Source: Bacilli bacterium
Lineage (GTDB): Bacteria > Bacillota_I > Bacilli_A > RF39 > UBA660
NCBI GenBank assembly: GCA_025992315.1
Contig: DAJPHG010000001.1
Coordinates: 881,633 to 945,632 of the forward strand
Direction of reading: 5' to 3'
DNA length: 64,000 bases
The translations under genes and the position numbers were made by a program. This document shows, in pieces, positions 1-64,000 of this stretch. Position 1 is the first letter of the stretch, and each line of letters begins with the position of its first letter. The notes beneath the pieces were generated by a model. The model saw only the letters and a program-made list of their open reading frames with translations, was not told the DNA's origin and searched no databases.

Positions 1-2
1 GA

Positions 3-479
3 GGCAAGAATGGCGAATATTTTGTAGATGAAAAATTTAAAGAAAATATAACTAATGCTAAAAAAGCTGGTTTAAAAGTAGGCGTTTATTTTTATTCATA
101 TGCATTTTCTACAAAAGAAGCTAAAGAAAATGCTAAATGGGTATTAAAACAAATTAAGAAATATGATATTGATCTGCCAATAGCTTTTGATTGGGAAGAA
201 TGGAATAATTTTAATGAGTATAATTTGAGCTTTTTTGGATTAACTTCGATGGCTGAAGAATTTATTGATACTGTTCAAAAAGCAGGGTATAAAGGAATGA
301 TTTATTCAAGCAAAACTTACTTGGAAAACATTTGGCTAAGTACTGATTATGATATTTGGCTTGCTCAATATAATACTAAAGTTACATATGATGGTAAGTA
401 TAAAATGTGGCAATTATGTCAAGATGGAAAAATAGATGGTATTTCTAAAAATGTTGACATAGATATTCTATATAAATAA
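3..479 (+). CDS. GH25-family lysozyme/muramidase, C-terminal part (5' end lies outside the window)
   Basis: The frame is open from the window edge to TAA at 477-479. The translation (GLKVGVYFYSYAFSTKEAKENAKW, DLPIAFDWEEW, IWLAQY, GISKNVDIDI) fits the GH25 pattern. Confidence 0.7.
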   Translation, partial: GKNGEYFVDEKFKENITNAKKAGLKVGVYFYSYAFSTKEAKENAKWVLKQIKKYDIDLPIAFDWEEWNNFNEYNLSFFGLTSMAEEFIDTVQKAGYKGMIYSSKTYLENIWLSTDYDIWLAQYNTKVTYDGKYKMWQLCQDGKIDGISKNVDIDILYK

Positions 480-536
480 ATACTAGTTTTAGCTAGTGTT
501 TTTTGTTATACTTAAAGCAGAAAGTTATGTGATAAT

Positions 537-1469
537 ATGAAAAATTTAAAAGTGGTTTTTATGGGAACACCTGAATTTGCTGTTGGTGTTTTAGATGCAT
601 TAATTAAAGAAACTGATGTTAGATTAGTTGTAAGTCAACCAGATAAAATGGTAGGACGAAAAAAAGAATTAAAACCAACTCCGGTTAAATTAAAAGCATT
701 AGAAAATAATATAGAAGTTTTTCAGCCAAATAAAATTAGAGAAGATTATCAGAGAATAGTTCAAATAAATCCTGATATCATTATAACTTGTGCTTATGGT
801 CAAATTATTCCTAAAGCTCTTTTAGAGTTGCCTAAATTAGGATGTATAAATGTGCATGCTTCTTTGTTACCTAAACTTAGAGGTGGTGCTCCAATCCATA
901 AATGTTTAATAGATGGTTATAGTAAAACAGGAATTACTATAATGTATATGGATGAAAAAATGGATAGTGGAGATATTATAAGTCAAGAAGAGTACGTTAT
1001 AAAAGAAGATGATAACGTTGGTAAATTACATGATATTCTTTCTAATATAGGTGCTGAGTTACTTATTAAAACTTTACCAAGCATTATAAATAGAACAAAT
1101 GAAAGAATTAAACAAAATGAAGCAGAAGTAACTTATGCTTATAATATTAAAAGAGATGAAGAACATCTTGATTTTACTAAAAATTGTATAGATATTTATA
1201 ACCAGGTTAGAGGATTAAATCCTTGGCCTTTAGCAAATTTTTTATTAGATGATAAAGAAATAAAAGTGCTTAATTGTCATTATAAAATTAAAAATGTTAA
1301 AGAGAGATCTAAAATAATTGAAATAACAAAAGATAGTTTTGGTATAGCTTGTAATGATGGAATAATCTATCTTGATGAAATTAAACCTTTTGGAAAAAAG
1401 GCAATGACCATAAAACAATATCTTAATGGAGTAGATAAAAATGCTTTGTTAAATAAAGATATTAAGTAG
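537..1469 (+). CDS. fmt: methionyl-tRNA formyltransferase
   Basis: 310 aa with N-terminal VFMGTPEFAV and the HASLLPKLRGGAPI motif. The C-terminal domain is typical of Fmt. Confidence 0.95.
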   Translation: MKNLKVVFMGTPEFAVGVLDALIKETDVRLVVSQPDKMVGRKKELKPTPVKLKALENNIEVFQPNKIREDYQRIVQINPDIIITCAYGQIIPKALLELPKLGCINVHASLLPKLRGGAPIHKCLIDGYSKTGITIMYMDEKMDSGDIISQEEYVIKEDDNVGKLHDILSNIGAELLIKTLPSIINRTNERIKQNEAEVTYAYNIKRDEEHLDFTKNCIDIYNQVRGLNPWPLANFLLDDKEIKVLNCHYKIKNVKERSKIIEITKDSFGIACNDGIIYLDEIKPFGKKAMTIKQYLNGVDKNALLNKDIK

Positions 1470-1478
1470 GTGATAAAA

Positions 1479-2138
1479 ATGGCAAAAAAAGAAAAATATA
1501 AGCAAACTACGGAAGAAGATTCATGGTTTATTAAAACCTGGAATACTCAAAGAGGTAGAGCTTCTTTAAAGCTAGGCATTTACGCGATATTTATAGTATT
1601 TATACTAATATTAATTATATTTAAGACTCCTAGACAAAAACAACAACAAGTAATAAATTATTCTTTAGATAGCATTAAAGAAAAAGAAAGTAAAACTCAA
1701 AATATAGCTGAAAATAATTATCATTTTGAATATAATCTTGTAATAGATGGAAATAAAATAAAATATTATGGCGATAAAAATAAAAATATTGAAGTTGGCT
1801 ATAAAGAGGATTCAACAGGAATTATAAAATATTACAAAGAAAATGATTTGGTTTATAAAGTAGGATTGGATTCTAAAGATATAATAGATAATTTGTATTT
1901 AAATGTTAATGTGAATTATTTATCTTATTTTTATATAGATAGTTTAATTAAAGATTTAACACCTACTGTTATAGATAATAGTGAAGTATATCAAATAGAT
2001 TCTAATTTAAAAATAACTTATGTGAAAGATAATAATGCTATAACTAATATCATTGTTAATGATAGTTATAATACTTACGATTTAAAATATACTAAAATCA
2101 ATAAAATACCTACTATAGGTGAGACATATGAATACTAA
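1479..2138 (+). CDS. hypothetical membrane-anchored protein
   Basis: ATG at 1479 follows AGGTGA, so the GTG at 1470 in the ORF track is less likely. It has a basic N-terminus and one TM helix (LGIYAIFIVFILILIIF). No family recognised. Confidence 0.6.
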   Translation: MAKKEKYKQTTEEDSWFIKTWNTQRGRASLKLGIYAIFIVFILILIIFKTPRQKQQQVINYSLDSIKEKESKTQNIAENNYHFEYNLVIDGNKIKYYGDKNKNIEVGYKEDSTGIIKYYKENDLVYKVGLDSKDIIDNLYLNVNVNYLSYFYIDSLIKDLTPTVIDNSEVYQIDSNLKITYVKDNNAITNIIVNDSYNTYDLKYTKINKIPTIGETYEY

Positions 2139-2157
2139 ATTAGTTAAGAGGTAAAAA

Positions 2158-2346
2158 ATGAAAAAAGAAGATTTAAAAAAATTAAAAGCAAAATTATCAT
2201 ATTTAACAGAAGAAGAAAATTATTTAAGAGATTTATATTTAAGAGACTTAGCAGTTGGAAATGCTGAAGGACCATTATTAGGTTATTCTAGTTTGGATAA
2301 GCAATGGTTAAAATATTATAATTTAGATAATAAAATTAAAGTGTAA
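2158..2346 (+). CDS. 62-aa ORF, possibly the N-terminal remnant of an AMP-dependent synthetase/ligase
   Basis: A GAGG RBS sits upstream. LRDLYLRDLAVGNAEGPLLGYSSLDKQWLKYY resembles the N-termini I recall from clostridial AMP-binding enzymes (DKPWLKYY), but the ORF stops after 62 codons and is followed by a hairpin terminator. Confidence 0.4.
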   Translation: MKKEDLKKLKAKLSYLTEEENYLRDLYLRDLAVGNAEGPLLGYSSLDKQWLKYYNLDNKIKV

Positions 2347-2417
2347 TATAAATAAAATGGTAACTTAAGTGTTATCATTTTTATTTTAATAATATTTATT
2401 TATGGTATAATTAATAA

Positions 2418-3446
2418 GTGATGATTATGAATAATATTTTTAACTATAAATTAAGTGATTTAGAAGATTATTTTGGTGCTTTAGGAGAAAAAAAGTTTAA
2501 AGCAAGGCAGATATATGATTGGCTATATAAAAAACAAGTTTATGATTTTAAAGATATGACTAATATAAAAAAAGATTTAATAGATAAACTAGCTGAGGAT
2601 TTTAATACTGATATGATAAAAATAGTAAAAAAACAAGAAGATAAGACAGCTAGTAAATATCTATTTAAACTGTTTGATGATAACTACATTGAAGCTGTTT
2701 TAATGTATCATGATTATGGTATAAGTGTCTGTGTATCAAGTCAAGTTGGTTGTAATATGGGCTGTAAATTTTGTGAAAGTGGCAGATTAAAAAAAGTCAG
2801 AAACTTAGAAACTTATGAAATGGTAGAACAAATATTACTAATAGAACAAGATATAAAACAACGTATCTCTTCGGTAGTTATTATGGGTATTGGTGAACCA
2901 TTTGACAATTATAATAATGTTCTTAATTTTATCAAAATAATTAATAGTGATTTAGGCATTGCTATTGGTGCTAGACATATAACGGTATCTACTTGTGGTC
3001 TTATTCCTAAAATAAAAGAATTTAGTAATGAAAATATTCAAGTTAATCTTGCTGTTTCTTTACATGCTCCTAATAATGATTTAAGAAATAAAATTATGCC
3101 TATAAATAAAGCATATCCTCTAAATGATTTGATAGTAACTTTAAAAGAATATATTAAAAAAACTAATAGACGAGTAACTATAGAATATGTTATATTAGAT
3201 AAGGTAAATGATAGTAGAGAAAATGCTTTAGAACTTGCTAATTTACTAAAAGGAATGAATGTTTATGTTAATTTAATTCCTTATAATGAAACAAATAATT
3301 TAGATTTTAAAAAAAGTGATCGAAGTAACATTTTAAAATTTTATGATACTTTAAAGAAACAAAAGATTAATGTGACTATAAGAAAAGAGTTTGGCGCTAA
3401 TATTGATGGTGCATGTGGTCAATTAAGAAGCAAAGAGGTGGATTAA
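2418..3446 (+). CDS. rlmN: 23S rRNA/tRNA adenine-C2 methyltransferase RlmN (radical SAM)
   Basis: 342 aa with the GCNMGCKFCESG radical-SAM cluster and GIGEP motifs. The start is ambiguous (GTG 2418, ATG 2421 or ATG 2427). Confidence 0.95.
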   Translation: MMIMNNIFNYKLSDLEDYFGALGEKKFKARQIYDWLYKKQVYDFKDMTNIKKDLIDKLAEDFNTDMIKIVKKQEDKTASKYLFKLFDDNYIEAVLMYHDYGISVCVSSQVGCNMGCKFCESGRLKKVRNLETYEMVEQILLIEQDIKQRISSVVIMGIGEPFDNYNNVLNFIKIINSDLGIAIGARHITVSTCGLIPKIKEFSNENIQVNLAVSLHAPNNDLRNKIMPINKAYPLNDLIVTLKEYIKKTNRRVTIEYVILDKVNDSRENALELANLLKGMNVYVNLIPYNETNNLDFKKSDRSNILKFYDTLKKQKINVTIRKEFGANIDGACGQLRSKEVD

Positions 3447-4193
3447 GTGAAAGCATTTTATTTAACTGATGCTGGCAGAATAAGAGATCATAATGAAGAT
3501 AGTGTAACAATTTTAAAAAACTTAAATAATGAATATTTAATGATTGTTGCAGATGGAATGGGTGGACATAGAGCAGGAGAAGTAGCTTCCTCTTTAGCTG
3601 TTGCTCATCTTGGAAAACGATTTACAGAAACAGCATCTGTTGGTTCTAAATTAGATGCAGTAAATTGGCTTAAAGATAATATAAATGAAATAAATAAAGC
3701 AATTATTGATTATACAAAAGATTATCCAGAAACAACTGGAATGGGAACTACTTTAGTAGTAGCTGTTTTGACAAAAGATTATTTAATTTTTGGAAATATT
3801 GGTGATTCTGTAGGTTATGTTGTTAAGAATAATAAACTACATAAAGTTACTAAAGAACATACTTTAGTAAACTTACTTGTAAGTACTGGGGAGCTAACTG
3901 AAGAAGAAGCAAAGAATCATCCTAAAAGAAATGTTTTAATGAAAGCATTAGGAGCTGCTGAAGTATGTGAACTTGATATATTTGATGTTGATACAGATGT
4001 TGATGGTATAATGCTTTGCAGTGATGGTTTGACAAATATGTTAACTGTTGAACAAATTGAAAGAGTTTTAAATGATGAGGAATTAAATATAGAACAGAAA
4101 GTAGTTAAATTAATTAGAAAGAGTAATGCTAGGGGTGGCACTGATAATATAACTATTGCTTATTTAGTTAATGAAAGTGAGGATACGTTATAA
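3447..4193 (+). CDS. prpC: PP2C-family Ser/Thr protein phosphatase
   Basis: Contains VADGMGGH, GMGTT and CSDGL motifs. It starts at GTG and is coupled to the downstream kinase by a TAATG overlap. Confidence 0.9.
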   Translation: MKAFYLTDAGRIRDHNEDSVTILKNLNNEYLMIVADGMGGHRAGEVASSLAVAHLGKRFTETASVGSKLDAVNWLKDNINEINKAIIDYTKDYPETTGMGTTLVVAVLTKDYLIFGNIGDSVGYVVKNNKLHKVTKEHTLVNLLVSTGELTEEEAKNHPKRNVLMKALGAAEVCELDIFDVDTDVDGIMLCSDGLTNMLTVEQIERVLNDEELNIEQKVVKLIRKSNARGGTDNITIAYLVNESEDTL

Positions 4194-5926
4194 TGATAAT
4201 GAAAGGTCAAAAAATTAACGATCGCTATCAAATTATAAAAACTATTGGTGAAGGTGGAATGGCTAATGTTTATCTAGCCTATGATACTATTTTAGATCGA
4301 AATGTTGCTGTTAAAGTATTACGTGGAGATTTAGCTCAAGATGAAAAATTTGTTAGACGTTTTCAAAGAGAAGCTTTATCTGCAAGTAGCTTATCGCATC
4401 CTAATATTGTAGAAGTTTACGATGTTGGTGAAGATAATGGTCAATATTATATAGTAATGGAATATATAGAAGGAAAACATTTAAAGCAATTATTAAAAAA
4501 ACGTGGTAATTTAACAGTAACTGAAGTAATTGATATTATGCTTCAAATTACTGATGGAATGGCCCTTGCTCATGATTCATATATTATTCATCGAGATATT
4601 AAACCACAAAATATTATGATATTAGAAAACGGATTAGTTAAAATTACTGATTTTGGAATTGCTATGGCAATGAATGCTGCTCAATTAACACAAACAAATT
4701 CAGTAATGGGTTCTGTACATTATTTACCTCCAGAGCAGGCTAGTGGTAATGGATCAACACTTCAAAGTGATATATATTCTATGGGAATATTAATGTATGA
4801 ATTATTATGTGGTCATTTACCATATAGAGGTGATAATGCTGTAGAAATAGCATTGAAACATCTTAAAGAACCGCTTCCATCAATAAGAGAGTACTTGCCT
4901 AACTTACCACAAAGTGTTGAGAATGTTATATTAAAAGCAACAGCTAAGAATCCTAAAAATAGATATGCTGATGCTAGAGAAATGCATGAAGATTTAAAAA
5001 CCGTAATGGATGATTCTAGAATAAATGAACCAAGATATGTTTATCCTTATCCTGAAGGAGAAGAAGTAGAAAAAACAAAAAAAGTTGTAAAAAATGAAAT
5101 GCCAGATGACGAAGTTAAAGTAAAACAAATAACAAAAGATGATTTGAAAAAACAAAATAAATTATTAATAGCTTTGGGTTCAATATTTGCTGGATTAATT
5201 ATAATTATAACAACATTAGTATTTATAATTCCTTTAATTACAGGGGGAAAAGAAGTAATAGTTCCTGATGTATCAAATATGAGTGAAAAGAAAGCTATTA
5301 AAACTTTACAAGATAAAGGTTTTAAGATAGCAGATGAAACTAAAGAAGTTAGTTCAAATGATATAGAAAAAGGGAAAGTTGTTAAAACAAATCCCGTTGC
5401 AGGTTCTAAAAAAGTAAAAGGAAAAGTTATCACATTATATTTATCAAGTGGTAGTAATCAAATTACGATTGAAGATTATACTGGACAAAACTTTAATGAA
5501 GTAAAAGGCAAATTAAGTGCTTATAATATAAATGTTGTTCAAGAGAAGAAAGAAGTAAAAGATAAAAAAGATCTTAGTGATAATGAAATAATTGGTCAAT
5601 CAGTAGAAGCAGGTAAAAAGCTTTCACCTAATGAAAGTATTACATTATATGTACCTGATATAACAACTAAATATCCAGATTTCTCTAATGGATATACTGT
5701 TGACTCTGTAAAAAGTTTCTGTGATGCTAATGGCGTTACTTTAAATGTTGAATATGTAGAAACAAAAGATTATACTCCAGGAACTATATATTATCAAAGC
5801 AAATCTGCTGGCTATACTGTTTCAAGTGGTTCGTCATTGACTATTAAAGTTGCTCAAGGTACTGAAACTGAAAACAATACTTCTTCAACTGATGATAATT
5901 TGTGTGAAACAACAGGATTGTGTTAA
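4193..5926 (+). CDS. prkC: Ser/Thr protein kinase with TM helix and extracellular PASTA repeats
   Basis: Hanks kinase motifs (GEGGMANVY, HRDIKPQN, DFGIA), one TM helix, then three PASTA-like repeats. Confidence 0.9.
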   Translation: MIMKGQKINDRYQIIKTIGEGGMANVYLAYDTILDRNVAVKVLRGDLAQDEKFVRRFQREALSASSLSHPNIVEVYDVGEDNGQYYIVMEYIEGKHLKQLLKKRGNLTVTEVIDIMLQITDGMALAHDSYIIHRDIKPQNIMILENGLVKITDFGIAMAMNAAQLTQTNSVMGSVHYLPPEQASGNGSTLQSDIYSMGILMYELLCGHLPYRGDNAVEIALKHLKEPLPSIREYLPNLPQSVENVILKATAKNPKNRYADAREMHEDLKTVMDDSRINEPRYVYPYPEGEEVEKTKKVVKNEMPDDEVKVKQITKDDLKKQNKLLIALGSIFAGLIIIITTLVFIIPLITGGKEVIVPDVSNMSEKKAIKTLQDKGFKIADETKEVSSNDIEKGKVVKTNPVAGSKKVKGKVITLYLSSGSNQITIEDYTGQNFNEVKGKLSAYNINVVQEKKEVKDKKDLSDNEIIGQSVEAGKKLSPNESITLYVPDITTKYPDFSNGYTVDSVKSFCDANGVTLNVEYVETKDYTPGTIYYQSKSAGYTVSSGSSLTIKVAQGTETENNTSSTDDNLCETTGLC

Positions 5927-6753
5927 TGCAAGGAAAAATAATAAGAATAATTAGTAATCTTTATACTGTTAAATGCAGTGATGGTAAATATGATTGTCAA
6001 GCTAGAGGAAAATTTAGAAATGATAAAATAACTCCTCTAGTTGGTGATGATTGTATTATTGATAAAGATAATAAATATATTTTAGAGATATTACCGCGTA
6101 AAAATGAACTTAAAAGGCCATTGGTTTCTAATATTGATACAGCAGTAATTGTCACTAGCATAAAGCAACCAGATTTATCTTTAAATCTTTTGGATAAAAT
6201 GTTGAGCATAATTACTATAAATAAAATAAAGCCAATTATTTGTTTTACCAAGTTGGATTTAGCAGATAAAAATGATAAAAAATTAATCAAGCAATTAAAA
6301 AAATATTATGAGAGTATTAATATTCCAGTATTAAATAATAAAAAAATTGGCAAGTTAAAAAGATGTTTAAAGAATCAAGTTGTAGTTTTTACTGGTCAAA
6401 CAGGTGCTGGGAAATCATCTTTGTTAAATAAAATAGATAAAACTCTAAATTTAAAAACAGGAGAGATATCTATGGCTTTAAATAGAGGAAAACATACTAC
6501 TAGACATGTAGAGCTATTTGAATTAAATAATACTTATATTGTTGATACACCTGGTTTTTCTGCTTTAGATTTTAATGATATTAGTGATGAACAAATAAAA
6601 GATTCTTTTGTTGAGTTTGGTAAATATAATTGTAAATTTAATAATTGTATGCATATTAATGAAAAAGAATGCAAAGTTAAAGACGCTATAGAAAATCAAC
6701 AAATATTATTAAGCAGATATGAAAATTATAAAAGTTTTGTTAAAAGGAAGTGA
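5926..6753 (+). CDS. rsgA: ribosome small-subunit biogenesis GTPase RsgA
   Basis: Contains the GQTGAGKSSLLN P-loop and the C-terminal zinc motif CKFNNCMHINEKEC. The ATG at 5926 forms a TAATG overlap with prkC. The gene ends in TGA. Confidence 0.9.
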   Translation: MQGKIIRIISNLYTVKCSDGKYDCQARGKFRNDKITPLVGDDCIIDKDNKYILEILPRKNELKRPLVSNIDTAVIVTSIKQPDLSLNLLDKMLSIITINKIKPIICFTKLDLADKNDKKLIKQLKKYYESINIPVLNNKKIGKLKRCLKNQVVVFTGQTGAGKSSLLNKIDKTLNLKTGEISMALNRGKHTTRHVELFELNNTYIVDTPGFSALDFNDISDEQIKDSFVEFGKYNCKFNNCMHINEKECKVKDAIENQQILLSRYENYKSFVKRK

Positions 6754-7394
6754 TTTTTATTAAAGTATCAGTTTCATTTTTAAAGAGTAAATATAGTCAT
6801 AAAGAAACAATTAATTTAATTGAAAATAGCAATTGTGATTATATTCATGTCGATGTAATGGATGGCAATTTCGTTGTAACTAAAACAGAGGACTTAATAA
6901 AATATTTAATCAATTCTAAAAAAAAGCTTGATGTTCATTTGATGGTAGAAGAGCCTTTAGATTATATAAATGATTATGCAAAATTAAATGTCGAATATAT
7001 AACTATTCATAGTGAAATAAACAAAGATTTATCTAATTTAATTGATTATATACATTCATTAAATATTAAATGTGGTTTAGCTATAAATCCTGAAACTGAC
7101 ATTAATAAAATAGAACCATATTTAAGTAAAATTGATCAAGTTTTAATTATGAGCGTTCATCCTGGTGCTGGTGGGCAAAAATTTATCGATTCATCTATAG
7201 ATAAGATTAATATTCTAGATAATTTAAGAAGTATTAATAATTACAAATATATTATTAATATTGATGGAGGAGTAAATAAAGAAACTATTAGTGCGATAAA
7301 GAAAACTAATATTGATATGGTTGTTTCTGGAAGTTTTATTACATTAAGTGATAATTATCAAACTCAAATAGATATATTAAAAAAGAGCTGTTAA
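6750..7394 (+). CDS. rpe: ribulose-phosphate 3-epimerase (divergent N-terminus)
   Basis: Contains HVDVMDGNFV, MSVHPGAGGQKF and DGGVN motifs. It starts at GTG, overlapping the rsgA stop. Confidence 0.85.
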   Translation: MIFIKVSVSFLKSKYSHKETINLIENSNCDYIHVDVMDGNFVVTKTEDLIKYLINSKKKLDVHLMVEEPLDYINDYAKLNVEYITIHSEINKDLSNLIDYIHSLNIKCGLAINPETDINKIEPYLSKIDQVLIMSVHPGAGGQKFIDSSIDKINILDNLRSINNYKYIINIDGGVNKETISAIKKTNIDMVVSGSFITLSDNYQTQIDILKKSC

Positions 7395-7406
7395 AAGCTC
7401 TTTTTT
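7381..7406 (+). terminator. rho-independent terminator of the rpe operon
   Basis: AAAGAGC-tgttaaaa-GCTCTTT stem-loop followed by a T-run. The rpe stop codon lies in the loop. Confidence 0.7.
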
Positions 7407-7428
7407 CTTTTAAAATAAAAAGTTGCAA

Positions 7429-7587
7429 TTATGCAACGTTTTTTGCTTCTCTAGCTGTAATTCTTACGCTCTTACCATTTATTGTTTTCTTTTGAAGATT
7501 TGGCTTTTGTTGAGTCTTTGATGCATTCATTGCATGAGATCTTTTATTACCACTTAAAGGCTTTTTCATAGTTGCTTTTTTTGCCAT
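7429..7587 (-). CDS. rpmB: 50S ribosomal protein L28 (short, 52 aa)
   Basis: The reverse-strand translation MAKKATMKKPLSGNKRSHAMNASKTQQKPNLQKK... matches the bL28 core (GNxRSHAMNASK..NLQK). It has a strong SD (AAAGGAGGAAG). The GTTGCAtaatTGCAAC hairpin plus T-run overlaps the stop. This ORF is missing from the ORF track because it is under 60 aa. Confidence 0.8.
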   Translation of the reverse strand: MAKKATMKKPLSGNKRSHAMNASKTQQKPNLQKKTINGKSVRITAREAKNVA

Positions 7588-7701
7588 TGTAACTTCCTCC
7601 TTTAATAATTAAACTACTTAAAGACTTTATCATAAATTTCTAAATAAGTCAATTTATAAGCAAATATTTTTATTATTTTTGTCAAAATAAATGTTGTTTA
7701 A

Positions 7702-7730
7702 TTGCTTTATTTATCGTTGTTTGATAAAAT
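7702..7730 (+). promoter_or_regulatory. sigma-A type promoter for the ireB-ruvX operon
   Basis: TTGCTT, then a 17-nt spacer containing TGa, then TAAAAT (extended -10), about 25 nt upstream of the ATG at 7755. Confidence 0.5.
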
Positions 7731-7754
7731 TATATAGTACAAGGGTGATTTAGT

Positions 7755-7964
7755 ATGAATAAAGAGAATGTTAGAGAAACTTTAAAAGAAATTTATGAGA
7801 GCTTAAAAAAAGGAAATTATGATCCATTAAGTCAAATAGTAGGATATTTAAACAGCGGAGATCCAGGATATGTATCTTCTTATGAAAATGCTCGAACTAA
7901 AATTATAGCTTTAGATCGTGCAGAAGTTATTCAAATAATGCTAGAGGAATTTTTAAATCAGTAA
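7755..7964 (+). CDS. UPF0297/IreB-family protein (YrzL-like)
   Basis: 69 aa with SQIVGYLNSGDPGYV, the family signature. It sits in the conserved position upstream of ruvX. Confidence 0.85.
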   Translation: MNKENVRETLKEIYESLKKGNYDPLSQIVGYLNSGDPGYVSSYENARTKIIALDRAEVIQIMLEEFLNQ

Positions 7965-8383
7965 TGCGTTGTTTAGGACTTGATTTAGGAACGAGAACTT
8001 TAGGTGTTGCAATAAGTGATAAGACTAATACTTTAGCTTCATTTTTAAAAGTAATTCGTTTTAATGATGATACTAAAAACCAAATGTATGAAGAATTGTG
8101 TCAAATAATTAAGGAATATAACATTACTCATGTTATATTAGGCTTACCTAAAAATATGGATAATTCATTAGGATTTGCTAGCCAAAGGAGTATTGATTTT
8201 AAAAATCATCTAACAAATTTAGTTGATGTTGAAATAATACTATTAGATGAGCGATTGACAACAGTTGAAGCAGAAAATATTTTATTAACTGCTGATATGA
8301 GTAGAAAAAAAAGAAAAAAAGTAATTGATGGTGTAGCTGCTACAATTATCTTAGAAACATATTTAAGAATGAAGGGAAATTAA
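7964..8383 (+). CDS. ruvX: Holliday-junction-resolvase-like nuclease RuvX/YqgF
   Basis: 139 aa with GLDLGTRTLGVAISD and LDERLTT motifs. Confidence 0.9.
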   Translation: MRCLGLDLGTRTLGVAISDKTNTLASFLKVIRFNDDTKNQMYEELCQIIKEYNITHVILGLPKNMDNSLGFASQRSIDFKNHLTNLVDVEIILLDERLTTVEAENILLTADMSRKKRKKVIDGVAATIILETYLRMKGN

Positions 8384-8384
8384 A

Positions 8385-8675
8385 ATGGAAGAAAAAAAGA
8401 ATACTTTTACAATTGTAAATGATGAAGGAAAAGAATTAGAATGTGATGTTTTATTTACTTTTGATAGTGATGAAACTAAAAAGAGTTATATAGTCTATAC
8501 TGATAATACAACTGATGAATCAGGAAGTACGAGAGTATATGCTAGTATTTATGATGCCACTGGTGCTGATAAAAGTCTAAAACCTATTGAAAGTGAGCAA
8601 GAATGGGATGTTATAGAAAATATATTGTCATCTATTCAAGAAAAAGTTGATAGTGAAGAGAGTCAAGATAATTAG
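8385..8675 (+). CDS. DUF1292 protein (YrzB-like)
   Basis: 96 aa and acidic. The ECDVLFTFDSDETKKSYIVYTD pattern and its synteny after ruvX support the call. Confidence 0.8.
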   Translation: MEEKKNTFTIVNDEGKELECDVLFTFDSDETKKSYIVYTDNTTDESGSTRVYASIYDATGADKSLKPIESEQEWDVIENILSSIQEKVDSEESQDN

Positions 8676-9740
8676 ATGAAAAAATTAATTATAGGTCTGG
8701 TTATTGCTCTATGCTCAATAGTTATTTTAGGGGTAAGTATTTATAATTACTGTTTAACTCCTGTAGACAAAAATGATAACAAAAATATAAGCTTTGTAGT
8801 TACTTCAGGCGAAGGAAAAAAAGAAATTATTAAAAATTTAAAGACAGCAAATTTGATTAAGAGTAAAACAGCTTCATATATGTATGTTATTCTTAATAAA
8901 GAAGTTGTATTTAAATCAGGCACCTTTACTTTAAAAAGAAGTATGAGTGTCAAAGAAGTATTTAATACTTTAGATGTTGGAAGAACAAAAGAGCAAGATG
9001 GTTTAACAATTACTTTTAAAGAAGGAAAAAGATTAACTGATTATATAACATTAGTAGAATCTAAAACTGATATAAAAGAAGAAGATTTTATTAATCTATT
9101 ACATGATAAAAATTATTTAAAGAGTTTAATTAATGAATATTGGTTTTTAACTGATGATATTTTAAATGATAATATTTATTATGCTTTAGAAGGTTATTTA
9201 TTTCCAGATACATATAATTTTGCTCTTGATGCAACAGCAAAAGATATAATCAAAACAATTTTAGATAATACTGAAGTAAAATTAAAATCTTTAAAAAAGG
9301 ATATGCAAAATAATGATTTAACAATTCATGAAATATTTACCTTGGCTTCTATTGTTGAATTAGAGGGAAAAGAAAACAGTGATAAAGCTGGTATTTCAAG
9401 AGTATTTTTAAACCGTATAGCTAATAATATGTCTTTAGGAAGCGATGTTACAACATATTATGCAGCAAATAAAACTTTCAAAGAAGATTTAACAACAGTT
9501 GAATTAAATGCTTGTAACAGTTATAATACTAGAGGTTCTTGTTTTAAAGGCTTACCTGTTGGTCCAGTTTCCAATCCGGGACTTAAATCTTTAGAAGCAG
9601 CCATTAATCCTGAAGATAATGATTATTTATTTTTTGTCTCTGATAAAAATGGAAAGATTTATTTTAGTAAAACCAATAGTGAACATGAAAAACAAGTTAG
9701 TGATTTGAAAAACGGTGGAAATTGGTTCGTTTATGAATAA
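8676..9740 (+). CDS. mltG: endolytic murein transglycosylase MltG (YceG family)
   Basis: An N-terminal TM helix is followed by LASIVELEG and YNTR..GLPVGPVSNPG motifs. Confidence 0.9.
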   Translation: MKKLIIGLVIALCSIVILGVSIYNYCLTPVDKNDNKNISFVVTSGEGKKEIIKNLKTANLIKSKTASYMYVILNKEVVFKSGTFTLKRSMSVKEVFNTLDVGRTKEQDGLTITFKEGKRLTDYITLVESKTDIKEEDFINLLHDKNYLKSLINEYWFLTDDILNDNIYYALEGYLFPDTYNFALDATAKDIIKTILDNTEVKLKSLKKDMQNNDLTIHEIFTLASIVELEGKENSDKAGISRVFLNRIANNMSLGSDVTTYYAANKTFKEDLTTVELNACNSYNTRGSCFKGLPVGPVSNPGLKSLEAAINPEDNDYLFFVSDKNGKIYFSKTNSEHEKQVSDLKNGGNWFVYE

Positions 9741-9766
9741 AATACTATAGAAAAGAGTGAAGTAAA

Positions 9767-10363
9767 ATGAAAGAATTTATTCAAGAAATGGAGGAATATG
9801 CTAGAAATAAAAATGTTCCCATTATTGAAAAAGATTCAATTACGTTTTTAATGAAATATATAAAATTACATAAAGTAAAAAATATTTTAGAAATTGGTTC
9901 AGCAATAGGATATTCTTCTATTTTAATGGCTAGTGTTGCTGAGGATGTAAAGGTAACAACTATTGAAAGAGACGAAACTCGTTACATGGAATGTTTAAAA
10001 AATGTAAAAAAATGTGGAATGGATAAAAAAATAAACGTTGTTTATCAAGATGCGTTAGAGGTTAATCTTAGTGAACAAATGCAATATGATTTGATTTTTA
10101 TAGATGCTGCTAAAGGGCAATATACAAAGTTTTTTGAAAAGTTTAAATATTTTTTAGCACCTAATGGTATAATTGTAACAGACAACTTAAAATTTCATGG
10201 TTATGTTGGTTCTACAAAACCAATTGAAAATAGAAATTTAAGAGGAATTGTTACAAAAATAGAAAAGTATATTAACTTTTTAAAAGATAATGAAGAGTTT
10301 GAAACTAAATTCTATGATGTTGGTGATGGATTATCTGTAAGTGTTAAAAAACAAGATAAATAA
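9767..10363 (+). CDS. trmR: class I SAM-dependent O-methyltransferase (YrrM/TrmR-like)
   Basis: Contains the LEIGSAIGYSS SAM motif. Synteny is mltG-yrrM-yrrN-yrrO as in Bacillus. Confidence 0.75.
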   Translation: MKEFIQEMEEYARNKNVPIIEKDSITFLMKYIKLHKVKNILEIGSAIGYSSILMASVAEDVKVTTIERDETRYMECLKNVKKCGMDKKINVVYQDALEVNLSEQMQYDLIFIDAAKGQYTKFFEKFKYFLAPNGIIVTDNLKFHGYVGSTKPIENRNLRGIVTKIEKYINFLKDNEEFETKFYDVGDGLSVSVKKQDK

Positions 10364-10585
10364 ATATCTATATAGAGTTAGGTATTTATAATAAAAAAAC
10401 AAATTATGATATTGAAAATTATGTTGGTTTTGAAAATGCTGAATTATTAAATCATGGTGACTATGATACAGTATTAGAAGAATTACAAAAATTAAGAATA
10501 GAAATATTAAAAGAAATAGAAAATGATTTAAAAAAAAAGAAATTAGATCAAATTGATGAAGTTGATACTAAAGGAGAAATAGAAA

Positions 10586-10702
10586 ATGAAACAAGAAAAA
10601 GATAATTTTTTGAAATCTTTAATGAATATAGGCAAAAAAATTGCAGAATTATCTAAAGATAAAAAAGTAGCTTCAGCAATTAAACAAAGAGCTAATTATT
10701 AA
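10586..10702 (+). CDS. 38-aa orphan ORF in a 400-bp gap (doubtful)
   Basis: An AAGGAG RBS sits 7 nt upstream. The product is MKQEKDNFLKSLMNIGKKIAELSKDKKVASAIKQRANY. A terminator follows, and it overlaps a startless coding-like frame at about 10385-10610. Confidence 0.25.
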   Translation: MKQEKDNFLKSLMNIGKKIAELSKDKKVASAIKQRANY

Positions 10703-10724
10703 ATCCTTAGTTTAAGGATTTTTC
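10702..10724 (+). terminator. rho-independent terminator
   Basis: AATCCTTA-gtt-TAAGGATT followed by TTTcT. Confidence 0.6.
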
Positions 10725-10772
10725 TATTGCCATAAATTAGGCAAAAATGCTATTATATATGAGTTAGAAAGT

Positions 10773-11576
10773 ATGATGTCCATGAAAAATAAATTGATTA
10801 TCAATATAAAAGAAATAGATGAAATAGAATATTATAAAGAAAAAGGTATTTATAATTATTTAGTGCCCTTAAAAGATTTTTGTGTAGGCTATGATACAAT
10901 AGATGTAAATAATATAAATAAAATTGATGTTAATTATTATTTGTTGGTAAATCGAATAATGACATTTAAAGATTTAGAAAAATTGAGAAGTATTTTAAAT
11001 AATATTAATTTGAAATACTTGAAAGGTGTATTTTTTGAAGATTTAGGTGTATTAGAAATAATTAAAGATTTAGATTTAGAGAAGATTTATTTTCCAAATC
11101 ATTTTGCTACTAATTATTTATCAATAAATGGTTTTTTAGATAAAGGAATAGATTCTGTAGTTGTATCTAATGAAATAACAAAAGAAGAAGTAGAAATAAT
11201 CTTAGATAATGTCTCTGAAAATGTAGTTATTCCTGTATTAGGATATAACCAAATTATGTATTCGCGAAGGAATTTGATTACTAATTATAATAAAGAGTAT
11301 AATCTAAATACCTCATTAAATAATAAAATTACAGAACAAATAACAAAGAAACAATTGCCAATTTTAGAACAAGAGTATGGAACTGTAATTTTTGATGAAA
11401 ATATATATAATAATTTAGAACTTTTAAAAAATACTAAAAATGTTAAATTTTCTTTAATAAATAGTACATTTTTAACTAAAGAAGATATTATAAGTTATTT
11501 AAACAGCAATAGTCTAAATAATAATGGTTTTTTAACTAGAAAGACCATTTACAAAATAGGTGATATAAATGAATAG
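10773..11576 (+). CDS. U32-family peptidase-like protein (YrrN-like)
   Basis: 267 aa. Its position and its ATGAATAG overlap with the clear U32 gene downstream mirror yrrN-yrrO. Its own motifs are weak. Confidence 0.6.
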   Translation: MMSMKNKLIINIKEIDEIEYYKEKGIYNYLVPLKDFCVGYDTIDVNNINKIDVNYYLLVNRIMTFKDLEKLRSILNNINLKYLKGVFFEDLGVLEIIKDLDLEKIYFPNHFATNYLSINGFLDKGIDSVVVSNEITKEEVEIILDNVSENVVIPVLGYNQIMYSRRNLITNYNKEYNLNTSLNNKITEQITKKQLPILEQEYGTVIFDENIYNNLELLKNTKNVKFSLINSTFLTKEDIISYLNSNSLNNNGFLTRKTIYKIGDINE

Positions 11577-12768
11577 TGTTGAATTACTTGCTCCTGCAGG
11601 AGATTTAGAAAGACTAAAATTTGCTTATCTATATGGTGCTGATGCAGTTTATATCGGTGGTAAAAATTTTAGTTTAAGAGCAAATGCTAAAAATTTTAGC
11701 ATAGATGAAATAAAAGAAGCAGTTAATATTGCTCATAATTTAGGAAAAAAATTATATGTTACGGTTAATATTGTTTTTCATAATGATGATTTAAAAGGGT
11801 TAAAAGAATATTTAGAGGAACTATCTAATATAAAGGTAGATGCTATTATTGTCAGTGATATCGTTGTTATGGATATTATTAATAAAAATAATATTGATTT
11901 AGAAGTACATCTTTCTACTCAAGCTAGTACTTTAAATGCTAGTAGTGCAAAGTTTTATTTGCAACAAGGAGTTAAAAGGTTGGTTTTAGCTAGAGAAGCT
12001 TCTAAAGAAGATATAATAAATATAAAAAAAGAAACTCATGCCGATATAGAAGTATTTGCTCATGGTGCTATGTGTTCTAGTTTTTCAGGAAAGTGTGTTT
12101 TATCTAATTGTTTTACTAATCGAGATTCAAATAGAGGAGGTTGTGCTCAAATTTGTCGATGGTGTTTTAATATTGAAGGTGCAGATGAAACTTTTAGTAT
12201 AACGCCTAAAGATTTGAATATGGTAAAATATATTAAAGATATGATTGATATTGGTGTTAATTCTTTTAAGATTGAAGGACGAATGAGATCAATTTATTAT
12301 ATTTCTACGGTAATAAATACATATAGACAAATTATAGATAAAATATTAAATAATACTTTAACTGATGCATATATTAATTATTACCAGGATATTTTAAATA
12401 GATGTGCTAATAGAGAATCGACAGCTCAATTTTATGATAAGTTACCAACTAATAAAGAGCAATATTTTCTAGGAAGAAAAGAAGAATCTAATCAAGATTT
12501 TATTGGTATAGTAAAAAGTTATGATAAAAATACAAAGATAGCAACATTTGAACAAAGAAATTATTTAAAACGAGGAGATATTGTAGAAATATTTGGGCCT
12601 GGGATAGAACCTTCGACTATAAAAATAGAAGAAATGTATGACGAAAACGATCAAAAAATTACCATTGCAAATCACCCTCAAATGACAGTTAAAATAAAGT
12701 GTGATTTAGAATTAAAATCAAATGATATAATAAGAAAAAAAATATTTGACATTTCGTCTTATTTGTAG
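11569..12768 (+). CDS. U32-family peptidase (YrrO/TrhP-like, tRNA U34 hydroxylation family)
   Basis: Starts with ELLAPAGDLERLKFAYLYGADAVYIGG, and contains the Cys cluster CSSFSGKCVLSNC...GGCAQICRW and the FKIEGRMRS motif. Confidence 0.85.
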   Translation: MNSVELLAPAGDLERLKFAYLYGADAVYIGGKNFSLRANAKNFSIDEIKEAVNIAHNLGKKLYVTVNIVFHNDDLKGLKEYLEELSNIKVDAIIVSDIVVMDIINKNNIDLEVHLSTQASTLNASSAKFYLQQGVKRLVLAREASKEDIINIKKETHADIEVFAHGAMCSSFSGKCVLSNCFTNRDSNRGGCAQICRWCFNIEGADETFSITPKDLNMVKYIKDMIDIGVNSFKIEGRMRSIYYISTVINTYRQIIDKILNNTLTDAYINYYQDILNRCANRESTAQFYDKLPTNKEQYFLGRKEESNQDFIGIVKSYDKNTKIATFEQRNYLKRGDIVEIFGPGIEPSTIKIEEMYDENDQKITIANHPQMTVKIKCDLELKSNDIIRKKIFDISSYL

Positions 12769-12805
12769 TATCCTTAATCAAGATAAAATTTTATGAGGTG
12801 AAAAT

Positions 12806-13282
12806 ATGACACAGAAAAATGAACAAGAAATCCTTTTAACAGCTGAAGGATATTTAGAATTAGAAACTGAATTAAATGATTTAAAAATAAATAAAAGACC
12901 TGAAGTAATTAAAGCTTTAAAAGAAGCAAGAGCTTTAGGTGATCTTTCTGAAAATGCTGATTATGATGCTGCTAGAGATGCTCAAGCTAAGCTTGAAGGA
13001 AGAATTAAAGAACTTGAATATAAATTAGAGAATGCTAAAATAATATCAAATGATAGTAAAGATACAGTAAGTATTGGTTCTACTGTTACTATAAGTTATA
13101 TAGATGATGATGAAACAGAAGAATATAAAATAGTAGGTTCCCTAGAAGCTGATCCATTTAATAATAAAATATCAAATGAATCACCAATAGGAGCAGCTAT
13201 TATTGGAAAAAAAGTAAATGAAATTGTTAGTGTGGAAACACCTAATGGTTCATTCGATGTGAAAATAGAATCAATCGCTTAA
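12806..13282 (+). CDS. greA: transcription elongation factor GreA
   Basis: 158 aa with LKEARALGDLSENADYDAA and the C-terminal ISNESPIGAAIIGKKV motif. Confidence 0.95.
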   Translation: MTQKNEQEILLTAEGYLELETELNDLKINKRPEVIKALKEARALGDLSENADYDAARDAQAKLEGRIKELEYKLENAKIISNDSKDTVSIGSTVTISYIDDDETEEYKIVGSLEADPFNNKISNESPIGAAIIGKKVNEIVSVETPNGSFDVKIESIA

Positions 13283-13319
13283 TTAAGCGATTTTTATATG
13301 TAGAAATAGGGGAGTAAAG

Positions 13320-14198
13320 ATGAGTAAATTAACAAAAGAAGAACAAGTAATTAAAACAATAGAAAATAGCGATGAACAAATAAAAGTTCTAAGTGAGAAG
13401 ATAGCTGAATATGAAAGAGATATAAAAAATTATAAGCTTTGCATTGAAGATTTAAAAAACAAATTGAATTATAAAAATAAAGTTTCTAAAGATTTGAAAA
13501 ATCAAATTTATTCTAAAAATAAAATAGTGAGAAAAATTTTAAAACCATATTATATTGAATTAAGAAAGAAAATAATTAATCGGTGGCAAAAAGAATATAA
13601 TATTGAATCTGATATAGATTTAAAAGTTGTAAATAGATCTAATTTAGATTCATTATATTCTATCTTAGAAATGATTGAAAATAGTCTATCAACATCTTCA
13701 ATAAAATTAGAAAGATTAAAAGCTTCTAGAAAATATTTATTAAAACAATTTAGATATGAAAATATTGAAAATGGTAAAATAATAAATATAGATAAAGACA
13801 ATAAAAATATAATTGTTCAAAATGAATCTATTATTCTAAAAAATTATAATGATCAAATTGCAATTTGTAATACTAATGGAGAAATTTTATATTTAGTTAA
13901 TAGTAAAGACTTTAACTTTGCTTGTGGAAATGTAGATCTTCAAAATATTTCTAATATGAAGTTTTATGAGACACGCAGTAAAATAGCTAAAGAGAAAACT
14001 ATATCAAAGGGAAATGTTGAATTAGATGATACTTTTGATGTAGCAACTATTTATAATGATAATAGTGTTATTTTAAAAGATGTTGATGAAAATAATGTTG
14101 GAATATTTGATGAAAATGAAAACTTAATAGAAATAATTCCTAAAGATTATACTTTAAAGTTAGAAATGATTAACAAAAATAATTCAAGAAGCTTGTAA
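13320..14198 (+). CDS. hypothetical coiled-coil protein
   Basis: 292 aa with a GGGGAG RBS. The N-terminal half is heptad-rich. No family recognised. Confidence 0.55.
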   Translation: MSKLTKEEQVIKTIENSDEQIKVLSEKIAEYERDIKNYKLCIEDLKNKLNYKNKVSKDLKNQIYSKNKIVRKILKPYYIELRKKIINRWQKEYNIESDIDLKVVNRSNLDSLYSILEMIENSLSTSSIKLERLKASRKYLLKQFRYENIENGKIINIDKDNKNIIVQNESIILKNYNDQIAICNTNGEILYLVNSKDFNFACGNVDLQNISNMKFYETRSKIAKEKTISKGNVELDDTFDVATIYNDNSVILKDVDENNVGIFDENENLIEIIPKDYTLKLEMINKNNSRSL

Positions 14199-14245
14199 TA
14201 AATTATAAGTTACGTTATAATACTTAGAGAAATTGGAGGAAAATA

Positions 14246-15487
14246 ATGAAAAAAAATGTTCATGAAATTGAAGTTAAAATAGAAGGCAAAGAATGGTCTG
14301 ATATTTTAGATAAAGTATTTAACAAAAAAAGAAAAGAAGTTAAAATAGATGGATTTAGAAAAGGATCTGTACCAAAAGAAGTATATATGAAAAAAGTTGG
14401 TATTGAATCTCTTTATATGGACGCTGTTGATGCTGCTGTAGGTAGTGCTTATAAAAAAGCTTTAAGTGATAATAAATTATTACCAGTTATTGAACCTAAA
14501 ATAGATGTTTCTAATATATCTAAAGATGAAGTTGTATTTAAATTTACTATTGTAACTAAACCAGATATAAAATTAGGTGATTATAAAAATTTAGATGTAA
14601 AAAAACAAAGTGCTAAAATCTCTAAAAAAGAAATTGAAGATAAAATTAAAAATTTACAATCTAAATATGCTGAAATTGTAGAAAAAGAAAAAGGTACTGC
14701 TGAAGAAGGTAATACTGCTATTATTGATTTTATAGGTTATGTTGATGGCAAAGAATTAGAAGGCGGAAAAGGAGAAAATTATCCTTTAGAATTAGGGTCT
14801 AATACTTTTATTCCTGGATTTGAAGAAAATGTTAAGGGAATGAAAATAAATGAAGAAAAATCAATTGATTTAAAATTTCCAGAAAATTATACTGAGGATT
14901 TAAAAAATAAAGATGTAACATTTAAAGTAACTTTAAAAGGTTTAAAAGAAAGAGTTTATCCAGAAATAAATGAAGAATTCTTTATGGATTTAGGCTATGA
15001 TGATGTTAAAACTAAAGAAGAATTAGAATCTAAAATAAAAGAAGATTTAGCTGCTCAAAAAGAAAAAGAACTTGATAATAAATATACTGACGAATGCTTA
15101 GAAAAAGCAGCAAATAATATGACTATTGATTTAAATGAAGAAATTATTGATGATGAAGTTCATCACATGATTCATCAATTTGAAGATCAATTAAAAATGC
15201 AAGGTTTAAATCTTGATCAATATATGCAATTTTCTGGTGTAACTCATGAAGATTTACATAAACAAATGGAAGGCGAAGCAACTAAGAGAGTTAAGTATCG
15301 TTATCTTTTAGAAGCTGTAATTGATGCTGAAAAAATAGAAGTTACTGATGAAGAAGCAAAAGAAGAAGAACATAATATTGCTAAAGAATATAATATGACT
15401 ATTGATGAAGTTGAAAAACAAATTGACTTAGAAATGGTTAAATATGATTTAAAGATGCGTAAAGCAATGGATATTATAAAAGGGTAG
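14246..15487 (+). CDS. tig: trigger factor
   Basis: 413 aa with the GFRKGSVPK ribosome-binding motif and a central FKBP-like domain (GYVDGKELEGGKGENYPLELGSNTFIPGFEE). Confidence 0.95.
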   Translation: MKKNVHEIEVKIEGKEWSDILDKVFNKKRKEVKIDGFRKGSVPKEVYMKKVGIESLYMDAVDAAVGSAYKKALSDNKLLPVIEPKIDVSNISKDEVVFKFTIVTKPDIKLGDYKNLDVKKQSAKISKKEIEDKIKNLQSKYAEIVEKEKGTAEEGNTAIIDFIGYVDGKELEGGKGENYPLELGSNTFIPGFEENVKGMKINEEKSIDLKFPENYTEDLKNKDVTFKVTLKGLKERVYPEINEEFFMDLGYDDVKTKEELESKIKEDLAAQKEKELDNKYTDECLEKAANNMTIDLNEEIIDDEVHHMIHQFEDQLKMQGLNLDQYMQFSGVTHEDLHKQMEGEATKRVKYRYLLEAVIDAEKIEVTDEEAKEEEHNIAKEYNMTIDEVEKQIDLEMVKYDLKMRKAMDIIKG

Positions 15488-15497
15488 TATTAATGTA

Positions 15498-15540
15498 AAT
15501 AAACAAGATTTAGTTTTTTAAATCTTGTTTATTATTTATT
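15498..15540 (+). terminator. rho-independent terminator after tig
   Basis: AAACAAGATT-10 nt-AATCTTGTTT followed by a T-rich tail. Confidence 0.6.
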
Positions 15541-15575
15541 CTCATGTTAATATACTTATATAAGGAGGATATAAA

Positions 15576-16139
15576 ATGAGTACTGGAATGTTAATATTGT
15601 TAATTGTACTAGCAATTATTGTTATTATTGTAATGTATGTAATATCTGTACATAATAATTTAGTTGCATTAAGAAATAGAGTTAAAGATCAATGGGCACA
15701 AATTGATGTTCAATTAAAAAGAAGATTTGATCTTATTCCTAATTTAGTAGAAACTGTAAAAGGATATACTAAACATGAAAGTGAAACATTAGAAAATGTA
15801 ATTAAAGCTCGTAATACTTATTTATCTGCAACAACACCAGAAGATCAAATTAAAGCTAATAATGAATTATCTAATGTTGTTACTAAACTATTTGCATTAT
15901 CAGAAAGTTATCCAGATTTAAAAGCAAATACAAACTTTATGCAATTACAAGATGAATTAAAAGATGTTGAAAATAAAATAGCATCTGCTAGACAATTTTA
16001 TAATGATACTGTTTTACAATATAATAATAAAATTGAAATGTTCCCATCAAATATTATTGCTGGAATGTTTAATTTTAAAAGAGAAACTTTCTTTGAAGCA
16101 GCAGCTGCTGAAAGAGAAAATGTTCAAGTTAAATTTTAA
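15576..16139 (+). CDS. lemA: LemA-family membrane protein
   Basis: An N-terminal TM helix is followed by QWAQIDVQLKRRFDLIPNLVETVKGY and YPDLKAN motifs. Confidence 0.9.
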   Translation: MSTGMLILLIVLAIIVIIVMYVISVHNNLVALRNRVKDQWAQIDVQLKRRFDLIPNLVETVKGYTKHESETLENVIKARNTYLSATTPEDQIKANNELSNVVTKLFALSESYPDLKANTNFMQLQDELKDVENKIASARQFYNDTVLQYNNKIEMFPSNIIAGMFNFKRETFFEAAAAERENVQVKF

Positions 16140-16161
16140 GAAGCAAGAAGCTTCTTTTTTT
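16138..16161 (+). terminator. rho-independent terminator after lemA
   Basis: AAGAAGC-aagaa-GCTTCTT followed by T5. Confidence 0.7.
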
Positions 16162-16165
16162 ATGA

Positions 16166-16466
16166 GGGACAATTGGATTACTTGCAGTTAGAGATTCTAA
16201 AAGAAATGTAGAAGTTGTTATAAATACTTGCCAATCATGTGAAGGATCACCATCAGCATATTTTGTACAAATTGGAGATGAAATTCAATGTCAAAATTGT
16301 AAAAGCACTTTTGCTATTGATGATTTAGATAATGTAGTAGAAAATGGTTGGTAACCCAATATTAATAAAAGATAAACAAACAAAAGATGGAATTATAACT
16401 ATTGGCACTAAACAATTAAATAATCTAAAAGATAAATTTGCAAATTGGGATGGACCTAAAGTATAA
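16166..16466 (+). pseudogene. C-terminal remnant of a Cys-rich DUF2318/COG4393-like protein, frameshifted
   Basis: No start codon. The translation ...VINTCQSCEGSPSAYFVQIGDEIQCQNCKSTFAIDDL..ENGW* continues in the +1 frame as NPILIKDKQTKDGIITIG...W. One extra G in AATGGTTGGTAACCCA breaks an expected GCNP motif. Confidence 0.4.
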
Positions 16467-16497
16467 TAATATTTATTTAAAAAAGAGGTGGAGCAGT

Positions 16498-17451
16498 ATG
16501 GATGATTTAGATAAATACGTATCTGAGATAAAAGAGCATATTAAAACAATAACAGATATATCAGAAATAGAACTTATTAGATACGTTTATTTAAATTTAG
16601 GAAGTAAACTGTCATTTGATGAAACTTTTATGCCATTTGGCAATAGTAAATCTAGACAAAATATGTATAAATACCATTCTCGATTAAAAAAAGATTTAAA
16701 TGAATGTTTAAAAAATAATAAAGCCATTTGTAAATCACTATCTTATATTTTAGAATATGTTTTAAGAAATTTTGGAGTTGATATAAAAACTATAACTGAT
16801 GAAGATGATATAAGAAAATGTCCCCATGTATATAATTTAATAAATCAAAAAAATGGTTTATCTTATGTTGTTGATCTCCAAGAAGATTTATATAATATCC
16901 AAGCTCATTATTTTACTAGAAATTTTGGTATAAATTCAATAAAACAAATGAATATGGTAATTAGTAGAACTGAATTAAAAGAGATTGATAAAAAATTAGG
17001 TTATGTAACTTTGGAAAGGTATTATGCTGATGAATATTTATATTTGCTATGTTCAGTAGCAGATTCAATTGATGATTTTAATCAAAAAGCTCAATTTATT
17101 TTAGAGAATATCGATATATACGATTTAAAAAATATGAGCTATACTGATATCCAGTGGCATCATAAAACAATTTTAGAATATTTTTTTAATGAAACAGAAT
17201 TTGATTATCAAAGATCAACCGGAAAAATTAGAATGATTGATTGTTATAAAGATATAAATAATGTTAGAAAATATATTAATTGTATTGCAGTTTTTAATAA
17301 TGAAGAAACAGATATTTATTTATATAATAAAAGTCAATCAAGATATTTTAAATTAAACATTTATTATTTTGCTCAAGCAATAAAGAATGGTTTAGTGATT
17401 CATAATTGCTCTGTTCCAGGATTAAACAAAGTATTAAAGAAAATTAAGTAA
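16498..17451 (+). CDS. hypothetical protein, possible transglutaminase-like Cys-His-Asp fold
   Basis: ATG at 16498 follows GAGGTGGAG, whereas the TTG at 16438 in the track runs into the upstream remnant. A C...H...D spacing is present (AICKSLSY, CPHVYNL, SYVVDLQ). Confidence 0.6.
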   Translation: MDDLDKYVSEIKEHIKTITDISEIELIRYVYLNLGSKLSFDETFMPFGNSKSRQNMYKYHSRLKKDLNECLKNNKAICKSLSYILEYVLRNFGVDIKTITDEDDIRKCPHVYNLINQKNGLSYVVDLQEDLYNIQAHYFTRNFGINSIKQMNMVISRTELKEIDKKLGYVTLERYYADEYLYLLCSVADSIDDFNQKAQFILENIDIYDLKNMSYTDIQWHHKTILEYFFNETEFDYQRSTGKIRMIDCYKDINNVRKYINCIAVFNNEETDIYLYNKSQSRYFKLNIYYFAQAIKNGLVIHNCSVPGLNKVLKKIK

Positions 17452-17894
17452 TATTTAACGTAAAGTACTTTTAATTAGATTTGATGTTGTCTTAATTTTG
17501 TAAATGCTGAAAATGAAGAATTAAAAATAATATTGGTAATCTAACTTCTTTAAATAGCTATCAATAATGATGAAGATGGTGTTTATTATATTCAAAATAA
17601 TCAAATAAAACATGATTATAAACTAGATAAAGTAATTCAAGAGTCTTTTAATAAAATTGATGAAGATACTTTGAAATTTTATACAACTGAAACTATTGAT
17701 GATTTATTATATAGTTATAAGAGATATCCAGAAATAGATTTAGCAGATGTTCAAGCACCAGTAAAAAGAAGTAAAAAAATAGTACATAATTTAATAGTTA
17801 AGTTATAAATAAGTCTAATATAAATTTAGTATTTAATAATACTAAATTTTTTAATACTATGATATAATTATCATACGAGGAGTGTTTTTTATTT

Positions 17895-19817
17895 ATGAAA
17901 AAATTATATTTATTTTTAATATTATTAATTTTTCCTTTTATTGCTCATGCTGAAGTTGATTATGATATAACTGATTATTATATTACTTCAGATATAGAAG
18001 TAGCAGGTGGGTTAAAAATAAAGGAATTAGTAGTATTAGATGGTACTTTTAATGGTTATGAAAGAAATATTGTTTATAGAAATGATTCTTTAGAAGAATG
18101 GAAAGCTGGGAATGTAAACTTTGAGAAAAGTTCAATTTATAATGCTGTTGGTATTGATAATTTAAAAGTGGCAGCAATGAAAGTTAATGGCGATGTTAGT
18201 TTTGATACTATGAAAAATATATCTAATTATGCTAGTGAAGTTGATTCTGCTAATTTGGGTGAAAGTAATGTTTATACAACAACAAAAAATAGTAATGGTA
18301 TAGATGTAAGAATGTATATGCCTGCTAATAATGAAAAAGTAGCTTTTTATTTAGAATATGTAGTGGCAAATGCTGTTGTTATGCATAATGATGTTGCTGA
18401 ATTGTATTTTCCTTTTATTGGCGATAAATTTAGTGATGATATAGATAATGTAAATGTTCAAGTGTTCTTGCCTGCTGCAGATACATCAAATAATTTTAGA
18501 ATATGGGCTCATGGACCATTGAGTGGAGAAATAAATAAATATCAAAATGAAAATAAAGAAAATATTGGTCTTATTGCTAGTATTAAAGATTTAAAAGCAA
18601 ATACTGGTTTTGATATAAGAGTTACTTTTGATAAATCTTTAATATTAGTACCTCAATTTTTACATCATTCAAATGAAGATGCTTTAGATAAAATATTAGA
18701 AGTAGAAAATAAAAGAGCAGATGATGCAAATGCCAAAAGAAAAAAAATAAAAGCCGTATATTATTCTATAAAATATGCTGCAATAGGTTATTTGATATTC
18801 TTAATTGTTATGTGGATATACATATATGTTAAGTTTGATAAAGAATATAAAGCTGATTTTAAAAATAAATATAATAGAGAATTTATAGATGATTATAATG
18901 TTGAAGTAATTGATTATTTATTTAATAAAAATATTACTCCTAATGCTATGAGTGCTTCAATAATGAATTTGGTTTATAAAAAGAATATTAGTGTTGAAGA
19001 AATGCCTAGTGACAAAAAGAAAAAAGAATACACATTTAAATTATTAAATAAAGAAAATTTAAGTAAATCTGAAGAATATTTAATAGAATTCCTTTTTGAT
19101 ACTGTTGGTAATGGTAGTGTATTTACAACAAAAAAATTAAAAGATTATGCAAAATCTACATCATCATATTCTACTTTTACTAGTAAATATTCAACTTGGA
19201 AAAACAATGTTATTCAAGAAGGTCAACAACAGAATTTTTATGAATCAAACACTAAAATTAAATTTATAGGTCTAATAATAGCTTTAATAGGTGGTTTAAT
19301 TTTTGTTACTAATATACTATGTAATACAGACATTTTAATTGCTTATGCCTTAATTATTCCGATTGTAATTTTTGCAATATATATTATGACTTTTAATCGT
19401 CGTACAAAGAATGGTAATGAAGATTATGCAAAATGGAAAGCTTTTAAAAATTTCTTAAATGATTTTGGCACTTTTGATATAAAAGAGTTACCAGAGATAA
19501 CTCTTTGGGAAAGATATATGGTATATGCTACAATTTTTGGATTAGCTAAAAAAGTTCAAAAATCTATGAATGTATATATTCAAGAACTTGATCCTAATGG
19601 TACTTTGTATCCTTATTATTATAATAGTTGGATGTATTATGATTTAAATTATGCTGTTGCTGATAGTGTTAATAGTGCTGTTAATTCAGCTGTAAATTAT
19701 AGTATTAATACTGCTAATGCTAATTCTAGCTATTCAAGTGGTTCTGGCTTTGGTGGAGGATTTTCCTCTGGTGGAGGCGGCGGCTTCGGTGGAGGCGGCG
19801 GCGGTCACGGATTTTAA
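17895..19817 (+). CDS. DUF2207-family membrane protein with Gly-rich C-terminal tail
   Basis: Signal peptide, a large extracellular domain, several TM helices, and the tail SGSGFGGGFSSGGGGGFGGGGGGHGF typical of DUF2207. Often a partner of LemA. Confidence 0.85.
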   Translation: MKKLYLFLILLIFPFIAHAEVDYDITDYYITSDIEVAGGLKIKELVVLDGTFNGYERNIVYRNDSLEEWKAGNVNFEKSSIYNAVGIDNLKVAAMKVNGDVSFDTMKNISNYASEVDSANLGESNVYTTTKNSNGIDVRMYMPANNEKVAFYLEYVVANAVVMHNDVAELYFPFIGDKFSDDIDNVNVQVFLPAADTSNNFRIWAHGPLSGEINKYQNENKENIGLIASIKDLKANTGFDIRVTFDKSLILVPQFLHHSNEDALDKILEVENKRADDANAKRKKIKAVYYSIKYAAIGYLIFLIVMWIYIYVKFDKEYKADFKNKYNREFIDDYNVEVIDYLFNKNITPNAMSASIMNLVYKKNISVEEMPSDKKKKEYTFKLLNKENLSKSEEYLIEFLFDTVGNGSVFTTKKLKDYAKSTSSYSTFTSKYSTWKNNVIQEGQQQNFYESNTKIKFIGLIIALIGGLIFVTNILCNTDILIAYALIIPIVIFAIYIMTFNRRTKNGNEDYAKWKAFKNFLNDFGTFDIKELPEITLWERYMVYATIFGLAKKVQKSMNVYIQELDPNGTLYPYYYNSWMYYDLNYAVADSVNSAVNSAVNYSINTANANSSYSSGSGFGGGFSSGGGGGFGGGGGGHGF

Positions 19818-19822
19818 AATAG

Positions 19823-19847
19823 AATCTTCATTTAAATGAAGATTTTT
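19823..19847 (+). terminator. rho-independent terminator
   Basis: AATCTTCA-tttaaa-TGAAGATT followed by TTT. Confidence 0.65.
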
Positions 19848-19910
19848 ATATACTTGTTTTTAAGGTGCATGATATAATAATTAATAATGACTTGGAGTAG
19901 GTGATGTTAA

Positions 19911-22817
19911 ATGTATTTTCCTTTATGTGTTACAACTGATCATACTTTGTTAAAAAGCATGATTAAAATAAAATCATTAATTGAATTTTGTAAACATAAT
20001 AGCATAAATACTTGTGGTATTTGTGATGAAAATATGTTTGGAGTTATCGAATTTTATAATGCCTGTTTAAATAATAATATTAAACCAGTTATTGGTATAA
20101 ATGTAAAACTAAATGATCAAGAAATATATCTTTATACCCAAAATTATAGTGGTTATCAAAATTTATTAAAAATAAATACTTTTATTCAAACTGAACAATT
20201 AAATATTGATTTTTTAGAGAAATATTCTTTAAACATTATATGTGTCATTCCTTTTAATAGTAAAGAATTATATAACCAACTAAAAGAAATTTATGAAATC
20301 GTATATATTTCATATTCTACAAATTACGAAAAAAATAACGCTTTGGTTTTAACTGATAAAATTGTCTTTATGCCTAAGATTAAATCTTTAACTATGGAAG
20401 ATAGCACTTATCTAAATTATTTAAGTATGATAAATAATGCTAAAACGATAAATGAGTGTAAAATGCATGATTATTCACTTAACAGTTATTATCTAGATTA
20501 TACAGAAGAAGATATTAAAACAACAATTGATTTTTCTAAATTAATAAATATTGTAATTCCTAAAGATAAAATATATATTCCTAAATATAAAAATGATAAT
20601 GATTCATATACTTTTTTAGCTGCTTTAGCAAATAAAGGGTTAAGTAAGAGATTAAATAATGAAGTTGACCATAAATATTTAGATAGATTAAACTATGAAT
20701 TAAATGTAATAAAAGAAATGAACTTCTCAGATTATTTCTTAATTGTATATGATTATATTTTATATGCTAAAAAAAATAATATTTTAGTTGGACCTGGTAG
20801 AGGAAGTGCTGCAGGTTCTTTAGTTGCTTATTCTTTAGGAATTACTGATATTGATCCTTTAAAATATAATTTATTATTTGAAAGATTCTTAAATAAAGAA
20901 CGTGTAACAATGCCTGATATTGATGTTGATTTTGAAGATACTAAAAGACATTTAGTTATTGAGTATTTAAAAGATAAATATGGTTTATATAATGTAGCTA
21001 ATATTATGACTTATTCTAATATGACAGCAAAGCAAGTGCTAAGAGATGTCGCTAAAATATTAGAAATTGAAGAAAATGAATTAACTAAAGTAACTAAATT
21101 AATTGATCCTAAAGCAACATTACAAGAAAATTTAAATAATCAAGAATTAAAACAAACAGTTTTAAACAATACTAATTTTAAAAATATGTATAAAATAGCT
21201 TTAAAATTAGAAGGAATAAAACGTCAAATTAGTACTCATGCTGCTGGCGTTGTTATATCTAGTGAAAAAATAGATAATCTTATTCCTATAGTAGTTAATA
21301 CGGATAATATTATGACTGGATGTACAATGGAATATTTAGAAGATCTTGGTTTAATTAAGATGGACTTGCTAGCAATTAGAAATTTAAGAACTATTAAAGA
21401 TATTTTAGATTTAATTAAAGAAAATTATAAGATAGATTTAAAATTATCAGAAATTCCTTTAGATGATTCCAAAACCTTAGATTTATTTAAAAATGGTAAT
21501 ACTATGGGTATTTTTCAGTTTGAAAGTGAAGGCATGAAAAGCGTTTTAAAAAAATTAAAGCCTTCATCATTTAGTGATATAATTGCAACTATTGCTTTAT
21601 ACCGTCCTGGACCTATGGATAATATAAATGAGTATATCGCTCGAAAAAACAATTTAAAACAAATAGATTATTTACATCCTAGTTTAGAGAATATTTTAAA
21701 AGAAACATACGGTATTATTATTTATCAAGAACAAATAATGCAAATATTGGTAAAGATGGGTAATTACTCTTATTTTCAAGCAGATAATATAAGAAGAGCA
21801 ATGAGTAAAAAGAAAAAAGATGTAATGTTAAAAGAAAGAGAAATATTTATAGCTAAAAGTAAAGAAAATAACTATAGTGAAGAAACTGCTATTAAAGTTT
21901 ATGATTTAATAGTAAAATTTGCTAATTATGGATTTAATAAATCTCATAGTGTTGCTTATGCTTTAATTGGTTATCAAATGGGCTATCTAAAAGTTCATTA
22001 TAGTTCTATATTTTATACTAATCTTTTGAATATGAGCATTGGTAGTGAAATAAAGACAAACGAATATCTTAATGCTTTAAAACAAATGAATATTAAACTA
22101 ATTGCACCTTCTATTAATTATAGTAGTGATGTTTATACTATTAAAAATCATAAAATTTTATTACCATTTGGAATCATAAAAAATTTTGGTAATAATTTTA
22201 CAGAAATTATTTTAAAAGAGAGACAAAATGGCATTTATTTAGATTTTACTGATTTTGTTAAGAGAACATTTAACAAAGGGATAACTAAAAAAGCTATTGA
22301 GGTTTTAATTTATAGTGGAGCATTTAATGAATTTGAATTAACTAAGAATACATTATTACATGCAATAGATAATGTAATAGATTATGCTTTATTAACTAAA
22401 GACATTGATTCACCTTTGATTTTAAAACCACGATTAGAAAATTATGAAGAGCTAAATGAAAAAGAAATAATTGATAAAGAAAAAGAAATATTTGGTTTTT
22501 ATATAACAAACCATCCTGCTAGTAAATATATTAAGAATATTGTTAAAATCAATAATGTTGAAAATTATTTTGATAAATTTATTAAATGTGTAATTTTAGT
22601 GGATAGAATTTATAATATAAAAACTAAGAAAAATGAAACAATGAGCTTTATAACGGGAGAAGATGAAACTGCAATTTTAGATTTTATAATATTTCCTAAT
22701 AAAAATAATTTGTTAACTAGATTTAAAAAAGATGATTTAGTATTAGTGAGCGGAAAAGTAGAAAAAAGAATTGATAAATATCAAGTTATTGTATCAAATT
22801 TAGAAAAAATTAAATAA
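19911..22817 (+). CDS. dnaE: DNA polymerase III alpha subunit DnaE (degenerate PHP motif)
   Basis: 968 aa with GPGRGSAAGSLVAYSLGITDIDP, MPDIDVDF, YRPGPM and FNKSHSVAYA motifs. The N-terminal HxHxH of the PHP domain is replaced (FPLCVTTDHTLL). Confidence 0.9.
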   Translation: MYFPLCVTTDHTLLKSMIKIKSLIEFCKHNSINTCGICDENMFGVIEFYNACLNNNIKPVIGINVKLNDQEIYLYTQNYSGYQNLLKINTFIQTEQLNIDFLEKYSLNIICVIPFNSKELYNQLKEIYEIVYISYSTNYEKNNALVLTDKIVFMPKIKSLTMEDSTYLNYLSMINNAKTINECKMHDYSLNSYYLDYTEEDIKTTIDFSKLINIVIPKDKIYIPKYKNDNDSYTFLAALANKGLSKRLNNEVDHKYLDRLNYELNVIKEMNFSDYFLIVYDYILYAKKNNILVGPGRGSAAGSLVAYSLGITDIDPLKYNLLFERFLNKERVTMPDIDVDFEDTKRHLVIEYLKDKYGLYNVANIMTYSNMTAKQVLRDVAKILEIEENELTKVTKLIDPKATLQENLNNQELKQTVLNNTNFKNMYKIALKLEGIKRQISTHAAGVVISSEKIDNLIPIVVNTDNIMTGCTMEYLEDLGLIKMDLLAIRNLRTIKDILDLIKENYKIDLKLSEIPLDDSKTLDLFKNGNTMGIFQFESEGMKSVLKKLKPSSFSDIIATIALYRPGPMDNINEYIARKNNLKQIDYLHPSLENILKETYGIIIYQEQIMQILVKMGNYSYFQADNIRRAMSKKKKDVMLKEREIFIAKSKENNYSEETAIKVYDLIVKFANYGFNKSHSVAYALIGYQMGYLKVHYSSIFYTNLLNMSIGSEIKTNEYLNALKQMNIKLIAPSINYSSDVYTIKNHKILLPFGIIKNFGNNFTEIILKERQNGIYLDFTDFVKRTFNKGITKKAIEVLIYSGAFNEFELTKNTLLHAIDNVIDYALLTKDIDSPLILKPRLENYEELNEKEIIDKEKEIFGFYITNHPASKYIKNIVKINNVENYFDKFIKCVILVDRIYNIKTKKNETMSFITGEDETAILDFIIFPNKNNLLTRFKKDDLVLVSGKVEKRIDKYQVIVSNLEKIK

Positions 22818-22853
22818 TTTATGTTAAAATAACAAAAGAAAGAAGTTTACAAT

Positions 22854-25800
22854 ATGAAAGATACAGATAGATTTTTTAAAAGTATAAAATTTGAAGATAG
22901 TAATAAGGATTTTAAGGATACTTCTATAGAAAAAGTGGTAATAAATAAACAAACTGAAAAATTTATTGTTTATTTAAATATAAAAGATATTTTGAAAAAA
23001 GATATTATTGATTCTTTATTTGCTGCTTTAAAAAATAAAATAAATGGATTAAAAGAAGTAGATGTAAAAATTAATTATTTGAATAAAAATAGTGAAGCAA
23101 TTTTAGAGTATTTTAAAATATTATTTAATGAATTATTAGAAAAAAGACCATCTTTAATTGGACTACTTGATTCTAAAATATCAATGGATAATAATATTAT
23201 AACTGTTGAAGTTAGTAATAAAATAGAAGAATTAGAAGTAGAAAAAGAAATTAATAATTTTTTAAATAGGTTAGAGAAATATGGTTTTAATGATATAAAA
23301 ATAGAAACTTACTTAAATAAAGAATTAGAACAAAATATAATAAAAAGTATCAATGAAAACAAAAGCGTAAGTGTAAAAAAAGAAGTTGAAGAGGAAAGTA
23401 ATATTATTATGGGTAAACATATTGATGGTGATATAGAAAGCCTAGATAATATTTTAGCTGATACTAAAAATATAATCGTTGAAGCTTATATATTTGGAAT
23501 TGATACTATGGAACGTGAAAATATAAATATTATTACGTTGAAAATTAGTGATAAAACAAATAGTATGCTTGCCAAAATTTTTAAAAGAGATAAAGATGAA
23601 TATCATAGTGTTCTAAAACATTTAAAAGAAGGTTCTTGGTATAGATTCCATGGTAATGTAGATTTTGATAATTTTGCTAAAGATTTAGTTTTAAGTATTA
23701 GAAACTTAGAAAAAATAGATTCAAAAGATAACAAGTTAGTTGATGATGCAGAAGTAAAAAGAGTTGAGTTACATGCTCATACTTTTATGAGTATGATGGA
23801 TAGTGTTGTTCCGGCAAAAGATTTAATGAAACATGCCTTAGCCTTAGGTCATAAAGCAGTTGCTGTTACTGATCATAACTGTTTGCAATCTTATCCAGAT
23901 TTATATCATGAAGTATGTGCTTATAATAAAGGAAAAGAAGGCGAAGATCGTTTTAAAGTACTGTATGGGGCTGAGCTAAATGTTGTTAATGATGATGTTG
24001 ATGTTGTATTTAATCCAAAAGAATATAATTTAATGGATCAAACTTATGTTGTTTTTGATACTGAAACAACTGGATTCCACCCTGGACATGACCAAATGAT
24101 TGAAATTGGAGCAGTAAAAATCAAAAATGATGAAATTATAGATCGCTTTGATGAATTAATTGATCCTCAAAGGCCACTTCCAAAAAAGATTACAGAGCTA
24201 ACATGTATAACTGATGAAATGTTGCAAGGTAAAGATAGCGAAGAAAATGTAACTAAAAGATTTTTAGAGTGGGTTGGAGATCTACCAATGGTTGCTCATA
24301 ATGCTAAATTTGATATTTCATTTATGAAGATGTCTATGCAAAAATATGGGTTAGGTGAATTTGAAAACACAGTACTTGATACAATGAGTATTGCACGTAT
24401 TTTAAATCCTGACTGGCCAAACCATAAATTAACAACACTAGTAAGAAGATATAAAATTGACTGGGATGAAGATGCTCATCATAGAGCAGATTATGATAGT
24501 GAAGGAACTGCTAAAGCTTTTTATAAAATGGCTAAAATAATGTATGATCGAAATATTGAAACAACTATGGATGTTTATAATTCTATTGATCAGGAACAAT
24601 TAGTTAAGTTTTCATTTCCCTTCCATATAACTTTATATGCTAAAAATAAAGTTGGTTTAAAAAATTTATTTAAGATAATAAGTATGGCAAATACTAAATA
24701 TTTATATAAAAATGATCAACCAAAAATACCACGTAAAGAGATTATTGCTCATAAAGATGGCTTAATTATAGGTAGTGGTTGTGTTAATGGAGAAATTTTT
24801 GAAGCTGCTTTAACAAAAGAAGATGATGAATTATCAAATATGATGCAATTCTATGATTTTATAGAAGTACAACCAATAGAACATATGACTCAGCTTTTAC
24901 AAATGGAATCAAGTGGATTTAAGACAGAAATCGATTTGCAAAATCATATTAAAAAGATAATAAGAGTAGCTAAAGAAGCCGGTAAAATTGTCTGTGCAAC
25001 TGGTGATGTTCATAATTTAACTAAAGAAGATAAAATTTATCGTGAGATAATATGTGCTCAAAGAACGAATGGTAAGTTGCACCCTCTTAATAGAAAAGGT
25101 ATTACTGTACCAAATATGTCTTTTAAAACTACAAATGAAATGAAAGAAGCTTTTTCTTTCTTAGAAGATCAAGAACTAATTGAGGAAATAGTTGTAGAGA
25201 ATACTAATAAAATAGCAGATGAAATAGAAGAATTAGAAGTAATTATTGAAACTGGTGGTATTCCATTTGCGCCTAAAATTGATAATTCACAGATGATAGT
25301 TACAAATATGGTTTATGAAAAAGCTACTAGATTGTATGGATTTCCACTTCCTCATCATATAGAAGAACGTTTAGCTTTAGAATTATATGGAGCAAAATTT
25401 ATCGATGCTTTAAAATTAGTCGTAGATAATGATGAAGAAAAATTATATCCATATTTACATGATACGGTAACAAAGGGACCTGAAGTAGTTGCTCAAGAAA
25501 TGGCAAAAGGTTTAATGATAGCCAATAGTGAACTTACTCAAGAAGAAGCTTTAAAAGAAGCAAATGATAAACTTACTGCAATTATCGGAGCTAATTTTGA
25601 CGTTATATATTTAATTGCTCAAAAATTAGTTAAACATTCTAATGACGAAGGTTATTTGGTTGGATCCCGTGGTTCAGTTGGCTCATCTTTAGTTGCATAT
25701 ATGATGGGAATAACTGAAGTAAATAGTTTATCTCCGCATTATAGATGTCCAAAATGTAAAAAGAGTTTCTTTAATGATGAAAATGGTGATTCTTATGGTA

Positions 25801-27371
25801 ATACATATAAGTGCGGTTATGATTTACCAGATAAAGAATGTAGTGATTGCCATGTTCCATTTGTAAAAGATGGGCATGATATTCCATTTGAAACTTTCTT
25901 AGGCTTTAATGCTGATAAAGTTCCTGATATTGACCTTAACTTCTCTGATTTAAATCAAGCAAGCGCCCATGAATATACAAAAGTATTGTTTGGGGTAGAT
26001 AATGTTTATAGAGCAGGTACTATTGGTACAGTTGCCGAAAAGACAGCGTTTGGTTTTGTAAGAGGTTATTGTGAAGAAAAAAATATTATTATGCGAAATA
26101 TTGAAGTTGAAAGATTAGCTAAGGGCTGTACTGGTGTAAAAAGAACAACTGGTCAACATCCAGGTGGTATTGTTGTTATTCCTGGTTATATGGATGTATA
26201 TGATTTTACACCTTTTCAATATCCGGCAGAAGATCCAACAAGTGCATGGCGAACTACTCATTTTGATTACCATGCTATAGATCAAGATGTATTAAAATTA
26301 GATATACTAGGACATACAGATCCAACTCAATTAAGAATGATTCAAGATATTACAGGTGATGATATCACAAAAGTTCCATTAGATGATAAAGCAACAATGT
26401 CTATTTTTACTTCAACTAAAGCTTTAGGAGTTACAAAAGATCAAATAATGTGTGAAACAGGAACTCTTGGTGTTCCCGAATTTGGAACCGGATTTACAAT
26501 AAAATTAGTAGAAGATACTAAACCAACAACATTTGCAGAGTTAGTTAAAATTTCAGGACTTGCTCATGGAACTGATGTATGGTTAGGTAATGCTCAAGAA
26601 TTAATTAAAAATAATGTAGTTCCTTTTGCCAAAGTTATTGGGTGTCGTGACGATATTATGGTTGAACTTATGTATCGAGGATTACCACCTTTTAAAGCGT
26701 TTAAAATAATGGAATTTGTTAGAAAAGGAAGAGCAAGTAAGCCAAAAGATGCTCAAGAATGGCAAGAATATGTTAAACTAATGCATGAATATGACGTAGA
26801 TGAATGGTTTATTAATTCATGTGCTAAAATTAAGTACATGTTTCCAAAAGCCCATGCTGCTGCATATGTTACTTCTGCTTTTAGAATAGCATGGTATAAA
26901 GTTCATAAACCAATAGTTTATTATGCAACATATTTTTCGACTCGTTTTGATGATTTTGATGTTTTAGCAATGATTGGAGGATATGACTCAATTAAAACTA
27001 AAATGATGGAATTACAATCTAAGGGATATGATATGACTAATAAAGAATCATCAACATTAGAAACTTTAAAACTTGCTTTAGAAGCAACTGCTCGAGGTTT
27101 TAATTTTAAAAATATTGACATAGAAAAAAGCGATTCGCATAATTTTGTTATAGATGAGGATGAAAAATCTTTGATCATGCCATTTAGAGCTCTTGATGGT
27201 TTGGGAGAACAGGTTGCAAGAACTATAATTGCTGAAAGAGAAAATAAGCCTTATTACAGTATTGAAGATTTACAAATAAGAGGTAAAGTTAATACTACGA
27301 CTATGGCTAAACTGCGTGCTTTAGGAGTATTAGATGGTATGCCAGAGACTTCTCAATTAAGTTTATTTTAG
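22854..27371 (+). CDS. polC: DNA polymerase III PolC (Gram-positive replicase with 3'-5' exonuclease)
   Basis: 1505 aa. It has a PHP domain (ELHAHTFMS), a DEDDh exonuclease insert (VVFDTETTG, AHNAKFD), the zinc module CPKC...CSDC and the polymerase core. Confidence 0.97.
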   Translation: MKDTDRFFKSIKFEDSNKDFKDTSIEKVVINKQTEKFIVYLNIKDILKKDIIDSLFAALKNKINGLKEVDVKINYLNKNSEAILEYFKILFNELLEKRPSLIGLLDSKISMDNNIITVEVSNKIEELEVEKEINNFLNRLEKYGFNDIKIETYLNKELEQNIIKSINENKSVSVKKEVEEESNIIMGKHIDGDIESLDNILADTKNIIVEAYIFGIDTMERENINIITLKISDKTNSMLAKIFKRDKDEYHSVLKHLKEGSWYRFHGNVDFDNFAKDLVLSIRNLEKIDSKDNKLVDDAEVKRVELHAHTFMSMMDSVVPAKDLMKHALALGHKAVAVTDHNCLQSYPDLYHEVCAYNKGKEGEDRFKVLYGAELNVVNDDVDVVFNPKEYNLMDQTYVVFDTETTGFHPGHDQMIEIGAVKIKNDEIIDRFDELIDPQRPLPKKITELTCITDEMLQGKDSEENVTKRFLEWVGDLPMVAHNAKFDISFMKMSMQKYGLGEFENTVLDTMSIARILNPDWPNHKLTTLVRRYKIDWDEDAHHRADYDSEGTAKAFYKMAKIMYDRNIETTMDVYNSIDQEQLVKFSFPFHITLYAKNKVGLKNLFKIISMANTKYLYKNDQPKIPRKEIIAHKDGLIIGSGCVNGEIFEAALTKEDDELSNMMQFYDFIEVQPIEHMTQLLQMESSGFKTEIDLQNHIKKIIRVAKEAGKIVCATGDVHNLTKEDKIYREIICAQRTNGKLHPLNRKGITVPNMSFKTTNEMKEAFSFLEDQELIEEIVVENTNKIADEIEELEVIIETGGIPFAPKIDNSQMIVTNMVYEKATRLYGFPLPHHIEERLALELYGAKFIDALKLVVDNDEEKLYPYLHDTVTKGPEVVAQEMAKGLMIANSELTQEEALKEANDKLTAIIGANFDVIYLIAQKLVKHSNDEGYLVGSRGSVGSSLVAYMMGITEVNSLSPHYRCPKCKKSFFNDENGDSYGNTYKCGYDLPDKECSDCHVPFVKDGHDIPFETFLGFNADKVPDIDLNFSDLNQASAHEYTKVLFGVDNVYRAGTIGTVAEKTAFGFVRGYCEEKNIIMRNIEVERLAKGCTGVKRTTGQHPGGIVVIPGYMDVYDFTPFQYPAEDPTSAWRTTHFDYHAIDQDVLKLDILGHTDPTQLRMIQDITGDDITKVPLDDKATMSIFTSTKALGVTKDQIMCETGTLGVPEFGTGFTIKLVEDTKPTTFAELVKISGLAHGTDVWLGNAQELIKNNVVPFAKVIGCRDDIMVELMYRGLPPFKAFKIMEFVRKGRASKPKDAQEWQEYVKLMHEYDVDEWFINSCAKIKYMFPKAHAAAYVTSAFRIAWYKVHKPIVYYATYFSTRFDDFDVLAMIGGYDSIKTKMMELQSKGYDMTNKESSTLETLKLALEATARGFNFKNIDIEKSDSHNFVIDEDEKSLIMPFRALDGLGEQVARTIIAERENKPYYSIEDLQIRGKVNTTTMAKLRALGVLDGMPETSQLSLF

Positions 27372-27382
27372 GAGATGATTTT

Positions 27383-28069
27383 ATTAAACCTATAATAGGT
27401 ATTGTTTCACAAGCACAAGGCTTTAATAATGATGGTATATTTAATGATAGATATTATATTTTAAATACTTATATAAAAATACTAGAAGAAAATAATGCAG
27501 TTGCAATAGGTATCGTATTTAATGATTTAAAAATTATAGAAGAGTCATTAAAATTATGCGATGCTTTTTTGCTAACTGGTGGTATTAGAATTGATAAATA
27601 CCATTTAAAAATAATAGACTATGCAATTAAAAATAACATTCCAATTTTAGGAATATGTTGTGGAATGCAAGCTATGGCAATGTATTCTTTAAATAATTTT
27701 AATGAAATTAAAGTATTAGAAAAAATAGACTCTACAATTAATCATAATGAAACTGCAGCTAGAAATTCTTTGGCACATCAAGTGAAGATAAAACAGGACA
27801 GTTGGCTATTTAAAATATTTGATAAAACTGAAATAGAAGTAAATAGCTATCATAATTTTAAAGTAAAAAAGATTGGTAAAAATTTTGATATTATAGCAAA
27901 ATCTAAAGATAATATTATTGAAGCGATAGAGTATAAAAATAAAGATCAATTTGTTTTGGGAGTACAGTGGCATCCAGAACTTTTGAGTAATCATAGTATA
28001 ATATTTCAAGAATTCATAAGACAGGCAAGGAAGTATAATGAAAATAAATGTAGAAAATATAGTAATTAA
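27383..28069 (+). CDS. class I glutamine amidotransferase / peptidase C26 (gamma-glutamyl hydrolase-like), no canonical start codon
   Basis: The conserved KPIIGI N-terminus is in frame from 27386. Also present are ILGICCGMQAM (nucleophile Cys) and QWHPE. The only in-frame candidate start after AGGAG (27370-27374) is ATT at 27383. The TTG at 27569 in the track would delete about 60 conserved residues. Confidence 0.7.
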   Translation: MKPIIGIVSQAQGFNNDGIFNDRYYILNTYIKILEENNAVAIGIVFNDLKIIEESLKLCDAFLLTGGIRIDKYHLKIIDYAIKNNIPILGICCGMQAMAMYSLNNFNEIKVLEKIDSTINHNETAARNSLAHQVKIKQDSWLFKIFDKTEIEVNSYHNFKVKKIGKNFDIIAKSKDNIIEAIEYKNKDQFVLGVQWHPELLSNHSIIFQEFIRQARKYNENKCRKYSN

Positions 28070-28862
28070 TCAGAAATATAAATCTAAAATTGTAGTTATA
28101 AGTGATATTCACCATATAAAATCTTGCGATGATAAATTTTATAATGAAATTTTAGAAACTATAAGAAAAATAAAACCTAAATATATTCTATCTCCTGGAG
28201 ATATAGTAGAACATCCTAAATTTATTCAAGATAAATCTATAAAATATTTAATAAGCTTTATTACTAATTTAGCTTTAATAGCACCTGTAATTATTTCTAA
28301 AGGTAATCATGAAATAAAAACTAATTTAACTGATATTAAAGCTCTTTATAGAAAATTAGACAAACTTAATAATGTTTATATCTTAGATAATAAATCAATT
28401 ATTCTTGGTGATTATCAATTTATAGGTTTTTCTCCAAGTAATAAATCTTATTTTAAAAAATATAAAAGCATTTGGCAGCAAAATTTTATTGAAGAAGCAA
28501 ATAACTGTAATTTTAAAACTGATAATCAAAAAACAAAAATTTTATTATGTCACAGTCCAAGTGTAGTTATAAGTGATGAAGTACAAAAAAATGTCTCTTT
28601 TTTAAAAAATGTTGATTACATAATATGTGGCCATATGCATAATGGACTGACACCTAAATTTTTAGATAATACTTTAAAAACTAAAGGACTTTTTGGACCA
28701 GAATATATCTTTTTTCCTAAATATTGTAGAGGAGTACATAAATTAAATAATAATGGTAAACTTATAGTATGCAAATCGTTAAGAGCACTAACTAAAGATA
28801 ATATTTTATTTAAAAGTTTAGATAAATTATATTATAGAAATATAACATTTATAGAAATTTAA
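28038..28862 (+). CDS. metallophosphoesterase (calcineurin-like)
   Basis: Contains VISDIHH, SPGDIVEH, GNHE and GHMHNG motifs. Confidence 0.75.
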   Translation: MKINVENIVINQKYKSKIVVISDIHHIKSCDDKFYNEILETIRKIKPKYILSPGDIVEHPKFIQDKSIKYLISFITNLALIAPVIISKGNHEIKTNLTDIKALYRKLDKLNNVYILDNKSIILGDYQFIGFSPSNKSYFKKYKSIWQQNFIEEANNCNFKTDNQKTKILLCHSPSVVISDEVQKNVSFLKNVDYIICGHMHNGLTPKFLDNTLKTKGLFGPEYIFFPKYCRGVHKLNNNGKLIVCKSLRALTKDNILFKSLDKLYYRNITFIEI

Positions 28863-28933
28863 TTATTATACTTCTTGTCAAAATTATATAAATGTGGTAT
28901 TATAGTTTACTATTTTGATTTAAGGAGAGAAGC

Positions 28934-29539
28934 ATGATGAAATATCAATTAGTATTAAAAAACGGAAAAAATAATTATCAACCAATGGAATACTATCAAT
29001 TAGTAGATAATGATATAGATATTTATAACTTAGAAAATATAGATGAATTTACCATTCAATTTGATAATGAAAATGATTTAAAAAATGAATTTATAAAAGC
29101 AAACTTTATGGATGAAGAAGACAGAGATAAGAAATTAAAAATAGTCTTTTACGAAAATGGTAAGTTTAGGGAGTTAAAGTATGGTTTGTTATTTCAAAAA
29201 AGTTTGGACTATAGAGAATTAGTATTCTTTATTTTTCACAATTTAAAACGACCTCAAGTTTTGAATAAAATATATAATGAATTTAAAAATACAAAAGATT
29301 TAAGCGATGAATTCAAAGAATTGCTTGAATTGATGAAAAATATAAAAATTGTGCAAGAAAATGACTTGACAAAAATATATGCAATAAGTAGTTGCCCGTA
29401 TGATGAAAGAAGAAATTTAGGAATATATATTTTAGATAATTTTTATGATATACTAATAAATGAAGATATTTTGCAGAATACGGGTGATAAGAATGAATGG
29501 AAGATTCAACAAAGAATCAGAAAGAATACTAACCAATAA
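28934..29539 (+). CDS. hypothetical protein
   Basis: 201 aa with an AAGGAGAG RBS. No family recognised. Confidence 0.5.
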   Translation: MMKYQLVLKNGKNNYQPMEYYQLVDNDIDIYNLENIDEFTIQFDNENDLKNEFIKANFMDEEDRDKKLKIVFYENGKFRELKYGLLFQKSLDYRELVFFIFHNLKRPQVLNKIYNEFKNTKDLSDEFKELLELMKNIKIVQENDLTKIYAISSCPYDERRNLGIYILDNFYDILINEDILQNTGDKNEWKIQQRIRKNTNQ

Positions 29540-29882
29540 CTTAGAAACAATTATAGTAGATATTATTAGAATGCGTAATAATAGAGGGAAAAATATTGAT
29601 TATGCATGGTTAAAAAGTCAACCTAAAAAAATTATATTAGGAATATATAAAAGTGAACTAGAAAAATTAAAAATGAGTAAAGAAATAAAAACTCAGGTAT
29701 CTATAGATGAAGTTAAAGAATTTTATATGTTAGATGAAGATATAGATGAATTATTAAAACAAGGACATTTATTAGATGAAGAAGCAATTCCTACATATGA
29801 TGATAGAGGCATGCCAATTCCTGATATAGCAAGAATGAAAATTGCTGAAGATAAGCGATTGTTAAAGAGACATAATGGATAA
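29493..29882 (+). CDS. hypothetical protein (overlaps the previous ORF in the +1 frame)
   Basis: ATG at 29493 follows GGGTGA. The 3' end overlaps the xer start. No family recognised. Confidence 0.45.
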   Translation: MNGRFNKESERILTNNLETIIVDIIRMRNNRGKNIDYAWLKSQPKKIILGIYKSELEKLKMSKEIKTQVSIDEVKEFYMLDEDIDELLKQGHLLDEEAIPTYDDRGMPIPDIARMKIAEDKRLLKRHNG

Positions 29883-30762
29883 ATATATTACTTTATTTTT
29901 AAATTATTTAGTTAATGAAAGAAATTATCCTAATGATACTACGGCAAAAAATTATGAGCTTGATTTATTAAATTATCAGGATTTTTTAAAAGAAAATAAT
30001 TTAAATTATTTAAAGATAACTAAAGATGATATTCGTTCTTATTTAAAATATTTAGATAAATTAAAATATAAAAATTCTTCTATATCTAGGCATTTAAGTA
30101 GTTTAAGAACTTTTTATGGCTTTTTAGTAAATGAAGGAGTAATAGAAAGTAATATTTTTAAAAGTATATCTTCACCAAAAAAAAAGAAGAAACTTCCTAA
30201 TTTTTTGCAATATGATGAAGTTGAAAAAATGTTAAGTGTATGTGATTTGAAAGAACCACTTCATATTAGAAATCGTTTAATTATCGAGACTCTTTATGAT
30301 ACAGGAATTCGTGTAAGTGAATTAGTTAATATAAAATTAAATGATTTAAATATAGCAACAAAAGAAATAAGAGTTTTAGGTAAAGGAAGTAAAGAAAGAA
30401 TTGTATATTTTGGGGATTATGAAATAGATATTTTGAATTTATATTTAAATCAAGCTAGACCCAAACTTTTAAAAAATAAAAGTAATGATTATTTATTACT
30501 AAATCATTTAGGGGATAGACTAACTGATAGAGGAGTAAGATTAATAATAGATGATGTTATTAAAAAAGCAAGTTTAAAACATAAAGTATCTCCCCATACT
30601 TTAAGGCATACATTTGCTACTCATTTGTTAAATGAAGGTGCCGATTTAAAAAGTGTCCAAGAGTTACTTGGTCATAGTAGTTTAAGCACTACCCAAATTT
30701 ATACCCATGTTTCTAATGAAAGATTACGTTCTGTTTACTTAAAAAGTCATCCAAGACTATAA
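29875..30762 (+). CDS. tyrosine recombinase XerC/XerD family
   Basis: 295 aa with an N-terminal SAM-like domain and the catalytic region (ARVSEL-type R, HTLRHTFATHLL, LLGHSSLSTTQIYTHV). Confidence 0.85.
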   Translation: MDKYITLFLNYLVNERNYPNDTTAKNYELDLLNYQDFLKENNLNYLKITKDDIRSYLKYLDKLKYKNSSISRHLSSLRTFYGFLVNEGVIESNIFKSISSPKKKKKLPNFLQYDEVEKMLSVCDLKEPLHIRNRLIIETLYDTGIRVSELVNIKLNDLNIATKEIRVLGKGSKERIVYFGDYEIDILNLYLNQARPKLLKNKSNDYLLLNHLGDRLTDRGVRLIIDDVIKKASLKHKVSPHTLRHTFATHLLNEGADLKSVQELLGHSSLSTTQIYTHVSNERLRSVYLKSHPRL

Positions 30763-30831
30763 ATTTAAAATTAATTATTGATAAGCAAAATTAAAATTGA
30801 TATTATTATTTTAGAATAAAGGAGAATATAT

Positions 30832-32514
30832 ATGGATAAAATCAAAACTAATATTATTTTTGTTATAGCTGTTATTATTTTAATAATTTCTGGTAGTATA
30901 TATTTATATTTAGGTCAAAAAGAAAGTGATGATATTAAGACTGGTTTTATCCAAGGAAAAATTGCTTACGATAAAATAGAAAATTATACTGATGGAATAA
31001 TGCTTGCTAAAAAAGATGGTGCAAATTTAATTATTGATGTAAATGATAAAGTTATTGAAAAAATAGACGCCGATGCTACGGAGATAAAAATATTATATGG
31101 TGGATATTATAGTTATCAAATAGGGGGAAAGATTTATTTAAATCGTAATGGCAAAAACATTAAAACATTTGATACATTATTTCAAGAAGAATTTAATTTA
31201 TATAAAGATGAAAATGATGAGAAAGCTTTATATATAACTTTAAATAGTAAAAAGATTACTGATGATATGTATTATGTTACTATTTCAAATGATAGTACTA
31301 TTAAAAGCTATGTTTATAATGCTAAAACAGGTAAAAAATTATATGAAGCAGATGATTATATTTCAATGTTAAAATTACCATCTGATAAGGAATATAAATA
31401 TTTTGTTGTTGGCGATAAAGAATTAGTTAGAATTGAAGATTTTAAAAGTATTTTTAAACAAACTGATATAACAATAGTAGGAGATACTACTAGATTGAGT
31501 ACTGATGATGATACTGTAAGCAATAATCAAAAATATTTAGTAATTAGTAGTAAGACTGCAGATGAAGAACAACAAAAATATGGTTTGATTGATTTAGATG
31601 GTAATATAATTATTCCTGTATCTTATGATGATATGTTTTTTAAAACTGATAATACTCGTTATATTGTTGCTAAAAAAGATGGAAAATACGGCATTATTAG
31701 TTCAACTAATGAAGAGTTATTACCATTTAATTATAATGCAATTGAAGTTTATGACAATAATATTGTTTTAGTAAAAGATAATTATTTAGGAATTATGGAT
31801 AATGAATTAAAACTTATTTATAATTATGAATTAAGATTAACTGATCAAGAGTATAATTCAAGAATTTGCTGTGGTAATAAGAATTCATTTGAAGTTTTTA
31901 AAAATGATAATAATTTAATAATTACAACATTCCCTAAAAATAAAGATGATAACGATGGTAAAACTTTTAATAATACTTTAATCTTAAATAAGAAAAATGA
32001 AATTACAGAATTAAAAAAACAAACTATTAAATATGTTTATGATGAAGATAATGTTATTAACAAAAAATATTTAGTTAAAGAAAATATAGATGATAAAACT
32101 CTATCTTTAGATATTTATGATACTGATGGGACTAAATTAACTACTTATGAAACTATAGTTTCTGATCAAATAAATTCTGTGTCTTACGAATTAAATAATG
32201 AAAATTTTCTGGTAATAAATATTTATGATCAAGAATATAAAACATTATATAAATCTATTATTAATACTACTTCAGGTAAAGTCTTAGCTGAAGATAATGA
32301 AACAACTAATTTCATAAAGAAACAAGAGTTATTAGATGGTTATTATTTTAGTGGTAAAGATAATAATATAACTATTAAAGATATTAATGATAAACTTTTA
32401 ATGAATATAGATGGTAAAGATATAATATATTTAAAGGATAATTACTTTGCAGTTAAGAATAAAAATAAGAAATACTATATTTGTAAAGTATTACTAGATG
32501 AGCAAGCAAAATAA
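30832..32514 (+). CDS. membrane-anchored WG-repeat (KWG) protein
   Basis: An N-terminal TM helix is followed by repeated KDGKYGIIS / KYGLIDLDGNIIIPVSYDD units. Confidence 0.7.
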   Translation: MDKIKTNIIFVIAVIILIISGSIYLYLGQKESDDIKTGFIQGKIAYDKIENYTDGIMLAKKDGANLIIDVNDKVIEKIDADATEIKILYGGYYSYQIGGKIYLNRNGKNIKTFDTLFQEEFNLYKDENDEKALYITLNSKKITDDMYYVTISNDSTIKSYVYNAKTGKKLYEADDYISMLKLPSDKEYKYFVVGDKELVRIEDFKSIFKQTDITIVGDTTRLSTDDDTVSNNQKYLVISSKTADEEQQKYGLIDLDGNIIIPVSYDDMFFKTDNTRYIVAKKDGKYGIISSTNEELLPFNYNAIEVYDNNIVLVKDNYLGIMDNELKLIYNYELRLTDQEYNSRICCGNKNSFEVFKNDNNLIITTFPKNKDDNDGKTFNNTLILNKKNEITELKKQTIKYVYDEDNVINKKYLVKENIDDKTLSLDIYDTDGTKLTTYETIVSDQINSVSYELNNENFLVINIYDQEYKTLYKSIINTTSGKVLAEDNETTNFIKKQELLDGYYFSGKDNNITIKDINDKLLMNIDGKDIIYLKDNYFAVKNKNKKYYICKVLLDEQAK

Positions 32515-32529
32515 ATTGCTTGCTTTTTT
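32501..32529 (+). terminator. rho-independent terminator
   Basis: AGCAAGCAA-aataaa-TTGCTTGCT followed by T5. The stop codon lies in the loop. Confidence 0.75.
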
Positions 32530-32610
32530 GTATAAAAATGTCAATATGAATTTAATAAAAATGTGTTAAATAATTATTATTTGTTATAATAAAATAAGGA
32601 GGATATAAAT

Positions 32611-35600
32611 ATGATAGAAATAATTAAATCTAATTATGAAAAAATGTCTGAAAATAAAAATAATAGTTTAGAAGATACATCTTATGCAATTGCTATAAAA
32701 AATAAAGAAAGTGATTATTATGAGATTCTAAAAGATAAAGAATTTTATGATGATTTTGTTATATATAAAAAAGCTAATTGGGTTGGAATAAATCCCTATA
32801 TTTTATTTGATAATGAAATAATGAATTGTTTATTTAATACTTTGACTGATAAGTATCCTTACATTACAATTAGATTAAATGCTAGTCATCCTCAGGAAAT
32901 AGAAGAAGCAATGAAGTATGGTTTCGCAAAAGAGAAAAATACTAAATTAGATTATGGTTTGACAATTATTACTTTAAAAAAGTGGTTAATTGATTTTGAT
33001 AATAAATTTGTTTACATGTTTAAAGAAGGAAATAAGGATATGAGAGAGATATTAGGAGGGAAAGGAGCTAATTTAGCAGAAATGATAAATATTGGCTTAC
33101 CAGTTCCTAATGGTTTTACTATCTCAACTAGAGCATGTAATAAATATTATGAAAATAATGAGCAAATACCTGCTAGTTTGATTAATGAAATAAAAACTAA
33201 AATTGAAGAATTAGAAAAAATAACTAATAGATATTTTAATGCTAGTAATAATCCTTTGCTTGTTTCAGTTAGATCTGGGTCACAAGCATCTATGCCAGGG
33301 ATGATGGATACTATTTTGAATTTAGGATTAAATGATGGTGTAGCAGAAAGTTTTGCTAAGGAAACAAATAATCCAAGATTTGTTTATGATTCTTATCGTA
33401 GATTAATAATGATGTTTGCAGATGTAGTAAAAGGATATGATAAATCTAATTTTGAACATATTTTAGATGAATATAAACAAACTCAAAAAGCTCAAAGTGA
33501 TTTAGATTTAGATGCAGATGATATGATAGAAATAACTAAATTGTTTAAAGAAGAATACTTTAGAGTATTTAATGAGGAATTTCCTCAAGATCCAATCAAA
33601 CAACTTATAGAATCAGTAGCGTCAGTATTTAAATCTTGGAATAATAAACGTGCTAAGATTTATCGTAAAATGAATGATATTCCAGATAGCTGGGGAACTG
33701 CTGTTAATGTTCAAGAAATGGTTTACGGAAACTTTGGAGAAAATTCAGGAACTGGTGTAGCATTTACTAGAAATCCTGCTACTGGTGAAAATAAATTATT
33801 TGGAGAATATTTGATTAATGCTCAAGGTGAAGACGTAGTTGCTGGTGTTAGAACGCCACAACCTATATCTAAGTTAAAAGAAGATATGCCTGAGATTTAT
33901 GATGAATTTGAAAAAATAGCTAAAACATTAGAAGAACATTATAAAGATATGCAAGATATGGAATTTACGATTCAAAAAGGTAAACTTTATATGTTACAAA
34001 CAAGAAATGGTAAAAGAACTGCTGCAGCTTCTTTAAAAATAGCTGTTGATATGGTAGAAGAAGGTTTATTGACTAAAGATGAAGCTTTATTAAAAGTAGA
34101 GCCAAAAACATTGGATCAATTATTACATCCAACTTTTAATGAGGAAAGTCTAGAAAATGCTACCGTAATTGCTAAAGGGCTTGCAGCTTCTCCAGGATGT
34201 GCTTATGGTAAAATTTATTTTGATGCTAACAGTTTAAAAATTGCTCATCAAAATAATGAAGATGTTATTTTAGTTAGACAAGAAACATCACCAGAAGATA
34301 TTGAAGGGATGAACATTGCTAATGGCGTACTTACTGTTAGAGGTGGTATGACTTCACATGCTGCTGTTGTAGCTCGTGGAATGGGAACATGTTGTGTTAG
34401 TGGTTGTAGTGAATTAGTAATAAATGAAGAACAAAAGACATTAACTGTTGGAGATAAAATTTATCATGAAGGTGATTATATTTCATTAGATGGATCAACT
34501 GGATTGGTGTATGACGGAATTATTCAAACTATACCAGCTAAAATAACTGGAAACTTTAAAACTTTTATGCAATGGGCTGATGAAATTAGAACTCTTGAAA
34601 TTCATACAAATGCTGATACTGTAAAAGATGCTAAGCAAGCCAAAGAATTTGGAGCAGAAGGAATTGGTTTATGTAGAACAGAACATATGTTTTTTGAAAA
34701 AGAAAGAATTTTCCATTTTAGAAAAATGATTCTAGCTAATTCAAAAGAAGAAAGAATTACAGCTTTAAATGAAATTTTAAAATATCAACAAAATGATTTT
34801 GAAGGACTATTTAAAGAAATGTCCCCATATTCAGTAGTAATTCGTTATTTAGATCCGCCATTACATGAATTTTTGCCAAAAGAAGAACAAGAAATTGTTG
34901 AATTAGCAAATGCTTTGCATGTTACTGTCGGAAGTATAAAGAATAGAATTGCCGAATTAAAAGAATTTAACCCAATGATGGGGCATAGAGGTTGTCGACT
35001 TGCTGTGACTTATCCTGAAATTGCAGTAATGCAAACTACAGCTATTATTGAAGCTGCAATTAATGTTACTCATCAAGGTTACAAAATTATGCCAGAAATT
35101 ATGATACCTTTAATTGGTGATGAAAAAGAATTAAGATATGTTAAAAATATTGTAAAAGAAACTGCTGATAAATTGATTAGTACTGCTAATATAAACTTAA
35201 AATATAAAGTTGGAACTATGATAGAAATACCAAGAGCTGCTTTATTAGCTGATGAAATAGCTCAAGAAGCAGAGTTTTTCTCTTTTGGAACTAATGATTT
35301 AACGCAATTTACTTTTGGCTTTTCTAGAGATGATGCTTCAAAATTTTTAAAAACGTATTATGATGAAAAAATATATGACTTTGATCCTTTCGCTAGATTA
35401 GATCAAAATGGTGTCGGTCAATTGGTAGAAATGGCTGTTACAAAAGCTAAAAAAGTTAGAAATGATATTTCTTTAGGAATATGTGGAGAACACGCGGGAG
35501 AGCCTCATAGTATAGAATTTTGCCATAAAATAGGCTTGAATTATGTTTCGTGTTCACCATTTAGAGTTCCTTGTGCTAGACTAGCTGCTGCACAAGCTGT

Positions 35601-35622
35601 GATCAAATCAAAAAATAATTAA
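32611..35622 (+). CDS. ppdK: pyruvate, phosphate dikinase with an N-terminal extension of about 131 aa
   Basis: The canonical PPDK begins at residue ~132 (KFVYMFKEG..LGGKGANLAEM). It has the catalytic GGMTSHAAVVARGMG and the C-terminal GICGE. A strong AAGGAGG SD serves the ATG at 32611. Confidence 0.95.
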   Translation: MIEIIKSNYEKMSENKNNSLEDTSYAIAIKNKESDYYEILKDKEFYDDFVIYKKANWVGINPYILFDNEIMNCLFNTLTDKYPYITIRLNASHPQEIEEAMKYGFAKEKNTKLDYGLTIITLKKWLIDFDNKFVYMFKEGNKDMREILGGKGANLAEMINIGLPVPNGFTISTRACNKYYENNEQIPASLINEIKTKIEELEKITNRYFNASNNPLLVSVRSGSQASMPGMMDTILNLGLNDGVAESFAKETNNPRFVYDSYRRLIMMFADVVKGYDKSNFEHILDEYKQTQKAQSDLDLDADDMIEITKLFKEEYFRVFNEEFPQDPIKQLIESVASVFKSWNNKRAKIYRKMNDIPDSWGTAVNVQEMVYGNFGENSGTGVAFTRNPATGENKLFGEYLINAQGEDVVAGVRTPQPISKLKEDMPEIYDEFEKIAKTLEEHYKDMQDMEFTIQKGKLYMLQTRNGKRTAAASLKIAVDMVEEGLLTKDEALLKVEPKTLDQLLHPTFNEESLENATVIAKGLAASPGCAYGKIYFDANSLKIAHQNNEDVILVRQETSPEDIEGMNIANGVLTVRGGMTSHAAVVARGMGTCCVSGCSELVINEEQKTLTVGDKIYHEGDYISLDGSTGLVYDGIIQTIPAKITGNFKTFMQWADEIRTLEIHTNADTVKDAKQAKEFGAEGIGLCRTEHMFFEKERIFHFRKMILANSKEERITALNEILKYQQNDFEGLFKEMSPYSVVIRYLDPPLHEFLPKEEQEIVELANALHVTVGSIKNRIAELKEFNPMMGHRGCRLAVTYPEIAVMQTTAIIEAAINVTHQGYKIMPEIMIPLIGDEKELRYVKNIVKETADKLISTANINLKYKVGTMIEIPRAALLADEIAQEAEFFSFGTNDLTQFTFGFSRDDASKFLKTYYDEKIYDFDPFARLDQNGVGQLVEMAVTKAKKVRNDISLGICGEHAGEPHSIEFCHKIGLNYVSCSPFRVPCARLAAAQAVIKSKNN

Positions 35623-35632
35623 TAAACTAACT

Positions 35633-35662
35633 AAACTAAGATATTGTTTATCTTAGTTTTTT
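35633..35662 (+). terminator. rho-independent terminator after ppdK
   Basis: AAACTAAGAT-7 nt-ATCTTAGTTT followed by TTT. Confidence 0.75.
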
Positions 35663-35839
35663 AAATAACAGAAGTTACTTTTTATGATACAATATATATA
35701 TATGTTCAAGGATAAAAAAATAAATTAAGAATTACTAGTTTGATATGGTAATGAATTTGAAGTAGGAATATTTAAAAAATTATATGATATTTATGTATAT
35801 TTATTTTTGACAGTTTAAGTTTGACAAGGAGATAAGAAT

Positions 35840-36139
35840 ATGGACTTAAAAAAGATACAAAAAGATGTTTGGAAGAATAAATTAAACAAAGGATTTAATA
35901 CGACAGATGTAAATAAAGAGTTTTGTTTATTATATGGTGAAGTTGCTGAAGCTTATGATGCTTGGAAAAAGAGAAAAGATGATTTGAATGAAGAATTAGC
36001 TGATGTAGCTATTTATCTAATGGGATTATCTGAAATGTTAGGGTATGACTTGGCAGATGAAATAGAGAAGAAAGTTTTTAAAAACGAAAAACGTGTATAT
36101 AAAAATATAGATGGTGTCAATGTAAGAATAAGTGATTAA
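35840..36139 (+). CDS. MazG-like nucleotide pyrophosphohydrolase (single-domain, 99 aa)
   Basis: Contains GEVAEAYDAW and EELADVAIYLMGLSEMLGYDL, the EExxE/D all-alpha NTP-PPase pattern. Confidence 0.7.
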   Translation: MDLKKIQKDVWKNKLNKGFNTTDVNKEFCLLYGEVAEAYDAWKKRKDDLNEELADVAIYLMGLSEMLGYDLADEIEKKVFKNEKRVYKNIDGVNVRISD

Positions 36140-36643
36140 TATTAAATTATACATGACCTTAGTTGAAAATAATGAAAACTTCATCAAACGATGGAGTTTT
36201 TTAAGTTTTATTAAATATTAATTGCAATATATGTTATAATATTAAACAACTTTTAAGGAGAATTTATTATGAATATTTTAGTAGTTAATCCAGCGAATAA
36301 ACACAGAATATTTGCAATATAAGAATGAAAAATAAAATAAAAGCATTTTAAAGGCAATAAAAACGTTTTTTAGGCAGATACTATTATTTGGTAATGATAA
36401 AGCAAAAGAAGCAACTACAAACGAAATAATAGCACATTATGATAATAAAACTTTAATAGAAAAGATGTAGTTAATATATCATTAGATACTACAAAGAAAG
36501 ATGAGTTATTTAATTATGTTGGAGTTGAAAAAGAATATGTTCGAATGAAACATTCGGAATTAAATTGTGATAGTAAGGAAAAAAGATGATTTTGAATTAA
36601 GTAGATAAATGTTAAAATAGTCAACATTTATTTAAAAAATCTA

Positions 36644-36671
36644 TTGACAAATATTAAAAGTATGCTAAAAT
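36644..36671 (+). promoter_or_regulatory. near-consensus sigma-A promoter with extended -10
   Basis: TTGACA (36644-36649), a 16-nt spacer ending in TGc, then TAAAAT (36666-36671). An AGGAGGAG SD and the ATG at 36702 follow. Confidence 0.6.
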
Positions 36672-36701
36672 TTAATTTAATTAATTTTAGGAGGAGACTG
36701 C

Positions 36702-36854
36702 ATGAAAAAAGATTCTATAATGGAATTATTAGATTTAATCAAAAAAATCAGTGCTAGGAATAAATATTATACTAACATTACTTACTCATGTTCTCTTTTA
36801 GACTTAATTAGTAATAAGATAATAACGGTGACCGAAAATTACATTATAATATAG
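36702..36854 (+). CDS. 50-aa small ORF with strong expression signals
   Basis: Product is MKKDSIMELLDLIKKISARNKYYTNITYSCSLLDLISNKIITVTENYIII. It has a consensus promoter, an AGGAGG SD, and a long hairpin (AATAACGGTG at 36821-36830 pairing with CACCGTTATT at 36865-36874) spanning the stop. Confidence 0.4.
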   Translation: MKKDSIMELLDLIKKISARNKYYTNITYSCSLLDLISNKIITVTENYIII

Positions 36855-36896
36855 TGTTTTTTGGCACCGTTATTTTATTTGTGGTAGGTGTTTTGA

Positions 36897-37380
36897 ATGG
36901 ATAATAGTATTACATTACAAGATTTATTGAATAAATTAAGAGAATATAATCCTGAAGAAGTAGAAATTGTTAAAAGAGCTTACGAATACGCTGATACATT
37001 GCATAAGGGGCAAATGAGACAAAGTGGTGAGCCATAAATTTGTCATCCATTAAATGTTGCATATATTTTGGCAGAGATGCATGCAGATAGAGATACAATA
37101 TGTGCTGGACTACTTCATGATACTTTAGAAGATACAAACAGTACTAAAGAAGATATATATCACATGATTTTAATCAAAATATTGCTAATTTGGTAGATGA
37201 TGTAACAAAATTATCAAAAATGATTTTTCTTCTAAATAAGATTAGAATTATGCAAATACAAGAAAAATAATAACGGGAATAACTGAAGATTTAAGAATAA
37301 TTATAATTAAATTGGCTGATAGACTTCATAACATGAGAGCATTACAATTTAAATCGGAATTTAAGCAAAAAGAAAAATAA
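36897..37380 (+). pseudogene. RelA/SpoT-homolog N-terminal HD (hydrolase) domain remnant
   Basis: The translation has [44 protein letters not shown] with an in-frame TAA at 37035-37037 where Tyr is expected. Two frameshifts are then needed to read [17 protein letters not shown] and RIIIIKLADRLHNMRAL. The synthetase, TGS and ACT parts are absent. Confidence 0.8.
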
Positions 37381-37475
37381 AGGAATTCAATAAAAAATAG
37401 TACCACTGAATTATGAGTTTATAGGGAACTCATTGTAAAAAAAATATTAAACAAAGAAGGAGGTGATTAACTATT

Positions 37476-37532
37476 ATGAGAAAATTAATGAGAAAATTTA
37501 ATAAAAAATATGATATGTTATGTACTGCATAG
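37476..37532 (+). CDS. 18-aa ORF directly upstream of the YcaO operon (candidate substrate or leader peptide)
   Basis: Product is MRKLMRKFNKKYDMLCTA. A 10-nt SD, AAGGAGGTGA (37457-37466), lies 9 nt upstream of the ATG. It ends 57 nt before the 537-aa gene. Confidence 0.35.
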   Translation: MRKLMRKFNKKYDMLCTA

Positions 37533-37552
37533 TTATCATGTAAATTTATAGT

Positions 37553-37567
37553 CATAGTATTACTATG
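37553..37567. repeat. 15-nt perfect palindrome CATAGTAtTACTATG between the 18-aa ORF and the 537-aa gene
   Basis: Read directly from the sequence. It has 7-1-7 symmetry, so it is more plausibly a dimeric-regulator operator than an RNA hairpin. Confidence 0.5.
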
Positions 37568-37589
37568 GCTTTATAGGGAGACTTAATAA

Positions 37590-39203
37590 ATGGAAAATAT
37601 AAAGAGTAAAATAATACCAGAAAGTTTAAAAAGTAATATTGATGAAGTTATGGAGAGACAATTATTTAATGCTAACAGATATTACGCGGAGTCCAATCCA
37701 GAGATAAGTAGTTTGATGGAAAAAGAATTATATCAAAGTCCAATGGAATTTTTATATAGATTAAAAACAAGATGGAACTGGCATAATACTTATTATGAAT
37801 TATTATTAGAACCTGCTTTTGATAAAATTATTCGTGAGAATTTTACTGAATTATCGCCAGCAGAATTGAATGATATTATAAATATTTATTCAACTTCTTG
37901 TTTAGTCGACGAAGCGACACTTGTAATGTCAGGCTCAATTAAAAAATATTTGGATTACAATTGTAAAAATATTGGAGTTACTGATGAAAATATTTCGACA
38001 GAAAATTTAAATATAATGTTAATTACTCCGCCAATTGAAACTTTCTTTGCTCAATATCAAATTGACCATTTATATTACATATATTTGCTTAAAACAAATG
38101 ATACTGCTACTCAAAAGTTTAAGAATTATCTATTAAAAAAATATCATGCTAATGATGAAAAAATATTTGCTTCTAGATTTCAAAAGAAATTTAAGAATAA
38201 TTTATCAATGACTGAGAGAGAACTTTTAGAAGATATTAGACATTACAGAATACCTGAATATTACAAAACTCAACATTTTTACTTTACTCTTGAACATCCA
38301 GATAGGAAAGCAATTAGAGATATTATTATTTATGATAATTTAGACGAAAAATTAATTGCTTCTAATTTAATTGGAATTTCTGGATTCTTATTTAGAAGAA
38401 AGATTTTAGAATATCTTAATAATAGTGGAATTTTAAAAAATAATGGGTATATATATGAATTTAACAATGATATAATCATAAGTTCATTAGAAAGATTAAA
38501 AGAAGAAAGGAAAAATAATATGGATAAAGATGTAAGACCATATAAACAAAGGGGAGATACTTGTGCTATTGTTTGCATGATGATGGTATTGGAATACTAT
38601 AAAGTTATTCCAAAGGCGAATTGGTATGACGAAAGAAGATTATATAGGCTATACGGTTCAAAATATATGGACGGGACACCATTTTCAGCTTTAGCATTTT
38701 ATATGTCAAAAAATGGTTTGGAAACAACAATTTGTCATGAAAGTCAAAAATTATTTAAAAATGATCAAGGAGTTGTTGATCAAGATGATTTTAAATTTGC
38801 AATGGATGAATACAAAGACTATTTAAAATATGCAGAAAATAATGGTACAAAAGTTGTAAATGGTATGGATATAACTGTTGATGTTTTAAAACAAAAATTA
38901 CAAAATGGTGATTTAGTTATATTGGCAGGTGAGCTTCCAGGTGCTTATCATGCAATTTTACTTACAGGTTATGACCAAGATGGTTTCAAAGTATGTGATC
39001 CACTATATAAGACAAAACAAAACAGGACATTTGATGAAATAGAAAAATTTATGAATACAAGTATAGGTAAATGGTTTATAAGTGTTAATGATAAGACAAA
39101 AGAAAAAGAAAATTTAATTAATAATTTAGAAAAATTCAACGATGAAGCACAAATATTAATGACTAAACAAGAAAGCAGGAGCCTTAAGCATGTTAAAAAA
39201 TAA
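37590..39203 (+). CDS. two-domain protein: unassigned helical N-terminal half plus C-terminal C39-type papain-like cysteine peptidase domain
   Basis: 537 aa. Residues about 320-500 have Q-x4-C (YKQRGDTCAIVCMMMVLEYY) and His-x16-Asp-Pro (YHAILLTGYDQDGFKVCDP), as in Peptidase_C39 and C39-like domains. A GGGAGA RBS is present. Confidence 0.7.
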   Translation: MENIKSKIIPESLKSNIDEVMERQLFNANRYYAESNPEISSLMEKELYQSPMEFLYRLKTRWNWHNTYYELLLEPAFDKIIRENFTELSPAELNDIINIYSTSCLVDEATLVMSGSIKKYLDYNCKNIGVTDENISTENLNIMLITPPIETFFAQYQIDHLYYIYLLKTNDTATQKFKNYLLKKYHANDEKIFASRFQKKFKNNLSMTERELLEDIRHYRIPEYYKTQHFYFTLEHPDRKAIRDIIIYDNLDEKLIASNLIGISGFLFRRKILEYLNNSGILKNNGYIYEFNNDIIISSLERLKEERKNNMDKDVRPYKQRGDTCAIVCMMMVLEYYKVIPKANWYDERRLYRLYGSKYMDGTPFSALAFYMSKNGLETTICHESQKLFKNDQGVVDQDDFKFAMDEYKDYLKYAENNGTKVVNGMDITVDVLKQKLQNGDLVILAGELPGAYHAILLTGYDQDGFKVCDPLYKTKQNRTFDEIEKFMNTSIGKWFISVNDKTKEKENLINNLEKFNDEAQILMTKQESRSLKHVKK

Positions 39204-39525
39204 TTATTTGTTTTATAGTGATTACTTAAAAAAAAGAAATTTAAAAGCTAAGTCAATATTGATTGCCAAAACTAAATATTCATATTTAATTGGTCCGTTA
39301 ATAAATTCAAAGTTTGATGAAGATTCATTTTATAAAAGAATTAAATCTGATAGTATATATACCCTTAACATATATAAAAAAATGTTTAGAAAAAAACGTA
39401 ATAATTTGATTGAAAAATATATGAATGATTTGAAGAATAATCAAATAATTGAAATATATAAAAACGGAGAAATAGTTAAACATTCAATATTAAAAGTTCC
39501 GGGTGAAAATTATGGAAAAGAATAA
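39190..39525 (+). CDS. 111-aa protein translationally coupled on both sides, possible minimal YcaO partner
   Basis: An AGGAG SD lies 8 nt upstream. It overlaps both the upstream and downstream genes by 14 nt. SILIAKTKYSYLIGPLINSKFDEDSFYKRI faintly resembles the vGP...C..C..R segment of E1-like/TIGR03882 cyclodehydratase partners, but without the Cys residues. Confidence 0.5.
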   Translation: MLKNNYLFYSDYLKKRNLKAKSILIAKTKYSYLIGPLINSKFDEDSFYKRIKSDSIYTLNIYKKMFRKKRNNLIEKYMNDLKNNQIIEIYKNGEIVKHSILKVPGENYGKE

Positions 39526-40789
39526 GCTAATTTTAAATAGAAAAGAAATTATAAGTATTTTAGGAAAAGAGTATGAAGGATTAGCAGATATATTTAGTGA
39601 TAAGTTTGGAATAGTAAATGCTATGTTAGAACGACATGAACTAGATAAGTATAATCTTTTCATGTATCAATGTTTAAGTGCAAATACTGTTGATTTATTT
39701 GGTTTAAGTAGAGAAGTTTCTAGTGGTGGTTTAGGTGTAAATGAAAATAAAAAAATTGCCATGACTAGTTGTTTAGCAGAAGCATTAGAACGTTATTGTA
39801 TGTCTTATATTCCCAAAAAAGAAATTATAAAGAGTGCGAAAATAAATTTAAGAAAAGAAAATACTTTTGATAACTTTTTTACATATAGTGAAGAACAATA
39901 TGATAAATTAGATTTGTTTTTAAATCCAAATAAAGAAAAAATAGAGTGGACAAAAATTTATAATATTGATAGTAGAAAAAAATTTAAGTACTGGCCTGCT
40001 AGTTTGATATATTTACCATATGATTTAAATAAAACAGTGGCAGAAACAACTTCAACAGGTATGGCCGCTGGATTTACATTAGATGAATGCATACAAAGTG
40101 GATTGTTAGAATTGATAGAGAGAGATGCATTGATGGTTAATTTTATGCAACGCCTGAATCCACCTGAAATTAATTTGGAAACTTTAGATGGTGAAAATTT
40201 AAAATTGATAAAGAAAATACAAAAAGAATATGATATAAAAATTTACAAATTGTATTCTGATATTAAAGTTCCTATTTATTTATCTATTATTTATAAAGAG
40301 GAAAAGAAGCATATACATTATGGTATAGGTGCATGTGCTAGTATAAATTCTGATTATGCCATTAATAAATCATTAAAAGAATGTTTATTCACTTATTTCT
40401 ATTCTTTAAATATAATGGATGCTCGACAAGGTGATCCTAAAAAAATAAAAACGTTATATGAACACTTTTTATATTATCAAGGCGATAATTTTAAAAAATT
40501 ATTATTTAATAGTAAGGTAATTAATTATAAAAAAGAAGTTGTATCATTTAATGACTTATTAAAAAATTTAAAATCCCAAAATATAGACGTATATTATAAA
40601 GAATTAACTACTGATGACATTAAGAAAACTGGTATTAAGGTTGTTAAGGTTATTGCTCCAAGTTTAATTGATTTAAATAAAAGTCATATATACCCAAGAC
40701 TAGGAGCAGAACGATTTTTCCTTGTACCAGAGAAATTAAAATTAAAACATAATAAAAAGTTAACGGAGATGCCTCATCCGTTTCCATAG
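39512..40789 (+). CDS. YcaO-family ATP-dependent amide-activating enzyme (cyclodehydratase type)
   Basis: Contains SGGLGVNENKKIAMTSCLAEALERYC, TSTGMAAGFTLDECIQSGLLELIERDA and the extreme C-terminal MPHPFP (PxPxP). ATG at 39512 follows GGGTGA, with GTG at 39503 as an alternative. Confidence 0.9.
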   Translation: MEKNKLILNRKEIISILGKEYEGLADIFSDKFGIVNAMLERHELDKYNLFMYQCLSANTVDLFGLSREVSSGGLGVNENKKIAMTSCLAEALERYCMSYIPKKEIIKSAKINLRKENTFDNFFTYSEEQYDKLDLFLNPNKEKIEWTKIYNIDSRKKFKYWPASLIYLPYDLNKTVAETTSTGMAAGFTLDECIQSGLLELIERDALMVNFMQRLNPPEINLETLDGENLKLIKKIQKEYDIKIYKLYSDIKVPIYLSIIYKEEKKHIHYGIGACASINSDYAINKSLKECLFTYFYSLNIMDARQGDPKKIKTLYEHFLYYQGDNFKKLLFNSKVINYKKEVVSFNDLLKNLKSQNIDVYYKELTTDDIKKTGIKVVKVIAPSLIDLNKSHIYPRLGAERFFLVPEKLKLKHNKKLTEMPHPFP

Positions 40790-40799
40790 GGGGATAATT

Positions 40800-41690
40800 A
40801 TGAGTGAAAGAGATAAATTAGATATTTTATTGTACAATACATACATCAATATGAGTGATGAAAATCGTTGTACAGATAGATTAGAATTAATTGCGGAACA
40901 TTACAAAGTAAATGTTGATTATTTATATAACAGATATTTATGGTTGGTGAATATGGGAATTGATCCTAATTATTATCATTTGGATGAAAATCATGCATTG
41001 ATATATAGAATATTTGACGAATATAACAAAATGCTTAACGAGAACAATATTGAGTATTATTATACTAGTGGAATCCTTGCATATTTGTTGGTTGATAGAG
41101 ACTTAGAGAGATATCATCATGATTTAGATATTTTTATAAATATGGAACATTTGGAAAAGTTGGAACAAATTTGTTGTGATTATAATTTTTTGTTTGAACG
41201 AAAAATAGGTGAACGCGGTGATGGAACAAAAAGAGTGATGTTAAAAATGTACTATAAAGATATTATTGATATTCCGATAACTGTTTTTATGTATGTTAAA
41301 GAAAAAGATGGTTCCATTACTCAAAAAGATTATTTTGTTAATGAAAATAATAGAAAATTAGTTGAATATATTCATAATTCTCCATTAATTAGTAAATTAA
41401 GTTTCTCTGAAATTCCTAAAAATCATAATGGCATTAAATACTATTCCATAACGCCAGAAGCACTATTTTTATGTAAAACCGAAAATAGGCCAAAAGATGT
41501 TTACGATTGTACCGTTTTTAGTAATATTGTAGATAAAAATAAGCTTGAAGAATTAAGTAAAGCATTTAAATATAATTTACCTAATAATATTGTTGAAGCA
41601 AACAATGATGAATTTTCAAATTATATTTTTAAAAATAATGAACCAGAGAAAATAAAAGTTAGTAAGAGGGTATTGATAAAACATGATTGA
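40800..41690 (+). CDS. Pol-beta-fold nucleotidyltransferase (Lnu/ANT(2'')-like) with C-terminal extension
   Basis: 296 aa. YYTSGILAYLLVDRDLERYHHDLDIFI fits the G-x(n)-R-x-H-x-D-h-D-h NTase active-site pattern of small-molecule nucleotidyltransferases. A GGGGGA RBS is present. Confidence 0.6.
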   Translation: MSERDKLDILLYNTYINMSDENRCTDRLELIAEHYKVNVDYLYNRYLWLVNMGIDPNYYHLDENHALIYRIFDEYNKMLNENNIEYYYTSGILAYLLVDRDLERYHHDLDIFINMEHLEKLEQICCDYNFLFERKIGERGDGTKRVMLKMYYKDIIDIPITVFMYVKEKDGSITQKDYFVNENNRKLVEYIHNSPLISKLSFSEIPKNHNGIKYYSITPEALFLCKTENRPKDVYDCTVFSNIVDKNKLEELSKAFKYNLPNNIVEANNDEFSNYIFKNNEPEKIKVSKRVLIKHD

Positions 41691-42321
41691 TTATAGTTTA
41701 TATTTATGTACGAATAGTGAAATAAATATTGATTATCCACTTGAATATTGTGTAGAGCAAGCAATTTTAGGTGGCGTTACAATAGTCCAAATTAGAGAAA
41801 AAGGGAAAAATTATAATGAGTTCTTTCAGATTGCATCTAGAATAAAAAAAGTAACTGATAAATATAATATACCATTAATTATAAACGATAACCTTGAGGT
41901 TGCAAAAAATATCAAAGCTGATGGAATCCATATTGGACAAAATGATATATCTTGTTTGGAAGCAAGAAAAATTCTAGGCCCTAAAAAAATAATAGGTGTA
42001 ACTGTAACAAATCTTAGTGAAGCAAAAAAGGCAATTGAAGATGGTGCATCATATTTGTGAGTTGGTGCTATATATAAATCAACAACTAAAAAGGATGCAT
42101 TGGTAGTAGGTGTTGATAAGTTAAGAAAAATAGCAGATTATTCTTCAATACCAGTTATAGTAATAGGTGGTATTAACAAAAATACGATTCCTATATTAGA
42201 GGGAATTAAAATAGATGGTTATGCTATGATTAGACCGATATTAGCACAGGAAAATATTATTGATTCTACTAAAAAATTAAAAAGATTAATATATAATAAT
42301 AAAAAATCGTTAGATGTTTAA
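41683..42321 (+). pseudogene. thiE: thiamine-phosphate synthase / TenI-fold gene with one in-frame TGA
   Basis: The 212-codon frame is colinear with ThiE (LYLCT, IVQIREK, IINDNLEVA, GIHIGQND, IPVIVIGGI). TGA at 42058-42060 replaces the first Gly of the conserved GADY-I/L-G-VG motif (GASYL*VGAIY). The ATGATTGA overlap couples it to the NTase gene. Confidence 0.8.
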
Positions 42322-42324
42322 GAT

Positions 42325-42504
42325 CTAATGATTTTTTATTATTTCATCAACAGAACAATTAAATTTTTTGGCTAATTTATAAATATAAACTGTTGGTATT
42401 AATATTATTCCTAATTCATATTGAGTATAAGCGGATACTGAAATTTTTAAAATTTTCGCAATCTCTTTTTGAGTTAGATTTACTTTTTTTCTTAATAAAT
42501 GCAA
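42325..42504 (-). pseudogene. XRE-family helix-turn-helix remnant (59 codons)
   Basis: The reverse-strand translation is (L)HLLRKKVNLTQKEIAKILKISVSAYTQYELGIILIPTVYIYKLAKKFNCSVDEIIKNH*. Only a TTG start is available, there is no SD, and the first helix is short or missing. Confidence 0.45.
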
Positions 42505-42542
42505 TAAAAGAAATTATAACTAATGAAGATAATAAGAATTAA

Positions 42543-42968
42543 TTGAGTAAACTTTATAGTGAAATACAAACTTTACAAAAAAGACTATCTAATTTAATTG
42601 ATTTAAAACTTGATAACATAGAAAACAAAGATGTCTATAATGAAAAAGAAAAGGAAATTTATAATAAAATAAAAATGCTAAATGAACAAATTGAACAGTT
42701 AGAATATAATGATAAACAAAATAAAGATATATCTAAAAGACTTAAAGACATTGAGAAAAGCATAAATGAAGAAGAACAGCCAATGGAAATATTTGATGAT
42801 GTTAAATTTGAAAATTTAGTAGAAAAAATAATTATAGGCGAAAAAGATAGAAATGGTAATATTAATCCTAATACTATAAGATTTGTTCTAAAAATTGGTA
42901 CAGAGTATAAATTTAAAGATTTGTCATTTGTACCAAACAAGAAAGCAGATTTATTCAACGAAAAATAA
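42543..42968 (+). pseudogene. C-terminal remnant (coiled coil plus DUF4368-like tail) of a large serine recombinase
   Basis: It has only a TTG start and no resolvase catalytic or zinc-ribbon domains. The coiled coil followed by FENLVEKIIIGEKDRNGNINPNTIRFVLKIG resembles the TndX-type recombinase C-terminus. Confidence 0.55.
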
Positions 42969-43101
42969 ATAATACTTATAGAAAAATTATATCAATATGG
43001 TGTAATTTTTTAATTTTAAATAATAAAGTAATTGAAATAGAGGATTATTTTTGATAAAATTATTAGGTAAGATAAAAAGTAGACAATTGGAGGAATAAAT
43101 A

Positions 43102-43512
43102 ATGGCTTTTAAAAACTTAAAAAAAATATTTATGGATGAAGATAATGAAAGCGAAGCAAGTGAAGAAGAATTTTATACAATGAGCGAAGCAGATGCTTTA
43201 AAAGAAGCAGATAAATCTGGTAATAAAATGATTTTGTTGGAACCAAGAGCTTATTCTGAAAGCCAACAAATAGCAGATCATTTAAAAAATAGGAATAGTG
43301 TTGTAGTAAATCTAAAAAGAGTTACTTCAGATCAAGCTAAAAGAATTATTGACTTTTTAAGTGGATGCATATATGCTATTGGTGGATCAATGGAAAAAAT
43401 TGGTGTAGGAATTTATTTATGTACTCCTAAAAATGTTAGTGTTCAAGGTAAAATAACTGAAGATAATAAAAATGATAAGAATGCTAATAAAGATGAAGAA
43501 GTAGAATGGTAA
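43102..43512 (+). CDS. sepF: cell division protein SepF
   Basis: 136 aa with LLEPRAYSESQQIADHLKNRNSVVVNL and DFLSGCIYAIGGSMEKIG. Confidence 0.9.
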   Translation: MAFKNLKKIFMDEDNESEASEEEFYTMSEADALKEADKSGNKMILLEPRAYSESQQIADHLKNRNSVVVNLKRVTSDQAKRIIDFLSGCIYAIGGSMEKIGVGIYLCTPKNVSVQGKITEDNKNDKNANKDEEVEW

Positions 43513-43541
43513 AATATTAAATAAGTTTGTCGAGGTGGGAC

Positions 43542-43970
43542 ATGAAAAAGTTTGATACTAGCTTTAGAGGATATGATAAAAAGCAAGTAAATTCTTTTGT
43601 TGGTGATGTCGCAGATAAGTATGAAAGCATGCTTAACAATTTAAAAAGTAGAGATCAACAAATTCAAGAATTACAAAATAAATTAGAATATTATAAAAAA
43701 ATGGAAGAAACTTTAAATAGAGCAATATTTGTTGCTGAAGATACTTCTAATCAAATTAAGAAATATGCTAAAGAAGAATCAACTAATATAATAAATGAAG
43801 CTAAAAGAAATGCTTCCAGAATTATAAATGAAGCTTTATTAAAATCTTCCAAAATAGAGCAGGAATCTCAAACTTTAAAACACCGTGTAACAATAATGAA
43901 ATCACGTTTAAGACAAACTTTAGAAGAAGAAATAGCAATGTTAGATGATATTGATGATATAGATTATTAA
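43542..43970 (+). CDS. DivIVA-domain protein
   Basis: Contains F..SFRGYDKKQVNSFV followed by a coiled coil. ATG at 43542 follows GAGGTGG, so the TTG at 43527 in the track is less likely. Confidence 0.85.
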   Translation: MKKFDTSFRGYDKKQVNSFVGDVADKYESMLNNLKSRDQQIQELQNKLEYYKKMEETLNRAIFVAEDTSNQIKKYAKEESTNIINEAKRNASRIINEALLKSSKIEQESQTLKHRVTIMKSRLRQTLEEEIAMLDDIDDIDY

Positions 43971-44018
43971 TGTCATTTTTTTAATAATATGATAATATAT
44001 ATTTAAGGAGAGATAAGA

Positions 44019-44555
44019 ATGAATATAAATGAAGTAGAAAGTAAAATGAAAAAAGCAATTGAAAATATGGAAAATCGCTTTTTAAATGTTCGTGCAGGTA
44101 GAGCTAATCCGGCTATGTTAAATGGTATTGAAGTTGATTATTATGGAACACCAACTCCAATTAATAGTTTAGCAAATGTTACAGTTCCGGAAGCAAAACA
44201 ACTATTTATTAAACCTTTTGATAAAAGTACATTAAAAGAAATAGAAAGAGCTATAAACGAAGCTAATATTGGAATAAGTCCTACTAATAATGGTGAATTT
44301 ATTATTTTAACTGTTCCTGATTTAACAGAAGATAGACGTAGAGAATATGTTAAACAAGTTAAATCTATGGCTGAAGATGGAAAGGTTGCTTTAAGAAATA
44401 TTCGTCAAGATGCTAATAACGCTATAAAAAAATTAGAACTACCTGAAGATCAAGAAAAAGGATTAATGGAAGACGTTCAAGAATTAATAAACAAATATAA
44501 TAAGATTGTTGATGAAAATGCTAAAGAAAAAGAAAAAGAATTAATGCAAATATAA
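44019..44555 (+). CDS. frr: ribosome recycling factor
   Basis: 178 aa with RAGRANPAMLNGIEVDYYG and LTEDRRREYVKQVK. Confidence 0.95.
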   Translation: MNINEVESKMKKAIENMENRFLNVRAGRANPAMLNGIEVDYYGTPTPINSLANVTVPEAKQLFIKPFDKSTLKEIERAINEANIGISPTNNGEFIILTVPDLTEDRRREYVKQVKSMAEDGKVALRNIRQDANNAIKKLELPEDQEKGLMEDVQELINKYNKIVDENAKEKEKELMQI

Positions 44556-44606
44556 CAAAATAGACCTTTATGGTCTTTTTTGTTATAATAGACATGGTGA
44601 ATAATA

Positions 44607-45242
44607 ATGCAAGTGAAATTAGATAACTATATTATGGATGTAATAATAACTTATAAAAATAATAAAAATATTTATTTTAGAGTTAAAGAAGATTTAAAAT
44701 TATATGTTACTTGTAATAAATTTGTTAGTTTAAAAAATATTGAAAAGCTTATTTACGACAATTCACTTAGTATTATTAAAATGTATGAATATGCTTTAAA
44801 AAATGCTCAATATAAAAATGAGTTTCATTATTTAGGAGATAAATATAATTTAATATATGATGATAAAATAATAACTCCATATTTTCAAAAAGATAATTTT
44901 TATGTAAAGAATAATAAAATGTTAGAAAAATTTTGGAAAGATGAATGTTTAAGAATCTTTAACAAACGTGTTTTGACATTGAAAGAATTATTTGATTACT
45001 TACCAGAATTTTCTTTAAAAATAAGATTTATGAAAACAAGATGGGGCGTTTGTAATCGATCTAATAATACAATTACTTTAAATAGTGAATTATTAAAAAA
45101 AGAAATTACTTTGTTAGATTATGTAATAGTTCATGAAATGTGTCATTTTAAGCATCCTAATCATAGTAAATATTTTTGGAATGAAGTAAGTAAGTATTAT
45201 CCATACTATAAATTGGCTAGAAAAAAATTAAAGGAGGTCTAA
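44607..45242 (+). CDS. YgjP-like (DUF45/M48-like) metal-dependent hydrolase
   Basis: Contains RWGVCN and the HExxH motif in VIVHEMCHFKHPNHSKYFW. Confidence 0.8.
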   Translation: MQVKLDNYIMDVIITYKNNKNIYFRVKEDLKLYVTCNKFVSLKNIEKLIYDNSLSIIKMYEYALKNAQYKNEFHYLGDKYNLIYDDKIITPYFQKDNFYVKNNKMLEKFWKDECLRIFNKRVLTLKELFDYLPEFSLKIRFMKTRWGVCNRSNNTITLNSELLKKEITLLDYVIVHEMCHFKHPNHSKYFWNEVSKYYPYYKLARKKLKEV

Positions 45243-45244
45243 CT

Positions 45245-45985
45245 ATGGAAGTAATTACATCTTTAAGTAATAAAAAAGTAAAAGATTGGTGTAAATTAAA
45301 GAATAAAAAATATCGTGACGAAGAAGAATTATTTTTAGTAGAAGGAGAACATTTAGTTTTAGAAGCAATAAAAAGTAATTTAGCAGTAGAACTTATGCTT
45401 GAAGAAAACACAGTTTTTCCTATTGATATTTTAAAATGCTATGCTACTAAAGAAGTGTTGAAAAAAATATCCTCTTTAGATACTCCTCCTAATATGATTG
45501 CTATTGTTAAAAAAAAGAAAGAAGAAGATTATAAAAATAAACTTATTTTAATTGACTCTATTCAAGATCCTGGTAATTTAGGAACTATTATTAGAAGTGC
45601 TGTTGCATTTAATATAGATACTGTTGTTTTAGGAAATAATACTGTAGATCTATATAATGAAAAAGTAATTAGAGCAACTCAAGGATTACTTTTTCATATA
45701 AATATAATTAAAAGAGATTTAAAAGAATTTGTTAAAAAATTAAAAAATGATAATTATCAAATTTTAGGTACTAAAGTTACCCATGGTACATTAGTAGAAA
45801 ATATTTCTTTAAAAAATAAATATGCATTTATAATGGGGAATGAAGGCAATGGAGTAGATGAAGAATTACTAGATTTATGTGATGATTATTTATATATTGG
45901 AATGAATGATTTATGTGAAAGTTTAAATGTTGGTGTTGCAAGTAGTATCATACTTTATGAATTAGATAAAAAGGGAAATAAATAA
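45245..45985 (+). CDS. TrmH/SpoU-family RNA 2'-O-methyltransferase
   Basis: Contains DSIQDPGNLGTIIRSA, MGNEGNGV and SLNVGVASSIILYE motifs. Confidence 0.85.
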   Translation: MEVITSLSNKKVKDWCKLKNKKYRDEEELFLVEGEHLVLEAIKSNLAVELMLEENTVFPIDILKCYATKEVLKKISSLDTPPNMIAIVKKKKEEDYKNKLILIDSIQDPGNLGTIIRSAVAFNIDTVVLGNNTVDLYNEKVIRATQGLLFHINIIKRDLKEFVKKLKNDNYQILGTKVTHGTLVENISLKNKYAFIMGNEGNGVDEELLDLCDDYLYIGMNDLCESLNVGVASSIILYELDKKGNK

Positions 45986-46662
45986 TGAAAAAAAAGAAAA
46001 AGATAATATTAATAATTTTGGTAATAATTGCTATTTTAAGTATGCTTGGTTATTTACTATATAATACGTATAATAGAATTAAAAATTTGGAGATGTTTGA
46101 TAAAAACTTCTTAGATTCAACTAATGAGCAAGAAAAAGAAAATAAGAAAAAGCAAAAAGAATATGAAAAGAAAATAAAAAATAATGGTCAAATTGTTACA
46201 GTATCCATAAACGCAGATGAAACTAAACAATTTTATATTTTAAGTGAAGATGAAACGACTTATACATTACTAGCTGCAGAGCCAATTGGAACAAGTGCTT
46301 TTTATCTTAGTGATGAATGTAATAGTGAAAATGAAAGTTCATGTAATTATACAACTGAATATATATATGATTTTTTAGCCTCTAATACAGCTTCTTGGTC
46401 TTATGTTGGAAATGTTAGACTACCTAATATGAATGAAATAGTAAAAATAGGAAATTTTAAAATCAAAAATGGTCTTTATACAAGTGCAAATAAAGATTAT
46501 ATATATAACTCTTCATATTGGATTGAAGATAATAGCAAAGATGATGATAAAGTTCATTATTTAGACAAAGGTAGTAAAACAATATTGAAAGATAAAATGT
46601 ATAATCAACATGATGTAACTCCAGTAATAGTAGTTTTAAAAGCTTTCGTGAAAAATGACTAA
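45985..46662 (+). CDS. hypothetical membrane-anchored protein
   Basis: A Lys-rich N-terminus and TM helix precede the extracytoplasmic domain. No family recognised. Confidence 0.5.
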   Translation: MKKKKKIILIILVIIAILSMLGYLLYNTYNRIKNLEMFDKNFLDSTNEQEKENKKKQKEYEKKIKNNGQIVTVSINADETKQFYILSEDETTYTLLAAEPIGTSAFYLSDECNSENESSCNYTTEYIYDFLASNTASWSYVGNVRLPNMNEIVKIGNFKIKNGLYTSANKDYIYNSSYWIEDNSKDDDKVHYLDKGSKTILKDKMYNQHDVTPVIVVLKAFVKND

Positions 46663-46718
46663 AAGAAAAAGTATAAACTTTTCTTTTTTTATGCTAAAAT
46701 AATTGGTGGTGATATATA

Positions 46719-47471
46719 ATGTTAGAAATAAAAAATATTACAGTCCAAGCAGATGAACAAACAATATTAAATGATTTTAATTTAAATATAGAAGATCATG
46801 AAATACATGCTTTAATGGGCCCTAATGGAGTAGGCAAAAGTACGATATGTAAAGTATTATTAAATGACCAAAATTATCATGTTATTAATGGTAATATAAT
46901 ATATAATAGTCGAAATATAAATGAATTAGCAACTGATGAACGTGCTAGATTAGGATTTTTTTTATTAAATCAAACGCCGATAGCTATACCTGGTGTATCA
47001 AATAGTGAAATGTTACGTATGGCTTTATCAAATAAAACAAATAAACAAGTAGATATTTTAGCATTTCATAAAGAATTAAAAGCTATAACAGAAAAGTTAA
47101 ATGTTCCATCTAGTTTTATTCATCGTGATATCAATTATGGTATGAGTGGTGGAGAAAGAAAGAAGAATGAGTTGATTCATTTATGGATGTTAAAGCCTAA
47201 TTTTATTATTTTAGATGAAGTAGATTCTGGGTTGGATGTTGATTCCTTTAAAACTGTTATGAAATCTTTAAAAGAATATTATTTAGAATATAAACCTTCT
47301 ATATTAATTATTACTCATAATACCAAAGTATTTAAATATTTACATCCTGATAAAATATCTATCTTAAATAATGGCTATATAATAAAAAATGGTGATGCTT
47401 CATTAGCAAATATTATAGATGAACAAGGATTTGAGGCATTTAATGTAAGTGAGAATGAAGTTCATGAATAA
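46719..47471 (+). CDS. sufC: Fe-S cluster assembly ATPase SufC
   Basis: Walker A (GPNGVGKST), the ABC signature (MSGGERKK) and Walker B (ILDEVDSGLD). Confidence 0.9.
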   Translation: MLEIKNITVQADEQTILNDFNLNIEDHEIHALMGPNGVGKSTICKVLLNDQNYHVINGNIIYNSRNINELATDERARLGFFLLNQTPIAIPGVSNSEMLRMALSNKTNKQVDILAFHKELKAITEKLNVPSSFIHRDINYGMSGGERKKNELIHLWMLKPNFIILDEVDSGLDVDSFKTVMKSLKEYYLEYKPSILIITHNTKVFKYLHPDKISILNNGYIIKNGDASLANIIDEQGFEAFNVSENEVHE

Positions 47472-48126
47472 TATATTAGTAGAAAATGAAGTAATGGAAT
47501 TTAATAACGAAAATATTAATATTGATTTAAATGTATCTAAAGTCATAATTGATATTAAAAATAAAGTTGTAATAAATGATTTAAATACTTCGTGGAAAGA
47601 TTTAGAAATTGTTTTTAATATAAAAGAGAACAGTTCTTTAGAATTAAATGTTTTTAAAAATAATGCTCAAATTAATTATAACTTAATAGTTAATATGGAA
47701 AATAATAGTGAATTTATTGGCAATATTGCTTATGTTATAACAGAAAATAGTAAAATATTTATCCAAACTAATATGAATGGAAGTAATATCAAAAATATTT
47801 TGAAAACTAAATGTATTACTCAAGATAAAGGTTCTGTAGATATTCAGGTTGATGGTAATGTATTAGAAAATACTATTAATAATATTATGCAAGAAGATGT
47901 TAGAATATTAAATTTAAATAACTTTGAAAATAAAATAAAACCTAACATGTTAGTTTCATCTAATGAAGTTCAAGCTGATCATTTTACTACAATGTCAGGA
48001 ATTAATAGTGATGAGTTATTCTATTTGAAAGCAAAAGGCTTAGATAATGAAACTGCTACAAAATTATTAGAAAAAGGATTTGTATTAGAAATTTTTAATG
48101 ATGAAATAAAGAAAAAAATATTTTAA
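47464..48126 (+). CDS. sufD: SufB/SufD-family protein, half-size (220 aa)
   Basis: The C-terminal beta-helix and tail pattern is present (QADHFTTMSGINSDELFYLKAKGLDNETATKLL). ATG at 47464 forms an ATGAATAA overlap with sufC. Confidence 0.7.
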   Translation: MNNILVENEVMEFNNENINIDLNVSKVIIDIKNKVVINDLNTSWKDLEIVFNIKENSSLELNVFKNNAQINYNLIVNMENNSEFIGNIAYVITENSKIFIQTNMNGSNIKNILKTKCITQDKGSVDIQVDGNVLENTINNIMQEDVRILNLNNFENKIKPNMLVSSNEVQADHFTTMSGINSDELFYLKAKGLDNETATKLLEKGFVLEIFNDEIKKKIF

Positions 48127-48140
48127 AAAGGAGGTGTATT

Positions 48141-49337
48141 ATGAACAAAGAAGATTTTCCTATGTTTAAGCAAAATATTACATATTTAGATAATGGTGCC
48201 ACAACATTTAAACCAAAATGCGTTATAGACAAAATTGCTGATTATTATTCTAATTATTGTGCAAATGCTCATCGAGGAGATTATGATATTTCATATAAAG
48301 TTGATATGGAATATGAAAATACAAGAGATTTAGTAAAAGAGTTTATTAATGCAAAGTCAAAAGAAGAAATTGTTTTTACTAGTGGATGCACTGAAAGTTT
48401 GAATATTATTGTATCTGGTTTTTTTGAAAGGCTAATAGAAGCTAATGATGAAATTATTTTAACTAAGAGTGAACATGCTTCTAATGTTTTACCTTGGTTT
48501 AGAATTGCTAAACAAAGTCATGCTAAAATTAAATATATTCCTTTAACAAAAGATCACCATGTTACTTTAGAAAATTTAAAAAGTATTATAACTCCTCAAA
48601 CTAAAATTATTGCTTTAGCTCAAATTACAAATGTTATTGGAGATAAAAGACCAATTAAAGAAATTTGTAAATTTGCTCATGAAAATAATATTTTTGTTGT
48701 TGTTGACGGTGCTCAAAGTGTGCCTCATATGAAAGTTGATGTTCAAGATTTAGATTGTGACTTTTTAACTTTTTCTGCTCATAAGATGTGTGGACCAACT
48801 GGTGTTGGCGTTCTTTATGGAAAAAAAGAGTTACTTGAAGCTGTTGAACCAATGAATTTAGGTGGAGGAATGAATGAATCATTCGATAATGAATACGAAG
48901 TATTGTTAAAATCTCTTCCTACGCGTTTAGAAGCAGGAACTCCTAATATTGCTGGAGTAATTGGCTTCGGTGAAGCGATAAAATATTTACAAAAAATTGG
49001 AATGTATAATATTTATCAATATGAAAAAGATCTACGCTCTTATTTAGTTGATAAGTTAGAAAAAATTAATCATGTTGATATTATTAATATTAATAGTGAT
49101 TCTGGTATAGTTGCTTTTAATGTAGATGATGTTTTTTCTCAAGATGTGGCTTATTATTTAAACAAATATAATGTTTGTGTAAGAGCAGGAAATCATTGTG
49201 CTAAAATATTAAAGAATGAAACTGGTGTAAAAAATACCTGCCGTGTTAGCTTATATTTTTATAATACTTATGAAGATGTTGATAAATTAGTTTCTTTACT
49301 TAGCAATAAAGAAAAAATAATTACGGAGATGTTATAA
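48141..49337 (+). CDS. sufS: cysteine desulfurase SufS
   Basis: Contains YLDNGATTFKP, the PLP lysine in SAHKMCGPTGVG and the catalytic Cys in RAGNHCA. Confidence 0.9.
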   Translation: MNKEDFPMFKQNITYLDNGATTFKPKCVIDKIADYYSNYCANAHRGDYDISYKVDMEYENTRDLVKEFINAKSKEEIVFTSGCTESLNIIVSGFFERLIEANDEIILTKSEHASNVLPWFRIAKQSHAKIKYIPLTKDHHVTLENLKSIITPQTKIIALAQITNVIGDKRPIKEICKFAHENNIFVVVDGAQSVPHMKVDVQDLDCDFLTFSAHKMCGPTGVGVLYGKKELLEAVEPMNLGGGMNESFDNEYEVLLKSLPTRLEAGTPNIAGVIGFGEAIKYLQKIGMYNIYQYEKDLRSYLVDKLEKINHVDIININSDSGIVAFNVDDVFSQDVAYYLNKYNVCVRAGNHCAKILKNETGVKNTCRVSLYFYNTYEDVDKLVSLLSNKEKIITEML

Positions 49338-49762
49338 TGGATGAACAAATAAAAAGAGAAATTATTATGGAAAATTATCTAAAACCATATAATAAAGAAA
49401 ATATCGATGATAGTGAATATATTAAGGTGAATACTAATAATGAATCTTGTATTGATAATATTGATTTAAATATTTTAATTAAAGATAATATTATAAAAGA
49501 CATAAAGTTTGATGGTGAAGCGTGTGCTATTTCTACTGCATCTACATCTATTATGATTCAAGAACTAATAGGTAAAACAGTTAGTGAAGCAATTGAATAT
49601 ATAAATACTTTTGAAAATATGTTAGAAGAAAAAGAATATAATAATGAATCATTAGGTAATGCTATTGTATTTGAAGATATTTATAAGCAAAAAAATAGAA
49701 AACATTGTGCTTTTTTACCTTATAATGGAATTAAAAAAGTTTTAGAAAACTACGGGAAATAA
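49337..49762 (+). CDS. sufU: Fe-S scaffold/sulfur acceptor SufU
   Basis: 141 aa with NESCIDNI, GEACAISTAS and RKHCA Cys ligand motifs. Confidence 0.9.
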   Translation: MDEQIKREIIMENYLKPYNKENIDDSEYIKVNTNNESCIDNIDLNILIKDNIIKDIKFDGEACAISTASTSIMIQELIGKTVSEAIEYINTFENMLEEKEYNNESLGNAIVFEDIYKQKNRKHCAFLPYNGIKKVLENYGK

Positions 49763-49800
49763 TTGTCGTATAAGATTATTTGAAAAAAGATAAAAAGAAT

Positions 49801-49829
49801 TTGATTATCATATTTACTTGTGATAAAAT
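49801..49829 (+). promoter_or_regulatory. sigma-A promoter of the serS leader
   Basis: TTGATT, a 17-nt spacer ending in TGa, then TAAAAT. Confidence 0.55.
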
Positions 49830-49839
49830 AAGTACATAA

Positions 49840-50035
49840 ATCAATGATGAAAGAATAGTAATAAATAATATATTTTGTAGAGAGTTAGTGGTTGGTGGAA
49901 ACTAATAAATAATTATTTATGAATCTACTTTCTAGAGAGTTTAATAAACTCCGGTTTAAGCCGTTATTTAAATTAAGAAAAATAAAGGATGGTACCGCAT
50001 TACTTTGCTCCTTAAGCAAGTAGTGCGTTTTTATT
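49840..50035 (+). promoter_or_regulatory. T-box riboswitch leader (Ser specifier UCU) controlling serS
   Basis: Elements read in order: TGATGA kink-turn, AGTA, AGAGAG box, GGTGGAAAC distal loop, GAA-TCT-A specifier at 49921-49927, T-box GGATGGTACCGC at 49987-49998, then a terminator stem (GCATTACTTTGC/GCAAGTAGTGC) and T-run. Confidence 0.8.
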
Positions 50036-50051
50036 TAGAAAGGAAAAAGAA

Positions 50052-51341
50052 ATGTTAGATATTAAATATGTAGTAGAGAATAAAGAAAAGGTTAAAGAAA
50101 ACATTAAAAAGAAATTTCAAGACAAAAAATTACCTTTAGTAGATGAAGTAGTAGAACTTTATAGTAAAGTTAAAGAAAATAAAATAAAAAGAGATGAACT
50201 TGGTTCAAAAAGAAATACATTAAGTACTCAAATCGGTAGTCTTATGAGAGAAAAAAATATTGATGAAGCAAATAAAATAAAGGATGAAGTTAAAAACATT
50301 AATGATGAATTAAAAACTATAGATGAAACATTAGAAACTTTAAATGCCGAAGTTAAAAAAAGAATGATGGTTATTCCTAATATAATAGATGGTACAGTTC
50401 CAATAGGTGAAGATGATTCTCATAATGTTGAAATAGAAAAATATGGGGAGCCAGTTGTACCTGATTATGAAATACCATATCATGCTAGTATTTTAGAAAG
50501 CTTTAATGGTTTAGATAAAGATTCAGCAGGTAGAACAAGTGGTAATGGTTTTTATTATTTAATGGGTGATGCAGCTCGTCTTTCTTCAGCAATGCTTTCT
50601 TATGCTAGAGATTTCATGATAGATAAAGGATTTACTTATTGTATTCCACCATTTATGATAAGAAGTGATGTTGTAACTGGAGTTATGTCTTTTGATGAAA
50701 TGGATGCTATGATGTATAAAATTGAAGGCGAAGATCTTTATTTGATAGGTACTAGTGAACACTCAATGATTGGCAAATTTCAAAATCAAATTATTAAAGA
50801 AGAGAGTTTGCCAATTACAATGACTTCTTATTCTCCTTGTTTTAGAAAAGAAGTAGGTGCTCATGGTATTGAAGAACGTGGTATTTATCGTGTTCATCAG
50901 TTTGAAAAACAAGAAATGGTCGTTCTTTGTAAAAAAGAAGAAGGAATGGATTGGTATAATAAAATGTGGCAGTATACAGTGGAACTTTTTAGAAGCTTAG
51001 ACATACCTGTTCGTACTTTAGAATGTTGTAGTGGAGACCTAGCTGATTTAAAAGTTAAATCTTGTGATGTTGAAGCTTGGTCACCTAGACAAAAAACATA
51101 TTTTGAAGTAGGTTCTTGTTCTATTTTAGGAGATGCTCAAGCAAGACGTTTAGGAATTAGAATGAAAACTAATAATGGTAATGAATATGTTACAACTTTA
51201 AATAACACAGTTCTTGCTTCAACACGTGCTCTTATAGCGTTGATAGAAAATAATTATCAAGAAGATAAATCGATTAAAATACCAAAAGTTTTACAACCAT
51301 ACATGGGTGGTAAAGAAGTTATAAAACCAATAAATATATAG
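50052..51341 (+). CDS. serS: seryl-tRNA synthetase
   Basis: 429 aa with an N-terminal coiled-coil arm and class II motifs (FRKEVGAHG, YRVHQFEKQE, GSCSILGDAQARR). Confidence 0.95.
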   Translation: MLDIKYVVENKEKVKENIKKKFQDKKLPLVDEVVELYSKVKENKIKRDELGSKRNTLSTQIGSLMREKNIDEANKIKDEVKNINDELKTIDETLETLNAEVKKRMMVIPNIIDGTVPIGEDDSHNVEIEKYGEPVVPDYEIPYHASILESFNGLDKDSAGRTSGNGFYYLMGDAARLSSAMLSYARDFMIDKGFTYCIPPFMIRSDVVTGVMSFDEMDAMMYKIEGEDLYLIGTSEHSMIGKFQNQIIKEESLPITMTSYSPCFRKEVGAHGIEERGIYRVHQFEKQEMVVLCKKEEGMDWYNKMWQYTVELFRSLDIPVRTLECCSGDLADLKVKSCDVEAWSPRQKTYFEVGSCSILGDAQARRLGIRMKTNNGNEYVTTLNNTVLASTRALIALIENNYQEDKSIKIPKVLQPYMGGKEVIKPINI

Positions 51342-51426
51342 AAGAAGTAAAATTAATTCCTTCTTTTTTATTTATTTTTAGCAGTTAGTAGTTTTTTATT
51401 ATAGGCAGTATAGATAGGAGAAAATA

Positions 51427-52116
51427 ATGTATATACTTGATGGAATAGAAGATTTAGAAGTACTAAGTAAAGAGCAAACTAATTATTATTTAAAAAGAGT
51501 TAAAGAAAATGATGAGAATGCGAGAAAAATATTGATTGAAAGAAATATTAAATTGGTAATATATTTAGCTAATAGATATTTTCATAATTTAAAACTTGAT
51601 GAAGATGATTTAATAGCTTATGGTACGATTGGATTGATAAAGAGTATTGATACTTTTAATTTAGATAAGAATATTGCTTTTATCACTTATGCTAGTCGAT
51701 GTATAATTAATGAAATACTAATGTTTTTGCGTAGAGAAAAAAAGAATTCACAAAATATTAGTTTAAGCACGCCAATAGAATTTTCTTCACTAAAGGAATC
51801 GGTTTTACTAGAAAATCTTTTACCAAATAAAGATATTAATATTGAAGAAGATTATGAAGAAAAAGAATTATTTGAAATAGTAAATGAATTAGTAGAATGT
51901 TTACCTGAAAAAGAAAAAAGAATAATTACGATGTTTTATGGTTTAAATAATACTAAAAGAAAAAGTCAAAGTGAAATTGCTAGAGAATATGGGGTATGTC
52001 AAAGCACTATATTTAAAGTAATTTCTAAATCAATTAAATTTATTAATACTAAATTAGAAAGATTAGAATTAAAAGAAAAAAATGTTTTAAAAAGAACATT
52101 AAGCAATCAAAAATAG
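51427..52116 (+). CDS. sigma-70 family sigma factor (sporulation SigE/SigK/SigG-like group)
   Basis: Region 2 (DDLIAYGTIGLIKSIDTF...TYASRCIINEILMFLRREKK) and a region 4 HTH (SQSEIAREYGVCQSTIFK). Confidence 0.8.
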   Translation: MYILDGIEDLEVLSKEQTNYYLKRVKENDENARKILIERNIKLVIYLANRYFHNLKLDEDDLIAYGTIGLIKSIDTFNLDKNIAFITYASRCIINEILMFLRREKKNSQNISLSTPIEFSSLKESVLLENLLPNKDINIEEDYEEKELFEIVNELVECLPEKEKRIITMFYGLNNTKRKSQSEIAREYGVCQSTIFKVISKSIKFINTKLERLELKEKNVLKRTLSNQK

Positions 52117-52168
52117 TTAAACTTTAATTTTAATTTAAAACTATGCTATAATAATGCTAGTGGTATTT

Positions 52169-53905
52169 ATGAAAATAAAAGAATTAAAGTCAAAGAGTAA
52201 AAAGACAATAAAAAAACATTATTTATTACTAATATTTTTATGCTTATTGTCTGCTTTTTTTAATAGTGAATTTTCTAATTCATTAACTTTAATAAAAGGA
52301 CAAAATCTAACTAATATAGTTGGATCATTTAGAGGTAAAAATAACAAAGTTATAGAAGAAAAAAATAAAATAGTAAAAGATATTAAAAGTAATCCTGCTT
52401 TTAGTAAGAAAAAAGGTATTTTTGCTACAGCAATTAATACTTTTTCATCTAATAATGTTTCTGCACTATTTAAAGATCTTGTTATTTCTATAATTAATAG
52501 TAAAAATATATTAATATTATTATTAGTAATATTAAGTTTTATGTTCCTGTTTATTATTTATTATTATATAAAAGGAATTCTTTCTGTAATTATAAGAAGA
52601 AGTTTTTTAGAAGCTAGGTTATATGATCAGATTCCTGCTCATAGAATAGCTTATTTATTTCATAGCAAATATAGTTTTAATATAGTTTTTACAATGTTTA
52701 TTAAACGTTTATATCAATTTTTGTGGGACTTTACAATAATAGGTGGAGTTATTAAACATTACAGTTATAGATTAGTACCATATATATTAGCAGAGAATCA
52801 TTCTATGAAAGCCAATGAAGTTATTAAATTATCTCAAAATATGATGCAAGGTTATAAATGGAGATTATTTAAAATAGACTTGTCATTTATATTATGGGAC
52901 TTACTAGATTTATTTACATTTGGATTAGTTGGCATATTTTATGCAAATGCTTATAAATTATGTGTAGAAAGTGAGTTCTTTGTTAAAGTACGATCAGATG
53001 CGTTAATAAAGAAAGTTGAATTAAGTTATAATTTGAATGATACATATTTATATTCTTTAGCTGATAAAGAGCTATTAAATGAAACATATTCTGATATTTT
53101 AATAAAAGAAGAAGTAATAAAGAAAGAAGATATAGTCTTAAATGAATTTAAAGGGTTTATTTTAAAATACTTTGGTATTACATTATATAGTGAAGAATTT
53201 AGTGCAAAATACAATGATTTAGCTGCATTAAAAATGAAAATAGAAGGGGATAAAAATATTTTAGAACAGAAATCTTATCCTATTAGACTTTATCCTATTA
53301 AAGAGAAAGAAAGAAAAATGAAAATTGATAAAGTAAATTATTTAAAAGGGTATACAGTAATATCTATAATAGCTTTATTTTTAATATTTTCTATGATTGG
53401 CTGGACTTGGGAAGTAATGCTTCATTTAATAAAAAGAGGAAATTTTGTAAATAGAGGAGTTTTATTTGGACCATGGCTTCCTATATATGGTTCAGGAGGT
53501 ATTTTAATATTAACTATTTTAAATAAATATCGTAATAAACCAAAATTAGAGTTTTTATATGCGGTTTTACTTTGCGGAATAGTTGAATATTTTACTTCAG
53601 TTTATTTAGAATTAACACATGATGGAATGCGTTGGTGGAATTATTCTGGTTATTTCTTAAATTTAAATGGACGAATTTGTTTGGAAAATTTATTAGTATT
53701 TGGTTTAGGCGGAATTGCTGTTGTTTATGCTATTGCTCCATATATCGATAATGTATTAAAAAAATTCAATAAGAAAATATTAACTTCTGTGGTTTGGATA
53801 ATTTTAAGCATATTTATTATTGATCAAATTCATTCATCTTTTGTTCCTAATACAGGCAAAGGAGTTAGTTCTAATCCTACAAAAGTTACTAGTGTAAAAA
53901 AATAA
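52169..53905 (+). CDS. polytopic membrane protein: DUF975-like N-terminal half fused to a CmpB/DUF1113-like C-terminal module
   Basis: The MKIKELKSKSKKTIKKHY start is typical of DUF975. The C-terminal GWTWEVMLHLIKRGNFVNRGVLFGPWLPIYG matches the putative ABC-transporter type IV family pattern. Confidence 0.6.
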   Translation: MKIKELKSKSKKTIKKHYLLLIFLCLLSAFFNSEFSNSLTLIKGQNLTNIVGSFRGKNNKVIEEKNKIVKDIKSNPAFSKKKGIFATAINTFSSNNVSALFKDLVISIINSKNILILLLVILSFMFLFIIYYYIKGILSVIIRRSFLEARLYDQIPAHRIAYLFHSKYSFNIVFTMFIKRLYQFLWDFTIIGGVIKHYSYRLVPYILAENHSMKANEVIKLSQNMMQGYKWRLFKIDLSFILWDLLDLFTFGLVGIFYANAYKLCVESEFFVKVRSDALIKKVELSYNLNDTYLYSLADKELLNETYSDILIKEEVIKKEDIVLNEFKGFILKYFGITLYSEEFSAKYNDLAALKMKIEGDKNILEQKSYPIRLYPIKEKERKMKIDKVNYLKGYTVISIIALFLIFSMIGWTWEVMLHLIKRGNFVNRGVLFGPWLPIYGSGGILILTILNKYRNKPKLEFLYAVLLCGIVEYFTSVYLELTHDGMRWWNYSGYFLNLNGRICLENLLVFGLGGIAVVYAIAPYIDNVLKKFNKKILTSVVWIILSIFIIDQIHSSFVPNTGKGVSSNPTKVTSVKK

Positions 53906-53989
53906 AACTTTTCATATTCTTTTCTTTTTTATCACTAATATTTCACATTTAAATAATATTATTAAAGTGTAGAAAGGAGAAGTGATATA

Positions 53990-54220
53990 ATAAAAATAAA
54001 ACTTGTAGGAACTGATACAAATAATGGAATGAAACTCAGCAAGTTGGTTAGACAAGTAGTTACAGGATATGATGACACTATAAAAATCCAAGATTTGAAT
54101 GACTCTACCTCTATAAACAAATATGGAATTACAAATACTCCTGCTCTTATTATTGACGGTGTTATTGTATCTCAAGGTAAAACAATGTCTACTCAGGAAA
54201 TACAAGAGTTTTTAATATAA
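53990..54220 (+). pseudogene. thioredoxin-fold small redox-active disulfide protein 2 homolog that has lost its ATG and CxxC
   Basis: The in-frame translation from ATA at 53990 is IKIKLVGTDTNNGMKLSKLV...YGITNTPALIIDGVIVSQG, colinear with the MKIxVLGxGCxxCKKL...TPALVIDG pattern. Both Cys residues are replaced (T, G). The first ATG at 54029 would remove strand 1. Confidence 0.5.
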
Positions 54221-54310
54221 TAGATATAAAGCATCTTTAATTGGATGCTTTTTTATTGTAATTAAAATACCTAGTTGTTATAATATATATTATAGAAAGG
54301 ATGTAGTAGT

Positions 54311-54655
54311 ATGCAAAAAAGAGATATTGTTAAGTGCATTATATTTTCTATAATAACATGTGGTATCTATGGTATTTATTGGTTTATTGTTTTAACTGAT
54401 GATGTAAATAGATTAAGTGAAGATAATTCAACTTCTGGTGCTATGGCATTTGTTTTAACTTTGATAACATGTGGTATTTATGGATTTTATTGGGCATATC
54501 AAATGGGTAGAAAAATTTATGATTATTCAGTAAAAAATAATATGGCTTTATCAGATAATTCAGTATTATATATAATATTACAATTGTTTGGCTTAGGTAT
54601 TGTTAATTATTGTTTAATGCAAAATGATCTTAATACTATTGCAGAAAGAAATTAA
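54311..54655 (+). CDS. DUF4234 membrane protein
   Basis: The TCGIYGIYWF and TCGIYGFYWAY motifs occur within TM helices. Confidence 0.7.
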   Translation: MQKRDIVKCIIFSIITCGIYGIYWFIVLTDDVNRLSEDNSTSGAMAFVLTLITCGIYGFYWAYQMGRKIYDYSVKNNMALSDNSVLYIILQLFGLGIVNYCLMQNDLNTIAERN

Positions 54656-54678
54656 TAGTTTCTTTCTTTAATTTTGAA

Positions 54679-55062
54679 ATGAAATATAAAAAAAATTTAT
54701 ATCTTTTAGTTATTATATTTATTGCTTTTTTATACTATTTTAAGATTATAGATATTCCTTGTCTCTTTTTAAAAATTACTCATTTTTATTGTCCTGGATG
54801 TGGGATAACTAGAGCTATTCGTAGTTTATTATCTTTAAACTTTTATCAAGCTTTTAGATATAATAATTTAATAATTATATTAATACCTGTTTTTTTAATC
54901 TATTATTTTGAGGCTATTTGTAACAAATTTAAGATCAAAAATTTAAATATTAGTAAATATATGAAAAATAAATTTTGGCTTAGTATTTTGATAATAATCA
55001 TATTTTACGGTATTATTAGAAATATTCCTTTATTTAATTATTTGCTACCAACTAAAGTTTAA
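54679..55062 (+). CDS. DUF2752 membrane protein
   Basis: Contains the CPGCGITRA motif after the first TM helix. Confidence 0.7.
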   Translation: MKYKKNLYLLVIIFIAFLYYFKIIDIPCLFLKITHFYCPGCGITRAIRSLLSLNFYQAFRYNNLIIILIPVFLIYYFEAICNKFKIKNLNISKYMKNKFWLSILIIIIFYGIIRNIPLFNYLLPTKV

Positions 55063-55122
55063 TCTAAAGCTTTTTTTTATTTTGGTTATTTGATATAATT
55101 AATATTTAGGAAGTGGTTTTAT

Positions 55123-56526
55123 ATGAATTTACCAAACTTAAAAGAAGCACGTATAAGAAGTGATAAAAAAGTTGATTATATTTATTTAAATGAAAATTAT
55201 GATAAAAATTTCTTAAAAGATAAAAAATATTTTTTGAAAACTTATGGTTGTCAGATGAATGTTCATGATTCAGAAGAAATTAGTGCTCGTTTAGAATCTT
55301 TAGGATTAAGTAAAACTGATACTTTAGAAGAAGCAGATGTTGCTATATTAAATACTTGTGCAATAAGAGAGAATGCTCATGATAAGGTATTTGGCTTTTT
55401 AGGCAGATGTAAACACTTAAAAAAGGATAAGCCAGGATTGATTGTTGGTGTTTGCGGATGTATGGCTCAAGAAGAAAATGTAGTTAATGAAATAATGAAA
55501 AAGCATCCTTATATTGATATAGTTTTCGGTACTCACAATATTAATGATTTACAAAATTTAATAATTAATCATAACCAAAAACAAGAGATAGATGTATATT
55601 CTTATGAAGGAAATGTTTATGAAAATATAAGTTATAAAAGAGATTCTAAAGTAAAAGCTTGGGTTAATATAATGTATGGATGTGATAAGTTTTGTACATA
55701 TTGTATAGTTCCATATACTAGAGGTAAGCAAAGAAGTAGAAAAAGTGAAGATATATTAAATGAAATAAAGAATTTAAAAGAACAAGGATATTTAGAAGTT
55801 ACTTTATTAGGCCAAAATGTTAATGCGTATGGAAAAGATTTAAAAAATGAAATATCTTTTGCAGAGCTTTTAGAACAAGTTAGTTTAATAGGAATACCTC
55901 GAATAAGATTTGTTACATCTCATCCTTGGGATTTTACTGATAAAATGATAGATATTATTGCTAAATATGATAATATAATGCCTTACATACATCTTCCTTT
56001 ACAATCTGGAAGTACTAAAATTTTAAAATTAATGGGTAGACGTTATAAAAAAGAGGAATATCTAAAACTATTTAATAATATTAAAAATAAAATTCCTAAT
56101 GTGGCTGTAACTACTGATATAATTGTTGGCTTTCCAAATGAAACAGATGAAGATTTTAGTGAAACTTTGGATGTTGTTAATAAATGTCAGTATGATGGAG
56201 CATTTACTTTTATTTATAGTTCTAGAGAAGGAACTCCAGCAGCTAAAATAAAGGACAGCATATCAATGGATATCAAAGAAAAACGTTTACATGAATTAAA
56301 TGAGATAGTAAATTCTTATTCTCTAATGAATAATAAAAAATATTTAAATAAAGAAGTTAAAGTATTAGTAGAAGGAATTAGTGAAAAGAATAAGGATAAA
56401 GTATATGGATATACTGAAACTATGAAATTAGTTAATATTGTTGGTAGCAAAGAACTAATTGGAAAAATTATTAATGTAAAAATAACAGAAGCTAAAAGTT
56501 TTAGTTTAGATGGTGAAGTTATATAA
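55123..56526 (+). CDS. miaB: tRNA-2-methylthio-N6-dimethylallyladenosine synthase MiaB
   Basis: It has the N-terminal cluster (YGCQMNVHDSE), the radical-SAM CDKFCTYCIVP motif and a C-terminal TRAM domain. Confidence 0.9.
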   Translation: MNLPNLKEARIRSDKKVDYIYLNENYDKNFLKDKKYFLKTYGCQMNVHDSEEISARLESLGLSKTDTLEEADVAILNTCAIRENAHDKVFGFLGRCKHLKKDKPGLIVGVCGCMAQEENVVNEIMKKHPYIDIVFGTHNINDLQNLIINHNQKQEIDVYSYEGNVYENISYKRDSKVKAWVNIMYGCDKFCTYCIVPYTRGKQRSRKSEDILNEIKNLKEQGYLEVTLLGQNVNAYGKDLKNEISFAELLEQVSLIGIPRIRFVTSHPWDFTDKMIDIIAKYDNIMPYIHLPLQSGSTKILKLMGRRYKKEEYLKLFNNIKNKIPNVAVTTDIIVGFPNETDEDFSETLDVVNKCQYDGAFTFIYSSREGTPAAKIKDSISMDIKEKRLHELNEIVNSYSLMNNKKYLNKEVKVLVEGISEKNKDKVYGYTETMKLVNIVGSKELIGKIINVKITEAKSFSLDGEVI

Positions 56527-56553
56527 AAAATACTATTGATTAAATAGTATTTT

Positions 56554-56880
56554 TTATAATTCAAATTTAATAGTTTCTCCTATATGAAAGTTATTACTAG
56601 AGTTATTAGGCAATTCTAATATATTTGAATCGTTAAGGTTATGCTCCATATGAAAAAGCTTATTTGGTTTGAGCGATTTAATAATAAATAGTATTTCATT
56701 GTTGTTGTTTAATCCAATAACATCAATGGCTTCTTTCATAAAAAAAGTATGAATGGCATTGCATTTGGGAAAAAGCATGCCATAATTTATATTTGTTTTG
56801 CCCATCAAACCAATGAATCTATCTTTAAAATTATTGGCAATTTTTATATCGATGGTTTTATTTTCTATATTTAATTTCAT
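56554..56880 (-). CDS. DUF192 protein
   Basis: FIGLMGK...GMLFPKCNAIHTFFMKEAIDVI fits DUF192. ATG at 56880 is preferred over the GTG at 56925 in the track. Confidence 0.7.
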   Translation of the reverse strand: MKLNIENKTIDIKIANNFKDRFIGLMGKTNINYGMLFPKCNAIHTFFMKEAIDVIGLNNNNEILFIIKSLKPNKLFHMEHNLNDSNILELPNNSSNNFHIGETIKFEL

Positions 56881-57031
56881 ATTTATCACTATTATAATAT
56901 TATCATATAAAAAATAAATTATCACATAAATAGTAAAAGAAAAAATAAAAATTTAGGCAATAATTGACAATAATTTTAGATGTTGATTGCAGTAATTGAT
57001 TAAATTAGATATAATAAATAAGGTGATAATA

Positions 57032-59239
57032 ATGGCTAAAAAAAAGAAAAAGAAAGATGAAGCAACTAAATCTTTTCAATATAGTGTGGAATTAAATGGC
57101 CTGTTGTTAATCTTAATCGGTTTAATTGGTTTTGGAACATTTGGACCAGTTGGACGCTTAATTAAAAATTTTGCAATATTTTTAATGGGATCATGGTATG
57201 TAATTATCTTATTATCTGTTTTGATTTTAGGAATTATAATGATTATTAAAAGAAAACTGCCAAAGATGTATTCAACTAGATTAATTGGTTTATATTTTTT
57301 GATAATTGCTATTTTAATGTTTTCTCATTTAGAATATGCTATTGCTAATGAATTAAAAGGAAAAGCAATATTATCTACAACAGTAGATAATTTTATGGGA
57401 GCAACAAATAGTTTAAATTCTAATGTAGGTGGAGGAATAATTGGAGCGTTATTTATTGTTTTATTTACTTCTCTTCTTGATATAAGTGGAACTAAAATAG
57501 TTATAGTAATATTAATGATTTTTGGCTTGATTTTACTATTTGATATAACAATTGCTGATATATTTAAGAAAATTAAAGAAATATTTGCTAATATGAAAAC
57601 TAAATCTTTAGAAAAGAAAGAAAAACGTGAAAAATATAAAGAAGAAGCAGCAGATGAAGATGAATATGACTACGAAGAAGATAAAGAATATGAAACTGAT
57701 GATAAAGTTGTAATAACTAGTGCTGAAGAATTAAAAAATAGTGCTGTAACTGCAACTGCATCTAATGAAGAAAATCAAAATTTACAGGTACAAGTTAATA
57801 ATAATTATCGTCTTCCATCATTAGATCTATTAGATAATCCTAAAAAAAGTGGAAAAGTTAACTCAAATGATTTTATTAGATCTAATAAAATGGTATTAGA
57901 AAGAGTTTTAAATGATTTTGGTATCAAAGGTACTGTAGTTGAAATTCATGTTGGACCAAGTGTAACTCAATATGAAGTTTCTGTTCCTCATGGTACTAAA
58001 TTAAATAAAATTAGTAGTATAAATAAAGAAATAGCTTTAGCATTAGCTGCAAAAGATGTACGTTTACAAACACCAATCCCTGGGAAAAGTACTATTGGTG
58101 TAGAAATTCCAAATCCAGTTATTAGTGAAGTTAAAATTAAAGAGATATTAGCAAATATTCCTAAATCTCAAGCAAATGCTAAAATATTAGTGGCTTTAGG
58201 TAAAGATATTATGGGAAGACCTCAAGCTACGGATATTGCTAAAACACCTCATTTACTAGTTGCAGGTTCAACAGGTAGTGGTAAATCAGTATGTATTAAT
58301 AGTTTCTTAGCTACTATATTAATGAAATATAGGCCTGATGAAGTTAAATTATTATTAGTAGATCCTAAAAAAGTTGAATTATCAAATTATAATGGTGTTC
58401 CTCATCTTTTATGTCCAGTTGTTACTGATCCTAAAAAAGCTTCTGTAGCTTTACAAAAGATTGTTAGTGAAATGGAAAAAAGATATGATTTATTCAGTGA
58501 AAAAGGTGTAAAAAATATTGGGACTTATAATGAATGGGTAGATAAAGAAAATCAAAAAAGTGAAGTTCCAATTAAAAAAATGCCATATATAGTAGTTATT
58601 ATTGATGAACTTGCAGATTTAATGCTTGTTGCATCTAAAGAGGTTGAAGACTCTATTATGAGAATTACTCAAATGGCAAGAGCAGCAGGTATTCATTTAA
58701 TTGTAGCCACTCAAAGACCATCTACTGATGTAATTACTGGCGTTGTAAAGGCTAATATTCCATCTAGAATTTCTTTCGCTGTAGCAACAGGTATAGATTC
58801 TAGAACTATTTTAGATCAAACAGGTGCTGAAAAATTATTAGGCAAAGGTGATATGTTATTCTTACCAATGGGAGAGAATGATCCTATTCGTATTCAAGGT
58901 ACTTATATTTCTGATGATGAAATTAGGAGAGTAATTGAATATGTATCTAAAGAGCAGGCTGCAGTTTATGATAATTCTATTACTCAAATGGAAGATACTC
59001 ATCTAGCTGGTGCAAATAGTGAAAAAGAAGAGTATGAAGATCCTTTATATAATGAAATAGTTGATTTTGCGATTAAAACTGGTAAAGTAAGTGCGTCTTT
59101 ATTACAAAGAAGATTTAGATTAGGATATAATAGGGCAGCAAGAATAGTTGACTTACTAGAAGAAAGAGGTATTATAGGGCCGCCTAATGGTTCTAAACCT
59201 AGAGAAGTATTGGTAAAACCAGAAGAAAAGGATAGTTAA
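57032..59239 (+). CDS. ftsK: DNA translocase FtsK/SpoIIIE
   Basis: N-terminal TM helices, an acidic linker, the motor domain (GSTGSGKSV, VVIIDELADLM, ATQRPS) and the gamma wHTH. ATG at 57032 follows AAGGTGA. Confidence 0.9.
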   Translation: MAKKKKKKDEATKSFQYSVELNGLLLILIGLIGFGTFGPVGRLIKNFAIFLMGSWYVIILLSVLILGIIMIIKRKLPKMYSTRLIGLYFLIIAILMFSHLEYAIANELKGKAILSTTVDNFMGATNSLNSNVGGGIIGALFIVLFTSLLDISGTKIVIVILMIFGLILLFDITIADIFKKIKEIFANMKTKSLEKKEKREKYKEEAADEDEYDYEEDKEYETDDKVVITSAEELKNSAVTATASNEENQNLQVQVNNNYRLPSLDLLDNPKKSGKVNSNDFIRSNKMVLERVLNDFGIKGTVVEIHVGPSVTQYEVSVPHGTKLNKISSINKEIALALAAKDVRLQTPIPGKSTIGVEIPNPVISEVKIKEILANIPKSQANAKILVALGKDIMGRPQATDIAKTPHLLVAGSTGSGKSVCINSFLATILMKYRPDEVKLLLVDPKKVELSNYNGVPHLLCPVVTDPKKASVALQKIVSEMEKRYDLFSEKGVKNIGTYNEWVDKENQKSEVPIKKMPYIVVIIDELADLMLVASKEVEDSIMRITQMARAAGIHLIVATQRPSTDVITGVVKANIPSRISFAVATGIDSRTILDQTGAEKLLGKGDMLFLPMGENDPIRIQGTYISDDEIRRVIEYVSKEQAAVYDNSITQMEDTHLAGANSEKEEYEDPLYNEIVDFAIKTGKVSASLLQRRFRLGYNRAARIVDLLEERGIIGPPNGSKPREVLVKPEEKDS

Positions 59240-59305
59240 TTCTTTCTTTTTTCTTGACAAAATATATTTAAATAAGTATTATAAGCGTTAAAAAGAAGGG
59301 GCTTT

Positions 59306-60301
59306 ATGAAAGAAAATTTATATAAACATATTAATCCATCTGATAATATTTTAATTAGTGAGTTATCTTTAAAAGAAAGAAAAGATTTAATTAATTTGAT
59401 TGATAATACTCCAATAAACTACAAAGAAAAATTAAATGTACCAAGCAATATTACTTTTGGTTTAGAAATAGAATTTGAACAAGCTGGTTTTATTAAAACA
59501 TTTAATGAATTAAAACAGTATTGTAATATAGCTTTTTATGATGAAATGAGTCCTAAAGAATACAATAACTGGACTATAGAGTTTGAACAAGATTGCAGTC
59601 GAAGAATTGAAAATATTCTTTACGGCGGAGAAATTAATTCTCCAATTGTTAATAACAATATTGATTTTTTCAAAGAATTGAAAAATGTTTGTAATGTATT
59701 AAAAAATAATAATGCTCAGTTTAATAGTAAAGCTGGTTTACACATTCATATTAGTAAAGATATAATGAAGCACAAAATTAAAGATTATTTAAAATTATTA
59801 AAGACTTGGATAATTTTTGAAGATGAGTTTTTAAAACTTTATAATGGAGATAAACATATACGACGAAAAAGTGCTGAAACTTATGCAATGAAATTAGAAA
59901 GAACGTTGTATTCTAAGATTTTTGAAGAATATAAAAATTATAAATTAGTAAGTCAAATTGAAAAAAAACTTCAATTTCCAAGATTTTATGATATAGCTTT
60001 TTACACTCCTAGAGTTTGCAATAAAACTTTTGAGTTACGTGCGTGCAATGGAACTGATAATGAGATAATAATTCAACAATATATAAATTATTTTTTTCAT
60101 TTGTTTAAATTAGTAAGTAATAGTGAATCTAATGATTTTATCGATAATTTATTTGTTTTATATGAAAATGATAAATTAGAAGTAACTCAAGATACTATGT
60201 TTAAGCTTTTTGATTATATGTTTGACAATATTGAAGATAAGGCTAGTACTTTAAGACTTTATTATAAAAATACTGAGTATAGTAGGTTAACTAATATTTA
60301 G
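59306..60301 (+). CDS. putative amidoligase (Amidoligase_2 / GS-like fold)
   Basis: An ordered motif set matches what I recall of the family: FGLEIEFEQ, GGEINSP, AGLHIHIS, then TFELRACNGT. Confidence 0.5.
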   Translation: MKENLYKHINPSDNILISELSLKERKDLINLIDNTPINYKEKLNVPSNITFGLEIEFEQAGFIKTFNELKQYCNIAFYDEMSPKEYNNWTIEFEQDCSRRIENILYGGEINSPIVNNNIDFFKELKNVCNVLKNNNAQFNSKAGLHIHISKDIMKHKIKDYLKLLKTWIIFEDEFLKLYNGDKHIRRKSAETYAMKLERTLYSKIFEEYKNYKLVSQIEKKLQFPRFYDIAFYTPRVCNKTFELRACNGTDNEIIIQQYINYFFHLFKLVSNSESNDFIDNLFVLYENDKLEVTQDTMFKLFDYMFDNIEDKASTLRLYYKNTEYSRLTNI

Positions 60302-60351
60302 TTAGTTGTTTTACTATTTCATTTGCTGTATAATTTTAATATGGTGATTTT

Positions 60352-60840
60352 ATGCAGGAATATGTTTTTGTTGGCAAAATAGTAGGCACTCATGGTATTA
60401 AAGGAGAAATTAAATTAATAAGTGATTATTCTATAAAAAACAAAATATTAATTAGTAATCAAAAATTATATATTGGAAAAGAAAAAAAAGAGGTTGTTTT
60501 AGTATCATGTCGTAAACATAAAAATTATGATTTGATATTATTTAGAGAATATAATAATATTAATGAAGTTTTATCGTTTAAAAATAAAGGGTTATATATC
60601 AAAAAAGAGGACTTGCCTCACGATGAAATTATCTTAGAAGAATTAGTTTCTTATAGTATATCTTTAAATGGAAATGAAAAAGGCAAAGTTATAGAAGTTA
60701 TTAAAAATAAATCTAATATTTTATTAAAAGTTGAAGATGAAAAAAGTTATTATATTCCAATGTGTGATGAATATATTACCAAAATTGATAGCAAGAATAA
60801 AAAGATTGAAGTAAAAAATATAGAAGGCTTGATGATATGA
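60352..60840 (+). CDS. rimM: 16S rRNA processing protein RimM
   Basis: Starts with VGKIVGTHGIKGEIKL and has a PRC-barrel C-terminus. Confidence 0.9.
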   Translation: MQEYVFVGKIVGTHGIKGEIKLISDYSIKNKILISNQKLYIGKEKKEVVLVSCRKHKNYDLILFREYNNINEVLSFKNKGLYIKKEDLPHDEIILEELVSYSISLNGNEKGKVIEVIKNKSNILLKVEDEKSYYIPMCDEYITKIDSKNKKIEVKNIEGLMI

Positions 60841-61508
60841 AAATAGATATATTAACTCTTTTTCCTGATATGTTTAATGGCTTTTTAAATGAATCTATTA
60901 TTAAAAGAGCTATTGACAAGAAAAAGGTAGCAATAAATGTTATTAATTTTAGAGAATATTCTAAGGTTAATAACCAACAAGTAGATGATACTCCTTATGG
61001 TGGAGGAGCAGGTATGGTTTTAATGTGCCAGCCTATAGTAGATGCTATTGAAGCTATTAAAACTGAAAATAGTTTAGTTATAATGTTAACTCCTCAAGGA
61101 AAAACTTATAATCAGAGTACAGCTAAGAAATTATGCCAAAATTATAATCATTTAATATTATTATGTGGCCATTATGAGGGTTTTGATGAAAGGATTAATA
61201 ATTTTGTTGATATGAGTATAAGCGTGGGAGATTATGTCTTGACGGGAGGAGAAATTCCCGCTATGATTATAACAGATAGTGTTGTAAGATTAATTGATGA
61301 TGTTATTAATAAAGATTCATATGAAAATGACTCTTTTTCTAATAACTTGTTAGATTATCCAACTTATACAAAGCCACAAGACTTTAGAGGATTTAAAGTG
61401 CCAGATATCTTGCTAAGTGGCAATCATGCTAAAATTGACGAATGGCGTTTAATGATGCAAAAAGAAAAAACAAAGAAATGCAGGCCTGATTTATTGGACA
61501 AAAAGTAG
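60837..61508 (+). CDS. trmD: tRNA (guanine37-N1)-methyltransferase TrmD
   Basis: Contains ILTLFPDMF, DDTPYGGGAGMV, CGHYEGFDER and the GGE motif. Confidence 0.95.
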   Translation: MKIDILTLFPDMFNGFLNESIIKRAIDKKKVAINVINFREYSKVNNQQVDDTPYGGGAGMVLMCQPIVDAIEAIKTENSLVIMLTPQGKTYNQSTAKKLCQNYNHLILLCGHYEGFDERINNFVDMSISVGDYVLTGGEIPAMIITDSVVRLIDDVINKDSYENDSFSNNLLDYPTYTKPQDFRGFKVPDILLSGNHAKIDEWRLMMQKEKTKKCRPDLLDKK

Positions 61509-61516
61509 GTAATAAT

Positions 61517-61960
61517 ATGAGCTATTTAATAAAAAAAGATAATAAAACGAATACTATAACTTATATGAATTATAATCTTGATGGATACAAATTCACTCCT
61601 AAATCTAAAGAAAATACTTCAATTACTATTAATGAAATTGTTGTAATAAATCCTAAAATGATTGATAGTATTTTGACCATTAAATTTAATAGCATGTTTA
61701 AAAAGCTAATAGCATTTATTTCAGATAATTCAGATAATAGTAGTAACGGTATGTATGCTTTAACGGAGATAGAGCGTTTAAAAAGTATTTTATTTCATAA
61801 ATATCAAAAATATATCTCTGCTGAGAAGCAAAGAATCTTTTACAGTAAATTAAATATGTTAGAGCAAAAAATAAAAAGAGATTTAATGATGCAAATGAAT
61901 TTTTCTTATAATAATGTCCATGAATATGAAGAAGAACAAACACAAGGAAGAGGAAGATAA
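61517..61960 (+). CDS. hypothetical protein
   Basis: 147 aa. It occupies the slot after trmD where rplS usually sits. No family recognised. Confidence 0.5.
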   Translation: MSYLIKKDNKTNTITYMNYNLDGYKFTPKSKENTSITINEIVVINPKMIDSILTIKFNSMFKKLIAFISDNSDNSSNGMYALTEIERLKSILFHKYQKYISAEKQRIFYSKLNMLEQKIKRDLMMQMNFSYNNVHEYEEEQTQGRGR

Positions 61961-62040
61961 AAAGTTTTCCTTTTTTTTAAAGGAAAAGTATGAGATATGT
62001 TTAATATATATAATGAAGGATGATTTAGAAAGGAGAATAT

Positions 62041-62715
62041 TTGAAAAATAAAAAAATCATTATTATTAGTTTTATAGCATTTTGTTTACTATGTTGTATA
62101 ACTACTCATGTATTTGCTAAAGATAAAGAAAATACTAAAAAAGAGGAGCAGATTGTAAAAAAAGAAACTAAGAAAAAAACTGTAGCTAAAATAAAATTTG
62201 ATATTAAAGGAGCAGTTAAAAATCCTGGGGTATATGAATTAGAAAAAGGTAAAATGATTATAGATGCCATAAATATCGCTGGTGGATTAATTAACAACGG
62301 AACTACTGATAATATAAATTTAAGCAAAAAAATAGAAAACGAAATGGCAATTATTATATATACAAAGCAAGAAATTAATGCCAAAGAAAAACAAATTTCT
62401 AAAGAATGTAAATGCAATGATGTAGACATTTCTTCATGTACTAAAAATAAGCAATCAATAGTTAAATCGAATGAAAAAGCTAAGAATAATACTACTGCTC
62501 CATCTTCTGATGAAAATAGCAACTCACTTGTTTCTATTAACACAGCAACTAAAGAAGAATTGATGACATTAACTGGTATTGGTGAAGCAAAAGCTTTAAA
62601 CATAATTGATTATCGCAATACAAATGGTGAATTTAAAGATATAAATGAATTAAAAAATATTACTGGTATAGGTGAGTCAATTTTTGAAAAAATTAAAGAT
62701 AATATTAAACTCTAG
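62041..62715 (+). CDS. comEA: competence protein ComEA (SLBB plus helix-hairpin-helix DNA receptor)
   Basis: TTG start, a TM anchor, an SLBB segment (GAVKNPGVYEL) and tandem HhH motifs (LMTLTGIGEAKALNII, LKNITGIGESIFEKI). Confidence 0.85.
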   Translation: MKNKKIIIISFIAFCLLCCITTHVFAKDKENTKKEEQIVKKETKKKTVAKIKFDIKGAVKNPGVYELEKGKMIIDAINIAGGLINNGTTDNINLSKKIENEMAIIIYTKQEINAKEKQISKECKCNDVDISSCTKNKQSIVKSNEKAKNNTTAPSSDENSNSLVSINTATKEELMTLTGIGEAKALNIIDYRNTNGEFKDINELKNITGIGESIFEKIKDNIKL

Positions 62716-64000
62716 ATATTTAATTATTTCTTTAATTTTTATCTATTTTATTTGTTTAGTTTGTAATTTAAGTTTTAATAATAAAACTACATATCAAGAA
62801 AAGTATTATAATATAAGTGGAGTTTTATTAGACTATAAAATTGATAATGATAAATTAACTATTATTTTAAAAGAAAAAGAAAAAATTAAAGGAACTTATT
62901 ATTTAAAACCGTCAAAAGAAACTGATATTTTAAAAAGACAATTAGAATATGGATGTTCTATGAATATAAAGGGAATAATAAAAATACCTTCTAATAATAC
63001 AATTCCCAATACTTTTAATTATAAAAAATATTTAAAATATAATCACATAAATTATATAATTCAAATTGATAGTTTAAAAGTACTAAAAAAGAATAGCAGT
63101 GTTTTTTATAAAATAAAAAATTTTGTAGTTAGAAGAATTAATAAACTTAATTATTCAAAAGAATATGTATATGCATTTTTAATTGGAAAAAAAGATTATC
63201 TAGATAATGAAGTTTATAAAAATTATCAAAATCTTGGAATTACACATCTGTTTGCTATATCAGGCATGCATATTACATTATTATGCATGCTATTAAAGAA
63301 TATATTAAAAAAGCTAAAAATAAACTATTTATTTAGGGAGCTATTAATAATAATCATTTTAATTTTTTACTCATTTTTAGCTAATTTTTCGGCAAGCATT
63401 TTTAGAGCTTTAGCTTTCTATGTTTTATTAACTGTAAATAAAAACTTTTATCTAAGTTTAACTACAATTAAAATATATATTTATAGTATTTTAGCAATTC
63501 TTTTAATTGATAATTATTTATTATTTAATATTGGTTTTCAATACTCTTCATTAGCTACTTTGGGATTAATAATATCGAGCAATATTGTGAAAAATAAAAG
63601 ATATTTTTCTAAAGTTCTTTTAACTAGTGTCATTGCTACTTTATTTACAATACCAATTACATTAAATAATTTTTATGAGTTTAATTTATTAAGCTGTATT
63701 AATAATCTATTTTTTGTACCATTTGTTTCATTTATCATTTTTCCTTTAACAATAATTTCTTTTATATGTTTAAAATTTTCTAATATATTAATGATATTCA
63801 TTAAAATTATGGAATATTTTAGTTGGAAATTAAATTATTTTAATATTCTTATTCAAGTTCCAAAATTTTGTTACGGATGGATTTTTATATATTATTTGAT
63901 TTTAATTAGATCAGTATATTTTAACAAATTTAAAAACATTATTTATTGTTTATTAATTCTTTTATTTATTAAATTTTCTTATTTATTAGATTCTAATGAT
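62684..64000 (+). CDS. comEC: DNA internalization channel ComEC/Rec2, N-terminal part (3' end outside window)
   Basis: The frame is open from 62672 to the window end. It has a DUF4131-like OB segment and then the Competence domain (GITHLFAISGMHITLL). TTG at 62684 follows GGTGAG. There is no ATG, so the start is uncertain. This ORF is missing from the ORF track. Confidence 0.75.
   Translation, partial: MKKLKIILNSRYLIISLIFIYFICLVCNLSFNNKTTYQEKYYNISGVLLDYKIDNDKLTIILKEKEKIKGTYYLKPSKETDILKRQLEYGCSMNIKGIIKIPSNNTIPNTFNYKKYLKYNHINYIIQIDSLKVLKKNSSVFYKIKNFVVRRINKLNYSKEYVYAFLIGKKDYLDNEVYKNYQNLGITHLFAISGMHITLLCMLLKNILKKLKINYLFRELLIIIILIFYSFLANFSASIFRALAFYVLLTVNKNFYLSLTTIKIYIYSILAILLIDNYLLFNIGFQYSSLATLGLIISSNIVKNKRYFSKVLLTSVIATLFTIPITLNNFYEFNLLSCINNLFFVPFVSFIIFPLTIISFICLKFSNILMIFIKIMEYFSWKLNYFNILIQVPKFCYGWIFIYYLILIRSVYFNKFKNIIYCLLILLFIKFSYLLDSND

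Follow-up and report, generated by a model that had tools for sequence, protein, structure and literature searches.

A compact plus-strand operon in the window, a 64,000-nucleotide stretch of a Bacilli genome, encodes what we judge, with a probability of about 0.6, to be a small pathway for the modification of a ribosomal peptide, of the azoline-forming YcaO (TOMM/LAP) type and apparently an undescribed variant of it. As judged from sequence comparison, the conserved core of this module is an 18-residue peptide, a 537-aa protein, a 111-aa protein and the YcaO enzyme (Table 1). The literature searched on YcaO systems, RF39, Mollicutes and CPR contained no description of the gene set or of the peptide motif (MLCTA/LLCTA), and no named RiPP class or paper in it matched, in agreement with the earlier note, which had called the module undescribed.

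Table 1. Features of the YcaO operon and its borders (positions in the window)
Feature	Position	Strand	Remarks
rel (RelA/SpoT) pseudogene	36897..37374	+	residues 1-159 only, frameshifted; tblastn with intact 480-aa Rel of locus L007
Shine-Dalgarno site GAAGGAGGTGA of peptide gene	37456..37466	+	read from sequence
Candidate precursor peptide gene, 18 codons, MRKLMRKFNKKYDMLCTA and stop	37476..37532	+	conserved beside module
Stem-loop AGUCAUAGU-AUU-ACUAUGGCU	37550..37570	+	between peptide and 537-aa genes; z = -1.75 in window
N-terminal all-helical domain, residues 1-310 of 537-aa protein	37590..38519	+	AlphaFold2 model, pLDDT 92.4
C39-like papain-fold Cys peptidase domain of 537-aa protein	38529..39203	+	PF13529; invariant Q320, C325, H454, D470
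111-aa partner protein, translationally coupled to YcaO gene	39190..39525	+	always directly upstream of YcaO
YcaO enzyme, 425 aa, azoline-forming (SagD-like) type	39512..40789	+	PF02624, TIGR03604
Putative Pol-beta-fold nucleotidyltransferase (NTase), 296 aa, accessory	40800..41690	+	invariant G91, R104, H106, H107, D108, D110
thiE (thiamine phosphate synthase) pseudogene	41683..42321	+	in-frame TGA 42058-42060

The coordinates and overlaps given before for the open reading frames were reproduced. The 537-aa (37590-39203), 111-aa (39190-39525) and YcaO (39512-40789) frames are joined by two overlaps of 14 nt, at 39190 and at the ATG at 39512. The end of the YcaO gene at 40789 is followed by a 10-nt gap and the 296-aa frame (40800-41690), which shares 8 nt, ATGATTGA, with the start of thiE at 41683. 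The start coordinate of the earlier note, 37476, is the ATG of the 18-codon gene, which was absent from its text. The description of almost everything around the operon as decayed proved wrong, as plus-strand ORFs of at least 90 aa cover 88.5% of the window, and the wrecked genes in the neighbourhood of the module are only the rel pseudogene (36897-37374) and thiE. With it falls the argument that intact genes among decayed surroundings indicate selection. In most Bacilli-type loci rel is intact and lies immediately upstream of the module; in the window its pseudogene is a neighbour of the module. PADLOC gave no match for the locus, which lends no support to a known defence system. A promoter consensus scan of the AT-rich window was uninformative (56 sites against 57.7 expected).

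Homologs of the 537-aa, 111-aa and YcaO proteins occurred together in about 30 GTDB species and on many metagenome contigs, the latter found by a scan with the YcaO alignment, which bears out the co-occurrence that the earlier note had proposed to look for. The hosts were uncultured gut Bacilli of the 'Mycoplasma sp. CAG:472' type and CPR-like environmental contigs, and relatives came from the guts of humans (Hadza, Nepal), rabbits and ruminants. In all species examined, with identities as low as about 45%, the four core proteins keep their full length. The exact YcaO protein of the window was present in 456 blocks of a public assembly collection.

The peptide gene was found in 28 of the 34 GTDB loci, while the remaining six begin too late to hold it; it adjoins the module wherever related loci include upstream sequence, and metagenome loci carry it too. 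A search for the peptide motif in all six frames of 837 kb gave 56 matches, 55 of them on the module strand, and those inspected on locus maps adjoin the module. A Shine-Dalgarno-like motif lay at most 25 nt upstream in 46 of the 56 matches, and that of the 18-codon gene itself is strong. The peptide sequence is under selection at the amino-acid level: the C-terminus reads D-[LM]-[LMI]-C-T-[AGSV] across 40 distinct DNA versions, and D13, C16 and T17 are invariant, codon differences there being synonymous. The precursors are 14 to 18 residues long and have a single Cys and a single Thr; the peptide of the window contains no Gly.

The position of the peptide gene travels with the module across loci. 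The order in the gut Bacilli loci was peptide-C39-small-YcaO, where C39 stands for the 537-aa and small for the 111-aa protein gene, and in L050, L054, L056, L058 and L066 it was C39-peptide-small-YcaO. L037 has the order peptide-small-YcaO-kinase, and the short contig L052 holds peptide-small-YcaO only. A hairpin of differing sequence was present at the same site in 38 distinct loci (mean z = -3.7), often as a full terminator. The stem-loop in the window is probably an attenuator or partial terminator.

The YcaO assignment passed the HMM search, with PF02624 matching residues 82-388 (E 3.6e-43, 148.6 bits; cut-off 25.7). By far the best NCBIfam family was TIGR03604 (SagD) with 200.5 bits, under its cut-off of 219.25; the YcaOs of distant modules scored 179-194 bits. 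The thioamidation model TIGR03266 gave 79 bits against a cut-off of 365. The closest solved structures in a profile search were MusD, TruD and LynD (E 2e-21 to 6e-18). The residues E90/E93/R94, T182/G183 and E200/E203/R204/D205 are invariant among 12 orthologs, and the ATP/Mg motifs ExxER and ExxERD align with those of MusD. A C-terminal PxPxP is a mark of azoline-forming YcaOs; the C-terminal PHPFP of this enzyme is of that type and invariant in all orthologs.

The 111-aa family gene overlaps the YcaO gene. The protein from the window had no Pfam or NCBIfam match. Within the family, TIGR03882 (TOMM precursor leader peptide-binding protein) weakly matched 5 of 22 members (best E 4.6e-4, 20.4 bits; cut-off 36.9), and TIGR03603 (SagC) weakly matched one of the 22. 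Foldseek gave no significant match for the model (pLDDT 82); the top weak matches were PaaA, Atg7 and ThiF, with E 0.1 or worse. A sequence-profile search of the PDB with the family returned nothing. Among 1.84 billion proteins the family accounts for only 63 representative clusters, and its members always stand alone, without fusion to another domain. Because of the weak TIGR03882 and TIGR03603 matches and the E1-like top structure matches, the protein can be read as a stripped-down canonical partner; it is probably a minimal leader-peptide-binding subunit and a faint, truncated relative of the TOMM partner. The earlier finding that all known partners are absent was thus too strong with respect to this protein. 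It stood otherwise: no ThiF-like, nitroreductase/SagB, TfuA or transporter gene was annotated about 10 kb to each side of the module, no SagB-type FMN dehydrogenase (nitroreductase fold) was found there or among the module proteins, and the nearest ABC ATPase in the annotation of this region is that of the suf cluster. Neither an exporter nor an immunity gene was found with the module. Distant family members carry a CxxC...PGCxx[CH] motif. The 111-aa protein was also considered as a substrate and rejected: the version of the window clade has no Cys, and the protein behaves as a conserved folded partner.

The C39-like domain predicted for the 537-aa protein was borne out by a PF13529 match to residues 314-471 (E 3.5e-10, 41 bits; cut-off 24); PF03412 gave 13.2 bits against a cut-off of 22. 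The catalytic set Q320/C325/H454/D470 is invariant among 32 homologs. In Foldseek this domain matched the peptidase domains of PCAT1 and ComA with TMt values of 0.65-0.73, but with E values of 0.04 or worse. The N-terminal half remained unassignable, as had been stated, since residues 1-313 had no Pfam or NCBIfam match; Foldseek against the PDB gave no significant match for the helical domain, which is always joined to the C39-like domain. A single-sequence search of the PDB with the 537-aa protein gave nothing. The protein has no transporter domain, no ABC gene lies close by, and the peptide has no Gly-Gly site.

The 296-aa product had been called a Pol-beta-fold nucleotidyltransferase, which was only weakly supported. 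The protein itself had no Pfam or NCBIfam match, and PDB searches with the single sequence and with the family profile returned nothing; sub-threshold matches to PF14907 (best E 0.0015) and PF10706 were obtained for 5 and 2 of 14 orthologs, respectively. The motif G..(R.HHD.D), S-G-x16-D108-x-D110, is invariant in the orthologs. The gene lies beside the module in 26 of the 34 GTDB loci and is accessory, encoding a candidate tailoring enzyme. In other lineages its place is taken, or shared, by a kinase of the APH type or by a radical SAM protein like MoaA/viperin with a Nudix hydrolase. The ThiE/TenI-fold gene is a genuine thiE, with PF02581 on both pieces, but not the intact fifth gene it was taken for. 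It is split by a single change of GGA, the codon of its relatives, to TGA (42058-42060). Intact orthologs of 208-225 aa are present in 18 loci, and that of L008 scored 199.6 bits with TIGR00693 (cut-off 145.1) and 91 bits with the TenI model NF005819 (cut-off 251). The peptide was rejected as a thiazole source for ThiE: by atom mapping, a Cys-derived thiazoline is substituted at C2/C4 and is not the 4-methyl-5-hydroxyethyl compound.

We infer the substrate role of the peptide, the modified residue, the partner roles and the fate of the product as follows. The 18-residue peptide MRKLMRKFNKKYDMLCTA would be the substrate, translated from its strong ribosome-binding site, and the hairpin past its stop codon would keep the peptide mRNA above the enzyme mRNA. 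The 111-aa protein, presumably descended from a SagC- or Ocin-ThiF-like partner, would bind the peptide by its basic N-terminal region and present it to the YcaO enzyme. With ATP this enzyme would activate the Leu15-Cys16 amide, on which Cys16 would close a thiazoline, and Thr17 may close a methyloxazoline on the Cys16 carbonyl. As there is no dehydrogenase, the rings would remain azolines. The C39-like Cys protease domain of the 537-aa protein would cut the peptide, and in many lineages the NTase-like enzyme would modify a hydroxyl group, most plausibly that of Thr17. The ANT(2'')-like uncharacterised NTase PsmN tailors a phosphorylated lasso peptide (PMC6993621).

Several observations were counted against the azoline pathway. 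The TIGR03604 score is under its cut-off (200.5 against 219.25), the link of the 111-aa protein to the TOMM partner consists of sub-threshold matches in its distant relatives and weak Foldseek matches, the protein is only weakly assigned as an NTase, and NTase and ThiE are each missing from some modules. Only one Cys and one Thr are present in the peptide, which lacks the Gly-Gly that C39 peptidases normally cut, and a precursor of 14 to 18 residues leaves little space for a distinct leader. Exporter and immunity genes are absent, and a core that is near-invariant across lineages is unusual among antibiotic-type RiPPs.

The same peptide and enzymes could carry out another chemistry and yield a thioamide in the backbone or an amidine ring, or cleave a peptide bond with ATP, as the amide activation step is common to all YcaO reactions. 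Amidine-forming YcaOs, which act on a free N-terminal amine, are those of bottromycin, klebsazolicin and streptamidine. The SagD-family score under its cut-off, an E1-like partner shrunk to about 110 aa and the lack of a dehydrogenase would agree with this other chemistry, and amidine formation could start from a new N-terminus exposed by the protease of the module. We nevertheless consider it quite unlikely, because no TfuA or other sulfur-delivery gene is close by, TIGR03266 lies far below the SagD model (79 against 200 bits), the invariant Cys16 and Thr17 fit cyclodehydration, and the nearest solved relatives are heterocyclases. It is very improbable that the 18-codon ORF encodes a cis-regulatory leader or a peptide that arrests the ribosome and that the YcaO substrate, for example a ribosomal protein, is encoded elsewhere. 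The ORF is very short, comes first in the operon of the gut clade, with a hairpin after it, and has rel as a conserved upstream neighbour; in the CPR-like loci, however, the peptide gene is placed between the C39-like and small-protein genes and hence not at the 5' end. YcaOs that modify proteins exist, such as E. coli YcaO, which acts on uL16, but the YcaOs acting on uL16 are acidic (PMC13063428), whereas the enzyme described here is basic (pI 8.9). Moreover, the conserved part of the peptide ends in Cys-Thr, the classic YcaO nucleophiles, and the partner protein resembles a leader-peptide binder.

More weight must be given to the view that the NTase gene and those after it are a unit of their own for nucleotide or thiamine salvage that merely shares the transcript, although we place it somewhat short of even odds. 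ThiE orthologs score above the curated cut-off for thiE, 16 of the 34 GTDB loci lack ThiE and the window has a pseudogene of it, and neither the CAG:776-like subclade nor the CPR-like modules have the NTase. On the other hand, NTase, radical SAM and Nudix genes are inserted inside the module in L031 and L032, between the C39-like and small-protein genes, and the kinase gene of L041 overlaps the YcaO stop codon by 4 nt. In addition, Rfam showed no riboswitch anywhere in the window, the TPP riboswitch included. ThiE, being absent from many modules and disrupted in the window, is probably not part of the core.

The azoline-forming module was compared with known systems. TOMM/LAP systems (SagBCD, McbBCD, BalhCD) combine a YcaO 'D' protein with an E1-like 'C' protein. 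Common to them and the module are a SagD-like YcaO that has the ATP motifs and ends in PxPxP, a partner encoded by its own gene directly upstream, with faint similarity to the TOMM leader-binding protein, and an adjacent precursor gene with Cys and Thr as conserved core residues. In contrast, the partner here has about 110 aa and no E1-like Rossmann body, an FMN dehydrogenase, CaaX-type protease and ABC exporter are lacking, and the precursor has 14-18 aa instead of 40 or more, contains a single Cys-Thr and is nearly invariant across lineages. The cyanobactin heterocyclases (PatD, TruD, LynD, MusD) heterocyclise Cys or Thr after a bulky hydrophobic residue, as in the Leu-Cys-Thr of the peptide here, but have the recognition element and E1-like domains fused to the YcaO (about 780 aa) and belong to systems with long multi-cassette precursors, subtilisin-like proteases and macrocyclases. 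C39 double-glycine peptidases (PCAT1 and ComA domains) resemble the 537-aa protein in the papain-like fold, the Gln/Cys/His/Asp set and the gene position beside a peptide precursor; the latter differs in matching PF13529 and not PF03412, in its 310-aa helical domain, and in the absence of an ABC fusion and of a Gly-Gly site. The NTase-like protein has a faint aminoglycoside 2''-nucleotidyltransferase/PF14907 similarity and a place beside RiPP enzymes in common with PsmN-type NTases of pseudomycoidin lasso clusters, and in some clusters a kinase occupies the equivalent position. The PsmN-type NTases belong, however, to another RiPP class, and PsmN puts hexoses on a phosphorylated C-terminal Ser.

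YcaO enzymes make important peptide antibiotics and also modify proteins, and many YcaO families have no known substrate. The module provides a specific candidate substrate and a minimal enzyme set (peptide, 111-aa partner, YcaO and peptidase); as an intact operon recurrent in small-genome gut and CPR-like bacteria, it offers a concrete starting point for finding an unknown natural product. If the tiny partner suffices to activate the YcaO, it would mark a lower size limit of the E1-like partner and be useful for engineering.

The near-invariant peptide might point to a conserved intracellular small molecule or tagged peptide and not to an antibiotic, which we regard as unlikely. Such a product could be a metal-binding azoline, a cofactor-like molecule or an azoline peptide with a nucleotide or phosphate, perhaps with a link to the stringent response. 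For not-yet-cultured bacteria it would represent a novel type of peptide-derived metabolite, and the pathway would be a YcaO-based counterpart of those for PQQ (PqqA) and mycofactocin (MftA), kept by bacteria with very small genomes. The likeness to these two is one of working logic only: all have a very short precursor whose C-terminal residues stay the same between phyla, together with a small protein that binds the peptide, a single central modifying enzyme and a peptidase, and all lack an exporter. PQQ and mycofactocin differ in using radical SAM chemistry, not a YcaO, and lack the module-specific families; that the product here would be a cofactor is pure conjecture. An intracellular product would fit the D-L-L-C-T-A end, invariant across YcaOs only 45% identical, the absence of exporter and immunity genes, and the recurrent Rel, HD, Nudix, NTase, kinase and MoaA-like neighbours.

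The small ORFs of 34 related genome loci were all clustered. Besides the 111-aa protein a single family recurred, an ORF of 18 codons just upstream of the gene for the 537-aa protein. Its start in the window is the same coordinate, 37476, that the earlier note had given uncommented. Of the 34 GTDB loci, 28 have the peptide ORF, and the remaining six contigs start too late to hold it; metagenome loci have it too. A six-frame search of 837 kb for the motif D-[LMIVF]-[LMIVF]-C-T-x-stop yielded 56 matches in 40 distinct DNA versions; 55 lay on the module strand, and those checked on locus maps adjoined the module. Asp13 (GAT/GAC), Cys16 (TGT/TGC) and Thr17 (ACT/ACA/ACC/ACG) never changed among these matches, and residue 18 was mostly Ala, with all four GCN codons seen, or else another small residue. 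Codon changes at the key positions were exclusively synonymous, a pattern which shows that the peptide itself is under selection. Hairpins of unrelated sequence follow the stop codon at the same site in 38 distinct loci (mean z = -3.7), and many of them are complete terminators. A hairpin after the precursor gene is an arrangement common in RiPPs.

Features of the module in the window and in related loci (L-handles, from GTDB genomes or metagenome contigs)
Feature	Locus	Position	Strand	Remarks
Peptide gene	window	37476-37532	+	encodes MRKLMRKFNKKYDMLCTA; preceded by GAAGGAGGTGA
Stem-loop	window	37550-37570		after peptide stop codon
537-aa ORF	window	37590-39203	+	
111-aa ORF	window	39190-39525	+	14-nt overlap with preceding stop
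YcaO	window	39512-40789	+	ATG at 39512; 14-nt overlap with 111-aa ORF
296-aa ORF	window	40800-41690	+	10-nt gap after YcaO
thiE start	window	41683	+	ATGATTGA overlap with 296-aa ORF
Intact Rel	L007	4447-5889		
219-aa HD_4 protein	L054	8151-8810	-	close to module in three CPR-like loci
APH-family kinase	L037; L041	9244-10113; 1548-2341		translationally coupled to YcaO gene, in place of NTase
NTase homolog, then MoaA/viperin-like radical SAM gene	L031; L032; L040; L044; L061	5223-7523 (L031); 9336-11740 (L040)		

The ORF layout of the earlier note, from the 537-aa protein to the start of thiE, proved exact. A Pfam/NCBIfam search bore out its YcaO assignment (PF02624, 148.6 bits) and recovered the C39-like domain that it had proposed for the 537-aa protein (PF13529, residues 314-471, 41 bits). 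Its view that almost everything around these genes is decayed does not stand: plus-strand ORFs of at least 90 aa fill 88.5% of the window, and the sole wrecks in the neighbourhood are thiE and a frameshifted rel stump. The window has a G+C content of about 25%, and UGA is read as a stop codon. Nearly all genes are on the plus strand, the GC skew is positive throughout positions 1-64000, and the 64 kb yielded neither tRNA genes nor Rfam matches.

The YcaO protein scored best against the SagD family, with 200.5 bits just short of the NCBIfam cut-off of 219.25, and reached 79 bits with the thioamidation model. Among solved structures it is closest to the heterocyclases MusD, TruD and LynD, with which its ATP/Mg motifs align, and its C-terminus, PHPFP, is invariant. 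The 537-aa protein gave a confident AlphaFold model (pLDDT 92.4), in which the papain-like domain resembles the peptidase domains of PCAT1 and ComA and the all-helical N-domain had no structural match; Q320, C325, H454 and D470 are invariant.

Residues 1-313 of this protein and the whole 111-aa and 296-aa proteins had no match in Pfam or NCBIfam. The 111-aa family is rare, with 63 representative clusters among 1.84 billion proteins, and is always free-standing. Distant members carry a CxxC and a C-terminal PGCxx[C/H] (alignment A7 of the family), likely a zinc site as judged from these motifs. In the gut Bacilli clade, to which the window belongs, all of these residues are replaced, and the fold-defining G35, P36, F42 and R50 are kept. 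Among 22 members, five matched TIGR03882 (TOMM precursor leader peptide-binding protein) and one matched SagC, all below threshold. The AlphaFold model (pLDDT 82) had no significant structural match, the top weak ones being the E1-like proteins PaaA, Atg7 and ThiF. With low to moderate confidence, the protein is taken to be the canonical partner reduced to a minimal remnant. The 296-aa protein has an invariant SG...R.HHD.D motif, and its orthologs matched PF14907 and ANT(2'') weakly. An enzyme broadly of this type, PsmN, carries out tailoring of a lasso peptide that is phosphorylated (PMC6993621).

Many gut-metagenome contigs, up to about 1 Mb long, encode the same YcaO protein, and the nearest genomes in GTDB belong to uncultured Bacilli, among them 'Mycoplasma sp. 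CAG:472' (97% identity); the host is thus a small-genome bacterium of the gut. As the earlier note had proposed to check, homologs of the YcaO (34 GTDB loci), small partner (31), 537-aa (29) and 296-aa (26) proteins were found together elsewhere, and thiE was counted in 18 loci. In distant modules (G+C 37-45%) the YcaO is 45-55% identical to that of the window, and the hosts look CPR-like from neighbouring genes and one MAG labelled Woesebacteria. These modules, with the order C39-peptide-small-YcaO, retain the peptide (e.g. MKFIKKFDKKYDLLCTA, MKRFNRKTDLLCTA), small protein, YcaO and helical/C39-like protein, and on this gene content these four are assigned as the core; the NTase is accessory. 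Directly 3' of YcaO, L037 and L041 have an APH-type kinase (best NCBIfam match thiamine kinase, far under threshold), and the CPR-like loci L050, L054 and L068 an S9/S33-type alpha/beta hydrolase. In L050, at 7251-7913 and 7905-8822 on the minus strand, the hydrolase is accompanied by an MprF-like lysyl-phosphatidylglycerol synthase C-domain, which may have to do with tolerance towards a cationic peptide. The genes for the NTase homolog, radical SAM and Nudix proteins all lie within the module in L031 and L032, in L031 in that order between the C39-like and small-protein genes, a placement suggestive of nucleotide chemistry acting on the peptide.

Almost every Bacilli-type locus encodes a 480-aa Rel (HD, RelA_SpoT and TGS domains) immediately before the peptide gene, and the other flanking genes differ. 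The frameshifted stump in the window (36897-37374) keeps residues 1-159 of the 480. A link of the module to the stringent response is possible. Upstream of the stump is a 99-aa MazG-like pyrophosphohydrolase (35840-36139), not conserved beside the module in other species.

The reading with most support (probability about 0.6) is a pared-down RiPP pathway of the azoline type. The small protein would hand the basic peptide to YcaO, which would cyclodehydrate Cys16 and possibly Thr17; the Cys protease would trim the peptide, and the NTase or kinase may attach a further group at a hydroxyl. Neither a dehydrogenase nor TfuA, an exporter or an immunity gene was found near the module. Another type of YcaO reaction on this peptide is unlikely, and the SagD score and the heterocyclase relatives speak against it. 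That the small ORF is a regulatory leader, with the protein substrate of YcaO encoded elsewhere, would suit the terminator-like hairpin; this reading is improbable. The module is placed among the YcaO-dependent peptide pathways. No description of the module appeared in the literature searched, the helical domain, small protein and NTase-like protein have no model in Pfam, NCBIfam or PADLOC, and source annotations read just 'C39 family peptidase' or 'hypothetical protein'.

Because the peptide core is near-invariant across lineages, no exporter is present and Rel, HD, Nudix, NTase and kinase neighbours recur, all of which is unusual for an antibiotic, the product might instead be a conserved intracellular molecule, a rather doubtful reading. 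That the downstream genes are unrelated passengers is a serious possibility, a little short of even; the coupled kinase of L041 and the radical SAM/Nudix arrangement speak against it and thiE for it. The earlier note had listed a ThiE/TenI-fold gene among the partners. TMP-TENI matched both of its pieces, confirming the fold, but one substitution splits the gene: positions 42058-42060 read TGA where near-identical relatives, which otherwise match throughout this stretch, have GGA. The break may mark a pseudogene specific to the strain, or may be an error in the sequence; thiE was intact in all 18 orthologs from other loci. As thiE orthologs exceed the curated thiE cut-off, the gene is probably ordinary thiamine salvage riding on the same transcript. 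A 59-aa XRE-type HTH protein, not conserved beside the module elsewhere, is encoded just past thiE at 42325-42504 on the minus strand.

Follow-up and report, generated by a model that had tools for sequence, protein, structure and literature searches.

What would a papain-type cysteine peptidase process when it stands free of any transporter and follows a large helical domain? This question is raised by the reading frame at positions 37590 to 39203 (+ strand) of the window, i.e., the whole 64-kb stretch of DNA that was analysed. The frame opens with an ATG at 37590, closes with the stop codon ending at 39203, and encodes a protein of 537 amino acids. An earlier note had read it as an unassigned domain fused to a C39-type peptidase domain, and both the frame and the Gln/Cys and His/Asp-Pro motifs quoted from it are present as read. 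The gene belongs to a cassette conserved in RF39-type gut Bacilli ("Mycoplasma sp. CAG:472"). Such bacteria are uncultured, have reduced genomes and are common in the guts of humans and animals; to our knowledge, almost nothing is known of their secondary metabolism. No literature on the system, on the peptide sequence described below, or on RF39 together with YcaO was found. From comparative sequence evidence, we judge it moderately probable that the 537-aa protein serves a compact YcaO-type RiPP-like operon as its dedicated processing peptidase inside the cell. Given this conserved operon contains an 18-residue peptide gene that the earlier note had missed, a YcaO gene and a nucleotidyltransferase gene, a very small modified peptide is the most likely substrate. 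The parts of the protein are the following.

37590..38519 (+): N-terminal all-helical domain (N-domain), residues 1-310, a new family according to AlphaFold2 and profile searches
38520..39203 (+): C39-like papain-fold cysteine peptidase domain, residues 311-523, with a C-terminal helix and a disordered tail, assigned from PF13529, the invariant catalytic set and fold matches
38547-38549, 38562-38564, 38949-38951 and 38997-38999 (+): codons of the catalytic residues Gln320, Cys325, His454 and Asp470, respectively

The 537-aa protein does contain a papain-type (C39-like) cysteine peptidase, to which a helical domain not described before is fused. Its C-terminal part matches PF13529 (Peptidase_C39_2) over residues 314-471 with E 3.5e-10 and 41 bits, against a gathering cut-off of 24 bits, covering profile positions 2-142 of 143, and this family is also the precomputed annotation in nearly all homologs. 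C39 proper (PF03412) is below significance, with E 0.079 and 13.2 bits against a cut-off of 22 bits, over residues 320-390 only. Given PF03412 is not significant, the domain is C39-like and not a certified C39 member: the earlier assignment to the C39 type holds for the papain fold, the invariant catalytic set and PF13529, but not for C39 proper.

Gln320 and Cys325 are found in YKQRGDTCAIVC, while His454, Asp470 and Pro471 are found in YHAILLTGYDQDGFKVCDP. The latter three had been described as His-x16-Asp-Pro; all are present, but 15 residues lie between the first two, i.e., His-x15-Asp. Q320, C325, H454 and D470 are invariant in 23 homologs, down to 44% identity, and the Gln/Cys/His/Asp arrangement is far beyond chance. 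The AlphaFold2 model of the protein presents a pLDDT of 91.4 and a pTM of 0.87, with residues 310-523 forming an alpha/beta domain. The top PDB folds obtained for this domain with Foldseek are C39-like, namely 3erv, PCAT1 (7n87), ComA (5xe9), AvrRpt2 and PeiR, of which 3erv is the top match and 5xe9 presents a TM of 0.71 on target. Both the papain-like fold and the conserved catalytic Cys and His on which the earlier reading hinged were thus recovered. A fold search against viral proteins gave matches for the peptidase domain only. The protein is soluble, has its peptidase domain at the C-terminus without a fused ABC exporter, and presents no secretion signal by eye. Several related genomes retain a gene for the peptidase domain alone, of 194-204 aa, without the cassette.

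The N-domain is modelled as helices only, with no strands and a pLDDT mostly of 85-97, and residues 1-310 have no match in Pfam, NCBIfam, PDB sequences or PDB folds (Foldseek). The unassigned helical domain of the earlier note is therefore upheld, although its extent is 1-310 and not about 320 residues. The RRE-like winged-helix or E1-like fold suggested for it is rejected, given that structure prediction yields an all-alpha model (residues 1-309 are helices only) and neither Foldseek nor the profile searches produced a match.

The N-domain family is rare, with 109 representatives among 1.84 billion proteins in a profile search, and hhalign shows its homology to stand-alone ~320-aa proteins across 294 columns (probability 99.9%, E 1e-34). 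Its commonest arrangement is to be fused to, or to adjoin, a C39-like peptidase. At L030/L031 (322 aa + 191 aa) and L029 (349 aa + 168 aa), N-domain and peptidase are two adjacent overlapping genes, with 27% identity (E 4e-13) between the separately encoded peptidase and the peptidase domain of the window. This pattern of fusion and fission argues that the two modules work together, and, with a pTM of 0.87, the two-domain model points to a defined packing of N-domain and peptidase. Most of the distant pairs are found in operons without a recognisable RiPP enzyme. Given homologous N-domains accompany C39-like peptidases in YcaO-less operons, the N-domain travels with the peptidase. It is therefore a partner of the peptidase and not, as had been proposed, a stand-in for the E1-like/RRE partner of YcaO, a role for which its all-alpha fold is also unsuited, and it probably serves the peptidase.

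One stand-alone N-domain gene is the neighbour of a DUF692 (MbnB/TglH-type) RiPP enzyme gene, and a 22-aa ORF that ends in MCGD separates the two; no convincing short ORF was seen beside the other distant N-domain genes. Peptide-modification operons of at least two kinds, YcaO and DUF692, have the new domain alongside papain-fold peptidases. A profile search for stand-alone N-domain loci in genome and metagenome contigs found nothing. In terms of net charge, the window's N-domain (-5) and the 18-residue peptide encoded upstream (+5) are complementary, as are the N-domain P0159 (+10) and its neighbouring peptide (-4), in two cases only. An 850-aa N-domain/PPDK_N fusion (P0183) was not relied on, since it needs TGA read-through on a contig of 24% GC, and translation table 11 gives a 102-aa ORF.

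The conservation of the N-domain could also be read as that of an enzyme, tailoring or activating a peptide or small molecule, in which case the protein would be bifunctional. Among the 23 homologs, 50 of 310 positions are invariant, and many of these are polar or charged, as is typical of active sites. They include W62, W64, H65, N66, E70, E74, D107, K118, H160, H186, R196, D249, N250, E253, K254 and R269, which could mark an active site instead of a binding groove. The motifs W-x2-HN, S-x-G-x-K, FH, R, YDN-x2-E and LRK are kept even in stand-alone homologs at ~20% identity. Moreover, the domain exists as a separate ~320-aa protein, and at L032 no peptidase gene is called directly downstream of it (the following gene has the opposite orientation, and the contig stops ~870 nt later). 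However, the N-domain resembles no known enzyme family or fold, is most commonly fused to or beside the peptidase, and could owe a highly conserved binding surface to a near-invariant peptide alone. A catalytic N-domain is thus considered unlikely, and its preferred role would be that of substrate-recognition module of the peptidase.

The peptidase gene is part of an operon with the order 18-aa peptide gene, hairpin, N-domain/C39-like peptidase, p111, YcaO and nucleotidyltransferase. Its further features are the following.

37457..37466 (+): strong ribosome-binding site AAGGAGGTGA of the 18-codon ORF, read from the sequence
37476..37532 (+): 18-codon ORF and stop, encoding MRKLMRKFNKKYDMLCTA, a candidate precursor/scaffold peptide conserved in 19 of 19 loci
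37550..37570 (+): stem-loop AGTCATAGT-att-ACTATGGCT, between the short ORF and the ribosome-binding site of the peptidase gene, from RNAalifold
39190..39525 (+): p111, a 111-aa basic protein and candidate YcaO accessory subunit, present in every cassette
39503..40789 (+): YcaO cyclodehydratase, SagD-type, 428 aa, ending in PHPFP, assigned by PF02624
40800..41690 (+): p296, a 296-aa nucleotidyltransferase-like protein, present in all complete cassettes

The five-gene order, with its overlapping reading frames, is retained in 17 genomes, with peptidase identity down to 50%, and the short ORF co-varies perfectly with it. Wherever a locus covers the 5' end of the peptidase gene (19 loci), this ORF directly precedes it, and loci holding the peptidase-domain part only do not have it. 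An AGGAGG-type site precedes it at equal distance in all relatives. What is conserved is the amino-acid sequence, with synonymous codon changes (TGT/TGC, TTA/CTT/CTA/TTG, ACT/ACA, GAT/GAC) and K/R swaps, and M1, K7, F8, K11, D13, C16 and T17 are invariant. The peptide has two modifiable core candidates, one Cys and one Thr (Cys16 and Thr17), and Thr17 is its only invariant hydroxyl. Such a core is far smaller than in known members of azoline clusters, and with an 18-residue precursor and two modifiable residues the operon would rank among the smallest YcaO pathways known.

No other conserved Cys/Ser/Thr-bearing short ORF was found in the operon, and no second precursor ORF was found between the YcaO gene and p296 or after p296. 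A 50-aa ORF at 36702-36854 was rejected as a precursor, given that in relatives it sits upstream of the rel gene, away from the cassette. Cleavage after Gly-Gly, which the earlier note had associated with C39 peptidases, is unlikely here, since the only conserved candidate substrate, the 18-mer, contains no Gly (no GG, GA or GS); for the same reason, the cleavage position is not predictable.

The YcaO protein, for which an alternative ATG start exists at 39512, matches PF02624 with E 3.6e-43 and TIGR03604 with 200.5 bits, just under the cut-off of 219.25. Its nearest solved relatives are MusD, LynD, TruD, MJ1094 and McbD. AEALERY, ELIERDA and a terminal PHPFP (PxPxP) occur in the window's YcaO and at the 16 loci whose YcaO frame is complete, and PxPxP is the canonical motif of azoline-forming YcaOs (PMC12338566).

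The p111 gene, which the earlier note had left out of account, shares 14 nt with the peptidase gene and 23 nt with the YcaO gene. Its family comprises 113 proteins, mostly of ~106-116 aa (shorter entries look like fragments), seen only in cassettes, and p111 has no sequence-family match in Pfam, NCBIfam or PDB sequences. With a model pLDDT of 78 (AlphaFold2), its best fold match is a weak one to the E1-like RiPP enzyme PaaA (5ff5_B; E 0.058, probability 0.54), and ThiF, also weak, is at rank 11 with a probability of 0.11. Although the PaaA/ThiF match is weak, p111 is a better candidate for the YcaO accessory subunit than the N-domain. No cassette protein matches an E1-like (SagC/McbB) or Ocin-ThiF-like partner in Pfam or NCBIfam.

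For p296, the motif sought was that of pol-beta-type nucleotidyltransferases, G[SG]-x(9-20)-[DE]h[DE]h, and the protein presents an invariant SG-x16-HHDLDIF (S90-G91 ... H106-H107-D108-L-D110). Over this motif, a weak, sub-threshold profile match to the lincosamide nucleotidyltransferase 4fo1 was obtained (E 0.25); likewise sub-threshold in the family are PF14907 (NTP_transf_5), in five of 12 members with a best E of 1e-3, and PF10706, in two of 12.

The absence of a transporter that had been remarked on earlier was borne out: the operon encodes no ABC exporter, and among ORFs of at least 150 aa in the remainder of the 64-kb window no PCAT-type exporter was seen. Also missing from the window, besides an exporter, are an immunity gene, an azoline dehydrogenase and a recognisable E1-like/RRE partner. 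Regarding the SagB/McbC-type FMN-dependent azoline dehydrogenase, cassette proteins gave no nitroreductase-type match, and none was seen by eye among the window's ORFs.

The hairpin after the short ORF brings up another possibility, namely that the 18-codon ORF is a regulatory leader or arrest peptide which, with the hairpin, controls the downstream genes, while the peptidase targets a cellular or host protein unrelated to it. RNAalifold, applied to 11 loci, yields a 9-pair consensus helix with two pairs kept through two-sided changes, and L016 and L020 have hairpins of other sequence at an equal position after the short ORF. This conserved palindromic stem-loop, the distant N-domain/peptidase pairs without YcaO or a visible short ORF, and the related genomes with only a 194-204-aa peptidase-domain gene and no cassette would all be compatible with that possibility. 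However, the hairpin leaves the ribosome-binding site of the peptidase gene uncovered and has no clear U-tract. The short ORF furthermore co-varies perfectly with the five-gene order, its invariant Cys-Thr is exactly what an azoline-forming YcaO needs, no other short ORF in the operon has a conserved Cys/Ser/Thr, and the peptidase lacks a secretion signal by eye. A cellular target, which the earlier note had offered as an alternative, has now less support than a cognate peptide, and we regard it as quite improbable. Hairpins are often found after RiPP precursor genes, and the role of this one may be that of attenuator, stabiliser or operator.

The best reading of the sequence data is thus that the operon would be a new compact RiPP-like pathway in which the 537-aa protein may bind and cleave an azoline-modified 18-mer. 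From the observed gene content, we infer the following individual steps. The 18-mer would be translated first, and YcaO, possibly aided by p111, would cyclodehydrate Cys16 to a thiazoline with ATP, and perhaps Thr17 to a methyloxazoline. The nucleotidyltransferase may put a nucleotide on a hydroxyl, Thr17 offering the sole invariant one. The N-domain would then grip the basic, amphipathic N-terminal part of the peptide and present it to the fused Cys325/His454 active site, which would cut it into a modified C-terminal fragment of 3-5 residues or a trimmed peptide.

BtrH-type acyltransferases and phytochelatin synthase are papain-fold domains with acyl-transfer or transpeptidase activity. That the peptidase-like domain moves the modified C-terminal fragment to another acceptor without hydrolysis is very doubtful. 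In favour of this are its best family, which is the broad Peptidase_C39_2 and not C39 proper, a weak match of one of the 23 homologs to the BtrH-related acyltransferase model DarH (E 0.013), and the non-peptidase activity reported for a C39-like protein with the Q-C-H set (PMC13642728). Against it, these matches are marginal, the domain is closest in fold to leader peptidases (PCAT1, ComA) and a C39-like peptidase, and the operon has no acceptor-providing gene such as one for a carrier protein.

Turning back to the proposed processing peptidase, it shares with the C39 domains of PCAT1, ComA and LahT the papain fold and the Gln/Cys/His/Asp order, with a TM of 0.65-0.72 on target for 7n87 and 5xe9. 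As leader peptidases, the C39 domains of PCATs bind a leader that forms an amphipathic helix (PMC10885120). In PCATs a transmembrane domain follows the peptidase, whereas here a 310-aa helical domain precedes it, there is no ABC transporter, PF03412 is not significant, and the substrate candidate has no GG/GA/GS. Stand-alone PF13529/DUF3335 peptidases, such as 3erv from B. anthracis, are closer in that they represent the only significant sequence family and the top fold, and are soluble and transporter-free; they differ in being single-domain, with no known substrate. We know of no PF13529/DUF3335 peptidase described with the N-domain or in a YcaO operon.

With LAP/TOMM clusters (SagBCD, McbBCD), the RF39 operon has in common a SagD-type YcaO with PxPxP, a short Cys/Thr precursor and a dedicated peptidase. 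It differs from them in having no recognisable SagC/McbB-type E1-like partner, SagB-type dehydrogenase or exporter, in its 18-aa precursor with a core of one Cys and one Thr, and in its nucleotidyltransferase. The closest solved YcaO domains, those of the cyanobactin/muscoride heterocyclases MusD, LynD and TruD (E 2e-13 to 6e-11), have the E1-like/RRE part fused N-terminally, whereas here the YcaO has 428 aa and the sole partner candidate is the separate p111.

In mycofactocin biosynthesis (MftA/MftE), an intracellular peptidase releases a small product from a short scaffold peptide. Mycofactocin and the pearlins (TglA/TglG) share with the RF39 operon a short peptide with conserved C-terminal residues and a modification near the C-terminus, as well as a dedicated cytoplasmic or membrane peptidase that frees a small product without an exporter, a release which here would be the expected outcome; the pearlin features are taken from PMC10885120. 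The enzyme families differ, being radical SAM and a creatininase-type peptidase in mycofactocin and PEARL, DUF692 and M50 in pearlins, against YcaO and a papain fold here. The role proposed for the N-domain, to bind the non-core part of the precursor, would be that of a PqqD-like RRE. An RRE, however, is a winged helix of ~90 aa with a three-stranded sheet, whereas the N-domain has 310 aa and no strands, with no sequence or fold similarity to it.

A more far-reaching proposal, which taken as a whole is rather improbable, is that the helical domain would represent a new type of module for peptide recognition. It would have no relation to the PqqD-like RRE and would hand short precursor or scaffold peptides over to a papain-fold peptidase. 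The RF39 operon would then make an intracellular, exporter-less metabolite of 3-5 residues, thiazoline-bearing and possibly nucleotidylated, from the C-terminus of an 18-residue scaffold, by a mycofactocin- or pearlin-like route and with a YcaO that dispenses with the canonical E1-like partner. If the N-domain binds peptides, it would add a recognition element that lies outside the scope of genome-mining tools, and the protein would be a soluble, transporter-free leader peptidase of possible practical use. Given the whole system consists of five genes in ~4.2 kb, it is directly testable by heterologous expression.

PADLOC gave no match to anti-phage defence, and no riboswitch or known RNA was matched with Rfam in the entire window. 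The neighbouring thiE, which could suggest a link with the thiamine thiazole, was rejected as a required part of the cassette: the cassette is intact here although thiE is broken, and at L008, L009, L015, L016 and L020 thiE does not follow p296. The carbon skeleton of a Cys-derived thiazoline, moreover, does not map onto the thiamine thiazole. ThiE was also rejected as a recoded gene, given that its in-frame TGA (42058-42060) is confined to the window and nine relatives have an intact ThiE of 209-213 aa, which points to a nonsense mutation or a sequencing error.

The gene for the 537-aa protein is the first of four (peptidase, the 111-aa protein p111, YcaO and the 296-aa protein p296) whose order is fixed in 17 of 26 related loci, with peptidase identity down to 50% (tblastn). 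Together with a short ORF in front of them, these genes form a cassette, which in the window has the following features.

37476..37532: 18-codon ORF encoding MRKLMRKFNKKYDMLCTA, the 18-mer
37550-37570: stem-loop between the stop of the short ORF and the ribosome-binding site of the peptidase gene
37590..39203, + strand: peptidase gene, encoding 537 aa
peptidase gene and p111: overlap of 14 nt
p111 and YcaO: overlap of 23 nt
YcaO and p296: gap of 10 nt

Pfam matches to the 537-aa protein are confined to its C-terminal part, where PF13529 (Peptidase_C39_2) aligns with residues 314-471 (E 3.5e-10); the C70, DUF3335 and true C39 (PF03412, E 0.079) models all remained under the cut-off, and NCBIfam gave no match. 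A search among 5.8 billion proteins yielded 148 homologs, nearly all full-length (~537 aa), from gut metagenome bins labelled Bacilli, the few named ones being called 'C39 family peptidase'. An alignment of 23 homologs, with identity down to 44%, shows no variation at Gln320, Cys325, His454 or Asp470-Pro471. The AlphaFold2 model (pLDDT 91.4, pTM 0.87) presents helices only in residues 1-309 and an alpha/beta domain in residues 310-523. Foldseek against the PDB matched the C-terminal domain only, retrieving the C39-like peptidase 3erv, the peptidase domains of PCAT1 and ComA (TM 0.65-0.72 on target), AvrRpt2 and PeiR.

Given that Pfam, conserved residues, model and fold matches agree, an earlier note, made from the sequence alone, was right to place here a papain-like C-terminal peptidase with ordered Gln, Cys, His and Asp-Pro, save for a one-residue miscount (the spacing is His-x15-Asp, not His-x16-Asp) and for the C39-type assignment, which stands as C39-like. 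Membership of C39 proper is not demonstrable, and the domain qualifies for the broader Peptidase_C39_2. Although it resembles the C39 leader peptidases of PCATs in fold and predicted working, it lacks three of the four features of C39 membership, namely the profile match, the transporter fusion and the double-glycine substrate. At the boundary of the two domains, Met311 (window 38520-38522) is invariant in the 23 homologs, and the conserved stretch (D/E)K(N/D)V-x-PYKQ comes after it; translation could conceivably also start at this codon and yield the peptidase domain alone.

Relatives of the N-domain (residues 1-310) were sought in Pfam, NCBIfam, PDB sequences and PDB folds and none was found, in keeping with the earlier description of this helical part as unassignable; the domain appears new. 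Its profile gave 109 matches only among 1.84 billion representative proteins, some of them fused forms (~500-560 aa) and some stand-alone (~310-350 aa). The latter are homologous across the whole N-domain (hhalign probability 99.9%, E 1e-34) and keep some of the invariant residues, namely W-x2-HN, S-x-G-x-K, FH, R, YDN-x2-E and LRK.

Contigs with distant N-domain homologs are mostly short. At L030/L031 and L029, the N-domain gene is followed by an overlapping, separate C39-like peptidase gene (168-191 aa), whose product shares 27% identity with the peptidase domain of the window (E 4e-13); this makes N-domain and peptidase a functional pair, fused in some cases. At L032/L033, a DUF692 enzyme of the MbnB/TglH/ChrH family (1e-73) and its 262-aa partner precede the N-domain gene, with a 22-codon ORF (MEFTIQEVLTTEVETKEKMCGD, ending in MCGD) in between; the stand-alone homolog there has 324 aa. 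Here too, in a peptide-modification setting unrelated to the first, a short peptide bears a Cys near its C-terminus, and the whole (L032:6223-8975 and L033) looks like an undescribed DUF692 peptide-modification cluster. Further distant fused forms (L034, L036 and the contig of protein P0179) lie in operons without YcaO, where genes for a UCP032817-like protein, an alpha/beta hydrolase and a PPDK_N/PEP-utilizer protein recur nearby. From these contexts it follows that the N-domain accompanies the peptidase and not YcaO, which goes against its proposed role as a stand-in for the RRE/E1-like partner of YcaO.

The UCP032817-like protein (PF27765) is small, has a motif resembling EVWHTHIL and occurs at L030:3851-4402, L037:206-667 and L034:7592-7957; the hydrolase (Hydrolase_4) occurs at L028:1380-1808 and L029:1730-2356; both are absent from the window's cassette. 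A separate PPDK_N/PEP-utilizer gene lies near the N-domain/peptidase gene on the P0179 contig. An 850-aa call at L027:526-3078, in which an N-domain homolog is fused with PPDK_N and PEP-utilizer domains, needs TGA readthrough, as the ORF ends at 102 aa under table 11; this contig (24% G+C) may use TGA as a sense codon. The window's own pyruvate phosphate dikinase gene (32611-35622) encodes 1003 aa with an N-terminal extension, and its first 163 residues have no Pfam match.

The YcaO is of the SagD type (PF02624, 3.6e-43), with a TIGR03604 score of 200.5 bits, slightly under the cut-off. Both motifs AEALERY and ELIERDA are retained, and the C-terminus is PHPFP, PxPxP being canonical for azoline-forming YcaOs (PMC12338566). 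Among solved structures, the heterocyclases MusD, LynD and TruD are closest to it. An SG...HHDLDIF motif is invariant in p296, which weakly matches lincosamide nucleotidyltransferase, NTP_transf_5 and ANT(2'') and is a putative nucleotidyltransferase by a weak, uncertified assignment. The p111 family comprises 113 proteins, seen in this cassette only; the best fold match of its model (pLDDT 78) is a weak one to the E1-like RiPP enzyme PaaA, ThiF being weaker still, and the modelled resemblance to E1-like enzymes is suggestive, not conclusive.

At every locus, the 1.6 kb preceding the peptidase gene was scanned for conserved short ORFs. One emerged, with an AGGAGG-type ribosome-binding site in front and ~60-110 nt from the peptidase start; a pattern search found it in 19 of the 19 sequences that contain the 5' end of this gene and in 0 of the others. 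M1, K7, F8, K11, D13, C16 and T17 of the 18-mer never change, replacements are conservative (K/R, L/I/M), and synonymous codon changes occur at Leu15, Cys16, Thr17, Asp13 and Phe8; the versions diverging most are MRKLLKKFNRKMDLICTV and MRRILKKFDRKFDMICTA. Conservation of the peptide exceeds that of the enzymes. Selection is on its sequence, and an azoline-forming YcaO requires just such a Cys-Thr as the invariant one found two residues from the C-terminus. Eleven aligned loci retain the stem-loop, and the two most distant ones have hairpins of another sequence in its place. A literature search for the peptide, and for RF39 with YcaO, gave no match. With its YcaO and Cys/Thr precursor, the operon is like linear azoline-peptide (TOMM) clusters, yet it has no recognisable E1-like/RRE partner and no dehydrogenase, its precursor is unusually short, and a nucleotidyltransferase (weak assignment) is added.

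From the observed gene content and conservation, we infer the individual steps of a pathway whose substrate would be the 18-mer. Its basic amphipathic N-terminal part would be bound by the N-domain; net charge is -5 for the window's N-domain versus +5 for its peptide, and +10 versus -4 at L032, an opposition in two calculated cases that may be taken as a small hint. A thiazoline would be formed from Cys16, and perhaps a methyloxazoline from Thr17, by YcaO, which p111 may assist as a reduced accessory subunit; p296 may nucleotidylate a hydroxyl group, and the fused Cys/His site would cleave the peptide. Cleavage after a Gly-Gly leader, normal for C39 peptidases, does not suit this candidate, which contains no Gly, and for the same reason its cleavage site is not predictable.

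The numerous invariant polar residues of the N-domain could mean that it is itself catalytic, a reading with less support than recognition and cleavage of a cognate peptide. The same is true of a papain-fold domain that transfers instead of hydrolysing, for which speak a marginal DarH/BtrH-type match and the reported non-peptidase activity of a C39-like protein (PMC13642728). Less supported, too, is the short ORF as a regulatory leader with an unrelated peptidase target. Under the cognate-peptide reading, given that no exporter, immunity gene or dehydrogenase is found in the window, the product is perhaps a very small azoline-bearing fragment, which may act intracellularly or exit via a general route. 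Mycofactocin is one peptide-scaffold case that such a pathway would resemble. Release of a small fragment, if it occurs, would likewise resemble the peptide-scaffold logic of the pearlins, which has been reviewed (PMC10885120).

The window has a G+C content of 22-30%, nearly all its long ORFs are on one strand, and long ORFs read through under table 11. Housekeeping genes recognised by eye include fmt, rlmN, a PASTA kinase gene, dnaE, polC, the trigger factor gene, frr, ftsK and trmD. In genome scans, the peptidase gene occurred at 94% identity in 'Mycoplasma sp. CAG:472' and also in many MAGs of uncultured Bacilli from the guts of humans, rabbits and other hosts, all of which we take to be an RF39-type lineage.

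Upstream of the cassette, 36897-37400 is a remnant of a rel (RelA/SpoT-type) gene, its HD-domain part only, in which TAA stands in place of a conserved Tyr codon and frameshifts further disrupt the reading frame; manual repair of these lesions gives a match to HD_4 at 1e-21. The relatives L002 and L010 have an intact ~480-aa ORF at this position, ending just before the 18-codon ORF. A 50-codon ORF (36702-36854) has an AGGAGG ribosome-binding site, an inverted repeat after it and, before it, the region's most promoter-like site (TTGACA-16-TAAAAT with TG, 36644-36671). This ORF is conserved among the closest relatives, in which it precedes rel and does not adjoin the cassette. On the other side, thiE (thiamine-phosphate synthase, TMP-TENI family, 41683-42321) overlaps the end of p296 and is 3' of the cassette in 11 of 16 loci. 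It has an in-frame TGA at 42058-42060 (codon 126, expected Gly); as 9 related loci encode a complete ThiE (209-213 aa), the stop marks a pseudogene or sequencing error confined to this genome.

Some genomes of the same group have the peptidase-domain part only, 65-85% identical (L018:6924-7541, L021:8001-8645, L026:7866-8327, L017:8001-8729, L023, L024:8022-8606 and L025), the short ORF, N-domain, YcaO and p296 being absent there. Judging from these copies, some lineages are evidently losing the cassette, and the peptidase domain may also exist by itself. Some copies are decayed remnants with stops, a Cys-to-Ser change or a deletion, and three are intact (194-204 aa), their start Met aligned with Met311.
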